64,000 nucleotides of DNA from an uncultured Gemmatimonadales bacterium (lineage in GTDB: Bacteria > ARS69): assembly GCA_963725045.1 (NCBI GenBank), contig CAVRWY010000002.1, positions 238,864 through 302,863 of the forward strand. Direction: 5' to 3'. The first letter of the stretch is position 1; each line of letters begins with the position of its first letter. Below the pieces are notes generated by a model that had not been told where the DNA came from, made no database searches, and saw only the letters and a program-made list of their open reading frames with translations. Of this stretch, positions 1-64,000 are shown in pieces. Position numbers and translations under genes: made by a program.

Positions 1-1635
1 CGCGCGATTGCGGATGGAGCCCGGAGAGGTGACGTAGAGAATTTCGGGCTCGCCCTGCGCTGCGCAGCGCATGGTGAGGACGCCCAGGTCCGCCGAGCTC
101 GACACGAGATGGAACTCCTTGCGTTCGTGAAGGGAGGGTAGCTCGATCGGAAGCCAGAATAGGTCGGTGACCACGATTCGGCGAGGGTCTGTCGACGAGC
201 GCGGCGGCGATGCGGGCGGTCGCGGCACGCTTGTCGCGCAGGAGGACGAGCGAACGGGCCGACCAGAGCATGCCGATGGTGAGGAGGATGGCGAGCAGGG
301 AGAGGCGTGCGAGGTCGAGGCGCCGGCCGTCCGCAGTTCCGGCGGGAAGGAGCTGCGCGGCAAGCGCGGCGGCGAGAACCGGGAAGATCGGGAGCAGCAT
401 GCGCGGGCCGGGGTGGATTCCGGTGATCGAGCGCTCGGGAACGAAGAGGACGAAGAGCGCGATGAAGACGGCGCAGGCGACGAGCGGGAGATCGCTGCGG
501 CGGCGCGGGAGCAGCACGGCAAGCGCCCACGGTGCCACGACGAGCATCGAGTTCGAATGAATCAGCGCGAGGGCGCGATCCTCGCCGCCCGGGAAGCGGA
601 GGAACGCGAGCGTGGAGATGACCGCGAGCACGGCGAGGGCGGTGAGCTCGAGGGCCTGGGCGGCACGCGGGCTGCGAGGCGCGAGCGCGGGAGCAGCGAC
701 CAGCGCGGCGAAGACCGCGCCCGCGAGAAGCAGCGGCAGGCGCGCGAAGCCCGGATCCAGAAGAAGCGCGGCGAATGCGCGCGCCGCATGAAGCGCGAAC
801 GCCGGCCGATTCGCTTCGACGTGAACGCCCCACGGCGTTCCGGCCACCGCGAGATTCCACGCGAGAAGTGCAGCGATGCCGAGTGCGCATCCGACGCGCG
901 AAGCGCGCAATGGAGCGTGGCGCGCGCCGAGCGATCGCCATCGCAATGGCGACCGCGGCACAGAACAGCAGCATTTCTTCGCGCAGGAGCGCCGCGCCTC
1001 CCGCGAGAATTCCCGCGGTCATGGGACGAGCGCGCGCCGCGTCCGTGAGAGCGAGGATTGCGCCGGCGGCGAGGGCGGCGGTCGAGCGTGTGCTCCCAGA
1101 ACACGGACGAATAGAAGAGAAGCGGGGTCGCGAGCGCGGCGATTCCCGCCGCGAGCCAGCATCCCCCGGAAGATGCCCCGCGCCGTCGTGCGATCGCCCC
1201 GGCGAGCACGACGCATGCACCGCCGGCCAGTGCCGGGAGAATCCCCCGCCCGGCATCGCCTGCGATCTTCACGAACGGCAGCGCGAGCCACAGAAACGGG
1301 GACGTGTATTGCGAGAGGATGCGCCCGTCGGGAAGGACGGTGGCGTAGCGCTCGCGGCCGGTGAGCGGCATGGGGAAGAAGCGCAGCTCCGGGTCGCGCG
1401 CGATTCCGGGATAGTCGAGCCAAGGCCCGCCGCTTTGCACCATGCGGTCGAGAACCGCCGACTTTCCGGCATCGTCGACGGTCCAGGGGGCACGAGAGTC
1501 GCCGGCCCGCAGGAAGACGACAAACCCGAGGAGCGCGACCGCGGCTCCGACGGCCATCCAGCTCGGAAATCTGGCCGCCCCAGCTGGGAATTCCGCCGAT
1601 GGCTCCGTCTTCAATTCCAGGTCGATGCTCTCCAA
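1..1635 (-). CDS. Polytopic membrane protein, putative GT-C-like glycosyltransferase (3' end outside window, frameshifted)
   Basis: ORF 562..1764(-) has a TM helix followed by a DD motif (WTVDDAGK), a periplasmic loop, then TM helices with TPLLFYSSVFWEHTL. Hydrophobic coding continues in other frames to position 1. The start (TTG 1635 or ATG 1557) is uncertain. Confidence 0.55.
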
Positions 1636-1778
1636 GTCTCGCGAAGTGATCGGAATCGGCGAGCCGATGAGCCAGGGGTTGTAGCGGGTCGCTGAATCGT
1701 GCAGGATAGTGGAGTCTCGCGGAGGTGGCGAGCATCGCCGTCCCCACCCCAGCTTGCATTGCAAGAAGGGACACGACG

Positions 1779-4700
1779 ATGCTTTCGACTCATTTCATTG
1801 GTCTTGCGCTCCGCGTGACCGCGGGAGCGATCCTGCTGACATTTTCGGCGGCGGAGGCCCTCAAGCCTGCCGCGCGCGACTCGGACTCGTGGCCGCAAGG
1901 CCAGGCTTCCCGAACGCCGCAGAGCTCCATGCAGTTCACTCGTTCTTCCGGGGACATCGACTGGGTGCGAGTGCACCTGCCCGGTCAGTCTCCTTGTCCC
2001 CCGACGAGCGTCAACGGCTCCGACGAGAATCAAAGCGTCGAGCACGTGTGGTGCTTCGAAGGGGCCGCGGGCGATAGCTCCTGGCCCGCGGGCGATCCCG
2101 CGAACCCTTGGAAGCATTGGTCCCGGTTCGATCCGCCCAACGGCCCGTCGACGCGATGGCATCTGTCGCGAATGAACCCGAACGCGTCTTCCTGGAATGC
2201 GTGGGCGGGATGCGACAGCATCGTGGGAGTGCCGGGCTTTTCGAACAACGATGCGCTGTGCAACGACTTGTTCTTCTGGGATCGGAAAAAGGGATACGGC
2301 AACGATTGGAACTACGCGCTCGAGCTCCGCGCCGACGGAGCGCCGAATAGCGCCGGCTCCACGATCCGGTTCGATGTTCGCTACGACACGGAATGCAACT
2401 ACGACTATCTCTACGTGGAGTACTCGACGAACGCAGGCGTCGCTTGGAGCTTGGTGCGCAACTCCTATCCGAGCGGCATTCCCGCCGTGTTCAATGCCGT
2501 CTCGGGGAACGAGTGCCTCACCGAGGGCGGTACGGGGCGGTGCTGCGGAACCGATTACTTCGAGAACTCGGACCAGTTCAATCCCGGCGGAGGCAATGAG
2601 AACTGGAACGGGGACAATCACTCCCAGTGGATCGCGAACGTCACCTTCCCGATCCCCGGGAACGCGAGCGGCGGCGTACGCGTGCGTTGGCGCGCCTTCG
2701 CGGACGGCGCGTGGTCCGACGAAGATGGGAACGGCGATACGGACGGCCATTCCGCGGTCGACAATGTGGTGCTCACGGTGACCTCCGGCGGTAGTACGGC
2801 AGCCGACGACTTCGAGACGGGAACCGCGGCGCCGTTCTTCGGTCGGAGTGTTCCCGGCGAAACCATTCCCGGCGCAGTCCAATGGTTCCCGGGCGGATTA
2901 CTCGGCAACGATTACGACGGCTGGCATCTCCAGTTCGACCCGAAGTACACGAACCAGGGGAATTCGTGCAGCTTCAGTGATGACTGGATGTGGGCGGCGA
3001 AGCCAGCTGCCGGACCCATCCCGCCGTCGGCCAGCGGATTCGACTTCTTCCTGGTAAGCCCTTCGATCCCGTGTGCGGGGTGGACAGGCGGGCTCGTCGA
3101 GTACGCGACGTACCATTGCATACCATCGAGCGCCGGACTCATCGCCAAGGGCGAGGTGGTGCGCTACTTCGACTCCACCTTGGGTTGGTCACCCTGGCAG
3201 GATGACGGATTCGTGATCTTCGATCCGGGATGCATGAGCTGGAACATGCAAAGACCGATCGACCTTTCTCCTTATCTCGGTGCGACGGTGGACTCCATTC
3301 AAGTCGGATGGGAGTTGGCGGACTTCAATCAGCCCGGTGACTTCGAGTGGGGCAAGCACAACGCCGTGCAATTCCTCATCGACAATGTGTCGTTCGGCAG
3401 CTTCGATGGGAACCGCACCGTGTTCACGGCCCGTTCCATCGATCAGTTCGCCGACACGTTCTCGCTCTCCGATCCGGCGCACACGTCGTTCTTGGCCAAT
3501 GCTGATCAAGGCATCTGGTCGGGATTGAGCGCCGCGCCGCCGGGAACGCGTGACTTCGCGGATTCAGACTCGCTGAGCGTCGGAGTTCAGGATCGCGACG
3601 GAGTGCTGGCGGCGAACGTGGATCTCTGGTGGCGGCACGACGACGGCGGCTCGGGGTCGTTCGGGTCGTTCGCGAAGGTCGACATGTCGTTCGCGGTCCC
3701 CGATCCACTCTCGCCGACCGACGAAGGCATCTATCGAGCGATCATCGGCGCGGACGACGGCGGTGCGGAAGACGTCAGCGGAGCGGCGAACGATCGCAAG
3801 ATCTGGAAGGCCGGCACCACCGTGCAGTACTACGTGAAAGTGATCGACGTCGCGTCGAACGCCGCCGTGTTCCCGAATACGGCCGACGATGCCACGCCGA
3901 TCTACGATCATTTCTCCGTCCTTCCGCTCGGCAACACCACGCCGGCCGGACAGCGCGTGCTGCTCGTCGACGACGCGCGCGTGGAGACGCTCGACTTCGA
4001 GCATTCCAACGGCTTCGATCCCAACGGCGGGATGGGATCCGGGTGGTTCTCGGATCCGGCGTTCAATGCGCCGGTGGGCCTGCAGTTCGAGGAAGCGCTC
4101 GCACTCCTCTTCGGCGGAAGTCCCGCCGCCCCAAGTGGGATACGTATCGCGTCCCGGGCGCGAACTCGTCGGTCCAAGTCGAGCCGAACGGGATCGCCAA
4201 GCCGGTGCTCGGAGTCGGTGGTTACATGACCGCGTCCGGCGTTCCCGAGTACGATGTGTTGATCTGGCCGCAAGCACATCTCAGGGGCATCGTGTTCGCA
4301 GACACGACGCGGCTGGAGCTGCGCACGTTCCTGGACAAGCGGGGACGCCTTCTGGTGAGCGGCGACAACGTCGCAGGGGGAACGGATCCCGCGTTTCTGG
4401 CCGATTACCTGGGCACTTCCTTCCCGATCGAAGGCGGACGACGACACCGAGGATCTCGTGCTGAACTCGACCGGGGTCGCGGGGACGTCGTTGGCGGGCG
4501 TCGAGGTCGGGCTCTACGGGGACTGCGGCTTCCGCCGAGAGCTTCGACCGGCTGACGCTGGCGCCGCCCGCGGTCGGCTCGCAAAATCTGGTGATCGCCA
4601 CGTACACGGATGGGGGTGCATCCGACAACGGACGCGCGAGCACGATTCGCAATGTCCGCCGCGGAGTCGATGGGGTGTTCGGAACTCCGGACGACGGAGT

Positions 4701-5139
4701 CGCCGCGCTCTTCGGCTTCGACCTCACCGCAATGCTCTCGGATGCGGCGCGGGCATGCGTCCTGGGACGCGTGCTTTCGCAAGACATGGGAATTCTGATC
4801 CCGGCCGGAAATCTCTCCTGCGTCGCGAACGGGGTCGACGCGCCCATCGCCGCGGCGTCCTACGGCTTCTCGCTCGCCGGCGGGACGCCGAATCCCTTCG
4901 CGTCGACGACCAGCATTCGGTTCTCGCTGGCGGCGCGGACTGCGGTCCGCGTCGACGTGTACGACGTGCTCGGTCGCCGGGTGCGCACTCTGGCGAACGA
5001 GCGGCTCGACCCCGGTACTCACGTGCGCGACTGGGACGGTCGCGAAGATTCCGGGGCGCGCGCGACGAACGGTGTGTACTTTGTGCGAATGGCTGCGGGC
5101 ACGTTCGAAGCGACGCAGAAGCTCGTGATGTTGAAGTAG
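1779..5139 (+). CDS. Large secreted Cys-containing protein (~1100 aa) with immune-inhibitor-A/MAM-like jelly-roll segment and C-terminal FlgD-Ig domain; paralog 1 (frameshifted)
   Basis: Signal peptide MLSTHFIGLALRVTAGAILLTFSAAEA; FDVRYDTECNYDYLYVEYSTNAG motif; C-terminus PNPF...WDGR...GVYFVRM...TQKLVMLK. Joins ORFs 1725..4229, 3629..4555, 4458.. and 4591..5139, and is collinear with paralog 2. Confidence 0.8.
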
Positions 5140-5158
5140 TCTCGTTCTTTGTATTCCG

Positions 5159-5182
5159 AGGGGGCGGTCGGCCCGCCCCCTT
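5159..5182 (+). terminator. GC-rich hairpin after paralog 1 (weak terminator or stability hairpin)
   Basis: AGGGGGCGG-tcggc-CCGCCCCCT 20 nt after the stop codon, with only a short T tail. Confidence 0.4.
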
Positions 5183-5223
5183 GCCGTCCCCTCCTCCTTG
5201 CTCCAGCAAGAAGGAATGCGCCC

Positions 5224-8200
5224 GTGCTGAGGATTGACACCATCCGCGTCGCCCTTCTGGTGTCTGCATTCACGGCCTGCTGGATTGGCGTGACGGTGGC
5301 GCGAACGCCAGCGCCCTCCGATGATCAGCAGCAAGGCACGTCTCGCGAGGGGGGCGATCTCCCACAGTTCATCCACTCCGGCGGAGACACGACTTGGATC
5401 CGGGTTCATCCACCCGGCGCGTCGCCTTGCTCTCCTGCGGATATCGAAGATTCAGGCGCGGGACAGACGATCGAACACGTTTGGTGCTTCGAGGGTCCGG
5501 GCGGCGACAGCACTGGGAGAGCGATCCCAGCGGCAGTACCTGGAACCACTGGTCGAAGTTCGATCCGCCGGTGACACCGGCTTCCAAGTGGCATATGTCG
5601 CGTATGAATCCGAACGCGTCCAAGTGGAACGCGTGGGCCGGCTGCGACAGCATCGTCGGGTCGCCGGGTTACTCGAACAACGACGCGGCGTGCAGCGACA
5701 TCGACTTCTGGATCCGCCAGAAGGGCTACGGCGACGACTGGAACTACGCGCTGGAGCTCCGCGCGGCGGGAACGACGAAAGGCGCGTCCACCATCAAGTT
5801 CGACGTCCGCTACGACACCGAATGCAACTACGACTACCTGTACGTCGAGTACTCGACGAACAGCGGAACGACCTGGTCGTTCCTGCGTAAGGCGTATCCG
5901 TCCGGACCTCCCGCGGTGTTCAACTCGATCTCCGGGAACCACTGCATCACCGAGGGTGGAACGGGCCGCTGCTGCGGGACGGACTTCTTCGAGAACTCCG
6001 ACCAGTTCAATCCTGGCGGCGGCAACATCAACTGGAACGGCAGCAACCACTCCGAGTGGATTGCGAACGTGACGTTCACGATTCCGGGAAAGCGGCGGCG
6101 GAATTCGAGTCCGCTGGCGTGCGTTCTCCGACGGTGCCTGGTCCGACGAGGACGGCAGGAGACACGGACGGCCACTCGGCGGTCGACAACATCGTCCTCA
6201 CGGTCGACGACGACGGTACGGCGGCGGAGACGTTCGAGACGGAACGAACGGCGTTCATCTGACAACCGCGCGTGGCCGGCGAGACCATTCTCGGACGCCG
6301 GTCACGTTCGTCCGGCGACTCATCGGTGAGACCTACGACGGGTGGCACCTCGAGTTCGATCCGAAGTACTCGAACAAGGGCAACACCTGCGATTTCTCGG
6401 ATGACTGGATGTGGGCGGCGAAGCCGGCGGGCGGAGCGATCCCGGCCAACGGGTTCAACTTCTTCCTCGTTTCTCCGCGCATCAATTGCAACAATGGACG
6501 GGCGGAGTCGTGGAGTACGCTGAGTACCTCTGCTTGGACCCGCAGTCCACGACTACACGACCCAGCTCGTCCGTCTTTTGACGCGGCGAACCGGCTGGTC
6601 GCCGTGGGGTCCGAACGACTTCGAGGACTTCGGGTTGCGAGTTCTGGAACATGAACCGAACGACGACATCTCCCGTTTCCTGGGCACTTCGATCGATTCG
6701 CTTCAGGTTGCCTGGGAAATGCTCGACATCAACAAGCCCGGCGACTTCGAATGGGGCAAGCACGGTAGTGCAATACCTCATCGACAACGTGTCGTTCGGA
6801 AGCTTCGACGGTCAGGGAACGCACGTGTTCACGGCCCGCGCCATCGACATCTTCGCAGACACGTTCTCTCGCTCGGATCCCGCGCACACGCCGTTCCTCC
6901 AGAACGCCGAACAGGGCATCTGGCGGGGGTGATACGGTCGCGCCGGCGACCCGCGATTTCGCCAACGCCGATTCACTCAGCGTGCAAGTCCAGGATTTCA
7001 ACGGCGTGAATGCGTCGAACGTCGACCTCTGGTGGCGTCACGACAACGGCGGCGTGGCCTTTGGTGCGTTCAACAAGATCGACATGTCGTATGCGGTTCC
7101 GGATCCGCTCTCTCACGGATGAAGGCACGTACCGTGCCATCATCGGTCGGGACGACGGCACGGTGAATGACGCCTTCCCGCCGGCGGGCAACCGCCTCAT
7201 CTGGAAGGCAGCGACGACGGTGCAGTACTACTCGAAGGTGACCGACAACGGGGCGAACGTGCAGGTCTGGCCGAATACGGCAGACGATGCGTCGCCGATC
7301 TACTTCGAGTTCTCGGTGCTTCCGTTCGGCGAACTCACTCCGAGTGCACAGAGGATCCTTCTCGTGGACGACGTCGGCGGTCGCACCGCGGTCGACTTCG
7401 AGAACTCAGACGGATTCGTTGCCACCGGCGGTGCAGGCTTCGGGGACTTCGAAGAACCCGTCTTCGACGTACCGGAGAACCTGATCGAAGGTGCGCTGAC
7501 GCTTCTGTTCGGTGGATCCGAGACGGCTCCAAACTGGGACAAGTACGACGTCCAGGGTGCCGGATCGAGCGTGCAGTGCGAGCCTCGCGGCACGTCAAAC
7601 ACGTCGCTGGGTCTCGGTGGATTCATGTCGGATCTCGGCGCACCGCTGTACGACGTTCTGATCTGGCCGCAGCTGGATCTGGATGCGTACTCGTTCGCCG
7701 ATACGACCCGCCTCGAGCTGAAGACGTATCTCGACCGGAACGGGAACCTGTTCGCGACCGGTAACGAGATTGCGTTCCACCACGGCGCTGGCGGTAACAA
7801 CGCGGACTCCACGATCGGCTTCCTTGGCGACTACCTCGGGATCTCGTTCCCGAACGCCGCGGACGACGAGACGTTGGATCGCGTGCTGAACACCACGGGA
7901 GCCGCCGGGACCTCGCTCGCGAACGTCGAGCTGGGTGTCTACGGTGAGTGCCCGCGTCGGTGGTCGTTCGACAAGCTCACGCTGTCGGCTCCGGCCATCG
8001 GTTCTCAGAACACCATCCTCGCCAACTACACGGACAGCTCTCAGCCGGCTGACAACAACCGGGCTTCCGTGATCAAGAACGTCCGACGCGGAATCGACGG
8101 AACGTTCGGTACTCCGGACGACGGCGTTGCCGTCACCACCGGGTTCGACGTTTCGGCGCTCCTCTCGGATGCCGCACGCGCGTGCTTGATGGGACGCGTC

Positions 8201-8563
8201 CTGTCGCAGGATATGGGCATCGTGATTCCCCCGGGCCACATCCCCGGGTGCATCGGCACGGATGCTCCCGTCGTCGCAGCGTCCTACGGCTTCTCCCTCG
8301 CCGGCGGGACGCCGAATCCTTTCGCGTCATCGACCAGCATTCGATTCTCGCTGCCGGCGCGGAGTGGGGTGCGCATCGATGTGTTCGACGTGCTCGGCCG
8401 CCGCGTTCGCACTCTGGCGAACGAGCCACTGGACGCGGGCGTTCACCTGCGTCACTGGGACGGCCGCGAGGAATCCGGGGCACGCGCCACGAACGGCGTG
8501 TACTTCGTGAGGATGACGGCGGGAAACTTCGAAGCGACTCAGAAGTTGGTGATGTTGAAGTAG
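5224..8563 (+). CDS. Large secreted protein with FlgD-Ig C-terminal domain; paralog 2 (several frameshifts)
   Basis: GTG start after AAGGA, then a signal peptide. Same motifs as paralog 1 (HVWCFEG, SRMNPNAS, DTECNYDYLYVEYSTN, GRCCGTD, DDWMWAAKP) and an identical last 8 residues. Joins ORFs 5149, 5394, 6409, 6578, 6651 and 7010. Confidence 0.8.
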
Positions 8564-8589
8564 CCGGCGCCGTTCTCATCGTCAGGTAG

Positions 8590-8634
8590 AAACGAAAGGG
8601 CCCCGGAGGTTCCCCTCCGGGGCCCGAATCGTTT
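8590..8634. terminator. Bidirectional intrinsic terminator between convergent genes
   Basis: GGGCCCCGGAGG-ttcc-CCTCCGGGGCCC stem flanked by AAACGA/TCGTTT. Confidence 0.7.
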
Positions 8635-8673
8635 GCACGCGACGCGACGGCGTCGTGTGCTGTTGCATCACTC

Positions 8674-9492
8674 CTATCGATACAAACCCTTCACACGTCC
8701 CCAGCTTGCCGCGTCCACCGAAACCGGCTCGCACAGATCATTGAACGTGATGTCCTTCCAATCGGCCGTGAGCGCTGCATTCGGGTTCCCGGCCTGCAGG
8801 AACGGCTGGAAGTGTCCGCCCGCCTGCGAGTCGTTCAGGATTCCCCAAAGCCCGTAGGGCGGGTCTTCGTCGGGATTGCCCTCGTCGAATGCGAGCGGCC
8901 CGCTGGTGTAGTGGTTCCCTTGATAATCGATTTCGTACTCGATCGTGCCCGGGCTCCCCAGCGAAAGCCCGTTCGGCAGATACGTGATGTGCAGGCCAAT
9001 CTCCGTGCCCTTCGTGTAATGCAGCCCGTGCTGCGCGGTGAACGAGTAGAACGGAAGCCGTCCTCCGAAGCAGGCGATCTCACCGTCCGTCGTGCGGACG
9101 TTGAAGCGACCATCCGTGTCGGAGTACCACGGGGAGATCTGCAATCCGCCTTCTCCCTCCGCAGGGCCGAAGACCGAGAGGGTCGCCGCGAACTCGAAGC
9201 AGGAATTGTTCGGGAAGAGCACCCCGGTGGCTCCGTCTTCCGAGAACTGCCACAGGTGCAAATTGGCGAAGCCGGCGCAGGACAAGTTCGCATCCTGGAT
9301 GAGGATCCCGGCGGGATAGAGATTCTGCGTCGTCAAGACCGAGAACGGGCAGTCGTTGAACACGCGCAGCAAAAGCACGGCGCTGTTCGGGCTCGGCGTC
9401 TGTGCGACGGCCGCCGTTCCGATGAATGTTCCGACCGCGAGCGCGAGAAGCGCCCCGCCGGCCGAACGAAACGAGTGGTTGCGAAGGCTCAT
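8674..9492 (-). CDS. Secreted protein (272 aa) ending in SWGRVKGLYR motif
   Basis: AGGAG RBS; ATG 9492; signal peptide ...ALLALAVGTFIGTAAVA-Q; beta-rich mature part; C-terminus CEPVSVDAASWGRVKGLYR. Confidence 0.8.
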   Translation of the reverse strand: MSLRNHSFRSAGGALLALAVGTFIGTAAVAQTPSPNSAVLLLRVFNDCPFSVLTTQNLYPAGILIQDANLSCAGFANLHLWQFSEDGATGVLFPNNSCFEFAATLSVFGPAEGEGGLQISPWYSDTDGRFNVRTTDGEIACFGGRLPFYSFTAQHGLHYTKGTEIGLHITYLPNGLSLGSPGTIEYEIDYQGNHYTSGPLAFDEGNPDEDPPYGLWGILNDSQAGGHFQPFLQAGNPNAALTADWKDITFNDLCEPVSVDAASWGRVKGLYR

Positions 9493-9656
9493 GGAAAGGC
9501 TCCTGTTGTAATGGGCTCGGAATCCTGTGAAACGAGGGCACGGCTCGATGATCGAGGCCTCGACAGTAGCCCATGCGAGGGGGCCAATGCTAGGGGCATG
9601 GATCCCTCGAGGTCCGGAGGGAGGAGCGCCATCGGGCTCTGTGCTACGTTTCCGCC

Positions 9657-10413
9657 ATGCGCCGCGACGACCTCGTTCGATTCCTCGACGACCTTCTCGA
9701 CGTCTCCTCCATTCCCGACTACGGACCACAGGGACTTCAGGTGGAGGGCAAGGAGGAGGTGCGCAAGGTGGCGGTCGGCGTTTCCGCGTCCGCCGAGCTC
9801 TTCCGCCGCGCGGTCGAAGCGCAAGGCCGACGCGGTGATCTGCCATCACGGAATGCTCTGGGATCGCGATTCGAGGGTGGTTCGCGGCCGCCTCAAGGAG
9901 CGCCTGCAGCTTCTTCTCGATCACGGAATCACGCTTCTCGCGTATCACTTGGCGCTCGATGCGCACGAAGAGCACGGCAACAACGCGCTCATCGCGCGCG
10001 CACTGGAGCTCGTCGACGTGGAGCCGTTCGCCGAGTACCGCGGCACGAAGATCGGGCGCCGCGGACGATTGCGCGAACCGCTTTCGCACGGGGCATTCGT
10101 CGATCGCGTGCAGCGCTTGTTCGGCGGCGATCCACTGGTGTTCGCGTTCGGTCCTGATCCGGTGCGCACGCTCGGTGTCGTTTCCGGCGGCGCACAAGGG
10201 GAGATCGATCAGGCGATCGACGCGGGCGTCGATGCCTATCTCACCGGCGAAGCGTCCGAGTTCATCCAGGAAACGGCGCGCGAGGGGAAGATCACGTTCG
10301 TGGCCGCGGGCCACTACCGGACCGAGACGTTCGGTGTTCGCTCGCTCGCCGAGCGCATCGCCCGCGAGCACGGGCTCGACACGGTTTTCCTGGACGTGCC
10401 GAACCCGGTCTGA
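9657..10413 (+). CDS. Nif3-like dinuclear metal centre protein (YbgI / GTP cyclohydrolase I type 2 family), one frameshift near 9820
   Basis: DYGPQGLQVEG, ICHHG, YHLALDAH, GNN, SGGA, YLTGE and AGHYRTE motifs. Confidence 0.9.
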
Positions 10414-10446
10414 GCGCGGCCCGCCCGGAGCCGCGGCGGCGCTCCG

Positions 10447-11141
10447 CTACTTGAAGAACTGCTCGCGCAGGTTGCGCTCGTCCGGAATGCCGAGCGCCAT
10501 CGCTTTCTCGAAGTGCGTGCGCGCCCGCGTCATGTCGGACTGGGTGAGCATGAACGAAAGCGCGTAGTGCGCTTCCCCGTACTCGGGATCCGCGGCCACC
10601 GCCTTCTCGTACAGCTCCGTGGACTTGGCCATTCCGCCGCCGGTGTTGAAATGGTCGTAGGCCAGCACGCGATACGCGGGCGCGAAATCCGGCTTCGCCG
10701 CGAGAACTTTCTCCATCGCGGGAATGGCCTCGCGCGTAGCGGCGTATGGCCTTGTCGTTCGAGAACGAGAATCGAAAGCCCCGCTCGAACTCGGCACGAA
10801 GCGCAGGATCGTCGAGGCGCGCGAGCGCGTGATCGAGCTCCTGCTTGCTGCCGATGCCGGTGAGCTTCAGTGGAATTTCGACACCCGTCTCGATCTCTTC
10901 CGACGTCCCCGACGCGCTGGGCATGCCCGGGGGAGGCATGCGCATGGGCTCGGCGATCGCGGCTTCTTTCGAAACGGCCGCCATCCGAAGTGCTCGGCGA
11001 GCTTTCGCTCCCCGGCAGCGGCGCCTTTTCCGATTTCCCGCAACCGCAGGCCGTGACGAGGGCTAACGCGCCGGCCAGCACTCTCGCGCGCGCTGCGAAA
11101 TTCGATCTCGATCCATGATTCGTTCGAACGTTCGTCACCAA
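10447..11141 (-). CDS. Putative lipoprotein with C-terminal TPR repeats (frameshifted)
   Basis: Lipobox-like LVTACGC after GGAGG RBS. The C-terminal piece has TPR patterns (KPDFAPAYRVLA, DPEYGEAHYALS, ARTHFEKAMALG). Confidence 0.65.
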
Positions 11142-11357
11142 GCGTTCCCTCCGCGCATCAACCTAGGACGTCTGGGGAAAGCGCGCAAGCGGCGCAGCCC
11201 TTCTCGGGGGGAGCGCGTCAGCCACCGCCAAAATCATTCAGGTTCCGCTCCTTCCCGCCGATAGGACCTCACGAGATGCGATGGACCGACCCGGTTCGCC
11301 GCGAGCCTTTCGGAAGACGGGAAGGCGGCCGGGCCTTCCTCGCTGGGAGGTGCCTCG

Positions 11358-11993
11358 ATGAAGGTGGCGTTCGCACAGGCGGACTTTCCGTTCGCCGAAA
11401 AGACGGCTCCGCTCGTGAAGCGCGTGGTCACGCGCCTCAAGATGACGCGCAAGCTTCAGAGCGTGATGATCGACGTCGTCGACTACGGTCCGCAGGCCGC
11501 GAAGAATCCCGCGGACTCGATCGAGGTCTACTCCAACGGCGGCGTTCGGCTCCATCTCAAGCTCGACCACTTTCTCAAAGAGAAGCATCGTCGCGATCCT
11601 CGCAAGCGCGACCTGAAATCTTCGGTGCACGCGAACGCGTTCGATTCGGCATCGACGCTGGAAGTCCTCTTCCGGCTGCTCCTCCAGTGGCGCGACGTCC
11701 AGGAGTGGGGCATTCCGGAGAATCAGGACGAGGAATTCCTCTGTCTCTGGAACGTGCACGTCGCCGGCCGTCTCGATCGGATGGACGCTCCCTCGGCGTC
11801 GAAGTCGGCGCACTGGGACGAGTTCCTCCGCGTCTTCTCCAACGGCCAGTCCATTCCCGAATACCTCGTGGTCTTCGAGGTGCTCTGGAAGTGCGACGAC
11901 CTGGGCATGTGGGGACTGAACGACATGCTCTATCGGCTGCGCACGACGCGCTACTACCGGCCACTCCACGCGGAGAAGTCCCGAGCGCGCTGA
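11358..11993 (+). CDS. Hypothetical cytoplasmic protein (211 aa)
   Basis: GGGAGG RBS; uninterrupted ORF with host-like codon usage and globular composition; no family recognised. Confidence 0.75.
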   Translation: MKVAFAQADFPFAEKTAPLVKRVVTRLKMTRKLQSVMIDVVDYGPQAAKNPADSIEVYSNGGVRLHLKLDHFLKEKHRRDPRKRDLKSSVHANAFDSASTLEVLFRLLLQWRDVQEWGIPENQDEEFLCLWNVHVAGRLDRMDAPSASKSAHWDEFLRVFSNGQSIPEYLVVFEVLWKCDDLGMWGLNDMLYRLRTTRYYRPLHAEKSRAR

Positions 11994-12026
11994 TCGCGCT
12001 CCGCCGAGCTCTCCCGCGCTCGCTCC

Positions 12027-12424
12027 GCCGATCTCCGGATCGCGTGGCCCGGATCCAACGGCACGGCGATTACCCAGGATGTGTTGGGGGCCGCAGTGCC
12101 GGGCCGGATCGTCGTGCACGAATCCGCCGGGGCAACCGGCGCTCCCGTGGTGACCGCAACCGCCCTCTGGACGATCGCGCCCAACCCCGCGCGTCAGACG
12201 GTGCGCATCGATCTCGCCGGTGCGCGCGGCGTCCCGACGGCGTTCGACGTCGTCGATGCGAGCGGGCGTCTTGCGGCTCGAATCGTTGCCAACGACGTGG
12301 GGGAAGGACCGAAGCGAGCTGGGATCTGCGCGACATCGGCGGGGAGCGCGTCGCACCCGGCGTGTATTTCGTGCGGCTCGCGAACGGCTCCGCGAATGCC
12401 GCCAGGATCGTCGTGATGCGCTGA
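12027..12424 (+). pseudogene. 3' remnant of an ASPIC/UnbV + FlgD-Ig secreted protein gene
   Basis: Reads ADLRIAWPGSNGTAITQDVLGAAVPGRIVVHESAGATGAP...PNPAR...SWDLRD...PGVYFVRL...RIVVMR (one frameshift). No signal peptide or clear start. Aligns by eye to the end of the 46483..48282 protein. Confidence 0.55.
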
Positions 12425-12553
12425 AACTTCCCGACTCTCCCGGCGGATCTCGAGCTCGAGGACGACTCTCCCTTGCCGGGCGATCGGGGTGCCCCTACTC
12501 TCCGACCTGTCGTCTCCTTCGCCGAATTCGACGGTTTCGCCGGGAGGGCGGGC

Positions 12554-13424
12554 ATGCGCGCATCGAGGTTCCAACGCGGAGTCGCCGCGCGCCTGCTCGC
12601 CGATCGCCCTGGCGCTCGGTTCTCCACTGGCGCTTTCGTGCTCGTCTCCGGCGGACGGCGTTCCTCCCCAATGGAGCGCGCTCGAGCCCAAGCTGCGAAC
12701 GCCGGATCTCGTCGATCGATTCGTGGAGGCGTCGCGGCTCCTTCTCGGAATCCCGTACGCCGGCGGTCCGCTCGGGGAAGGAGATGCCGGCGGTCCCGAT
12801 CCGGACCCGCGCGTCGACCTCTCCCGTGCGGATTGCGTGACCTATCTCGAAGAGTCGCTGGCGCTGGCACTTTCCGCGCGGCGGACGGAGAGCGAGTTCC
12901 TGCGCATTCTCGATGAGATTCGCTACGAGAACGGCGAGGTCGGATTCGTCACGCGCAACCACTTCACCATGCGCGATTGGGTGCCGGCGAACGCATGGCT
13001 CCTCGACGACGTGACCACCGAAGTCGGCGGGAAGAGCGTGGAGACGGTGCGCAAGACCATCGACCGCGCCACGTTCCTGCGTGATCAAGGGGCCGAGCCT
13101 CGCCCCGGTCTCGATGATCCCGGAACGATCGAGTTCGCGATGATTCCGACCGCGGCGATCGCCGCATCCGGCGACGGTTTGCGCAGCGGAGACCTCGTGC
13201 TCTGGGTGGCGAAGAAAGACGGATTGGACATCGCGCACACGGCGCTGCTGGTGCGCGATCCCAAGACGGGCGCGCTGCTCCAGCGGCACGCGTCGTCGCG
13301 CGCCGGCAAAGTCGTGGACGAGCCGCTCGCGGAGTATGCGGCGCGCGCGAAGTTCGCAACCGGCATCGTGGTCCTGCGCGTGAAACCGGAAGCCGCCCTG
13401 CCCGGCGTCACGGGAGACGAGTGA
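12554..13424 (+). CDS. DUF1460 / NlpC-P60-related N-acetylmuramoyl-L-alanine amidase-like lipoprotein (frameshift near 12600)
   Basis: LGIPY...LGEG...DCVTYLE, RNHF, GLDIAH and HASS motifs; lipobox LALSC; GGAGG RBS before ATG 12554. Confidence 0.85.
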
Positions 13425-13428
13425 GCCC

Positions 13429-14813
13429 TTGATTCGAGGGCATCTTCTCCTCTTCGAAGACGAGACGGCTTGCCGCTTCGAGCCGGTCGCATTGTTTCGA
13501 TCGGTCGGCGAGCTTCGAGTCGGAGTGTGGACGCATCGCGAGAGATGGGAGCGCCTGTTCCCCGATCGCGAGGTGGGCATCCTCTGCCGCGGCGATCTCG
13601 CGCCCTTGGAGCGAGAAGCTGGGCACTGCGCTCGTGTGGTGCCGGGCGGGGAGAGTGAATCAGGTGCTCGCGCCGACGCGCCGGACACTTTGTTCATCGC
13701 CGCTGCGCTCGGCCGCCCTTCGCCGAAATTCTCCGCCGAGATCCGCACGCTGGAGGCCGGTGTCGCGCTTCTCGCGAACGGGAGACTCGTAGCCGCGCGC
13801 GCGTCCGGCGATCGAGCGGCGCGGCTCATCGCCCGCCTGATGCGTGCCGCCGGGCGCTCGATCCTGGATGCGAGCCGCGGAGATCCGGATCCCGCATGGT
13901 CCACCGATCTCGCCGCGCTGGGCTTCGACGTCCGCGACACTTCGGCTCCCGCGGACGCTGCCGTCCCCGCGACGCTGGCGGACCTGGTGAGCGGCTCCGC
14001 CTCCGCGATCGCCGAAGACTTCGAAGCCTACGTCCACGCGATGCCCGAGCCGGCGGCGCACGCATTCCCCGGCACTCACTTCCTTCGTCCGGAGCGCATT
14101 CGCCTCGGAGGCGACGTCCGCGTGGATCCCGGGGTCGTCCTCGACGCGCGCGACGGCCCGATCCTGATCGGCCCCGACGTGCACGTGATGTCGAACGCGG
14201 TGATCGCCGGCCCCGTTGCGATCGGGCGCGCCACTCTGGTGAAGCCGGGCGCTCGAATCGCTCACGCCACCTGTATTGGACCGGTGTGCAAAGTCGGCGG
14301 CGAGATCGAGGGATCGATCGTGCAGGGATTCTCCAACAAACAGCACGACGGCTTTCTGGGCCATTCGTATCTGGGCTCCTGGGTGAACCTCGGCGCCGCC
14401 ACGGACACTTCGGATCTCAAGAACAACTACGGCGAGGTGCGAATCGTCGTGGCCGGCCGAGAGATCGCGACCGGCTCGCGACATGTGGGCAGCTTCATCG
14501 GCGACCACAGCAAGACCGGCATTCACACGATGCTGAACACGGGCACGGTGGTCGGTGCGTTCGCCAACGTGTTCGGCGCCGGCTTCCCCCCAAGGAAATC
14601 CCGAGCTTCGCGTGGGGCGGCGATGGCGCCTGGCAGGAACATCGACTGGACAAGGCCTGTCGAGTGGCAGGGACCGTGCTCTCCCGCCGCGGGGAAAAGG
14701 CGTCCGCCGCGTTCGAGGATCTGGCGCTCCGCGTGTTCGAGGCCACGGCCTCCCGCCGCCGGGCCTGGTTGTCGCAATTCGACCCCTTCGATGCTAGAAT
14801 GGTCGCGGACTGA
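13429..14813 (+). CDS. GlmU-like putative sugar nucleotidyltransferase with hexapeptide (LbH) domain (frameshift near 14590)
   Basis: LFED...R.VGELRVG N-terminus; CKVGGEIE, SNKQHDGFLGHSYLGSWVNLGA, SDLKNNY, GDHSKTGI and LNTG motifs. Confidence 0.88.
14792..14800 (+). promoter_or_regulatory. Extended -10 promoter element candidate
   Basis: TGCTAGAAT about 95 nt upstream of the ATG at 14894. Confidence 0.35.
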
Positions 14814-14893
14814 GCGTTCCGCGATCCCTCCAGACTCCTCCCCTGGGCGCTCGGACAGCTAGCCGTTTCACCCATCTCCTTCGGGGGGTTCCG

Positions 14894-17312
14894 ATGCCGT
14901 TTGGTTCCACGGGCCGGCGTCTTTTCACGCTCGCCCTCTCGATCCTCGCTTCGTTCGTCGCCGCTCCTCCATCGTCGGCGCAGATCTACGATTCGGACAA
15001 CGTGGTCCTTCTCTCTCACCGCGATGAGTTCAGCGGCTACAGCGACATTTGGGGCTTCGTCGGGAACAACGGTCGCGAGTACGTCATCCTGCACACCACC
15101 ACCAGCTCGGCCTGGTACGACGTCGAGGACCCGGTTCATCCGGTCCTGGTCAAAGTGATCTCCGGTCCGCCCAGCTCGTGGCGGGATGCGTTCGACATCG
15201 GGAACTACGTGTACCTCGGGACGGAAGGCGGCGGCGGGATCCAGATCGTCGACATCAACAATCCCGCGAATCCCACGCTCGTCGGCGTGTATAACGCGAC
15301 CGTGGGGAACTCCCACACCGTGTTCGGCGATCGTGCGCGCAAGCTCCTCTACGTGATGGGCGGCAATGCGGACAACGCCAACGGCGGCTTGCAGATCCTC
15401 GATTGCACGAACCCCACGAATCTCGTCGAAATCGGACGCTGGGACAACGAGTACGTGCACGACGGATCGGTCGAGGGAAACATCGTCCACGTGAATCTCA
15501 TCAACGTCGGGAGATTCCGTCTCCTCAATCTGAACAATCCCGCGAACCCCGTCGGCCTCGGCACCGCGTTCTTTGATCCTACGGGGGCTTCGCACTCGTC
15601 GTGGCCCTTCGGCGACGGCGCGCACGTGATGATCACCGAGGAAACGACCGGCGGGCGCGTCAAGGTCGTGAACGTCTCCGTTCCCACCGCGATCACCGTC
15701 GTCGACGACTACAATCCCGCGCCGACCACCTCGTCGCACAATCCGCACATCCAGGGCAACATGGCGGCGGTCTCGTGGTACACGCGCGGCACGCGCCTGC
15801 TGGACATCTCCACGCCGGCCAACGTCACCGAGATCGGGTACTTCGACACGTTTCCGCAGAACGGCGGCACGTACTCGGGGAACTGGGGCACGTTCCCGCA
15901 CTTCCCGAGCGGGTTGATCGCTTCGAGCGACATCTCCAACGGGCTCTTCTTGATGCAGTACGACGCGAACGCCGGCAGAATCGACGGCACCGTGTCGTCT
16001 TCGGCGGGCGGCTTCCTGGCGAACGCGACGGTCGAGTACACGAACCTCGAGCTGACCCAGACCACCGGCACCAACGGCCAGTACCGGTTCGCGTGCTTCC
16101 CGGGAGCGGGAAACATCGTCGACTTCTCCGCGTTCGGTCACGTGCCCACGTCGATCAACGTGAACGTCGCGCCGAACGGCACGGTGACGACCCCGGTGGT
16201 GATGACGAAGCTGCCGGCGGGCGGACTCTCGGGAACGGTGACGAACTCGATCACGGCTCGCGCCGATCCAGGCGGTCGAGCTCTCCCTCGTGGGGACCCC
16301 GCTCACCACGACCACGAACGCGGCGGGGCAGTACTCCTTCCCCGACGTTCCCTCGGGCGCGTATCAGCTCCGCGTGCTCCGCTACGGCTTCTTCGTTCCG
16401 CCGAATTTCTCCGTGACGATCACGACAGGAAACATCACGACGCGGAACATCGCGTTGGATCCGGCTCCGGTGTACGAGGACTTCGCTGCGGTTCCGGGCT
16501 GGACCGTGAACAGCGACCCCTCGACCTCGAGCGGCATCTGGGTGTTCGGCGAGCCCTTCGGAACGTATTCGAACGGCGTGCCGTTCCAAACCGAGTTCGA
16601 TCACACGCTCGATCCCGAGAACCAATGCGCGATTACCGGGAATGCATCCGTCGGGGGACTCGGCGATGACGACGTGGACAACGGCGCGACGCGGCTCGTC
16701 TCGCCCGCCTTCAATCTCTCCTCGATGAGCGAACCGCACGTCTTCTACTACCGCTGGTACGCCCAGACGGAAGAAGGGGACGAGTTCGTCGTCGAGGCGA
16801 CGGGCAACGGCGGTGCCAGCTGGGTGGAGCTCGAAGGCACGTCGGTGAACGAGCCGAACTGGATCGGACGCGATTTCGACCTGAGCGGTCTTCTCGGGTC
16901 GTACAACGCGGTCCAGATCCGTTTCACGGCACAGGATCTCGGCCAAGGTCAGGTCGTCGAAGCGGCGGTCGACGACTTCACCATCTACGACGGCGGCTCG
17001 GCCACCGGGGTACCGCACGTGGATGCGCCGCGCATCCCGCTCGAGCTTTCGCAGAACGTCCCGAACCCGTTTGCGACCGTGACCGGAATCGCGTTCTCGA
17101 TTCCCGCGAAGACGCACGTGCAGCTTTCCGTGTTCGACGTGGCGGGACGGCGCATTGCCGTGCTGCAGGACGGCGAGCTGGAAGCGGGCGCGCACAGCGT
17201 GGTGTGGGACGGAAACGATTTCACCGGGAAGCGCGTCGCCAGCGGCGTGTACTTCTCCCAGCTGGTCACCGACGACCAGATTCGCACACGTAAGATGGTC
17301 CGGCTCGACTGA
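14894..17312 (+). CDS. Choice-of-anchor B (LVIVD-repeat) secreted protein with carboxypeptidase-regulatory-like domains and FlgD-Ig CTD; copy 1 (frameshift near 16262)
   Basis: Signal peptide; YSDIWGF..GREY, SWRD, YVHD, SHNPH, SWYTRG and WGTFPHFPSG motifs; GTV..AGQY repeats; DDDVDNG domain; PNPF...WDG...GVYF. Confidence 0.85.
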
Positions 17313-17335
17313 GCCCTTTCGTGAGGGTCCACGTC

Positions 17336-19753
17336 ATGCGCAACTTGCTTCGAACGAAGGGAACGTGGGCTCTCGCTTTGAGCGGGGCGGTGCTCGCGGT
17401 GGGCGGCTTCGATACGGCCGGAGCGGCCGTGAATGTGCTCTTCCATGCACAGCTCGACGAACACGTCGCTTACGCGAACATTTGGGGCTACACCGACCCT
17501 CAAGGTCGGGAATACGCACTCCTCGGGGCCACCACCGGACTTGCGGTGGTGAACCTCGAGGACCCGGCGAATCCCTACGAGACGGGATTCATTCCCGGTC
17601 CCACGTCCACGTGGCGTGAAGTGGTGTCGTACTCCCACTACGCCTACGTCGTCACCGAGGCCGGCGGAGGTCTCGAGATCGTGGATCTCGCGAATCCGGA
17701 AAACCCGGTGGGACTTGCGAACTACACCGGGTTCGACTCGGCCCATTCGATTCGCATCGATGCGGCCACGGCGCGCTGTTTCATCAACGGCTCCAACTTG
17801 GGCGCGGGCGGCATCCGGGTTCTCTCCCTCGCCAATCCGGTCGCTCCGGTGGAGATCGGGAGCTGGGAAACCCGCTACGTCCACGACTGCCACAAGGACG
17901 GAAACCGCATCTACGCGGCGTGCATCTTCGACGAACGATGCGACATCTTGAACGCCACGAATCCTTCTCCGCCGGCGACGCCCCTCGCATCGATCATGAA
18001 TTATCCCGACGCGTTCACGCACAACGCCTGGACCACCAGCGACGGCAACTACGTGATGACCACGGACGAGACCAGTGGGTCCAGCGTGCGGCTCTGGAAC
18101 GTGACGAATCTGTTGAACATCACGCAAGCCGATGCGTACCGGGCCACTCCGACGGCGCCGATTCCGCACAACGTGCACATCGACGGGGAGCTCGCTTACG
18201 TCTCCCACTACACGATCGGCGTCAAGATCCTGGACCTGACCAACCGCACCGACGTGGTCGAAGTCGCTTCCTACGACACCTACGCGCCGAACGACGGCGG
18301 GACGTTCGACGGATGCTGGGGCGTATTCCCGTACTTCGGCACGCACCCGAATCTCTTCGTCGCGAGTGACATTCAGGGCGGGCTCTTCGTCCTCGAGCAC
18401 GTTCCCAGCTCCGGAAACGTGACCGGAGAAGTGACCAAGGCCGGTGAGCCGGCGACGAAGATCGCCGGGGCCTCCGTGCAGGTGTTGGGAGGCGGTGCGC
18501 CCGTGCTCACCAACGACTTGGGTCAGTACGCGCTGGTCGCGCCGGCCGGTGCCCAGACCTTGGTGGTCTCCGCGTTCGGGTATCAGACGCAGCAGCTTCC
18601 GATCAACGTCAACGGCGGCGGCTCAATCATCGTGAACGTCGCCCTCCAGTCTCTGGGAGGCGGAATCGAAGGAACGGTGACGAACCAGATCACCTCCGCC
18701 CCGATCGCCGGAGCTCGCGTGCAGGTGCAATCGACGCCGCTGTCCCTGTTCACGAACGGTGCGGGACACTACGATTTCCCGTCCGTGCCGGCGGGTCCGC
18801 AGACGCTGATCGCCACGGCGTTCGGCTTCAACGGAAAGCGCATCGATATGAACGTGGTCGTGGGTTCCGAGTACACGATCAATTTCGCGCTTCCCGCGGC
18901 GCCGGTGTTCACGCCGTTCGAGAGCGGAGCCGGACTGTGGGCCATCACCGGGATCAACGGCGTTTCGGTCGGTCGGTGGCAGATCGGGAATCCCGAACCG
19001 ACCAACGGAGGCACCGTCCAAACCGGAGACGACCACACTGCTTCCCCCGGCGTGAATGCCTGGATCACCGGGCTCAGCGGCGGAGGCATCGGGGACAATG
19101 ACGTCGACGGGGGTGCCACGATCCTCACCTCGCCGATGTTCAGCACGATCGGGATGACGAATCCGCGCGTGAGCTACTGGCGCTGGTACGTGAGCGGAGT
19201 GACCACGAATCCGACGACGGACTTCTGGACCGTGGAGCTCACCACGAACGGCGGAGCGAATTGGATCGCGATCGAGAACACCGACGTGGCCACGCCTGCC
19301 TGGGTGAACGTCGACATTCCGCTGGGTCCTCCCTCGGGACTGACGCAGTTCAAGTTCACGGCACGCGACACCGGTCAGGGCTCGATCACCGAGGCGGGTC
19401 TCGACGACTTCATGCTCTACGAGGTCACGACCCAACCCGGGACGGATGCGCCGGTCGTGCTCCCCGGCGGCAAGCTTCGCTTGGATGCTCCGCGGCCGAA
19501 CCCGTTCCGCCTCGGTGAGTCCGCGACGCTGAGCTTCTCGCTTCCGAGCTCGGGGCCGGTCCACGTCCAGGTGTTCGACGTCTCCGGCCGCCGCGTGGCG
19601 ACTCTCTTGGAGTCGGTGTTGGGCGCCGGAACCTATCGGGTAACGTGGGACGGAAGAACCGAAGCAGGTGCTCCCGTTCCCGCGGGCGTTTACTTCGTGA
19701 AGCTCGACTCACCCGATGGAAAAGCCTCCCAGAGAACGCTGCTTTTGCGCTGA
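17336..19753 (+). CDS. Choice-of-anchor B secreted protein with FlgD-Ig CTD; copy 2
   Basis: Intact ORF with the same architecture as copy 1 (NIWGY..GREY, TWRE, YVHD, PHNVH, SHYTIG, WGVFPYF, DNDVDGG, PNPF...GVYFVKL). Confidence 0.88.
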   Translation: MRNLLRTKGTWALALSGAVLAVGGFDTAGAAVNVLFHAQLDEHVAYANIWGYTDPQGREYALLGATTGLAVVNLEDPANPYETGFIPGPTSTWREVVSYSHYAYVVTEAGGGLEIVDLANPENPVGLANYTGFDSAHSIRIDAATARCFINGSNLGAGGIRVLSLANPVAPVEIGSWETRYVHDCHKDGNRIYAACIFDERCDILNATNPSPPATPLASIMNYPDAFTHNAWTTSDGNYVMTTDETSGSSVRLWNVTNLLNITQADAYRATPTAPIPHNVHIDGELAYVSHYTIGVKILDLTNRTDVVEVASYDTYAPNDGGTFDGCWGVFPYFGTHPNLFVASDIQGGLFVLEHVPSSGNVTGEVTKAGEPATKIAGASVQVLGGGAPVLTNDLGQYALVAPAGAQTLVVSAFGYQTQQLPINVNGGGSIIVNVALQSLGGGIEGTVTNQITSAPIAGARVQVQSTPLSLFTNGAGHYDFPSVPAGPQTLIATAFGFNGKRIDMNVVVGSEYTINFALPAAPVFTPFESGAGLWAITGINGVSVGRWQIGNPEPTNGGTVQTGDDHTASPGVNAWITGLSGGGIGDNDVDGGATILTSPMFSTIGMTNPRVSYWRWYVSGVTTNPTTDFWTVELTTNGGANWIAIENTDVATPAWVNVDIPLGPPSGLTQFKFTARDTGQGSITEAGLDDFMLYEVTTQPGTDAPVVLPGGKLRLDAPRPNPFRLGESATLSFSLPSSGPVHVQVFDVSGRRVATLLESVLGAGTYRVTWDGRTEAGAPVPAGVYFVKLDSPDGKASQRTLLLR

Positions 19754-19782
19754 CCAGCTCGCCGCGAGCTTGCGCGCCGAAG

Positions 19783-19824
19783 AGGCGGGCGCCCGGTGGA
19801 TGCCGGGCCCCGCCTTTTTCTTTT
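19783..19824 (+). terminator. Rho-independent terminator
   Basis: AGGCGGG-CGCCCGG...CCGGGC-CCCGCCT stem followed by TTTTCTTTT. Confidence 0.8.
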
Positions 19825-19864
19825 CCCCCCGCTTCGAATCACCGCCGGACCGCGATTTTTCTCG

Positions 19865-19900
19865 TTGACCAATACTATGATAATCGAATAGAACCATAAG
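19865..19900 (+). promoter_or_regulatory. AT-rich sigma70-like promoter/operator of MarR gene
   Basis: TTGACC at 19865, TAGAAC 18 nt later, strongly AT-rich patch, ATG at 19903 (very short leader). Confidence 0.45.
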
Positions 19901-19902
19901 GT

Positions 19903-20382
19903 ATGAGAACTGAGATTATTCATATTATCGACCGAGTGGACCGTCTCGGCGAACGCAGGGAGTCCTACCGGCGTCAGCTCGCCGAGCGCCATCGGCTGAC
20001 GCCGCCGCTCCTGCTGCTGCTGCGGCTGCTGGAAAGCCACCCGGGTCTGACCATGGTCGACCTGGCGCGGATGCTCGGCGTGTCGGTGCCGACGATGCAG
20101 AGCCGCATGAATCGGCTGGACGAGCTGGGGTTGATTCAGCGGACCCGCAGCGAGGAGGATCGCCGCCGGGTGCCGACGGAGCTGACGGCACGGGGAAAGG
20201 GAATGCTTCGCCGGGTTCCGCTGGCGGGCGCGGGCCGGCTCCTGGACGCGCTCGAACGCGGGGAAGTGACCCCGCGCCGGCTTCGCCGAATCGCGGAGGA
20301 GCTCGACGGAGTGGAGCGCCTTCTCTTCCCTGAAGAGGCGCAGCGAGGGCCGACCCGAGCGCCGGCCATCTGGCGGAGGTGA
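19903..20382 (+). CDS. MarR family transcriptional regulator
   Basis: LT...LL..L...PGLTMVDLARMLGVSVPTMQSRMNRLDELGLIQRTRSEEDRRRV...LTARG winged-helix pattern. Confidence 0.9.
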   Translation: MRTEIIHIIDRVDRLGERRESYRRQLAERHRLTPPLLLLLRLLESHPGLTMVDLARMLGVSVPTMQSRMNRLDELGLIQRTRSEEDRRRVPTELTARGKGMLRRVPLAGAGRLLDALERGEVTPRRLRRIAEELDGVERLLFPEEAQRGPTRAPAIWRR

Positions 20383-20389
20383 CGACGAC

Positions 20390-20508
20390 CTGAAGACTGG
20401 TTGAGTGACCCGGAGTCTCTTGAGGGGTGAGGAAGTGTGCGGTGTACCGGTCGAGGCCCCCGAAGGCCTTCGAGCCCGGGAAGAGAAGGCTCCGGGTCCA
20501 GTCTTCAG
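20390..20508. ncRNA. Candidate structured RNA or miniature inverted-repeat element (119 nt)
   Basis: Nested stems CTGAAGACTGG/CCAGTCTTCAG, GACCCGGAG/CTCCGGGTC, TCTCTT/AAGAGA and an apical CCGG-TCGA-GGCC stem; family not recognised. Confidence 0.4.
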
Positions 20509-20706
20509 TGGAGAAAATGGGGGCGCGCCAAGCGCTCCATGAGGCGGCGGCCCTTTCCCGCCCGCCCTGCAAACGCTGGCGTTACGGAACAGGGCCTGCC
20601 GCCTCTTGTGTTCGCCGAACCAGCCCCGCTAGAATCCGCGTCGACGCCTCGGGTGGGCAGAGTCCTCCCCGAACCCCCAAGCCCCGATTCAGGAGGCCCC
20701 TCGCCG

Positions 20707-22314
20707 ATGGCACCTAGCTACAACCGCGTTCGCCGAGCTTTCCCGATCCGTCCCACAACGACCGCACTCCTTCTTCCGGCCCTGTTCCTGACTTTGGGCC
20801 TCGCCATGCCGCGTTGGGCTGGAGCGTCGTCGATTCGTCCGGATGGGCTCCTTCTCGTGAACGGGAAAATCATCTATCCCATCGGACTCGTCGAAATCGG
20901 GTCGGATCGGTACTCGGATTGGAACGACCGAATTCGCCAGTCGAAAGCAAACATCGTCTGGGACATCGAGCGGGCGTACATGAACACGGCGCCGACTTGC
21001 GCCGCGATCGTCGATTCCGCGGAAGCGACCGGCTACACGCTGCTCCTCGGCTCGGGGGACACGTGGAATTGGGACGACCCGGAAACTCCGCAGTACGAAG
21101 TCGACCAGTGGATGTACGAGCCCAACGAGCTCCAGCAGCTGCTGAATTGCCTCGGAAATCCGCAGTCCTTCGCCGGTTTCGCGAATCGCGACGAGCCCGG
21201 TTGGTGCATCTCGCGCGACATGATCGGCGACATCGATTTCCCGCACGTGTACGACACGTACGATCAGATCCACGACCATGTTTACACGGTCGTGGCGATG
21301 AACCATGCGCCCGTGCACCTCTCGGGAGACATCGAGCAGTGGAAGGACGAGATCATCTCGTATCGCGATGCGACCGACGCGGTGATGTTCGCGAGCTATC
21401 CCTACCCGGCCGGGCCCGGGACCTGCGGGGAATGGAACGTGCTCGGCTACCCGGAATGCCCCCTAGACCGCCTCGCGGTGGGCGCCGACATCTTCCGCCT
21501 CGAGCTCAACAAGCCCGGGCAACCTCTCTGGATGATCATCCAGGCGTTCAAGAACATCCCCCTCAAGGAAGCGCGCTGGGAGGCGTACGCCTCGATCATT
21601 CACGGGGCCAAGGGCATTTTCTGGGCGGGCTGGAACTGGACGCACATTCAGGGCAACGGCGAGCAGAACTGGCCGGTGATCAAGCAAGTGATCAACGAGA
21701 TCGCGTACTTCCATCCCTTCCTGGTCAAGAACGACGTCTCCGGAATCACCACCAGCGTTCCGGACGTGGAGGCCGCGGGAAAGCGCCTCCTGAACAACAA
21801 GACGGCGGTCTTTGCGATCTCCAGGAACGGGTACGCGGGGAACGCGTGGATCTACTTGCCGGGAGCCGGAAACGGTCGTGTGTTCCTCCCCCATGAAAAC
21901 GGTCGCTACATGTACGCCTCGAACGGTTGGATCACCGATCACTTCGAAGCGTACGAGGGACACGCCTATCGCTACCTGACCACGTCGGTCGCCGACGTAG
22001 ACGACGTGGGCGTCGGGGACCTTCCCTCGGTGATCGATCGCCTGACCGTGCAGTCGGCTCCGAATCCTTCCACGGGGATCACCACTGCTCAGTTCGCCCT
22101 TCCCGCGGATGCCGCCATCTCGATCACCGTCTACGATGCGGCGGGTCGAAAGGTCGCGGTGGCGGGAAGCGGAACGTTTGCGGCGGGACACCACGAGGTC
22201 GTCTGGAACGGTCGCGACGCGCGCGGCAACATGGTGGCCCCGGGGCTGTACTTCCTTCGTGCGGAAACGACGCGCGGGGAGACGGCTTCCGCGAAGGTCA
22301 TCATTCAGCGCTAG
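20707..22314 (+). CDS. Secreted glycoside-hydrolase-like (TIM-barrel) protein with FlgD-Ig CTD
   Basis: AGGAGG RBS; signal peptide ending WAGA-S; FANRDEPGW, YPYP, PLWMIIQAF and IIHGAKGIFW motifs; PNPS...WNGRD...GLYFLR. Candidate promoter TTGTGT-N18-TAGAAT at 20606-20635. Confidence 0.75.
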   Translation: MAPSYNRVRRAFPIRPTTTALLLPALFLTLGLAMPRWAGASSIRPDGLLLVNGKIIYPIGLVEIGSDRYSDWNDRIRQSKANIVWDIERAYMNTAPTCAAIVDSAEATGYTLLLGSGDTWNWDDPETPQYEVDQWMYEPNELQQLLNCLGNPQSFAGFANRDEPGWCISRDMIGDIDFPHVYDTYDQIHDHVYTVVAMNHAPVHLSGDIEQWKDEIISYRDATDAVMFASYPYPAGPGTCGEWNVLGYPECPLDRLAVGADIFRLELNKPGQPLWMIIQAFKNIPLKEARWEAYASIIHGAKGIFWAGWNWTHIQGNGEQNWPVIKQVINEIAYFHPFLVKNDVSGITTSVPDVEAAGKRLLNNKTAVFAISRNGYAGNAWIYLPGAGNGRVFLPHENGRYMYASNGWITDHFEAYEGHAYRYLTTSVADVDDVGVGDLPSVIDRLTVQSAPNPSTGITTAQFALPADAAISITVYDAAGRKVAVAGSGTFAAGHHEVVWNGRDARGNMVAPGLYFLRAETTRGETASAKVIIQR

Positions 22315-22380
22315 CGCGGGCGGGCGCAGAGCAGCGTTCGCGAGAGCGACCGCCGGCAGGGCGCACCGAAACGATCGCCG

Positions 22381-22436
22381 GGCGAAAAAAGGGGCCGCTC
22401 CTCCGAAGGGGGGAGCGGCCTTCGCTCTTTTTCGCC
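22381..22436. terminator. Bidirectional intrinsic terminator
   Basis: AAAAAA-GGGGCCGCTCCTCC-gaag-GGGGGAGCGGCCTT...TTTTT between convergent genes. Confidence 0.8.
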
Positions 22437-22443
22437 GGAAGCT

Positions 22444-22971
22444 TTACGCCCGGACGCTCTGAGCTTCCTTGGCAGCCTGCAAGACCGCGTCGAACTTCGG
22501 CTGTTCGCCGACTTCCGGGACGAGCTCCACGTAGGTCACTTCCCCGGCGGCATTCACCACGAACGCGGCCCGCGCGAGCAGACGGATCTCCTTGATCAAG
22601 ACGCCGTACGCGAGACCGAAGCTCGTGTCCCGGTGGTCGGACCCCGTCGTGACGTTGGTGACTCCCGCGGTCCCGCACCAACGCTTCTGCGCGAACGGCA
22701 GGTCCACGCTCACGACGATGATTTCCGTGTTCGGAACCTCGCCGGCCCGCTTGGAGAAGGTCTTCACCTCTGTATCGCAGACCGGCGTGTCCAGAGACGG
22801 AACGCTCAAGAAGATCCGAGTCTTCCCCGCGGTGCTCGCGAGAGTGACCGGACTCATGTCGTTCGCGAGCACCGTGAAGTCCGGCGCCTTTTGCCCGGGA
22901 CGGACCGGTGTTCCCATGAGCGTCATCGGATTGCCCTTCAGCGTGACCGCGTTCGCCCGTTCTTGAACCAT
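22444..22971 (-). CDS. tpx: Thiol peroxidase (atypical 2-Cys peroxiredoxin)
   Basis: VTLKGNP, VPSLDTPVC, SVDLPFAQKRWC and LLARAAFV motifs. Confidence 0.95.
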   Translation of the reverse strand: MVQERANAVTLKGNPMTLMGTPVRPGQKAPDFTVLANDMSPVTLASTAGKTRIFLSVPSLDTPVCDTEVKTFSKRAGEVPNTEIIVVSVDLPFAQKRWCGTAGVTNVTTGSDHRDTSFGLAYGVLIKEIRLLARAAFVVNAAGEVTYVELVPEVGEQPKFDAVLQAAKEAQSVRA

Positions 22972-23238
22972 GACGAGTTCCTTCCGGTGGGGGATGAAAT
23001 TGGATTCCGGAGCGAGGGCGCGATGATCCGGGACCCGTCGCGGCCATGTCAAGGAACGGCGCCGCCGGCATCGGGTCCTTCGCCGCCTCGAAAAATTTTC
23101 CGGAACCCATTTCTCCACCGGGGGGTATGACCCCGCGAACGAAGACTGGGAGCAGCGACCCGGGATTCGAGACTTCTGAGGATGCATGGGACGCACGTTC
23201 GCGCGCACGATCGACCCCCGCGCGCGGGCGGAACAGGG

Positions 23239-23269
23239 GAGACGGCGCTCACGGCCGTCTCTTTCTTTT
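23239..23269 (+). terminator. Leader terminator (attenuator) upstream of Hcy methyltransferase gene
   Basis: GAGACGGC-gctcacg-GCCGTCTC followed by TTTCTTTT, 39 nt before ATG 23308, with no upstream + strand gene to terminate. Confidence 0.65.
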
Positions 23270-23307
23270 GGTGGTCCGACCTCCCGCCGGAACCGTAATC
23301 TGGACCA

Positions 23308-25189
23308 ATGAAGCAAAACATCCTCGATCGCTTGGAGCAAGGCCCCCTCGTCGGCGACGGCGCGATGGGGACGATGCTCTATGCCAAGGGCATCTTCATC
23401 AATCGATGCTTCGACGAGCTGAACTTCTCGTCGCCGGAGCTGGTCCGCGAGATCCACCGCGAGTATCTGGAAGCCGGGGCCGAGATCCTCGAAACGAACA
23501 CGTTCGGCGCGAACTCATTCAAGCTGGAGCCGCACGGCCTCGGGAATCGCGTGGCGGAGATCAACCGGCGCGGGGCCGAGATCGCGCGGGAAGCCGCCGG
23601 CGAGGTCGCCTACGTGGCAGGCTCGATCGGGCCGCTCGGGGTTCCCATCGAGCCCATCGGCCGCATCGGGTTCGACGAGGCCCGCGCCGCGTTCGCGGTT
23701 CAGGCCAAGGCCCTCGCCGAGGGTGGCGTCGACCTCTTCATTCTGGAGACGTTCCATCGCCTGGAAGAGATGCGCGAGGCGATTCGAGGTGTCCGCGAGG
23801 TCAGCGACAAGCCCGTGGTCGCGCTCATGAGCGTCACCGAGGAAGACATTTCCGCGCTCGGCGATCCCGCGTCGAAGATTGCGTCGTCCTTGGACGAATG
23901 GGGCGCGGACGTCATCGGTTTCAACTGCTCGGTCGGTCCGCAGCCGATGCTGAAGGCGATCGACGTAATGCGCGAGTTCACGCGCCGGCCGCTGTGCGCG
24001 ATGCCCAACGCGGGAACGCCGCGGCTCGTCGAGGGGCGCTATCTCTACCTTTCGTCCCCCGAATATTTCGCGAAGTACGCGCGGCGCTTTCTCCGTTCCG
24101 GCGTGCGCATCGTGGGCGGATGCTGCGGGACGACTCCCGCGCACATTCGCGCGATTCGCGCGGCGGTGCGCTCGATCACGCCGGAGGATGTGCGCGGCAC
24201 GGCGGTCCCGGCGCCGCCCCCGCGCATCGAGATTCGCGAGGAAGGGCCGCGGCCGGTCGCGCGGGAACTGAAGTCGGGGCTCGCCGCCAAGATCGCCGCC
24301 GGGCGTTTCGTTTCCTCCGTGGAGATCGCCCCACCCAAGAGTCCCGATCCCGCGAAAGCGCTGGCGCGCATCGCGCGGCTCAAGGAATCGGGCGTGGACG
24401 CAGTGAACATTCCCGACGGCCCGCGCGCTTCGGCGCGCATGTCCACGCTGGCACTCGCCGTACTGGCGGAGCGCGAGGTCGGGATGGAAGTGATCGTCCA
24501 TTACTGCTGCCGCGATCGAAATCTTCTGGGCATGCAGTCGGATCTCTTGGGCGCGGGCGCGCTCGGGTGTCCGCAACGTGCTGATCGTCACCGGGGATCC
24601 GCCGAAGCTCGGCGACTATCCGTCGGCCACCGCGGTCTTCGACGTCGATTCGATCGGGCTCATGCAGATCGCGAATCGACTGAATCATGCGCAGGATCTC
24701 GTCGGCAACCCGATCGACAAGCCAACGGCACTGCACTTGGGCTGCGCGGCGAATCCCGCGGCGATCAATCTCGACGAAGAGGTTCGCCGCTTCGAGTACA
24801 AGGTCGAAGCCGGCGCGGAGTTCGCGATGACCCAGCCGGTCTACGATCCGCGCGTGTTCGAGCGCTTCGTGAAGCGCATCGAGCACTGCCGCATTCCGAT
24901 TCTCGTCGGCATCCTGCCGCTGCGCAGCTTTCGTAATGCCGAGTTCCTCTCCAACGAAGTGCCGGGAATGGAAGTCCCGAGCGCGATTCTCGAGCGGATG
25001 GCCCAGGCCGAGTCCCCGGAGGCGGCGCGCGCCGCCGGAATCGCGATCGCCCGCGAAGCGCTCGCCGATTGCATTCCCATGTGCCAGGGGGTCTACGTGA
25101 TGCCGCCGTTCGGAGACGTGGCCGCGGCGATCGAAGTGGTGGAATCCGTTCCCGAAGATCTGCGGGGCGCGAAGCCGATCTCGAAGTAG
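23308..25189 (+). CDS. yitJ: Bifunctional homocysteine S-methyltransferase / methylenetetrahydrofolate reductase (frameshift near 24570)
   Basis: DGAMGT, ETNTFGAN, GFNCSVGP, PNAG and GGCCGTTP motifs; MTHFR half with NIPDGPRA, CRDRN, TGDPPK, TQPVYD and NEVPG. Confidence 0.92.
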
Positions 25190-27896
25190 CTCGATCTTCT
25201 GATCGAGGCGAAGCATCGTCATGGGCGGGAACACCTCCCGCGCCAGCTCCTGCGTCTCCGTCGTACTCGACGGCGCGCAGGTTCTCCACCGCCTTCGTCT
25301 CCGCGGTGAAGCCCACGCCGTTCCCCTCGGTGACCGCGAGATTCCACGCCAGGATCGAGTTCGTCTGCGCATCCAGGATCTTGGAATTCACCAGGCGCTG
25401 CACGGCGTCGTCGAACTCTTGTTGCGTGAATCCCTTCGATGCGTAGCGCGCGAGGTCATCTTGAAACATTCCCAGAATCTCGTCGAAGCGCTCACGCTTC
25501 ACGTCGTTCTCCAGGATCCAGGTTCCCGAACCCAGGTTCGGCCAGAAGCGCACCCAGCTCCGATAGGACACGCCTTCTCCGTACACGTACTTGTAGAAGT
25601 GATCGTTGCCGGCGACCTGGCTCAGCACCGTGGACGGCCACCATTTCGGCGCGCCGTAGGCGACGCCCGGCTTGCCCCAGTTCACGGTCCAGTAGTCGCG
25701 CCCGCGCTCCAGCGTTTGCACTGCATCGGGAGGATCGAACGTCCAGCCCGTCGGAGCCGTCGTCGCGACCGGGCCTGCGCGCCGTGCCGGGACGTCCGCC
25801 CAGTGCGCCGCGATCCACGTTCCGACTTCGTCCGCGCGAACGTCGCCGACGATCGCGATCACGCAGCGGTCCGGCGTCCACGCCGACTCGTGAAACTTGG
25901 CGAGATCGCTCGGGCGGATCGACGTGATCGATTCCTTCGTCCCCACCGTGGGATTCCCGTAGGGATGTCCGGAGTAGGCGCGGATGTAGAACTCCTGCTT
26001 CAAGAGCTCGAGCTGATTCTCCTCGATGGCTCCGATCTCGGTCAGCAGATCGGCGCGCACGCGCTCCACTTCGGCGGTGTCGAACGCGGGGAAGAACATC
26101 GATTCCTTGAGGCAGGCGAGAAGCTCCTTCCACTGGGTGGCCAGCCCGTTGTAGTGGTGCGCTCCCGCGTCGCGGTAGTCGACGTTGCGCGACGTGTTGG
26201 CGCGGCTGCCCACCGAGACGTGGGTCGATGCGGTGGCTCCGAGCGAAGCCAGATAGCGCTGGAATCCTTCTTCGTTCCAGCGACGCGTGGAGGCGAGCCC
26301 CAGCTCCGCGGTGAAGCGGTTGATTCCGACCTGGCCCGCGGGCTCGACCCACTGGCCGCCGAGCATGCGCCCGGAAATGGCGACGAGAGAAGTCGCGCTC
26401 GTCGGCCGGATCAGCACGCAAAGACCATTCGCGAACGTGAGCTTCGTGACTCCATCGACCGCCGGCGACGTCTCGAATGCGAGCGGCGCCGCGGCCGGCG
26501 GCTGCAGCGCGCCCGGCGCGTCGAGCGAGAGCAGCGGCGGTCGTTCGGGGGCGCGCGGCGTCACCTTCGCCACGGCCGCGCTGTCGGGATCGAAGCTCTC
26601 CGGGAACACGACCGAGGTGACGAATCGGCGCGGCACGAGGTGGCGTTCCTTCGCCGCTTGAATCTCCGCGGCGGTGACCGCGCCGAGGCGATCGGCCCAC
26701 GCGGCGGCGCCCTCGACTCCCGAGCGACTGGCGAGGAAGCCCAAGCGCTCGGCGCGCTTCGCGGCGGTGTCGCGCCCGCGCTCCTCGCCCGCCAAGAGCG
26801 CGCGGCGCGCGCTTTCGATCGTCTCGGGCGGGAGCTTGGTCACGTCGAACGTCACCAGAAAGTCCTCGAGGAACGCTTCGACCGCCGCTTCCTTCGCGGG
26901 ATCCATGCGCGCGTTCACGTTGAACTGTCCGAAATCGCGCATCGCGTAGTGGCTCGCGGAGACGTTCGAAACCCAGGGCTCTTGGCGCTCCAGGTATTGC
27001 GGCAAACCGACGGAAGGATCGCCGAGAATTTCCGCGAGCAGCGCGAGAGCGGGTGCATCCGCGTCCGCTCCTCCGGGCGTCACGACGCCCAACTGCAGCA
27101 TTCCCGACGTCGCTTGCGGCAAGAACTCGACGCGCCGGCGCGGTCCGCGAATGGCGGGCTCCACGATTCCGAGCTCGAAATCCTCCGGTCCCTTGGCGTC
27201 CTTTCCCCACGCCTTCTCGAGCTGCGCCAGCATCTCCTTCTCTTCGAAGTCGCCGGCGACGGACACGATCATGTGATTGGGCGTGAAGCGGTCGCGGTAG
27301 TACTTCTCGGTGGCGTGCATCTCCAGACCGAGAATCGCTTCCTGCGTTCCGATCACGGAGCGGCCGTAGGGATGCTCGGCGAACGCGATCGCTTCCCACG
27401 CTTCTCCGAGCGCATCGCTCGGCTCTTCGCGTCCCTGTTGCATTTCTTGAAGGACGACGCGCTTTTCGTCCTCGAACCATTGTTCTTCGAAGCGCAGATC
27501 GTGCAGCGCTTCGTGGAAGATCGCCAGCGCCTCCGGGAAATTCTCCTTGGGAACCTCGAAGCCGAAGTTGATCTCGTCGTCCCAGGTCCATCCGCCGGAC
27601 TCGCGCCCGATCGTGGAGACCTTCTTGCGGAACTCGGTCGGCTTCATGTTCGGCGTTCCGCCCTTGTAGACCAGGTGCTCGATGTAATGCAGAGAACCCT
27701 GGTAGTGCTCGTCCTCGGTGCGCCCGCCCGTGGTCACGAACGCGGAGAGCGCGACCACCGGGTGCGCCGGAGACGGAGAGAGCAGGACGGTGAGCCCGTT
27801 GGAGAGCCGGTGCGAGGTGAACGGTGGTGCGGCCGCCGACGGAGCGCCGGCGAGGACGACCGAGCATGCGATGGCGAGGAGAAGCAGGGCGCGCAC
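25190..27896 (-). CDS. Secreted M16 family (pitrilysin/insulinase) zinc peptidase; 3' end approximate because of a frameshift
   Basis: Signal peptide; LSNGLTV, HYIEH (HxxEH), EKRVVLQE and HPYG...G motifs; second degenerate M16 half. Confidence 0.88.
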
Positions 27897-28022
27897 TCCG
27901 GGAATCTAACGCAGCGCAGCGATGGGGGAGAAGCGCGAACGTGACCGCGAGGGTGCGAACGGCGCCTTGCATGCCTTCGTGGCCCCTTGTACCCTCTTCC
28001 GCTCCTTCACGAGGACGTGCAA

Positions 28023-29130
28023 ATGAAAGTCGGCATCGTCGGGATCCCCACCTCGGGGAAATCCACCCTCTTCAACGCCCTCACGCGCGGGAAGGCCGAG
28101 ACCGGCCGGTTCGGTGCCGCCCGCGCCGAAATGAATCGGGGGCGCACCGAGGTGCCGGACGCACGCCTGGAATGGCTCGCCGACCTCCACAAGCCGAAGA
28201 AGAAGACCCGCGCCGCCGTCGACTTCCTGGACATCCCCGGGATTGCGCCTGGATCCATGGAGAAGGGCACCGCCGCGCTTCTCGCGGACTTGAGGACCGT
28301 GGACGCCTTGGTGCACGTCGTACGCGTGTTCGACGACCCCAAGGTGCCGCACCCCGAGGAGCGCATCGACCCGGTGCGCGACGCGACCAATTTGGAGATG
28401 GAGCTTCTCCTGGCCGATCTCATGATCGTGGAGAAGCGCTTGGAGCGGATCGAGTCGGACTTGAAGAAGGGCCTCTCCAAGGCGGCGCTCGGCGAAGAGA
28501 AGCAGCTTCTCCTGCACTTGAAGGAAGCGCTCGACGAGGGGCGCCCGATTCGGTCCGTTCCCGCGGTGGCCGCGGAAGCGAACAAGATCCGCGGCTACGC
28601 GTTCCTCACGCAGAAGCCGCAGATCCTGGTCGGCAACGTCGGCGAGAAGGACGCGGGCCGCGAAGCGGGAGGCGAGGCGGGGACGCCGGGGGAAGCCGCG
28701 CTCTGCGCCCACGCCACGGCGTGGGGGATTCCGTATCTCGCGGTCGCGTGCCAGATCGAAGCGGAGATCGCGCAGATGTCGGACGCCGACGCGCGCGCCT
28801 TCCTCGAGGATCTCGGAATCAAGGACCCCAGCCGGGATCGCGTCATTCGCACCACGTTCGACGTCCTCTCGCTCATCTCGTTCTTCACGTTCGGCGAGGA
28901 CGAATGCAAAGCGTGGACGCTGGGAAAGGGATCCACCGCGGTGGAAGCGGCGGGGAAGATCCACTCGGACATCGCGCGCGGATTCATTCGCGCCGAGATC
29001 GTCTCCTACGACGACTTTCGTGCCGCCGGGATCCTGGGCGGGCACACGCGACACCGGGCGCTTCCGACTCGAGGGTCGTGAGTACGTGATGCAGGACGGG
29101 GACTGCGTCGTGTTCCGGTTCAACGTTTGA
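28023..29130 (+). CDS. ychF: Redox-regulated ATPase YchF (frameshift near 29035)
   Basis: [50 protein letters not shown]...FRFNV. Confidence 0.95.
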
Positions 29131-29164
29131 CGATGCACGATTCCGCAGCGACGCGGCGCCTTCC

Positions 29165-30997
29165 GTGAGCTGGAAGTCCGCGCTCTCCGTCGCTGCGATC
29201 GCCGCGATCGGATACGCGCTCCTCGAGCTCGCGTTCGTCGTGGAGCGGAATCATCTCCTGCCGTGGGGCGGCGCACACGGCATGCTCGCGTTCCTCTTCT
29301 TCGTCCTGCATGCGCTCGTGGCCGGTGCGGCGGTGCTGGCCGGCGCGCTCCTGGTGCGTGCGTTTCCGGCGCGATTCGCGCCGGCGTTCGCGCTGTTCGC
29401 CCCGATTGCGATTCTCGTGGCGGTTCACGCGATCACGTTCTACCGCGAGCGCGTCAACGTGCTGCCGCGCGACGTCATGGGAACGCTGGTCACGCTGGGA
29501 ATCGCGGCGCTCGCGTTCGGCGCGGCGTGGGCGCTCGCGCGCACCTTGCGCGACCGCCCGCGCACGGCGCGGAACGTGGCGCTGGGGCTCGCCGGCGCTG
29601 ATCGTCGCGGCCGGCGTCGTTCGTGTCGCGACGCTACGCGCCCCTGAGGAAGCGAAAGCGGTGGCGCCGCGCCCGGCCTCCGACGTGTTCCTCGCTTCGC
29701 CGACCCAGCAGCGCGTGCTGGTCTTCGGATTCGACGGCGCGACCTGGGATGTGCTTGGACGAGCTCATCGCCGCCGGGCGCATGCCGAATCTCGCGGCGC
29801 TCGCGGCGCGCGGGCGCACGTTCGCGCTGGAGACGATTCAACCGACGTTCTCGCCGATCATCTGGACGTCGGTCGCGACGGGAAAGTCACGCTTCCAACA
29901 CGGCATCCACGACGTCGTGCAGGCCAAGCTCCCCGGCGGCACCATTCTCCATCGCTCTCCCGAGCGGACCGCATTCCTCACCAAGACCACGGGAGTCTTC
30001 TTCCGCTTCCTGCACGATCGGCACTTGATCGAGCTCGTTCCGTACCGCAGCTCGCAGATTCGCGCGACGTCGGTGTTCGAGGCGGCGAGCGAGGCGCACC
30101 TGCGCACGAACCTCGTGGAATGGTACGTGAGCTGGCCCGCGCGCCCGCTTTCGGGAGTGAACGTATCGGACCGGTTCCATCTGCAAGAGCCAGGGATGGA
30201 GCCTCTGCCTGGCGCCGTCGCTCCCGATTCCGCGAATGCACTGCTGCGCCCGCTCGTCGTCGCTCCGTCGGCGATCCCGGAAGAGGATCTGCTCGAGCTC
30301 GTCGATACGGCCGGACTCTCCTCCGAGGAGCGTGCAGCGTGGGCGAAGGATCATCACGGGCTCATGGAGGAGATCCGCATCAATCTTGGCGCGCGATCTC
30401 ACCACGCGAAACGTCGCCGTTCTCACTTTTGGAGCAGGACCGCGACTGGCGGCTCTTCGGCGTCTACTTTCGCGCGGTGGACGTGTCGCATCACCTCACC
30501 TGGAAGTATCGCGGTGCGGCGGGGGACGAGGCGAAGCTGCGCGAAGATCCGAACCTTCGACTGCGCACGGTCGTCGATCGCTATCACGAGATCATGGATC
30601 GGATCGTCGGCGACATTCTGGCGCGCACGCCGGGGACGCCGCCATGCTCGTGCTCTCCGATCACGGCTTCGAGGACCGTTACGGACACTCGCGCGCGCCG
30701 GAAGGTTTCGCCATCGCGGCGGGAGGCGCATTTCTCCCCAGCGCGGAACGCGGGCGTCTCCATATCGAAGAGGTGGCGCCGACGATCGCCGCGATGCTCG
30801 GCATCGCCATCCCCGACGATCTTCCCCGAAAGCCGCGCACCGACTTGCTGAATCCCGCGTTATTGGCGGCGCATCCGCTTCGCCTCGTGGCCACGTGGGA
30901 GCGCGAGGATCGCCACGCCGACGACGGCGAAAACATGGCGGGCGCCATGGACGAAGACGAGATCGAGCGCCTGCGCGCGATCGGCTACATCAAGTAG
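29165..30997 (+). CDS. Membrane-anchored alkaline phosphatase superfamily protein (type I phosphodiesterase/nucleotide pyrophosphatase), several frameshifts
   Basis: About 5 N-terminal TM helices; FGFDGATW, SPIIWTSVATG, DVSHH, SDHGF, VAPTI and ERLRAIGYI motifs. Confidence 0.85.
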
Positions 30998-31044
30998 CGA
31001 GCCGAAGAGAGCTCGCGGCCGGCGCAACGGGTGTCGGACGCCGC

Positions 31045-33189
31045 TCAGCGACCGTCCGAGACCAACGAGACTTTGCGAGTCACCACCCGTTCGTTCGCCT
31101 GAGCGCGCACGAAGTAGATTCCCGGAGCGACCCGACGCCCGCGGTCATCCGTTCCTTCCCAGGCGATGCGTGTCCGGCCCGACTCGACGAGTCCGTCGTG
31201 CAGGACGCGAACGACTCGGCCGGTCACGTCGTACACCGCGCACGCGACGTTTGCGACTCCGGGACGAGGAGCTCGAGCTCCGTGCTTCCGGTGAAGGGAT
31301 TCGGGCGCGGGTACGGAGAGTTGGAAATCCGCATCGATGTCGCTTCGCGCGACGTTCCGGTCGCGAGAATCGGTCGAACGGGCTGCGCCTCCATGGATGC
31401 ATCCGACTGTGCCCCGCTCTCGCAGGGCGCGCTCGTCGTGGAGCTGAATCCGGTGTAAGCGCGGGTTCAGCGGTGAGATGGGGATTGAATCCGTTGCAGT
31501 CGACGGCGCCGATGAATCCGGTCGTCGAGGGACCGAGGCAGAGCGTGCCCCCGGTATCCCAGACGATCCACGATCCGAGGAGGAAGGGTCCGGTTGCCGA
31601 GGATGGACAGCTTGGACCGCCAGAAGAAGGCTCGACGCCGAACCGACATTGAAGACGCCGTTCGCCGGATTGAAACCGAGCGGAGTGAGCGTTCCCTGCA
31701 CGCCGGTCTCCAGAGCCGAAAGGCCCGCATCGGAGCAGGTCATCCACAAGTAGATCGAGCGCGCGCCGCCGGTCGGAGTGGAAACATTCTCCGAGGGGTT
31801 CGTGGCACTCGAGCTGATCGAGAAGCGATAACCTGGGACAGGCGGCGGGGGCAGCAGGACGAACGTCGCCGTCTCCGAAATGGGGCTCCTCATCGTGACG
31901 GAAGCGGGATTGTTGGTGCCGCTGTAGGACCCGGTCCCCGTTCCGGTCCAAAGTGAGAACGCATTCCCCGCGACAGGACTCGCCACGATGGAAACGACCG
32001 AGCTGGTGTCGCGCCATCCGGAGCTCGGGGTGACGATTCCGGCACCCTGAGCCCCCATCGTGAGGAAGAATTGTCGCTTGTACGTGGCGGTGAACGTCGA
32101 AGGAGCCGCAGGAACGGTAATGGTATGCGAGGGCGCCCCTCCATCCGTCCAGGAGACGAAAGTCAGCGCGGAACCCACCGGGTTCTCGATCATGGAGTGC
32201 ACGGCAACCTTATGCCGCGAGTACTGGAGCCAGACGAACGTTGCCGGTGAAGTGCGCGCCACTCCGTCGATCGTCATGGGAAGGCCGGGAGGAAGCGTCG
32301 TCACCGTGACGGAGACGGGAAAGACTGGGCCACAGCCGACTCCATGCGCCCCCACGAGAATGTTGCAGGGGTTTCCTCCTGGCAGGCATGGAGATCCCGA
32401 TCTCAGCGTGTAGTTCGCGGCCGGAGCATCGCAGAACTGCGGATCGGCGGAGAAATTCCCCGTGCTCCCCGGGAGATAAGTTCCCGGTGGATTGCCGAAA
32501 ATGTCGGAACAGGTGACGAGCGCCGAACCCCATGCCTGGCCACTGTTCATCGCGATGATCGAGCGGTCGATTCGAGGTGCTGGCGTAGACCACTGAGGCT
32601 GAAGGATCGGACCCGCGGTGTTTCCGGTGATCGTGCAGTTCCGCAGCGTCATCGGATTCGTCAGGGATGTGTAGTAGGTGATCGTTCCTCCGACTCCGTA
32701 CCCTGGGGCTCTCTCGTTCCTGGCGATCGTGCACTCTTCCAGTCGGACGCGGCTGAACGCGGCGTAGATCGCGGCACCGACTCCGGACGGTTGGATCAAG
32801 TTCTCGGTGAATCGACAGCGGAGGAATTTCGGTTCCGAGTATCGAATGTAAGCCCCCGCCCCTTCGTAATCGTATCCATCATGAAGGGTGATTCCCTCGA
32901 TGACCGTCGAGGAATCGCAGGTGGAAATGTAAAGCACACGCGAAGCCCGATCCGCGTCGATGGTGACGCAAGACGGATCCCCGTTGAAACTCCGGAGGAC
33001 TACCCCGGATTTCATCTCGACGTCGTGCTCGAAATACGTCCCGCACGACACGACGACAGAGTCGCCGTACGACGCCGCATTGATTCCTGCCTGAATGGTG
33101 GGGGCGTCCGCAGGAACTCGCACGGTCGCGGATTCCGCGGCGAGGACGGAGGCGAGAAGAATCGAAATGGTCAGGGGCCAGAGACGCAC
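31045..33189 (-). CDS. Secreted protein with parallel beta-helix, InlB-B/Flg_new-like repeats and FlgD-Ig CTD (internal compensating frameshifts)
   Basis: Signal peptide; VPADAPTIQAGINAA..GD, GNFSADPQFC..YTLRSGSPC, FSLWTG.G.G motifs; C-terminus YDVTGR...WEGTD...GIYFVR...TRKVSL. Confidence 0.8.
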   Translation of the reverse strand: MRLWPLTISILLASVLAAESATVRVPADAPTIQAGINAASYGDSVVVSCGTYFEHDVEMKSGVVLRSFNGDPSCVTIDADRASRVLYISTCDSSTVIEGITLHDGYDYEGAGAYIRYSEPKFLRCRFTENLIQPSGVGAAIYAAFSRVRLEECTIARNERAPGYGVGGTITYYTSLTNPMTLRNCTITGNTAGPILQPQWSTPAPRIDRSIIAMNSGQAWGSALVTCSDIFGNPPGTYLPGSTGNFSADPQFCDAPAANYTLRSGSPCLPGGNPCNILVGAHGVGCGPVFPVSVTVTTLPPGLPMTIDGVARTSPATFVWLQYSRHKVAVHSMIENPVGSALTFVSWTDGGAPSHTITVPAAPSTFTATYKRQFFLTMGAQGAGIVTPSSGWRDTSSVVSIVASPVAGNAFSLWTGTGTGSYSGTNNPASVTMRSPISETATFVLLPPPPVPGYRFSISSSATNPSENVSTPTGGARSIYLWMTCSDAGLSALETGVQGTLTPLGFNPANGVFNVGSASSLLLAVQAVHPRQPDPSSSDRGSSGIPGARSASVPRRPDSSAPSTATDSIPISPLNPRLHRIQLHDERALRERGTVGCIHGGAARSTDSRDRNVARSDIDADFQLSVPAPESLHRKHGARAPRPGVANVACAVYDVTGRVVRVLHDGLVESGRTRIAWEGTDDRGRRVAPGIYFVRAQANERVVTRKVSLVSDGR

Positions 33190-33364
33190 GGTTCTCCCTG
33201 GGGGGAGCCCGAACGTACCACCGCCGGAATCGTGACTTCAAGGGGTGATTGCAACTTCCGAGGATGACCTTCGTCATGTTCCGATCGCTCGGATGTGCAT
33301 CGCATTCAGCGGCTGCCGTGGTGCCCCAGGCGCCGGCCCCGGACTGCGTTTCCCCTCCGGGATT

Positions 33365-34489
33365 TTACTTCGCGGGCTTTTCCTTCCATTCCGCGACGAA
33401 GATGTTCGTCTCGCCGGGAACGGAGCCATTGCGATTCGATGCGAACGCCAGGCGCTTTCCGTCGGGATCGAACATGGGGAAGCCGTCGAAGGAGGGGCAT
33501 GTAGTGACTCGCTCGAGACCGGTGCCGTCCAGATTCACCAGATAGAGATCGAAGTCACGGCCCTTCGGATCGGCGAGATTCGACGCGAAGATGATGCGCT
33601 TTCCGTCCGGTGTGAAATACGGCGCGAAGTTCGCGGCTCCGTTCGAGGTGACGCGCGTCTTTCCCGTGCCGTTGGCGTTCATCCACCAGAGATCGAGCTG
33701 GCGCGGCTTCACCAGCCCTTTCGCGAGAAGCCGGCGGAAGTCCTCGAGCGCTGCGCCGGAATCCGGCCGGCTCGAGCGCCACACGATCTTCTTCCCGTCT
33801 CGTGAAAAGAAGGCACCGCCGTCGTATCCCGGAGCATCGGTGAGGCGCGTCACGTCGCTGCCGTCGGGGCGCATCTTGTAGAGATCGATGTCTCCGTCAC
33901 GCGTCGACGTGAACACGATCCACTTTCCATCCGTCGAGCACGTCGCTTCGGCGTCGTAGGCGTCGTTCTTGGTGAGCGCCTTCGGGTCGGAGCCGTCCGT
34001 CTTCGCCGTCCAGATCTCGTACGTTCCGTAGAGCGGCCAGACGTAACCTTCGGAGTGATCGGGATTCGGCGGACAATCGGGAGAGGCCGCGTGCGTGGAG
34101 GAATAGAGAATGCGATCCGTCTTGGGAATAAAATAGGCGCACGTCGTGCGGCCGGCGCCGGTGGAGACGAGACTGCGCTCGGTGCCGTCGGCCTTCATGG
34201 CGTAGATCTGATCGCAGCCGCCTTCAGGCTTCGTCCATTGATAGATGAGGTGCGAGCCGTCCGGGGACCAATAGGCCTCGGCGTTCTGTCCTCCGAACGT
34301 GATCTGCTTGACGTTGACGAGGCGCTCCTCACCTTCGAAGTGGAGACCTTGCGGCTCGGGCGGGCGTTCCGCGTGCGCGCGCGCAGCGCCGCCGGAGTCG
34401 GCCTGTGCGTCCGCACCGAGGGCGCGGCTCGCGGCGCAAAGAACGGTGCATCCCAAGACGACGGCGACGAAGGAGAGAGGACGAACCAA
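33365..34489 (-). CDS. TolB-like PD40 beta-propeller protein
   Basis: Signal peptide; GQNAEAYWSPDG, YDAEAT, YDGGAFFS, NFAPYFTPDG and FDGFPMF repeats. Confidence 0.9.
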   Translation of the reverse strand: MVRPLSFVAVVLGCTVLCAASRALGADAQADSGGAARAHAERPPEPQGLHFEGEERLVNVKQITFGGQNAEAYWSPDGSHLIYQWTKPEGGCDQIYAMKADGTERSLVSTGAGRTTCAYFIPKTDRILYSSTHAASPDCPPNPDHSEGYVWPLYGTYEIWTAKTDGSDPKALTKNDAYDAEATCSTDGKWIVFTSTRDGDIDLYKMRPDGSDVTRLTDAPGYDGGAFFSRDGKKIVWRSSRPDSGAALEDFRRLLAKGLVKPRQLDLWWMNANGTGKTRVTSNGAANFAPYFTPDGKRIIFASNLADPKGRDFDLYLVNLDGTGLERVTTCPSFDGFPMFDPDGKRLAFASNRNGSVPGETNIFVAEWKEKPAK

Positions 34490-34609
34490 GGCGACGCTCC
34501 TGGTTGAGTTCGAATCGAGGCGACAACTCCGGAGAAGCTACAACGGCCCGGCCTGGCGCGAAACCTCCCGGCGCGGCCCGGAAGTCATGGGTTCGTCACG
34601 GGAGCACCT

Positions 34610-35549
34610 CTATTTCGCCCCCTCGATCTTCGCGAGGAGCGCGGGATCGTTCGGCAGAAGCTCCGACTTCACGAGACGCCGCGGCAGCTCTCGCCAGCTC
34701 GGGTCGATCGCGTACACCTGCGCGAAGATCGGCAGCGCATCGTCGGTCTTCCCGGCGTTCGACAGCGACACCGCGTTCCAGAACAGCACTTCGGGATTTC
34801 CCGGCGCGAGCTTCGCCGCCTTTCCGTACTCCTTCTGTGCGAGCACGAAGTCCTTCTTCTCGATCGCGAGATCGCCTTCGTTCATCGCCGCGTACGCGCG
34901 CGCCGTTTGCAAGAGCCGGCGCATTTCCTTCACCGGCTCGGCGTGATCGTCGACGCGCAGATCGAACGGGAAGTCCGCCCACGACCGGCCCGTATTCTTC
35001 GGGCCCGCCACCACGAGCGCGGCCGATTGCTGCCCGCGGATGTCGCCGCCTTCGGCTTGCGCCGCTTCGAGCGCCGCCATCAATCGCTCCGCGAGATCTC
35101 CCTTCGTCGTCTCGAACGCGCGTGCCATCGCCTTGGGCACGGTATCCGTGCGCATCAAATTCGCCTGCACCGAGTAATTCTCGCCCACGATGTGCCCCGC
35201 GTAAGTCGATGCACTTCGCGCCGGTGTGCGCGGCGATTCCGCCGTCGGCGTCCAGGATCGCGACTTGCCGCAGGTCCGGCGCCGAATCCGACGCGCGCAA
35301 GCCCTCGAGCGCGTCCTCCGCCGACCGCCCCAGGCGCAGCAGCTCGAGCCCGCCGGGCCCGTACGTGAAGTCCACGAGCGACTGCGTCGCGACGGCACCG
35401 ACTCCCGGCTCCACCCAGATCACTTCCGCGACCTTGAACCAGTGCGATTGCACCGCGCCGCCGATCTCCCCGGTCGACGGATCGCGGGCGACGATGGAGT
35501 ACGTGTGCGCGAGCGTCGCGAGCGCGACGGCGGCGATCGAGATCGTCAT
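34610..35549 (-). CDS. DUF1028 (Ntn-hydrolase-like) domain protein with TPR (frameshift near 35205)
   Basis: Signal peptide then TYSIVARDP..G..G.AVQSH; GAVATQS, RQV, GGDIRGQQSAAL and DLRVDDH motifs. Confidence 0.9.
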
Positions 35550-35649
35550 GACTCACCTCCTGAACGTCGGGCGAAGTCTCCTTGACCGGCGTCGACGCGT
35601 CCACCGACGATCGCCGCATGAATCGGCGCACCCCGACGCGGATCGCCGC

Positions 35650-36256
35650 ATGAGCTTCACTCGCCGCCGATCGAGGCGATCGTGCTCGCCGCCGGGTCGT
35701 CGACGCGGCTCGGTCGGCCGAAGGCGTTGGTGCAGATCGGGGATCGGACGGTTCTCGAGCGAATCCTGGGCGAGCTCCAGGCGGCGGGGATCGCGCGCGG
35801 GGTGGTCGTGGGCGGCGAGCATCTGGACGCGATGAAATCGCGCGTCGCCGCCGCTCCACTCCGCTACGCCTGGAACCCGAGTCCCGAAGCCGGGCGGATG
35901 GGATCGATCGTCATCGGGCTGGCGTCGACCGAGCCGGAATCGGACGTGCTGCTGTGGCCGGTGGACCGGCCGCTGGCGAAGGCCGCGACGGTGCGCGCGC
36001 TCCTGCAGGCCCGCGAGCGTGAGACCAGCATGGAAGCGGTCCTGGTGCCGTCGTCGGAGGGGCGGCGCGGGCATCCGATCCTCATCGGCTGGGGGCTGCG
36101 CAGCGCGCTTCTGGGCAGCGAGCCGGATGCGAATCTCCGGGAAGTGCTCGCGAGCTTGGGCGTTCGGCGCGTGGAGGTCGCGGTGCCCGACCCGGGAATC
36201 CACGCCGAGCTGGATACCGAAGAGGATGCGGCGCGCTTGAAGGACGGCGGCCTGAA
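35650..36256 (+). CDS. MocA/MobA-like nucleotidyltransferase (molybdenum cofactor cytidylyltransferase-like); ends approximate
   Basis: IVLAAGSSTRLGRPKAL, GRMGSI, PVDRP, GRRGHP and LDT.ED motifs. The ORF as given overruns the next gene, which suggests indels at both ends. Confidence 0.8.
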
Positions 36257-36364
36257 GCGCGGACCGGCGCCGATCGCCGGCGCTGAAGCGGCGGTCGTGC
36301 CGCGCGCTGCAACTTTCGAAGGGGCCTCCCTCCGTGTTCTCGCCGAACACTCAGGAGGTTCCCC

Positions 36365-37454
36365 ATGCCGACCCGGACAATTCGCTCTCGCGTTCCCCAT
36401 ATCTTGCTCCTCGTCGCCGCGCTTTTCGCGGGCGCGCTCGCGCCGCCGCTCGCGCGCGCGGAGACGAACATCGCCGCCGAGCCCTCCGGCGAGAACATCG
36501 TGACGATCGACGTCGGAGACGCCGTGATTCCCGTGCAGGAAGCGGCGTACTGGATCGTCGACACTGCGTCGCCCTCGATCCCGCTCATCGCTCGATTCTC
36601 CGTCGAACGGAACCGGCTCGGTCAACTTCGTCACCTACATTCAGCCGGGGATCGGGACCGTCTACTTCGAGCCGGGACAGCAGACGGCATCCGCTCAGGT
36701 GACTTTCCCTGCGGGTCCGCCGGAGGACACTTATCAAGGATGGGGCGCGAAATGGGCCTACTTCGCGCTCACGAAGACTTCGGGCGGAATCGAATGGGGA
36801 TTCCCGAACACGCTCTATTTCGCGCAGGTGTATCCGAACTTTCCGTCCGAACGCGGAGGAGACGACTGCGTCACTTGTCTTTGGGGCTGGCTGCTCTACG
36901 TGCTGAACATCTCGAATGATTACATCTGCGCCGCCGTGACCGAGCCGCAGCGACGCGAGCTCCCCGTGGATCCGAACGGAAGTGCGGCGCCACCGCAGAT
37001 CTCTGCGGGCGGGGAGAATGCGATGACTACGCTCCGCCGGTATCGCGACGAAGTGCTCGCGTCCAGCGCCGACGGACAGTTCTACGCCGATCTCTACACG
37101 GAGCACTCGCTCGATCTGTCTCGCGCGATCGTGGCGGCGCCGTCGCTGGCGGCGCGCCTCTTCAATGCGCACGGTGCGTGGGTCTCGGGAATCTCCGCGC
37201 TCGTGAACGGCACCGGCGGAACTTTCGTGGTGACGCAGCAGATGGAGGACGATCTGAATTCCCTGCTCGACACGTTCGAGTCGGTCGGAAGTCCCGCGCT
37301 GCAGCAGATGCTCGCGTTCGAGCGGGGCAGACTACAGCTCGACCAGATCGCCGGACTCTCGATGACCGAGTATCAGGAGCAGATCGAAACGCTTGGCGGA
37401 CCGACGGCCGTCGAGCCGGTGACGTGGGGGAGAGTGAAGTCGCTGTATCGCTAA
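36365..37454 (+). CDS. Secreted protein with CFI-box-CTERM-like module and C-terminal TWGRVKSLYR motif (frameshifted around 36600-36700)
   Basis: AGGAGG RBS; signal peptide ending LARA-E; TLRRYRDEVLASSADGQFYADLYTEHS; ends GPTAVEPVTWGRVKSLYR. Confidence 0.75.
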
Positions 37455-37472
37455 GTCGTCGATGGCCGGAGT

Positions 37473-37521
37473 GGAGCGGGGGGCGCAAGGAACGGGTGGT
37501 TCGCGCCCGTGCCCCCGCTTC
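37473..37521. terminator. Hairpin between convergent genes
   Basis: AGCGGGGG...CCCCCGCT outer stem with ACGGGTG/CGCCCGT inner stem. Confidence 0.5.
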
Positions 37522-37522
37522 C

Positions 37523-38496
37523 TCAAGGAGTTCGCGGCGCCCGCGGCGTGAGCCCGAGTCTCTTCACCTCGTCGACGAACTTCCCGGCGTTCATCTCCCA
37601 ATACTTCATGCGCTCGCTCGCCAGAAGCTCCGCGCGATCGCCGGCCGACGTCTCCCAGCGCACGATGCGGTGCGGCGCGCGCCTTCTCCACATCGACGGT
37701 CCAGGCGCGCTGCCCGGCGACGTCGACGCTCCAGGTCTCGCACTCGAACGACCCGGCGGGAACCGCGACGGTCCGCGTCTGCGCCGCGCGTGTGAATGTC
37801 GCTGTCGTCCACTCCGCGGGACGATGCCGGACCCGTGAGCTCTGCGCCGATGGAAGAAAGGGGAGCGTGCGCGACTCGCCCGGCGCCATGAACGGCGCCG
37901 CGAATCCTCGCGCCCACAAGAGAATCGTCTCCTCGGCGACGCCGTCCGGCTTTGCGTTCGATCGTGGCGCTCCGATCCGCCTCGCCGTCGAAGTAGCTGT
38001 GCGACGTGCGCCGGATCGATTTCGCATCGTAGAGCGACTGCTCGTAGACGTGGCCGCACCATTCCTGACAGGAGAACGAAATCTTCGCCGGCGTCCCCGT
38101 AGAAATGCCGTCCGCCGGCGCAAGCGCGACGAACACGCTGGTCATGATGTTGTAGTCGTAGATGCCGGTCGGGAAATCCTGCACGAGGTTCAATTTCATG
38201 ACCGGAAACTCGTCGGACTTCGCGTGCTTGCCGGGGTCTGCTTTGACGCGTGCTTCGTTCGAGAACGTCTCGGTCACGAAGATCGCGACCGCGGTTCCCC
38301 GGCGCGGCTCTCCGTAGCGCGAGAACGTGAGGTCGTAGCCGGCGAGCTCGGCCTGGCCGTCGCCCCACTGTTTCCAGAATGCGTCGCCGAAGGGGGAGGG
38401 TGCTGGCGCGGCAGCATCGACGCGATCCGGCCCGATCCGCGCGGCGAGAAGCGCGAGCGCAACACTGGCCGCGAGAAGAGCTCCGGCGCGAAGCAC
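37523..38496 (-). CDS. Conserved exported hypothetical protein (two frameshifts)
   Basis: Signal peptide; WGDGQAELAGYDL..RYGE.R.G.AV.IFVTE.F, KLN..FPTGIYDY, QEWCGH and YWE motifs of a conserved uncharacterised family. Confidence 0.75.
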
Positions 38497-38510
38497 GCTC
38501 GCTTTCCTCC

Positions 38511-40117
<1,607 letters not shown>

Positions 40118-40133
40118 CTACATTGCGCGCATC

Positions 40134-41465
40134 GTGAGCCGCACTCGCTTCCGACGCACCGCCCCCCTCGCCGATCGCACCCCCGACGCGCCCGAGCTTC
40201 GGCGCGGCGCTGCGCTTCTGGGCGCGGCTCGGTTGCATCAACTTCGGCGGGCCCGACCGCGCAGATCGCCATCCTCCATCAGGAGGTGGTGGAGCGCCGG
40301 CGCTGGGTCTCCGAGGATCGCTTCCTTCACGCATTGAGCTTCTGCATGCTCATGCCGGGACCCGAAGCGCAGCAGCTGGCGACGTACTTGGGCTGGCTCC
40401 TGCACCGAACGCCGGGAGCGGTCGCGGCAGGCGTTCTCTTCGTGGCGCCGTCGATCCTGATCCTCCTCGCGCTCTCCTGGGTCTACGTGAGCTTCGGCAC
40501 GGTGCCGATCGTGGAGGCGGCGTTCCACGGGGTTCGGCCCGCGGTCGCCGCGATCGTCGCGGCCGCGCTCCTACGCATCGGCCGGCGCGTATTGCGCCAT
40601 CCGGTGAACATCGCGATCGCGGTGGCGCGCGTTCGTCGCGATCTTTTTGATCAAGGCGCCGTTTCCGCTCGTGATCTTGGCCGCGCTCGCGATCGGCGCG
40701 CTGGGCGTTCGCTTCGCGCCGTCGATCTTCTCGCCGCCGGCGGCGCCGCACGGTCACGGCGCGGGCTCATCTCCGGCATCGCCCGCCCTCGACCCCGGCG
40801 ATCTTCCGCGTCCCAGCATCGGCCGCGCGGTCCGCATCATGGCGGTGTTTCTGCTGCTCTGGGCCGGACCCTGGTTCGGGCTCGTCGCCTGGAAGGGGCA
40901 GAGTCACGTCTTCGTCGACGAGGCGACGTTCTTCACCAAGGCGGCGCTGGTCACGTTCGGCGGGGCCTACGCGGTTCTTCCGTACGTCGCCCAGGAAGCG
41001 GTGGAGCGCTTCGGCTGGCTCACGACCGAGCAGATGATCGACGGGCTCGGGCTCGCCGAGACCACGCCGGGTCCGCTCATCATGGTCCTCCAATTCGTCG
41101 GGTTCCTCGCAGGGTGGAATCACGCGGGGCTCGGGGTCACCGGCGCGGTGATCGGCGGGCTCGTCGCGACCTACTTCACGTTCCTGCCGTCCTTCGCCTG
41201 GATCCTCCTGGGTGCGCCGTCCATCGAGCGCATGCGGGGCGACTCGCGCGTCGCGGGCGCGCTGGCCGCGGTGACCGCGGCGGTGGTGGGGGTGATGGCG
41301 AACCTCGGGGTGTGGTTCGCCATGGAAGTGATCCGCGACCCGTGGAGCGTGGGGATCGCACTCGGTGCGTTTCTCGCGGTCGCGCGATTCGGATGGGGGG
41401 TGGCCGCCGTCGTGCTCGCGGCCGCGGGGCTCTCCGTCCTCCGGCACCTCGGGGGGCTGGGGTAG
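40134..41465 (+). CDS. chrA: Chromate efflux transporter, long-chain CHR family (frameshifted)
   Basis: [34 protein letters not shown] and FLPSF motifs. Confidence 0.92.
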
Positions 41466-41830
41466 GGGCGCCGGGCTGGTTCTCGGGCCTCGGAGAACGC
41501 CTTCCCGGGACTCCGGCGGGTCGCCCGTCGGCCTGCGCAGATCCTCCAAGCCCAATGGATACAGGGACTTCCATGAATCGCCCGGCCTCGGCGCCGCCTT
41601 GCCCACCCCTTCAGAAAACGGGTTCCCGTTTCCGGGAAATCCTGTAGGATTCGCGCCGCTCGAACGAGCGACGAGCGGCATCGCTCGCGTCACACGGGAG
41701 GGTTGCTGCGGTCCTCCCCGTCGATTTCGGCGAACGCCGGTCGGCGAACGTCCGTCGTCACGGGACGGAGAAGAACTCGCCCTGTATCCAAGCTCTCTGG
41801 CCGCAGAGAGACTTCTGGAGTGACTAAAGC

Positions 41831-42415
41831 ATGTTCAAGAGAACCTGGATCGCCTGTCTCTTCCTCGTCGTCTTCGGAATCGCCGCGTGCGCCTCGCCCC
41901 CGCAACAGCTCATCGATCAGTCGCGCAAGGCGATGGAAGACGCCAAGGCGGCGGGTGCGGAGATGTACGCCAAGGACGCGATGGACAAGGCGATGGAGAG
42001 CTTCAACGCTGCCGAGGCGGAGCTCGCCGCGCAGTCCAAGAAGTTCGCGGCGTCGCGGAACTACAAGGTCGCGATGGAGAAGTTCCAGCAAGCCAACGCC
42101 GGTTTCGAGCAGGCCACGATGGATGCGAACACGGCCAAGGAAGCGATGAAGGCCGAAGTCGACCTCATGATGAAGGACGCAACGGCGGTCGTGGACGGCG
42201 TCGAGCAGAAGATGGCGAAGATCGTCGCCAGCAAGCCCAAGATGGATCTCACGCAGTGGCAGAACGACGTCGCGGGCCTCCGTCAGGGGCTCACCGACGC
42301 GAGCGCGGCGATCTCGTCCGAGGACTACATCACGGCGAAGGCCAAGATCCAGTCCGTGATGGCCAAGGCGACGGAGATCGACGGCTACATGAACTCCACT
42401 CCGGGCAAGAAGTAG
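41831..42415 (+). CDS. Helical Ala/Lys/Met-rich lipoprotein (DUF4398-like)
   Basis: Lipobox IAAC; PP...A..A...A..YA pattern; coiled-coil composition; GGAG RBS. Confidence 0.8.
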   Translation: MFKRTWIACLFLVVFGIAACASPPQQLIDQSRKAMEDAKAAGAEMYAKDAMDKAMESFNAAEAELAAQSKKFAASRNYKVAMEKFQQANAGFEQATMDANTAKEAMKAEVDLMMKDATAVVDGVEQKMAKIVASKPKMDLTQWQNDVAGLRQGLTDASAAISSEDYITAKAKIQSVMAKATEIDGYMNSTPGKK

Positions 42416-42437
42416 CCTCGACGCGGAGCTCGATTCG

Positions 42438-43028
42438 ATGATGGCGCGCGGTGGGGAAACTCGCCGCGCGCATCTTTTGGCCCTCCTGCATCGGTATGCG
42501 CCCGCGGATTCGCGGGAATCCGAGCATCATCGGCGCATCGTGAGCCTGGTCGCCGGCGCGCCAGATCCCTTTTCGCGCCGTGCCTTCGATCCCGGGCACG
42601 TCACCGCGAGCGCGTTCATTCTCTCGCCCGAACGCGACGCGCTCCTCCTCGTCTTTCATTCCAAGCTGGCGCGGTGGCTGCAGCCGGGCGGGCACGTCGA
42701 TCCGGACGATGCCGACGTCGCGGCGGCCGCGCGACGCGAGGCCCACGAGGAAGCGGGTGTCGATGCGTTGAACGCGCTCGAGCCGAACGCGATCTTCGAC
42801 CTCGACGTGCATCCGATTCCGGCGCGCAAGAAGGAGCCCGCGCACGAGCACTTCGACGTGAGGCTGCTCTTCGCCGCGCAGGATCGCGCGGTCGTCGCCG
42901 CGTCCGACGCGCTCGACGTGCGCTGGTTCTCGTTCGACGCGGTCGAGGCGGCGGATGCGGATCCTTCGGTGATCCGCGCGCTCGCGAAGATCAGGCGGGC
43001 GGAAGACCTGCAGCGGCGCGATCCGTGA
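42438..43028 (+). CDS. NUDIX hydrolase
   Basis: GHVTASA, WLQPGGH.D...AARREAHEEAG Nudix box, H.H.DVR. Confidence 0.92.
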   Translation: MMARGGETRRAHLLALLHRYAPADSRESEHHRRIVSLVAGAPDPFSRRAFDPGHVTASAFILSPERDALLLVFHSKLARWLQPGGHVDPDDADVAAAARREAHEEAGVDALNALEPNAIFDLDVHPIPARKKEPAHEHFDVRLLFAAQDRAVVAASDALDVRWFSFDAVEAADADPSVIRALAKIRRAEDLQRRDP

Positions 43029-43879
43029 GCCAGATCACTCCGTTCGCCGCGGTGACGCGCGCCGCAGGATAGAGCGCGGCGGCCTTCTCGCGGTTCTCGC
43101 GCATCGCCGCGAGCACGGCTTGCTTGCGCTCGCCGGTGACCAGGAAGATCACCTGCGCCGCGGCGCCGATCGCCGGCAGCGTGAGCGTGACCCGCTCGCT
43201 CGGCGTGACGCCCTTCGGAGCGGTCACCGCGTACACCCAGTGGCGCTTCTCGTCCAGAATCGGATCGCCGGGGAAGAGGGACGCGGTGTGTCCGTCTGCG
43301 CCGAGACCCAAGAGCACGACGTCGAACGTGGTGCGTCTTCCCGACGCTGCGGGACTCTCCTTGCGCAGTCCGGCCGGTGTTTCGTCCGCCGCGCGTCCCG
43401 ATCCATCGAACGTGCGCGGCGAACCGGGGGCCGCGTACGAGTAGAACTTCTTCAAGAGGCGGTCGTACTCGATCGCTGCGCCGTGTGGGTCGGGGTGCTC
43501 TCCGCGGATGCGATGCACGTTCGCGAACGGAATGGGCACATGCGCGAGCAGAGCTTCGTGCGCCATCTGGTAGTTGCTCCCCGGATCGCCGTCGGGAACG
43601 CAGCGCTCGTCTCCCCAGAACACGTGGACGCGCGGCCAATCGATGCGCCCGGCGTGTTCGGCGGCCAGCATTTCATACAGCAGACGAGGCGTGGATCCGC
43701 CGGCGAGCGCGATGCAGAACCGCCCCCGTGCGCGCACCGCGCGATCGGCCTCGTCGACGATCCTCTCCGCCCCGGCTTGCGCCACCGACTTCGGGTCGGC
43801 GTACACGTAGATTTCCGAGGAGAGCCGCGTTTCACGAGCCGCTGTCGCTCGATCCCCGATCCACCGGGGGACCGCTCAT
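42991..43879 (-). CDS. pgl: 6-phosphogluconolactonase (start approximate, 5' frameshift)
   Basis: LAGGSTP, FWGDERCV, SNY, LGLGADGHTASLFPG and RVTLT motifs. Confidence 0.93.
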
Positions 43880-45418
43880 CCGAGACTCAACCATTCCGGA
43901 GCTCCTCGAACGAAGTGCCGTTCCGCCGCTGATGGTCCCCAGCTTCCCGCCGTATAGGGGTGAATGTGTCGCTCTCCTTCGAGAAGAGTTTCGTAGAAAC
44001 TCCACGAGGCTTCGACTTCGTCGGCGTGCACGAACAACGTCTGATCTCCCACCATCACGTCCAAGAGGAGCGTCTCGTACGCTTCCGGCAGCTTCGTGAA
44101 CGCATCGCCATAACGAAACGACAGCGGAAACGTCTTCAAGTCGAACGGCTCGCCCGGCGCCTTGACGTCGAAATGCAGCGCGAACCCTTCGTCGGGCTGC
44201 AGCGTCATCAAGAGCACGTTGGAGTGGAGCAGGCACATGCCCATGGACTGGAACATGCACACCGGCGGCCGTCGAAACGTCACCGAGATCTGCGTGAGCC
44301 GCTTCTCCAGACGCTTCCCGGTGCGGATGTAGAACGGCACGCCTTGCCAGCGCCAGTTGTCGAGCGCGAGCTTGAGCGAGATGTACGTCTCGGTCGTGGA
44401 GTCGGCGGGAACGCCGGGCTCCTCGAGATAGCCGGGGACTTTGCGCCCGTCGGCTTGCCCCGGCGCGTACTGGCCGAAGACCACGTCCTTCGCCGAGATC
44501 GGCGACAACGACTTCAGGACTTTGATCTTCTCGGCGCGAATCGCTTCCGCTTCGATCGCGTAGGGAACTTCCATCGCGATCAGCGTGAAGAGCTGGGTGA
44601 GATGGTTCTGCACCATGTCGCGCAAGGCGCCGGCCTTGTCGTAGTAGCCGGCGCGATCCTCCACGCCGAGCTCTTCGGCCACGAGGATCTGCACGCTCTC
44701 CACGTGGTTGCGGTTCCATAGCGATTCGAAGATGCCGTTCGCGAGCCGAAAGACGAGGAGATTCTGGACGGTTTCCTTCCCGAGATAATGATCGATGCGG
44801 TAGACCTGCGACTCTTTGAAGTAGTGGTGCACGACCTCGTTCAGCGCGCGCGCCGAGGGAAGATCGCGTCCGAACGGCTTCTCGATCACGATGCGCGCCC
44901 ATCCCGGCGCGTCCGCGAGGCCTGCTTCGCCGAGGCCGTGAATGGTGGGCGCGAATTGCGCCGGCGGCAGACTCAGATAGAACGTGCGATTTCCGGGAAG
45001 CGACTCCTGCTTCTCCAGCTCGGCGATGCGAGCGGCCAGTGCGCGATAGTCTTGCGGGTCGCCCGACCGGCATCGCGTGGTAGTGGATGCGGTCCGCGCA
45101 CCACGCCTCCGCCTCTTCCCGCGAGAAGCGCGCTTCCACGAGCGCGTCGCGCGCGTCCGCGCGAAATCCCGCGTCGTCGAGCTCGGCGCGCCGCCCGACG
45201 GCGAGCACGTGACAGCGCTTCCCGAGAAATCCGCCGCGCTCCAAGTTGTAGAGCGCGGGGAGGAGCTTGCGCTTCGCCAGATCCCCGGTGGATCCGAAGA
45301 TGACGAAGAGATTCGGCGGGGCCGTAGCTCGCGCCGGCGGGGCCGCAGCCTCGCGCGCTGCAGTCTCACTGGCGGTCGTCTCGTGGGTGGCGTCTTGATC
45401 GATCACGGCTCGCGTCAT
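43876..45418 (-). CDS. zwf: Glucose-6-phosphate 1-dehydrogenase (frameshift near 45070)
   Basis: GSTGDLAKRKL, EKPFG, RIDHYLGKE, RDMVQNH and RTGK motifs; ATGA overlap with gnd stop. Confidence 0.96.
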
Positions 45419-46329
45419 CCGCCGCCCGTCTTCTTGATCGCGTGTCCGCCGAACTGATTGCGCATCGCCGCCAGAAGCCGGTCGCCGTAGGATTCCTCGT
45501 CGCGCGAACGCAGCCGTGCGATCAACGCATCCGTGAGAACCGGCGCGGGCACGTCCAGGTCGATCGCTTCGAACACCGTCCAGCGCCCCTCCCCGGAATC
45601 GGAGACCCACGGTGCGATGCCCTTCATGGTGGGATTTTCGGCCAGCGCTTTCGCGGTGAGATCGAGGAGCCAAGAGCGCACCACGCTCCCATGGCGCCAG
45701 ATCTCCGCCACTTGCGCGAGATCGAACTCCATCTCGCTCTTCTTCCTCAGAATCGCGAACCCTTCCGCGAAGGCTTGCATCATTCCGTACTCGATGCCGT
45801 TGTGCACCATCTTCGCGAAGTGGCCCGCGCCCGCCGGGCCGACGTGTCCCCAGCCGAGATCCTTCGACGGCGCCAGCGTCTCGAACACGCTCTTGAGGCG
45901 CGCGACCGCCTTTTTCTCTCCGCCGATCATGAGGCTGTAGCCTTCGGTGAGACCCCAGATTCCGCCGGACGTGCCCGAATCCACCATGCTCATCTTCTTG
46001 TTCTTGAACATGGCGGCGCGGCACATGGTCTCTTTGTAATTCGAATTCCCGCCATCGATGACCACGTCGCCCGGCTCCAAAAGCTCGGCGAGCTGCTCGA
46101 GCGTCTTTTGCGTGATCGCTCCGGACGGCACCATTACCCAGACCGCGCGCGGCGCTTCGAGCTTCTTCTTGAGATCGGCGAGAGACGACGCGGCCTTCGC
46201 TCCATCGGCGGCGACTGCTTTCACGGCGTCCTTGTTGGGGTCGAACGCGACGATCTCGTGTCCTCCCCGAAGGAGGCGCTTCGTCATGTTCGCGCCCATG
46301 CGCCCGAGACCCACCATGCCCAGCTTCAT
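45415..46329 (-). CDS. gnd: Decarboxylating 6-phosphogluconate dehydrogenase (short form)
   Basis: GLGRMG, DGGNS, SGG, KMVHNGIEYG, DSGEGRW and RNQFGGH motifs. Confidence 0.96.
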   Translation of the reverse strand: MKLGMVGLGRMGANMTKRLLRGGHEIVAFDPNKDAVKAVAADGAKAASSLADLKKKLEAPRAVWVMVPSGAITQKTLEQLAELLEPGDVVIDGGNSNYKETMCRAAMFKNKKMSMVDSGTSGGIWGLTEGYSLMIGGEKKAVARLKSVFETLAPSKDLGWGHVGPAGAGHFAKMVHNGIEYGMMQAFAEGFAILRKKSEMEFDLAQVAEIWRHGSVVRSWLLDLTAKALAENPTMKGIAPWVSDSGEGRWTVFEAIDLDVPAPVLTDALIARLRSRDEESYGDRLLAAMRNQFGGHAIKKTGGG

Positions 46330-46482
46330 CGCTTCATTCCTCCCTGCGTTCGGCGGCGCAGTCTAGCATCGAAACGCGCCTCTGCGCGCCCTGCGCGGGG
46401 AGGGCGCTGGCCTTCGCCGGTGAGGCTTGTGTATCATTCTCGGCACATTTCGTCCCGTTCTCGTCTGGAAAGTGAGTCGATC

Positions 46483-48282
46483 TTGCAGGACGCACTCCCC
46501 ATCTCGATCTCCGTTGTCATGACGTTGGTCACGCTCGCGAGCTCCGGGCCGCCGGATCCGGGGTCGGCGCGTGCACCCCAGGTGCCGCTCTCGTCCGGGG
46601 AAAACCGATGGTCCATCGTTGGTTCGCCCGCACTGGTGGACTCGAGCAGCACGACGGGATGCGCTTGGGGGGACTATGACGGCGACGGCGACGACGACAT
46701 CTTCTTCTCCAACGGCGACGTCCAAGGAAATCCGCACGATCAACTGATTCGCAACGATGGAGGGGGCGCGTTCACGATCGTGAACACGGGAGTCCTGGAG
46801 AGTCCCGGCCCCGAGCGGGCCGCGTACTGGGGGGACTACGACAACGACGGAGACCTCGATCTTCTCTCGGCGTCCTGGGGACCGGAGCGGCTCTATCGCA
46901 ACGACGGTCTCGGACATTTTCAGGAAGTCGTGGTGCCGGCGTTCCAGAACGGTTCGGATACGTTCGGCGCGGCTTGGGTCGACATCGACAACGACGGCGA
47001 CCTCGACTTGTCGTTCGCGCACGAAGACCAGCCTCCGCAGCTCATGCGCAACGACGGATCTTTCGGGTTCACCGAGGTCACGCCGCCCTCCTTCCTCGAA
47101 TTGAATCCGTCCTTTTCGATGGCGACGGCGTGGTCGGACATCGACGGTGACCGCGACCAAGACGTTTACATCGTGAGGAACTCGCTTCCCAATGTTCTGC
47201 TGCGCAACGATGGAGGGTTCGAGTTCACGGACATCACCGCGCCACCGATCGGCACGATCGGGGCCGGACACGGTGCCTCGTGGGGCGACGCCGACGGAGA
47301 CGGCCTTTTCGATCTGTACGTCACGAATCTGGGGACCGGGAACAGATTGTTCCGCAACCTCGGCAACGGCACGTTCAGCGACATGACCTTCGGAGAGCCG
47401 GCGGCTTCCGGCTACAGCGCCGGGTGCGCGTGGGGAGACTACGACAACGACGGGCGCCTCGACCTCTACTTCACGAATGCGTTTGCGGTGAACAAGCTCC
47501 TGCACAACGAGGGGAATTTCCAGTTCACGTTCGCGAGCGAAGGACCCCTGCTCTTGGTCGGTGTCGGGGGTGGAACTTCGTTTTGCGACTTCGATCTGGA
47601 CGGCGATCTCGACCTTCTGCTGGCGAATCTCGACGAGCCCCAATCGAACCGGCTCTTTCGCAATGGCCGTGCGCCGGACAGCGGTTTCCTTGAAGTCTCG
47701 CTGGCAGGGACCACGTCGAACCGGTACGGAATCGGAGCGCGCATCGGAGTGTGGGCGAACGGTCTCGAGCAATGGCGTGAGATCTCCGCGGGATCCGGTT
47801 TCTCTTCCGAAGATCCTCTCCGCGCCCACTTCGGTTTGGGCGACGCACCCTCGAGTGGATCGGGAATCGATTCCGTCGAAGTGCAGTGGCCCTCGGGGAT
47901 CGATCAAGTGGTGCGGGACATCGCGGTGAATCAGCGCATCACCATCGTGGAGACGGATCCCGCGACGGGGATCCCGGGCCACGACGAAGGAACCCCGGCG
48001 TCGCTCACGACGGAAATCGTCTCCATCCGCCCGAACCCGTTCCGCGACGCCGCGTCGATCGTCGTGCGTCTCACGCGGGCCGGAGTCGCAGGGCTTGCGA
48101 TCTTCGATGTCCAAGGACGTCGCGTGCGGCACTGGAATGCGACGCAGCTTCCCGAAGGCGAATCGGTCATTTCGTGGGATGGTGCGGACGAAGACGGCGC
48201 GCCGCTTCCCGCGGGCGTTTACTGGGCGCGACTGCAGAGCGAGGCAACGACCCGTACCCGAAAGCTCGTTCTCATTCAGTAG
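46483..48282 (+). CDS. FG-GAP/VCBS repeat protein with ASPIC/UnbV domain and FlgD-Ig CTD (start approximate)
   Basis: Seven W/F-x-DxDxDGDxD repeats; SNRYGIGAR, HFGLG and WPSG (UnbV); PNPF...WDG.D...GVYW. Confidence 0.88.
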   Translation: MQDALPISISVVMTLVTLASSGPPDPGSARAPQVPLSSGENRWSIVGSPALVDSSSTTGCAWGDYDGDGDDDIFFSNGDVQGNPHDQLIRNDGGGAFTIVNTGVLESPGPERAAYWGDYDNDGDLDLLSASWGPERLYRNDGLGHFQEVVVPAFQNGSDTFGAAWVDIDNDGDLDLSFAHEDQPPQLMRNDGSFGFTEVTPPSFLELNPSFSMATAWSDIDGDRDQDVYIVRNSLPNVLLRNDGGFEFTDITAPPIGTIGAGHGASWGDADGDGLFDLYVTNLGTGNRLFRNLGNGTFSDMTFGEPAASGYSAGCAWGDYDNDGRLDLYFTNAFAVNKLLHNEGNFQFTFASEGPLLLVGVGGGTSFCDFDLDGDLDLLLANLDEPQSNRLFRNGRAPDSGFLEVSLAGTTSNRYGIGARIGVWANGLEQWREISAGSGFSSEDPLRAHFGLGDAPSSGSGIDSVEVQWPSGIDQVVRDIAVNQRITIVETDPATGIPGHDEGTPASLTTEIVSIRPNPFRDAASIVVRLTRAGVAGLAIFDVQGRRVRHWNATQLPEGESVISWDGADEDGAPLPAGVYWARLQSEATTRTRKLVLIQ

Positions 48283-48977
48283 GAGTCGGCGAGAGGAGCA
48301 GTCGGATCGGGCTCGATGCAGGCGGGATCATCGTTTGCCGCGGAATTCACGCGGCGCGTCACCGGATGCATTTCCATTTCCTCTGCCGCGATCGGGCGCA
48401 GGATCTCGAGTAGCCCCTCGACGTCTTCGTTCTCCGGATCGAGCCAGACGTCGCGCAGTCCCTCCGGAATGATGACCGGCATCCGATGATGGATCGTGGA
48501 GACGAGCGCGTTGGGAGAACCGGTGACGATCGTGCACGTCAGGATGTCCTCACCGGAGGGCGCGCGCCAACTGGACCAAAGTCCCGCGAACGTGAACGGC
48601 CGTCGCGACTTCATGCGCACGTAGTACGGGGCGCGCGGCTTCCCCTTCTCCGTCTCGTGCCATTCGAAGAATCCGTCGGCGAGCACGAGGCAACGGCGCG
48701 TCTTCAATGCGTCGCGAAAGCTCGGCTTCTCGGCGAGCGTTTCCACGCGCGCGTTGATCATGGGAGCCGGTTTCGCGGGGCCCTTCGTCCACCAGGGAAT
48801 CAATCCCCACTGGAAGAGCGCGAAGCGCACGCCCTGATCGCGAATCAAGACAGGCACGAGCTGCGTCGGCGCGATGTTGTAGCGCGCTTGCAGGCCTTCG
48901 GGGATCGCGTCGAGTGGGAGCCCCAGCTCCTTCGCGAGATCTTCGCGGCGGGTGATGAGCGTGTAGCGCCCGCACAT
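48276..48977 (-). CDS. SOS response-associated peptidase (SRAP/YedK/HMCES abasic-site processing protein)
   Basis: N-terminal MCGRY; RYNIAPTQ, WGLIP, NARVET, RRCL..ADGFFEW and IHHRMPVI motifs. Confidence 0.95.
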   Translation of the reverse strand: MCGRYTLITRREDLAKELGLPLDAIPEGLQARYNIAPTQLVPVLIRDQGVRFALFQWGLIPWWTKGPAKPAPMINARVETLAEKPSFRDALKTRRCLVLADGFFEWHETEKGKPRAPYYVRMKSRRPFTFAGLWSSWRAPSGEDILTCTIVTGSPNALVSTIHHRMPVIIPEGLRDVWLDPENEDVEGLLEILRPIAAEEMEMHPVTRRVNSAANDDPACIEPDPTAPLADSY

Positions 48978-48988
48978 CGAGGCGGAAG

Positions 48989-49318
48989 CTAGACGATCTC
49001 TTCGATCTTTGCGGCCAAGATGAAGTCGCTTTCGGTGAGCCCGTCGATCTTGTGGGTCCAGATCACGATTTTGACCTTGCCCCACGCCAGATGAAGATCG
49101 GGATGATGACCCTGTTCCTCGGCCAACGCTCCGATGCGATTCACTGCGGCGAGCGCCTGCACGAAATCGGGAAACTTGTATTCCTTCCACAGATGATGGT
49201 CGCGCTCCACCTGCCAGCCCGGAACCTGAGGAAGCAGTTCCTGAATCCTTTCGCGGGGGAGCGGCGGGACGCCTCCCGTGCAGGGAATGCATTCCTTCTT
49301 GGAGAGTTCGGTGGACAT
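48989..49318 (-). CDS. 4a-hydroxytetrahydrobiopterin dehydratase (PCD/PhhB family)
   Basis: CIPC.GG, AEEQGHHPD and WTHKIDGLTESDFILAAKI motifs. Confidence 0.93.
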   Translation of the reverse strand: MSTELSKKECIPCTGGVPPLPRERIQELLPQVPGWQVERDHHLWKEYKFPDFVQALAAVNRIGALAEEQGHHPDLHLAWGKVKIVIWTHKIDGLTESDFILAAKIEEIV

Positions 49319-49380
49319 CACATTCTCCCGGGGAAAAGCGGGGCGCAGCTCGCGCCAGTTGCAGCTCTCCGAGGAATCTA

Positions 49381-50322
49381 TCACTCGGGCGTCGTTCCCG
49401 ACAGGGGTGCGGAATCTCCGGGCCGCGGGTCAGGGATGCGCGTGGATGCGGGCGGGACCACGCCGCCGCCGTACACGACGCCGTCCTCCGCCGGGGGCTC
49501 GCCCGGCTCGGGCGCGGCTTTCGTATTCAGCACCAGAATCGCGATGCGGCGATTGCGCGCGTTCGTGGGATCGTCGGGAAACTTGGGGCGCGTGTCGGCG
49601 AATCCCTTGATCTCCTCGATCTGCGACGCCCCCACGCCGCTCGACTGCAGGAGCAAGCGCGTCGAGTTCGCGCGATCCGTGGAGAGCTCCCAGTTGGTGT
49701 ACCTCGCGTCCTTGGAGTACTGGATGCTGTCCGTATACCCTTCCACGGCGATGCCGCGTCCCATGGGCCCCACGATCTTGGCGACGGCGGCGACCACCTC
49801 CGTGCCTTGCGGGGAGAGCTTCGCTCCGCCCACTTCGAAGAAGTGCGAGTTGTCCTTCTCCATGATCTGGATGCGCAGCCCCTCGGCGGTCGCTTCGACT
49901 TCGATCTGATCCATGATCTCGCGAAGCTCCGTGATCTGATCGAGCGCTTCCATGACCTTCTTCGCTTCCTGCTCGAGCTTCGGCTTGATCTCGGATTGCT
50001 GATCGAACACGACGATCGTGGTCGGCGACTTCGCTTCTCCGCCGGAGCGCGTCACGCCGCCTTCCAGAAGAGTGACGCCGCCCGCTTGGCCGAATGCGAC
50101 CGGATCCTGGAAATATCCGGCGATGTTCTGCTTCACTTCCTCGGATTGGCTCACCAGCCACATCACCAGGAAGAACGCCATCATCGCGGTGACGAAGTCG
50201 GCATAGGCCACCTTCCACGCGCCGCCGTGATGGCCGTGGTCCGCGTGCTTCCGCCTCTTCTTGATGATGACGGTGGCGGCGTGCTTGTCCCCCGGCTCGG
50301 GAGGAGGCGCCGGTTGCGACAT
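49381..50322 (-). CDS. motB: Flagellar motor stator protein MotB
   Basis: HGGAWKVAYADFVTAMMAFFLVMWL TM with conserved Asp; OmpA-like domain (GYTD, NWELSTDRAN, NRRI). Confidence 0.93.
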   Translation of the reverse strand: MSQPAPPPEPGDKHAATVIIKKRRKHADHGHHGGAWKVAYADFVTAMMAFFLVMWLVSQSEEVKQNIAGYFQDPVAFGQAGGVTLLEGGVTRSGGEAKSPTTIVVFDQQSEIKPKLEQEAKKVMEALDQITELREIMDQIEVEATAEGLRIQIMEKDNSHFFEVGGAKLSPQGTEVVAAVAKIVGPMGRGIAVEGYTDSIQYSKDARYTNWELSTDRANSTRLLLQSSGVGASQIEEIKGFADTRPKFPDDPTNARNRRIAILVLNTKAAPEPGEPPAEDGVVYGGGVVPPASTRIPDPRPGDSAPLSGTTPE

Positions 50323-50328
50323 GGGCGC

Positions 50329-51198
50329 CTACGACTTCCCGGAGGAGCGCGAGGCGCTGCAGGCCTTCTCCAGCTCCGCGAATCCCGGCCGCTGCGCAGA
50401 GAGGATCGAGCGGCGCGCGAACTCCACGGCGGTCGCGGGCATCGAGCCCTTGTGGAACGCGAGCAGCACCTGCTTGATCGCGAGGAGATAGCGTCCCTCT
50501 TCCTCCGCCTTCGAGCCGAGGTTGGTGGAGAGAGGCTGCAGAAATCCGTACGCCAGGAGCACGCCCAGGAACGTCCCGACGAGCGCAGCGCCGACGTGAT
50601 GGCCGATCTCCGCGGGAGGTCCGTCGATGTGTCCCATGGTGATCACGATTCCGAGAACGGCCGCGACGATGCCGAGCCCGGGGAGCGCATCGCCCACGAC
50701 CTGGAGAATTTTCGACGGCTTGCTGTGCTCGTGATGCGCCGTCTCCAGATCGATGTCCATGAGCTCGTCGAGATCGTGCGGAGCGAGGTTCGCGTCGGAG
50801 ATCACCAGGCGAAGCGTGTCGGTGAGGAACGTCATCGCGTGATGATTCGAGACGAACTTGGGGTACTTCTTGAAGATCGCGCTCTCCTTCGGCGTCTCGA
50901 CGTGATTCTCGAGTCCCATGAGCCCGTCACGACGCGCGAGATTCAGGATCTCGTACATCATGGTGAGCAGTTCGAGGTAGTCCTTGCGCGAAGGTCCCGA
51001 AGCGGGAAGACGCGCGAGCTGCTTGAGCGTCGCGGTGAGCGCACGCGGGCTGTTCGCAATGAGCATGGAACCGATCGCGGCTCCGCCGATGACCACGAAC
51101 TCGGCCGGCTGGAAGAGCACGAGAACGTGCCCGCCGGCCATGAGGTATCCGCCCAGGACGGCCCCGATGACCGCCAGGATGCCGAGAATTGCGACCAT
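50329..51198 (-). CDS. motA: Flagellar motor stator protein MotA
   Basis: QPAEFVVIGG, R..GL..LE, LPGLGIVAAVLG, ALVGTFLG and AVEFAR motifs. Confidence 0.93.
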   Translation of the reverse strand: MVAILGILAVIGAVLGGYLMAGGHVLVLFQPAEFVVIGGAAIGSMLIANSPRALTATLKQLARLPASGPSRKDYLELLTMMYEILNLARRDGLMGLENHVETPKESAIFKKYPKFVSNHHAMTFLTDTLRLVISDANLAPHDLDELMDIDLETAHHEHSKPSKILQVVGDALPGLGIVAAVLGIVITMGHIDGPPAEIGHHVGAALVGTFLGVLLAYGFLQPLSTNLGSKAEEEGRYLLAIKQVLLAFHKGSMPATAVEFARRSILSAQRPGFAELEKACSASRSSGKS

Positions 51199-51205
51199 GG
51201 GTGGT

Positions 51206-51233
51206 GAATCGACGGAAAACTTGCCGATCTTGA
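51206..51233 (-). promoter_or_regulatory. Sigma28 (FliA)-like promoter candidate for motA
   Basis: Minus strand TCAA-N16-GTCGATTC, close to the consensus TAAA-N15/16-GCCGATAA, immediately upstream of the motA ATG. Confidence 0.4.
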
Positions 51234-51297
51234 GTGGGCTTGACCGCTCGGAACGGGGGATCGGCTCAGGGCGGCCGCCGCCCGGGAAACCCGAGGG

Positions 51298-52122
51298 CTA
51301 GAACCCGTGCTCGACCGAGAGATAGAGGAAAAAGGAGGTCTCCGACTCCCCCTCGATCCAGGTCACCGGGACCGCGAATCCCGGGACGATCTGGACGCCC
51401 CCGGTGTCGATCGCGGCGCGGACGCCCGGGGAGAGCGTGAATGCCGTGGCGCGCTCCGTGGATCCGTCGCCGGCAATTTCTTCCTCGTCGAGAAGGACGG
51501 ATTCCAGGAGGAGCTGGACCTTGCGGTCGATCGGTCCCACGAGGCTCGCGGCGGCATTGAAGAATTCGAGGTCGCGCTCGGCGCGAGTTCCGTCATCGAT
51601 GCGCCGCTTCGCATCGGGAAGCCAGGTGAAGCCGACGTTCGCGTGCGCGGCCAGGTGCTCTCCGATCTCGACCGAAAGCGGGAGATTCGTCTGGGCTCCC
51701 CAAGAGCCCGCGCCAAGCCCTTCGTCTTCGTCGCCGACGGGAACGACAAGGCTCACTCGAGGGGCCAGCGCCCACGCTTCGGTTCCGCCGAGTTGCAGGC
51801 GGTAATTCAGGAAAAGATCGCCGAGCCCATTGGGATCGTCTCCGTCGAGGGCGGCCCCGGTCAGCGTGAAGCTCCCTTGATGGCGCTGGCTCCACAGCGG
51901 CCATTCCTGAGTGAAGGATCCGAAGACGTCCCCGCGATCGGCGCCCGTGAAGAAGGCCGTGGCGACGTGTTGCACGACGCCGGGCTCCTGGTTGTACGCC
52001 TCTTCGACGAGGAAGGAATTGTCGGAGATCGCGGCCTCGGCCCAGGCCCCGCGAGGAAGCGCGGCGAGGAAGAGCGCGGCGAATCCGAGCACGGAGAAAT
52101 ACGATCGATGATGAAGCGCCAT
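51298..52122 (-). CDS. Putative outer-membrane beta-barrel ('transporter', MetA-pathway-like family)
   Basis: Signal peptide ending AWA-E; ISDNSFLVEEAYNQEPGVVQH; amphipathic beta strands; C-terminal YLSVEHGF beta-signal. Confidence 0.8.
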   Translation of the reverse strand: MALHHRSYFSVLGFAALFLAALPRGAWAEAAISDNSFLVEEAYNQEPGVVQHVATAFFTGADRGDVFGSFTQEWPLWSQRHQGSFTLTGAALDGDDPNGLGDLFLNYRLQLGGTEAWALAPRVSLVVPVGDEDEGLGAGSWGAQTNLPLSVEIGEHLAAHANVGFTWLPDAKRRIDDGTRAERDLEFFNAAASLVGPIDRKVQLLLESVLLDEEEIAGDGSTERATAFTLSPGVRAAIDTGGVQIVPGFAVPVTWIEGESETSFFLYLSVEHGF

Positions 52123-52137
52123 GGAATCCCTCCGGGG

Positions 52138-52178
52138 ACTTAACCATGGTTTACTACATCTCAAAACTATGGTCAAGT
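52138..52178. promoter_or_regulatory. AT-rich inverted repeat operator overlapping a sigma70-like promoter
   Basis: ACTTAACCATGGTTT-N11-AAACTATGGTCAAGT (13/15 complementary); minus strand TTGACC-N17-TAAACC. Confidence 0.55.
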
Positions 52179-52267
52179 GACGTGCGGCGCCCGCTCCGGG
52201 AATGCCGCTGCCGACTCGCCCCCGAGGTGAATTGCGCGGTACCGCGCCCCCTGCAATACTGCGCGCC

Positions 52268-53469
52268 ATGGCTGTCGCACCCTCCGTCCTCGTCGACTAC
52301 GGGCCGCCCTCCGGACCGCAAGAGGTCGCGGAGATGGTGCGCATTCTCATGTGGTCGTTCGCCGCGAACGAAGAACGGCTGACGAAGGCGACCGAGCAGA
52401 TCGGCCACGGGAATCTTCGCGTGCTCCGCGAGCGCGGGAAGCTCGCCGCCGGCGAGATCCTTTACCCGATGGGCCAATGGTTCGGCGGCCGGCGCGTGTC
52501 CATGGCCGGAATCGGCATGGTCGGGCGTGGCGCCGGATGCGCGTGGATCGGGAGTCGCGACGCGGCTCATGGAAGCGACGATCCGTGAATGCCACACGTC
52601 CGGCTTCGCGATCTCTACGCTCTTTCCCGCGAAGCAAGTGCTCTACCGACGCTCCGGGTACGAGCGCGCGGGCAGTGCGCTGCCGCGTGGAAGTGGAGCT
52701 GGAGCGCATGGTGCTCGCGGAGCGCGAAGGACCGCGCGGTCGGGTGCGGGCGTTCACGCCCTCCGACGTCGACACGGTGCGCGCGCTGTACGACCGCGCC
52801 GCCGCGGGCGAGAACGGAATGATCGATCGCGCGCCGTTCATTTGGGATCGGCGCATGCGACTTCCCGATCACGACGTGCGCGGATTCATCGTCGAAGGGG
52901 AGTCCGGCCCCGAGGGCTACTCGTTCCTGTATCAGGACAAGAGCACGGGACTGCGTTCCAGTCTGCACGTGACCGATCACGTCGCCGTGACCGGCGCGGC
53001 GCTGCGCACGCTGGTCGAGCTGTATGCCGATCATCGATCGATGGGATCGTACGTGGAGTGGTTCGGACGCTTGTCCGATCCTCTGCTCATGGTGCTCCGC
53101 GAGACGCGAACGAAAGTGGAGCTCTTCTTCCCGTGGATGATCCGGATCGTCGACGTGGAGCGTGCGTTCGCAGAGCGCGGGTATCCGGTCGGCCTCGACA
53201 CGGAGATCCATCTCGCGGTGAAAGACGAGCTGATCGCCTCCAACGACGATCGATTCATCGTGCGGATCGGGGGAGAGCGGGCCGAGGTTCGCCGCGGCGG
53301 CGAGGGCCGAATCGCGACCGGAGTGCGCGGTCTCGCTTCGATCTGGTCCGGATTCTTGACCCCGGCGACCGCGCGGCAATGCGGACTCCTGGACGGCCCC
53401 GAGGAAGAGCTGGCCCGTGCGGCCGCGGTGTTCGCCGGTCCGGCACCGTGGATGCCGGACATGTTCTAG
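52268..53469 (+). CDS. Eis-like GNAT acetyltransferase with SCP2 C-terminal domain (two frameshifts)
   Basis: QWFGGRRVSMAGI, APDARGSGVA, LYRRSGYE, WMIRIVDV..A...RGYP and C-terminal PWMPDMF. Confidence 0.88.
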
Positions 53470-53479
53470 GACGAAACGA

Positions 53480-55656
53480 TTGAAGCACGTCGGCCGGAGC
53501 ATCGCGCGCCCCGACGGTCACGCGAAGGTGACCGGAAGCGCGATCTATGCCGACGACTTCGCGCTCCCGGGGCTCTACCACGGCATGACCGTGCGCAGCC
53601 CGCACGCCCACGCACGCATCGACTCCATTCAATGGAACGAAGCGGTCGCCCCGCCCGATGCGGTGTGCGTGGTCGCCGCCGACATTCGCGGACGCAACGG
53701 CGTGCAACTCCTCGACGACGAGTGGCCCGTGCTCGCCCGGCGCGTCGTGAATCACGTGGGCGAGCCGGTGGCGCTGGTCGCCGCGCGCACGCGGCAGGAA
53801 GCGCGCGAAGCGATGCATGCCGTCGAGGTCGTGTACTCGCCGCTGGATGCGGCGCTCACGATGGAGGATGCGGAGGCGTCGGCCGCGGCGCCGCTGCACG
53901 AGATCGCGATGGGCCGCTCGGAGGCCGAGCTCGCCGACGCGTTCGCGAAGGCGCATCTCGTGGTCGAAGGGGAATCGCGCACCGGACTTCAGGAGCATCT
54001 TTACATCGAGTGTCAGGGAGTGACGGCCTGGTTCGACATCGACGGATCTCTTCACGTGGTCGGCACCATGCAATGTCCCTTCTACGTGTTGAAAGCGATC
54101 GTGCATTGCCTCGGCATTCCCAGAGAGAGCGTGCGCGTGCGCGCCTCGGAAGTCGGCGGAGGCTTCGGCGGCAAGGAAGACTTCCCGAGTCAGATTGCGA
54201 TCCACGCGGCGCTGCTCTCGCGCGCTTGCGGCCAACCGGTGCGGATCGTCTACGATCGCCACGAAGACATCGCGGCGACGACGAAGCGCCATCCTTCCCG
54301 CGTCCGTCATCGGACCGCGTTCGCGAAGGACGGGAGCATTCTCGCGATGGATGTGGACGTTGCGTTGGATGGCGGCGCGTACCGCACGCTCTCGCCGGTG
54401 GTGCTCTCTCGCGCCGTTCTCCATGCGACCGGTCCGTATCGCTCGGGCGCAGCGCGCATTCGCGGAAAGGTGATGCGCACGAACACTCCGCCGAACGGAG
54501 CGTTTCGCGGATTCGGCGCGCCGCAAGTGCAGTTCGCGATGGAGCGTCAGCTCGATCGCGCCGCGCATCGTTGGGGCTCGATCCGTTCGAGATTCGCCGC
54601 GTGAATGCGCTTCGCCCCGGCGATCGCCTGCCCACGGGGCAAGTTCTCGATGAGACGACCTCCGCCGTCGACTGCCTCGAGGAAGTGGAGAAGCGCACCG
54701 GATTTCGCGCACGATGGAAGAAGGGCGCGGGCGAACGCCGCGGCCTCGGAATCTCGCTGTTCTTTCACGGCGCCGGATTCACCGGCAATGGCGAGCGCAC
54801 GATGAAGTCGCCGGTCACGGCGCGGCTCGCCGAAGACGGGCGTCTCGAGATTCTCACCGCGAACGTGGACATGGGCCAGGGCATGGCGGCTGATCTTTCC
54901 GCAGATCGCTGCGGAAGCCGCCGACGTTCCGTTCGACGACGTGGTCGTACCGATTCTCTCGACGAACGAAGTTCCCGACTCGGGCCCGACGGTCGCGTCG
55001 CGCACGACGATGATCGTGGGCGCGTCGATCGCCGAGGCTGCGGCCGCCGTCAAGAGCGCGGTGCTCTCGCGCTGGGACGGCGCACGCGACGCTCCATTTC
55101 GCACGATGGCGAGCGCCGTTCGCGCGGCACACGGCGATCTGGCGATCACCCTGTATCACGAGCCGCCGGCGTGGCAAACGTTCGACGACGAAACGTACGA
55201 AGGCTCGGCCTATCCCACATATTCGTGGGGCGCGGACGTCGCGGAAGTCGAGGTCGATCCGGGCACGCTCGCGGTGCAGCCGATTCGGGTCACGAGCGTG
55301 TGCGAAGTCGGCCGCGCGATCCATCCGGCGCTCTGCGTCGGACAGATCGAAGGGGAACGCTGCAGGCGATCGGCCACGCGCTGTGGGAGGAAATCAAGAT
55401 GGAAGGCGGCCGCCCGCTGAACGATCGGCTGGCGACCTACATCATCCCGACGTTCACCGACGCTCCCCGGCTCGACGTTCACTTGCTGGAAAAGCCGTGG
55501 AAGGGCGGGCCTTTCGGCGCCAAGGGAATTGGCGAGCTTCCGATCGACGGGGGAGCGGCCGCGATCGTGCAGGCAATCGAGCACGCGACCGGAATCGTGG
55601 CGACCGAGATTCCGGCGACGCCGGAGAAGCTTTTGGAATGGAGGACGCCGCGATGA
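53480..55656 (+). CDS. Xanthine dehydrogenase family molybdopterin-binding subunit (frameshifted)
   Basis: KVTG.A.YADD, RSPHAHA, QEHLYIE, GGGFGGK, AFRGFGAPQ, DMGQG, TVASR, GQIEG and GAKGIGELP motifs. Confidence 0.93.
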
Positions 55657-56156
55657 ATCGCGTGCGACATGCCGTGGCGGCGGCCGGAGGCGCGCGACCG
55701 CGCGTCGACCTGGAAGTGAATGGGGAATGGATGTCGGTGGAAGGACATCCGATGGAGCGCCTCCTCGACGTGCTGCGCGAGCGCATGCAATTGACCGGGA
55801 CGAAGGAAGGGTGCGGCGAGGGCGAGTGCGGGTCGTGCACCGTGCTCATGGACGGCGAGCCGGTGCTCTCGTGCTTGGTTCCATTGTTTCAATGTGCAGG
55901 ACGGTCGTTCACGACCGTGGAAGGGATCGCCGCGGAGCCAGAAGCGCGCGCGTTGCTCGACCGCTTGGTGGAGAGCGGTGGCGTGCAATGCGGCGCGTGC
56001 ACTCCGGGAATCGTCGTCGCGGCGTGGGCGTTGTTGCAAAGGAATGCCACGCCGACGCGGCGCGAAGTCCAAGAAGCGCTTGCCGGCAATCTCTGCCGCT
56101 GCACCGGGTACGAAGGAATTCTCCGCGCGATGAATGCGGCGGAGGAGGGCGCATGA
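55653..56156 (+). CDS. (2Fe-2S)-binding small subunit of xanthine dehydrogenase family
   Basis: GTKEGCGEGECGSCTV, QCGACTPG and GNLCRCTGY motifs. Confidence 0.95.
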   Translation: MNRVRHAVAAAGGARPRVDLEVNGEWMSVEGHPMERLLDVLRERMQLTGTKEGCGEGECGSCTVLMDGEPVLSCLVPLFQCAGRSFTTVEGIAAEPEARALLDRLVESGGVQCGACTPGIVVAAWALLQRNATPTRREVQEALAGNLCRCTGYEGILRAMNAAEEGA

Positions 56157-56998
56157 GTCCCTATCGCGCCGGCAGCCCGCACACCGTCGAAGACGCGCTG
56201 CGCTTCATGGCCGAAGTTCCAGATGTGGTCATCGTTGCGGGATGCACGGATCTCATGGTCGCCGACGCGGAGGCACGCGCACGACGCACGCACGTGGTGA
56301 GCGTGCTGGAAGTGGAGGAATTGCGGGGAATCGAGCGCGACGGAGACTGGATGCGCATCGGCGCCGCGGAAACGTTTGCGGAGATCGGGAAGTCGGGAGA
56401 GGTCGCGAAGATCGCCCCGATCCTGGGCGAGGCGGCGCGCATGGTCGGGGGATGGCAGATCCAGAATCGCGCGACGCTCGGCGGCAACATCGCGAACGCG
56501 AGCCCCGCCGGAGACTCGCTTCCCGTGCTGCTGGCGCTGGATGCGACGGTGGAGATCGCGGGGCCGAAGGGGCGCCGAACGATCGCCTACAAGGCGATGC
56601 ACGTGGGTTACCGCAAGACCGCGATCGCGGCCGGAGAGATCCTGGTCGCGGTCCGCATTCCGCTCGGTGCTCGTCAGCGTTTGCAGTCGTTTCGCAAAGT
56701 AGGGACGCGCTCGGCGCAGGCGATCAGCAAGGTGGTGGTCGCGATGAGCGCGTGGCGCGAGGGCTCCCAGCTCGAGGATGTGCGCGTCGCCGCGGGAAGC
56801 GTGGCGGATCGTCCGGTGCGGTTGCATGCGGCGGAGTCGGCGATCGAGGGGAGCGGAGCGGCGGATGCGGCGAAGCGCGCGGGAGATGCGGCCGCCGCAG
56901 AAGTCACTCCGATCGACGACGTGCGCTCCACCGCGACCTATCGGCGCTGGGTGTTGGGCAATCTGGTGGGAGATGTCGTGAAGGAATGGCGCGCTTGA
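56153..56998 (+). CDS. FAD-binding medium subunit of xanthine dehydrogenase family
   Basis: AGCTDL, QIQNRATLGGN..NASPAGD, FRKVGTR and PIDDVRST..YR motifs. Confidence 0.93.
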   Translation: MSPYRAGSPHTVEDALRFMAEVPDVVIVAGCTDLMVADAEARARRTHVVSVLEVEELRGIERDGDWMRIGAAETFAEIGKSGEVAKIAPILGEAARMVGGWQIQNRATLGGNIANASPAGDSLPVLLALDATVEIAGPKGRRTIAYKAMHVGYRKTAIAAGEILVAVRIPLGARQRLQSFRKVGTRSAQAISKVVVAMSAWREGSQLEDVRVAAGSVADRPVRLHAAESAIEGSGAADAAKRAGDAAAAEVTPIDDVRSTATYRRWVLGNLVGDVVKEWRA

Positions 56999-57309
56999 AA
57001 CGCATTCTTCTCTCCAGCGCCATCGTGGTGGTGACCGCGCTCATTCTCTGGGGCGGAATCCTCTCGCCGGCGAGGGGCACGACGCTGCATCCCGGGTCCC
57101 CTCCCTTCGCTCCGTTTCTCTTCGCCGCGCCGCTGGCGGTGGGAGTAATCGCGTACGAATCGCTTCTTCATTCTTGGTTGACGCGCGAAGGAGCAAGCCC
57201 GCCGGCGTGGCTATGGTGGACGATCCTGGTTCCGATCGGGCTGGTGGCGGCATCTCTGGCGCTGGCCGGTCCGCGGCTCCCCGCGCTCGTTCGGCTGCTC
57301 AGCCCTTGA
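56986..57309 (+). CDS. Small membrane protein (3 TM, 107 aa)
   Basis: AAGGA RBS inside the upstream gene; three hydrophobic segments. Confidence 0.55.
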   Translation: MARLKRILLSSAIVVVTALILWGGILSPARGTTLHPGSPPFAPFLFAAPLAVGVIAYESLLHSWLTREGASPPAWLWWTILVPIGLVAASLALAGPRLPALVRLLSP

Positions 57310-58753
57310 TGTTGCCGATCGGCGTGAACGTGGCGACGCGCCGCGAGATTCCCAATCGTCTCCAGCACGCTGACGACCGATCCCAAGTCCTTGTAGGCGA
57401 AGCCCGCCTCTTCCGCGACTCCGGCGTGCGATGCGGCGCGCAAGACGATGCCGCGCTCTTCCATGCTCCGCACGAGCGCTTCGCCGCGCACCTTCTTCTT
57501 CGCCGCGCTGCGCGACATCGTGCGACCGGAACCGTGCGCGGTGGAGCCGAACGTGTCGCTCATCGCGCCCGCCGTCCCCAGGAGCAGCGCGGATCCCGTC
57601 TCCATCGAGCCGCCGATGATCACCGGCTGCCCGACGTCGCGGTAGATCGCCGGCAGCTCGGGATCGCCCGGCGCGAACGCGCGCGTCGCGCCCTTGCGAT
57701 GCACGACCAGCTCCAGCTCCTCGCCGTCCACCGACGTGGCGCTCGACCTTCGCGGTGTTGTGGCACACGTCGTAGACGATCGAGAGTCCCAACTCGTGCG
57801 CGTCGCGTCCGAACACGTCGGACATCACTTCGCGCACGCGGTGGGTGATGACCTGGCGATTGGCGAACGCGGTGTTCGCGGCCGCGAGCATCGCGCCGTA
57901 GTAGCGCTGTCCTTCCGGCGAGCGGAACGGAGCGCAGGCCAGCTCGCGGTCGCGTACTTTGATTCCGAGCCGCGCCATCACCGGATCGAACGCGCGCAGA
58001 TAGTCCGTCGCAACTTGGTGGCCGAAGCCGCGCGATCCGCAGTGCATCATGATCACGATCTGTCCGGGCCCGGTGATGCCCAGCGCGCGCGCCGCGTCCG
58101 GATCGTGCAGATCCCTCGGGGCGCAGCACCTGAATCTCCAGATAGTGATTCCCCGAGCCGAGCGTTCCCAGCTGATCGAGCGCGCGCTCCACCGCTCGCG
58201 CGCTCACCGACTCCGGCTTCGCGCCCTCGAGCCGCCCGCGCCCTTCGATGCTCTCCAGATCCTCCGCCCATCCGAGGCCGCGTTTCACGCACCAGGCCGC
58301 GCCGTCCTGCATCACGTCGTCGAAGTCGTCGCGCGTCAAATGCACCGAGCCCTTGCAGCCGACGCCGGTCGGCACCGCGCGGAAGAGCGCGTCGACGAGC
58401 CGCTTCAGCTTCGGCCGCACTTCCTCTTCCGTGAGGTCCGTGCGCAGGAGCCGCATGCCGCAATTGATGTCGAAGCCGATGCCGCCCGGCGAGATCACTC
58501 CGGCGTCCGCTCGACATCCATGGCGGCCACACCGCCGATCGGGAAGCCGTAGCCCCAGTGACCGTCGGGCATGCAGTACGCCGCGCGCACGATTCCCGGA
58601 AGGCAGGCCACGTTGCGTGACTTGTTCGAAGACGCCCGCGTCGAGCTTCTCGAAGAGCTCTTCGGACGCGAGGATGCGTGCGGGCACCAGCATGCCCGCC
58701 TTCTCCGTCGGCGGAATCTCCCAGACGCACTCGCCGGTGCGCACGACTTTCAT
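57299..58753 (-). CDS. rtcB: RNA-splicing/repair ligase RtcB, archaeal/eukaryote-like subtype (frameshifted)
   Basis: [68 protein letters not shown] and IGNIKG motifs. Confidence 0.95.
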
Positions 58754-58796
58754 GCGACGCCCTCGCGGTCGAATCGCGCGCCCATGATTCTCTCCC

Positions 58797-59224
58797 TCAC
58801 AGATCGATCACCACGCACGCGCGCCACCCGCCGCCTGCCTCTCCAAGCCGAAGCGATGAAACGTGACCGCCTTCGGATCGGCGCCGCGCTTGGTCCGTTC
58901 CGGATCGATCGCCCCGCCTTCGACCTGAGCGACGAGCGACGCCGGCGCCTCGCCGGCGATCTCCACCTCCGCGCGGGAGAAGACTTCGCCGTCGCGGTCC
59001 TTGCGAAAGATGAGCTCGGCGAGCCAATCGAACAAGAGCAGCTCCCGCGTCTCGGCGGAAAGCTCGATCGTGTGGCGGACGTCTCCGACGAGCGTCGCGG
59101 GATCCACCATCTGCTCGGCGAGCGCACGGGCCGCGGTCGCGAACACGTCGGCGAGCGTGTCGCCTTCGATCTCGAGTGCGAGATCGTCGATCGCGATGTC
59201 GTCGAGAATGCGATAGGTGCCCAT
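58797..59224 (-). CDS. Archease (RtcB activator; 3' frameshift)
   Basis: YRILD.....D..LEIEG.TL..VF..AA.AL, LLFDWLAELIF, DPKAVTFH and terminal VVIDL; directly upstream of rtcB. Confidence 0.9.
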
Positions 59225-59234
59225 CGCGGGCACG

Positions 59235-60675
59235 TTACGTCTTCCGCGGCCCGCCGCATAGAAGGAGAGTCCGCGCACGTTCTCGTCGATCTCCAGACGC
59301 TGGTGCATGGGAGGAAAGGCGCGCTGCCGGCAGTCGGTTCTCTCGCAGAGCCGGCAGGTCACGCCGACCGGAACCGCCGCCTCCGCGCGGTCGAGATCGA
59401 TGCCGTCCGCGTACACGATTTGATGCGCGTCCTTGGCTTCGCAGCCGAGCTCGATCGCCAGGCGATTCTGCGGAACGAGATGCCCGCCGCCCGCTTTGCG
59501 CACGGTGCGCGCGATCGAGAAGTACGTGGTGCCGTCGGGCATCACGGAAAGCTGCGTGCGGATCATGCCCGGGCGTGAGAAATGCGGCGTGCACGTTCCA
59601 GCGCGGACAGGCGCCCGAGTAGCGCGCGAACGGAATGCCCGAGCCGCTGAATCGCTTGGAGATGTTTCCGGCGATGTCGATGCGCACCAAGTGGAATGCG
59701 ACGCCCCGCGCTCCGTTTCGATTGAGCGACGTGAGCCGATGCGCGACCTGCTCGAAGCTCGTACGAAAGCGATGCTCGAGCAGCTCGAGATCGTAGCGCA
59801 GCGCCACCGCCGCCTCGAGCAGCCGGTCGTAGGGCATGACCACCGCCGCCGCAAAGTAATTCGCGAGCGCGATGCGGCAGAGCCGGCGCGACTCTTCCGT
59901 CGACATGCGGCTGGACTCGACGATGCGATCGAGGATCGGCCCCAAGCGTCAGAAGCCCGATCTGATGCGCGACCTGGAACGTCTGCGACGAGGACGAGAG
60001 CACTTCGGAGAGAACGAGTCGCCGGCGCTTGGGGAAGTAGCGGCGGACCGCGCCCTCCAGCTGATCGGCGTTGACCGTCTCCACGCGAATGCGGTGGGTC
60101 TTCTCCAGGTGGCGAAGGAGCCCTCCGTGGAGGTCGGCGGGATCGATCTTCGCCTCCCGGGCGAGCTCCTCGGCGGCGTCCTCCAGGTCCGGGAAGTAGT
60201 TCATGTTCTCCTGGATCACGTCGGAGACCTCTTCGGAAGGGAGCCGCACCGCCTCCGTCCCGAAGAGGGCCGCCTCCCCGGCTCCGTGGGCCGCCAACGT
60301 CTGGGAGTCCTCGCGCGCCTTGCGATAGGCGCGGTAGAGCCGCAGGACCGCACGGGCCAGGTGGGGGGATCCGATCGCGAGCTCCTGGGCGTCGGGGGGG
60401 CGCAGCTCCTCGCCGGCGAACACGCCGTCGGCGAACGCCTCCTTGAGGTCGGCGACGAGCTGGGCTTCGTCGTCCTCTGCGAAAGTCCGCAAGTCGAGGT
60501 GGAAGATCTCGGCCAGCTTCAAGAGGAGCGGGACGGTCATCGCCCGCTGATTCCGCTCGATCAGGTTCAAGTAGCTCGCCGAGATGCTCAACTTTTCCGC
60601 GAGCTGGACCTGGGTCAGCGACCGCTCCTTGCGGAGCCGGCGGATCTTGTTTCCGAGAAATGTTTGCGACGCCAT
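59235..60675 (-). CDS. ramB: RamB/PrpR/ScfR-family short-chain acyl-CoA regulator (XRE HTH + ImmA/IrrE-like + DUF2083), frameshifted
   Basis: [49 protein letters not shown] and C..CER..C.QRAFP motifs; divergent from aceBA. Confidence 0.88.
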
Positions 60676-60686
60676 TGCGCGCCTCG

Positions 60687-60753
60687 ATGGACACAATTGA
60701 CACGATTGACAATTTGCACGCCGCTCAAAGATCGGCCTTCACACGTTTGCAAA
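60687..60753. promoter_or_regulatory. Candidate RamB-family operator region
   Basis: Perfect palindrome TTTGCAAA (60746-60753), TTTGCAC at 60713, and three 9-nt-period AT(G/T)GACA repeats. Confidence 0.6.
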
Positions 60754-60860
60754 TGAGCCGTGGAGTCGTGCGACTCGAATCCTCTACGCTGGTTCTCCCT
60801 CGAGGGAAAAACTCCTCGAAGGCGCTCTTTGTCACGGAACGCAAAACCACCACGGAAGCC

Positions 60861-62480
60861 ATGACGAACACCGCGTTTCCCATCCCGAACGAGGCGTCCG
60901 ACACCGACGGGCTCGAGGTCCTCGGGGCCACTCCCCCCGAGTATGCGGCCATTCTAACTCCCGAGGCTCTGGATTTCCTGGTCCGCCTGGAACGGCGCTT
61001 CCGCATGACCCGCAAGGCCCTGCTCCACCGCCGGAAGAAGATCCAGGTCGCCCTGGACGCCGGCGCGATGCCCGACTTCCTGCCGGAGACCGCGTCGATC
61101 CGGCGGGCGGAATGGACGATCGACCCCATCCCCGCGGACCTCGTGGACCGGCGGGTGGAGATCACCGGGCCGGTCGAGCGAAAGATGATCATTAATGCGC
61201 TGAACTCCGGCGCGAACCTCTTCATGGCCGACTTCGAGGACTCGACGTCGCCGACCTGGGACAACGTCATCCAGGGGCAGATCCACCTCCGCGACGCGGT
61301 GCGCCGCACGATCGAGCACGTCCAGCCCGAGACCGGCAAGACCTACCGGCTGAACGAGGTCACCGCCACCCTCCTGGTCCGCCCGCGCGGCTGGCATCTG
61401 GACGAGAAGCACGTCCGCGTCGACGGCGATCCGGTCTCCGCATCGATCTTCGATTTCGCGCTCTTCTTCTTCCACAACGCGCAGGAGCTCATCGCCCGCG
61501 GCACCGGACCCTACTTCTATCTTCCCAAGCTCGAGAATCACCTCGAAGCGCGCCTCTGGAACGAAGTGTTCGTCGAAGCGCAGGACCTCCTGGGCATTCC
61601 GCGCGGCACGATCAAGGCCACCGTTCTCATCGAGACGATTCTGGCCGCGTTCGAAATGGACGAGATCCTCTGGGAGCTGCGCGCGCACGCCGCCGGGCTC
61701 AACTGCGGCCGCTGGGATTACATCTTCAGTTTCATCAAGAAATTCAAGAATCACCCCGAGTTCATGCTGCCGGATCGCGGCTCGGTGACGATGGAGCGCC
61801 ACTTCCTCCGCTCCTACAGCCAGCTTCTCATTCGCACGTGCCATCGCCGCGGAGCGCACGCGATGGGCGGAATGGCCGCGCAGATTCCGATCAAGGACGA
61901 CGTGTTCAAGAACGCGGCGGCGCTGGAGAAGGTGCGCGCCGACAAGCGACGCGAAGCGAACGACGGCCACGACGGCACTTGGGTCGCGCATCCCGGGCTC
62001 GTGGCGCTGGCGCGCGCGGAGCTCGACCGCGTGATCGAAGGAGCGAACCAGCTCGACAACCTGCGCGAAGACGTTTGGGTCACGGCGTCGGATCTCTTGG
62101 AGACGCCGCGCGGCGCGGTCACGGAAGCGGGACTGCGCCAGAACGTGAGCGTGGGCGTGCGCTATCTCGAGGCGTGGCTGCGCGGCAACGGCTGCGTGCC
62201 GCTCGATCATTTGATGGAAGACGCCGCCACCGCGGAGATCTCGCGGGCGCAAGTCTGGCAGTGGATTCGCCACAGCGCCGTGCTCGAAGACGGCCGCGTC
62301 GTGGATCGTCCGCTGGTCACGCAAATCCTGGACGAAGAGATGGCGAAGATCCGCTCGAGTCTGGGCGAGCCGCGCTGGCGAGAAGGGCGCTTCACGCTCG
62401 CCGCCGAGCTGTTCCTTCGTCTGACGACGGCGCCGGAGCTGGAGGAGTTCCTCACGCTCGCGGCCTACGACCACGTTTGA
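60861..62480 (+). CDS. aceB: Malate synthase A
   Basis: [51 protein letters not shown] and [12 protein letters not shown] motifs. Confidence 0.97.
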
Positions 62481-62529
62481 TCGCATTCGAACATTTCACG
62501 GAGCTGGCACCATGAAGGAGACCCCTGCA

Positions 62530-63828
<1,299 letters not shown>

Positions 63829-63919
63829 ACGAACAGGTAGACTCCCCCGAAGGGCGCGGAGCGCCCATCGGTCACGGAGGGTCGGCGGCCGCCCCTCCCA
63901 ACACGACGAAGGGGGAGTC

Positions 63920-64000
63920 ATGGAGATTCGGAAGAGCGCGCGCGCCAGTGCGCGCACACATTGGCTGGGGCTCGCGCTGCTCGCGGGCCTCGTGGGGTGC
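63920..64000 (+). CDS. 5' end of a probable lipoprotein (runs off the window)
   Basis: GGGGGAG RBS; MEIRKSARASARTHWLGLALLAGLVGC with LVGC lipobox. Confidence 0.55.
   Translation, partial: MEIRKSARASARTHWLGLALLAGLVGC

Follow-up and report, generated by a model that had tools for sequence, protein, structure and literature searches.

Two genes in the 64-kb stretch of DNA analysed here (the window) encode proteins that end, immediately before the stop codon, in the same motif, (S/T)-W-G-R-V-K-x-L-Y-R. Is this ending a signal that decides the fate of the proteins, and if so, which machinery reads it? A preliminary description had proposed that it is an undescribed sorting signal shared by unrelated secreted proteins. 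Our analysis indicates that the tail, about 17-20 residues long and carried at the C-terminus of Sec-exported proteins, is most probably a module dedicated to sorting. As read from the sequences, the module joins a junction that resembles a cleavage site, P-[VT]-[SAP]-[VT]-[ED], to an invariant terminus, [ST]-W-G-x-[IV]-K-x-[LM]-Y-R-COOH. That its sorting is linked to the type IX machinery for secretion and attachment (T9SS) is the mechanism that we favour, a serious possibility which we put forward tentatively.

Proteins A and B and their common ending

Protein A consists of a Sec signal peptide, a ConA-like jelly-roll domain, a flexible linker and the tail (Table 1). Its N-terminus is of the Sec type (MSLRNHSFRSAGGALLALAVGTFIGTAAVA, followed by Q) and the sequence AGGAG is found 8 nt 5' of the ATG. 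The AlphaFold2 model of the protein has a mean pLDDT of 86.9 and its ConA-like jelly roll is confident; the neighbours found with Foldseek are lectin-like and polysaccharide-lyase-like jelly rolls, all of them weak (TM about 0.4). After the jelly roll the model has a disordered linker, residues 253-263, and then a short helix, W264-L270, so that the short helix proposed for the motif is indeed predicted, at low confidence. A second AlphaFold2 model, made for a small tandem family from a 5-row alignment, has a mean pLDDT of 33 and is unusable. The protein ends in ...CEPVSVDAASWGRVKGLYR-TAG, that is, C-E-P-V-S-V-D-A-A-S-W-G-R-V-K-G-L-Y-R-stop. A G+C-rich inverted repeat (ccccggagg ggaa cctccgggg, window 8600-8640) lies between the gene for A and the convergent gene 7010-8563(+), and is probably the terminator hairpin shared by the two.

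Table 1. Positions of the features discussed, numbered from the first nucleotide of the window
Feature	Position	Strand	Basis or detail
Protein A gene, 272 aa plus stop	8674..9492	-	ORF and sequence reading
Signal peptide of A, residues 1-30, ending AVA before Q	9403..9492	-	direct sequence reading
Mature domain of A, residues 33-252, beta-sandwich	8737..9396	-	AlphaFold2, Foldseek
Junction of A, P-V-S-V-D, cleavage-site-like	8713..8727	-	sequence, motif enrichment, low-pLDDT linker 253-263
Tail core of A, S-W-G-R-V-K-G-L-Y-R	8677..8706	-	TAG stop at 8674-8676
FlgD/T9SS type A CTD of convergent neighbour gene 7010-8563(+)	8312..8551	+	PF13860 E 5e-9, TIGR04183 E 2.3e-9
CTD-bearing ORF, 730 aa	31045..33237	-	mature modules homologous to two tail-bearing families
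Protein B, N-terminal part with signal peptide, frame 2, up to inferred frameshift	36365..36625	+	
Protein B, tail-bearing frame, 308 codons stop-to-stop plus TAA	36528..37454	+	frames meet near 36600-36625
Junction of B, P-T-A-V-E	37401..37415	+	
Tail core of B, T-W-G-R-V-K-S-L-Y-R	37422..37451	+	TAA stop at 37452-37454
All CTDs of the window	4888-5127, 8312-8551, 17061-17300, 19496-19735, 22060-22308, 31069-31251(-), 48028-48270		

Protein B ends in ...GGPTAVEPVTWGRVKSLYR-TAA, or G-P-T-A-V-E-P-V-T-W-G-R-V-K-S-L-Y-R-stop. Both endings are as first described, and A and B are non-homologous, with no mutual match in an all-against-all BLAST (E 1e-4) in which the tails were masked. The accompanying claim, that both proteins have a Sec signal peptide, holds for A. 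In the window it fails for B: the span 36365-37454 is 1090 nt long, which is not divisible by three, and the ORF with the signal peptide (36365-36919) and the ORF with the tail (36528-37454) are in different frames, so that a signal peptide is joined to B only by reading through one frameshift near 36600-36625. Orthologues of B, found at four places in three sister genomes, hold signal peptide, mature part and tail in one frame and align to both frames of the window, which places the single frameshift near 36600-36625; the copy of B in the window is therefore an assembly error or a pseudogene. The middle of B (residues 164-208 of the 36528-37454(+) ORF) gives a weak match to the NCBIfam model CFI_box_CTERM (E 7.5e-5, 22.5 bits against a cut-off of 40), and the segment concerned, ...RYRDE[IV]L...GQ[FY]Y..LY..., is kept in the orthologues.

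B is not the only gene of this genome, hereafter G000, to be split into adjacent ORFs of different frames: the same is seen for SprA (three ORFs, contig C9:121951-128004) and PorU (two ORFs, C8:396322-399740), and about 18 of the tail ORFs described below start in the middle of a domain. The assembly, which is 73% complete, seems to carry many indel errors or pseudogenes.

Occurrence of the tail within and across genomes

G000 (3.41 Mb in 18 contigs, 66.5% G+C) was translated in six frames. The core [STA]W[GA]x[VIL]Kxx[YFW][RK] occurs 49 times in the resulting 33,765 ORFs, where chance would give 0.08 occurrences anywhere and 0.001 at ORF ends; 44 of the cores lie no more than one residue from the stop codon, five lie 4-18 residues from it, and none is deeper. 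Together with the variants SWGRTKVLFR and SWSRIKATYR there are 51 tail ORFs, each with its motif no further than 18 residues from a stop, which, once the tails are masked, fall into 35 unrelated BLAST clusters, 28 of them singletons, so that the motif is not limited to the two proteins in which it was noticed. For the 44 tails with nothing beyond the motif, the consensus reads (C)-x-P-V-S-V-E-x-x-S/T-W-G-x-I/V-K-x-L-Y-R; W and K are present in 100% of these tails, G and R in 95% and Y in 90%, and the K is also invariant in 69 aligned family members. Synonymous third codon positions vary among the tail genes, all three stop codons occur, and the downstream DNA is unrelated; conservation of the tail thus acts on the protein, and a DNA or RNA repeat is ruled out.

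An in-frame Sec-like start is found in 33 of the 51 tail ORFs, one of which, an internal GTG in B, was judged spurious by eye. The enrichment in signal peptides that had been suggested as a check is also found: with a lenient heuristic for calling signal peptides, and a crude gene set as the background, signal-peptide-like starts were scored in 25/36 tail genes, 66/113 genes for proteins with a C-terminal domain (CTD) of the FlgD/T9SS type, and 747/2518 other genes of G000. In two better-assembled genomes the same heuristic scored 34 of 41 tail genes and 125 of 333 neighbouring genes, and the median tail protein is 236 aa long. The tail cargo is mostly devoid of recognisable domains, as 8 of 12 tail ORFs of G000 and 32 of 36 from two other genomes, G043 and G005, have no Pfam match; those with a match in G043 and G005 are CHRD (twice), DUF7450 and a beta-helix. 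The median ORF of the tail cargo in G000 measures 238 aa, against 466 aa for the CTD cargo, and this smaller size may reflect a different destination. In the genome G011, ten strict matches to the tail are found within 13 kb (C6:9858-22876), seven of them spaced by about 640 nt; this cluster is made of tandem arrays of small tail-bearing paralogues.

The distribution of the tail was assessed with a DNA pattern, TGGGGNNNNRTNAARNNNNNNTAYMGNTRR. All 12 genomes examined from the GTDB phylum of the window contain it, with 17-48 matches each and none for a reversed control pattern, while none of 29 genomes of other families does. The phylum to which the 'Fibrobacteraceae' and 'Latescibacteria' records belong has matches in 140 of the 151 genomes sampled, and that of an 'Eisenbacteria' record in 57 of 61, a tally that takes in one genome flagged as unpublished (G219). 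A stricter pattern, applied to one genome per species, gave at least 127 loci. The titles among the matches listed are mostly Candidatus Eisenbacteria, the others being Krumholzibacteriota, Latescibacteria, Effluviviaceae, 'uncultured Fibrobacteraceae', 'uncultured Gemmatimonadota' and 'bacterium'; no cultured host is present among the matches listed, all of which are MAGs. When 124 of these loci were translated, the residue ahead of W, which the pattern leaves unconstrained, was T or S in 113, and the consensus, P-[VT]-[PAS]-[VT]-E-x-x-[TS]-W-G-x-[IV]-K-[AS]-[LM]-Y-R, includes the junction. The tail thus spans at least three GTDB phyla and, in a given genome, occurs on dozens of secreted proteins that are unrelated to one another.

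No description of the tail was found in Pfam, NCBIfam or the searchable full-text literature, in agreement with its having been called undescribed, although journals beyond that literature may hold one. None of ten tails, taken as 39-40 residues, matches a model of Pfam-A or NCBIfam at E values up to 10, the sorting-signal models of NCBIfam included, and A and B as whole proteins have no sorting-signal or CTD match in Pfam or NCBIfam. We regard the tail as a real and widespread C-terminal tag that apparently lacks an annotation. As with the signals read by exosortases, archaeosortases, rhombosortases and sortases (PEP-CTERM, GlyGly-CTERM, LPXTG), many unrelated secreted proteins of one genome share a short C-terminal tag that is specific to a lineage, and a small signature motif marks the junction. 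In signals of that type, however, the signature motif is followed by a transmembrane helix and then a basic cluster, whereas the tail has only about 12 residues past the junction and no hydrophobic span. With C-terminal amphipathic helices that bind membranes, of which that of E. coli PBP5 is an example, the tail shares aromatic and basic residues at the end of a Sec-exported protein; the sequence of such helices, however, is not conserved across unrelated proteins, while the tail keeps five near-invariant positions across phyla.

The tail and the CTD of type IX cargo

Seven FlgD/T9SS type A CTDs are present in the window, alongside the two tail genes. G000 as a whole has 141 ORFs with a CTD according to a profile of our own (TIGR04183 gives 130 matches and PF13860 gives 142), and in no ORF does a CTD occur together with one of the 51 tails. 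The preliminary description held that the tail is interchangeable with the CTD, and the relatives of protein A bear this out. Its short relatives, of about 265 aa, number 1109; among the 120 of them listed, the strict tail is present in 68 and a variant of it, such as ...HR, ...YSR or FGxVK, in most of the remainder. Of 77 long relatives (480-1283 aa), in contrast, 59 have PF18962 and/or PF13860 and none ends in the tail. Within G000 a beta-helix family and the small tandem family likewise share modules with CTD proteins, including the window ORF 31045-33237(-). These findings support the view that, on homologous cargo, the tail and the FlgD/T9SS CTD alternate in one and the same position.

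The likeness of the junction to the linker that precedes the CTDs, another element of the preliminary description, also stands. The pattern [TVS][GSA][VI][EDG] lies ahead of 25 of the 51 tails (control mean 0.2, maximum 2) and occurs in 21 of the 69 linkers that precede CTDs (control mean 2.1, maximum 6); a simpler junction pattern is likewise common to tails and linkers. In Prevotella intermedia a sortase cleavage consensus, PT/GI, is placed in the coil ahead of the CTD, according to the excerpted text of PMC11969387. Outside the phylum of the window, most junctions read [VT]-P-[VT]-E, a poorer fit to PT/GI.

Both the tail and the T9SS type A CTD (TIGR04183, PF18962, PF13860) are thus C-terminal on Sec-exported cargo, with a similar junction in a flexible linker ahead, and the tail, like the CTD, is confined to T9SS-bearing phyla among those sampled. 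The two also resemble each other, as far as the sequence pattern goes, in a conserved Lys near a hydrophobic, basic C-terminus, the endings in G000 being T-R-K-phi-V-L-L-R for CTDs and K-x-L-Y-R for tails, and in an apparent tolerance of extension. In section 2.2 of PMC11285876, the last strand of the CTD has a conserved Lys, and the C-terminus of the CTD can be extended with retention of function but not replaced; the invariant K of the tail and its extensions of 1-18 residues match these properties by pattern only. In other respects the two differ. The CTD, of 40-100 residues, is defined as an Ig-like beta-sandwich or a sheet of at least three strands, with at least 40 aa and motifs B and D; the tail, of 17-20 residues, has no sandwich or sheet and is too short even for three strands, is predicted with low confidence to be helical, and lacks both motif B (PNPF) and motif D (GxY). 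Moreover, a comparison by hhalign of the tail profile with the CTD profile of G000 found no similarity (probability 0.13%, E 0.43), and the idea that the tail is a remnant or fragment of a CTD is unsupported by this comparison. We know of no T9SS CTD with an invariant W-G, and, to our knowledge, the T9SS signals characterised so far are all folded domains of 40-100 residues. The excerpts of PMC11969387 describe 'short' CTDs of P. intermedia, of 40-55 residues, that are modelled as three strands and retain motifs B, D and E. In the model it is the loop of motif B that reaches furthest into PorV, and the last 22 residues of HBP35 are cited there as the essential part.

How the tail may be read

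G000 encodes SprA, PorU and, adjacent to the latter, a PorV-like barrel, so that, as is characteristic of T9SS cargo, the tail proteins combine a Sec signal peptide with a genome that has SprA, PorV and PorU. In the phylum for which 151 genomes were sampled, SprA is present in 150 of them, including all 11 without a tail; since SprA is there with or without tails, its co-occurrence with the tail does not discriminate. Co-folding the PorV-like barrel (residues 35-361) with the 32 C-terminal residues of A scored 0.00, which gives no answer and weighs neither way. When all the genes lying up to 3-5 kb from tail genes were clustered for G000, G043 and G005, only CTD genes and Ser/Thr kinases recurred; no partner gene or receptor recurs significantly beside the tail genes in these three genomes. 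A CTD gene adjoins 7 of 44 tail loci (P = 0.27, not significant). Of the 39 tail loci of G000, 5 have within 3 kb a gene for a protein made of a kinase, a transmembrane helix and TPRs, and such genes are also found near tail genes in G005 and G043; this adjacency is not significant either (P = 0.07 for 3 kb, 0.27 for 5 kb). No receptor or transpeptidase for the tail was identified.

If sorting is coupled to the T9SS, the tail would be read, after Sec export, by the same machinery that handles the CTD, the readers being the PorV-like carrier and the PorU sortase encoded in G000, or the translocon. The junction would be the sortase site, at which the protein would be cleaved, and the K...Y-R end would stand in for the conserved Lys-containing C-terminal motif of CTDs. 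The tail would then represent an extreme shortening of a T9SS signal. We consider this coupling at least as likely as a separate second route, because the junction is shared and because a shortening of T9SS signals is described in the available text of PMC11969387.

The separate route, the principal alternative, is possible, if on balance doubtful. It would involve docking of an amphipathic aromatic-basic helix, with W, I/V, L and Y on one face and K and R flanking it, to a dedicated receptor or to the outer-membrane/LPS surface, so that small secreted proteins are held at the envelope without the T9SS. Consistent with it are the low-confidence helix (residues 264-270) predicted on a disordered linker, the lack of a sequence relation between tail and CTD by hhalign, the nature of the tail cargo as a distinct class of small proteins mostly without a Pfam domain, and the fact that tail and CTD never occur together, as expected of two alternative fates. 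Yet the near-invariance of W, G, K, Y and R across cargo and phyla speaks for a receptor that is a protein and against simple binding to lipid, and no candidate receptor gene recurs near the tail genes of the three genomes; moreover, docking of this kind leaves unexplained why the junction is common to the pre-CTD linkers. We regard with similar reserve the broader proposal that several uncultured FCB-type phyla have a sorting or anchoring pathway of their own, independent of the T9SS and with its own putative receptor or processing enzyme. It is unlikely that the tail governs maturation or turnover rather than location, as a recognition peptide for a periplasmic protease or chaperone that reads C-termini, such as PDZ-containing S41 or tricorn-like peptidases. 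PDZ domains do read C-termini, the position of the tail is strictly C-terminal, and a tricorn-like PD40 + PDZ + S41 peptidase is encoded 2.2 kb from one tail gene (on contig C18); this is, however, the only such adjacency, extensions of 1-18 residues past the motif are tolerated, which is a poor fit to recognition of a free carboxylate, and the alternation with a secretion domain would be unaccounted for.

Two further roles would centre on single features of the tail or of its surroundings. E. coli Lpp, which ends in ...Y-R-K, is attached to peptidoglycan by an L,D-transpeptidase, and by analogy the Lys of the tail, invariant in the 69 aligned family members and in all 44 exact-end tails of G000, within a ...K-x-L-Y-R end reminiscent of Lpp, could be a point of covalent attachment, for example to peptidoglycan. 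We hold this to be very unlikely, as the Lys of the tail lies five residues from the end and is not terminal, and as the cargo resembles lectins, lyases and beta-helix proteins, which are typical surface or secreted proteins. TPR domains bind C-terminal peptides in other systems, and periplasmic TPR domains, present in the receptor Ser/Thr kinases beside some tail clusters, might have the tail as their ligand. Apart from the adjacency not being significant, about 30 kinases would face about 50 tails of identical sequence, and such a role seems exceedingly improbable.

If coupled to the T9SS, the tail may be the smallest T9SS signal yet known, with a bearing on what PorV, PorU and the translocon recognise, and it would offer a short secretion tag. 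Alternatively, the tail would mark a separate route of envelope sorting and, should the pathway be one of its own, would stand for a class of sorting signal that is new in diderm bacteria, linear, C-terminal and without a transmembrane segment. In either event, the tail provides a handle on neglected small secreted proteins, mostly domain-less, of which there are tens per genome in hundreds of uncultured genomes, and it is ready for a family model, for use in annotation, and for experiments at the peptide level.

Three further observations concern individual tail loci and the tail itself. At one locus of G000 (C17:80514-86718), five tandem tail genes lie on the same strand directly downstream of a gene for a 964-aa receptor kinase with a transmembrane helix and TPRs; similar kinases are those near the four other tail loci of G000. 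At another (C18:16877-22469), an ORF of 1198 codons with a Peptidase_C25 domain (E 1.2e-53), whose ends look frameshifted, lies directly downstream of the gene for a 603-aa beta-helix tail protein, on the same strand, and an ORF with FG-GAP and a FlgD-type CTD comes next. This C25 peptidase was dismissed as a partner of the tail, being a single case beside one tail gene, and so was the tricorn-like S41 peptidase, a single case near another. Lastly, a Cys is frequent 18-20 residues from the end, just ahead of the junction (in A at window 8731-8733). It is the commonest residue at position -19 in the tails of G000 (29%), and in the other genomes 70 of the 124 tails have a Cys within the 15 residues ahead of the [ST]-W-G core (-25 to -11 from the end).
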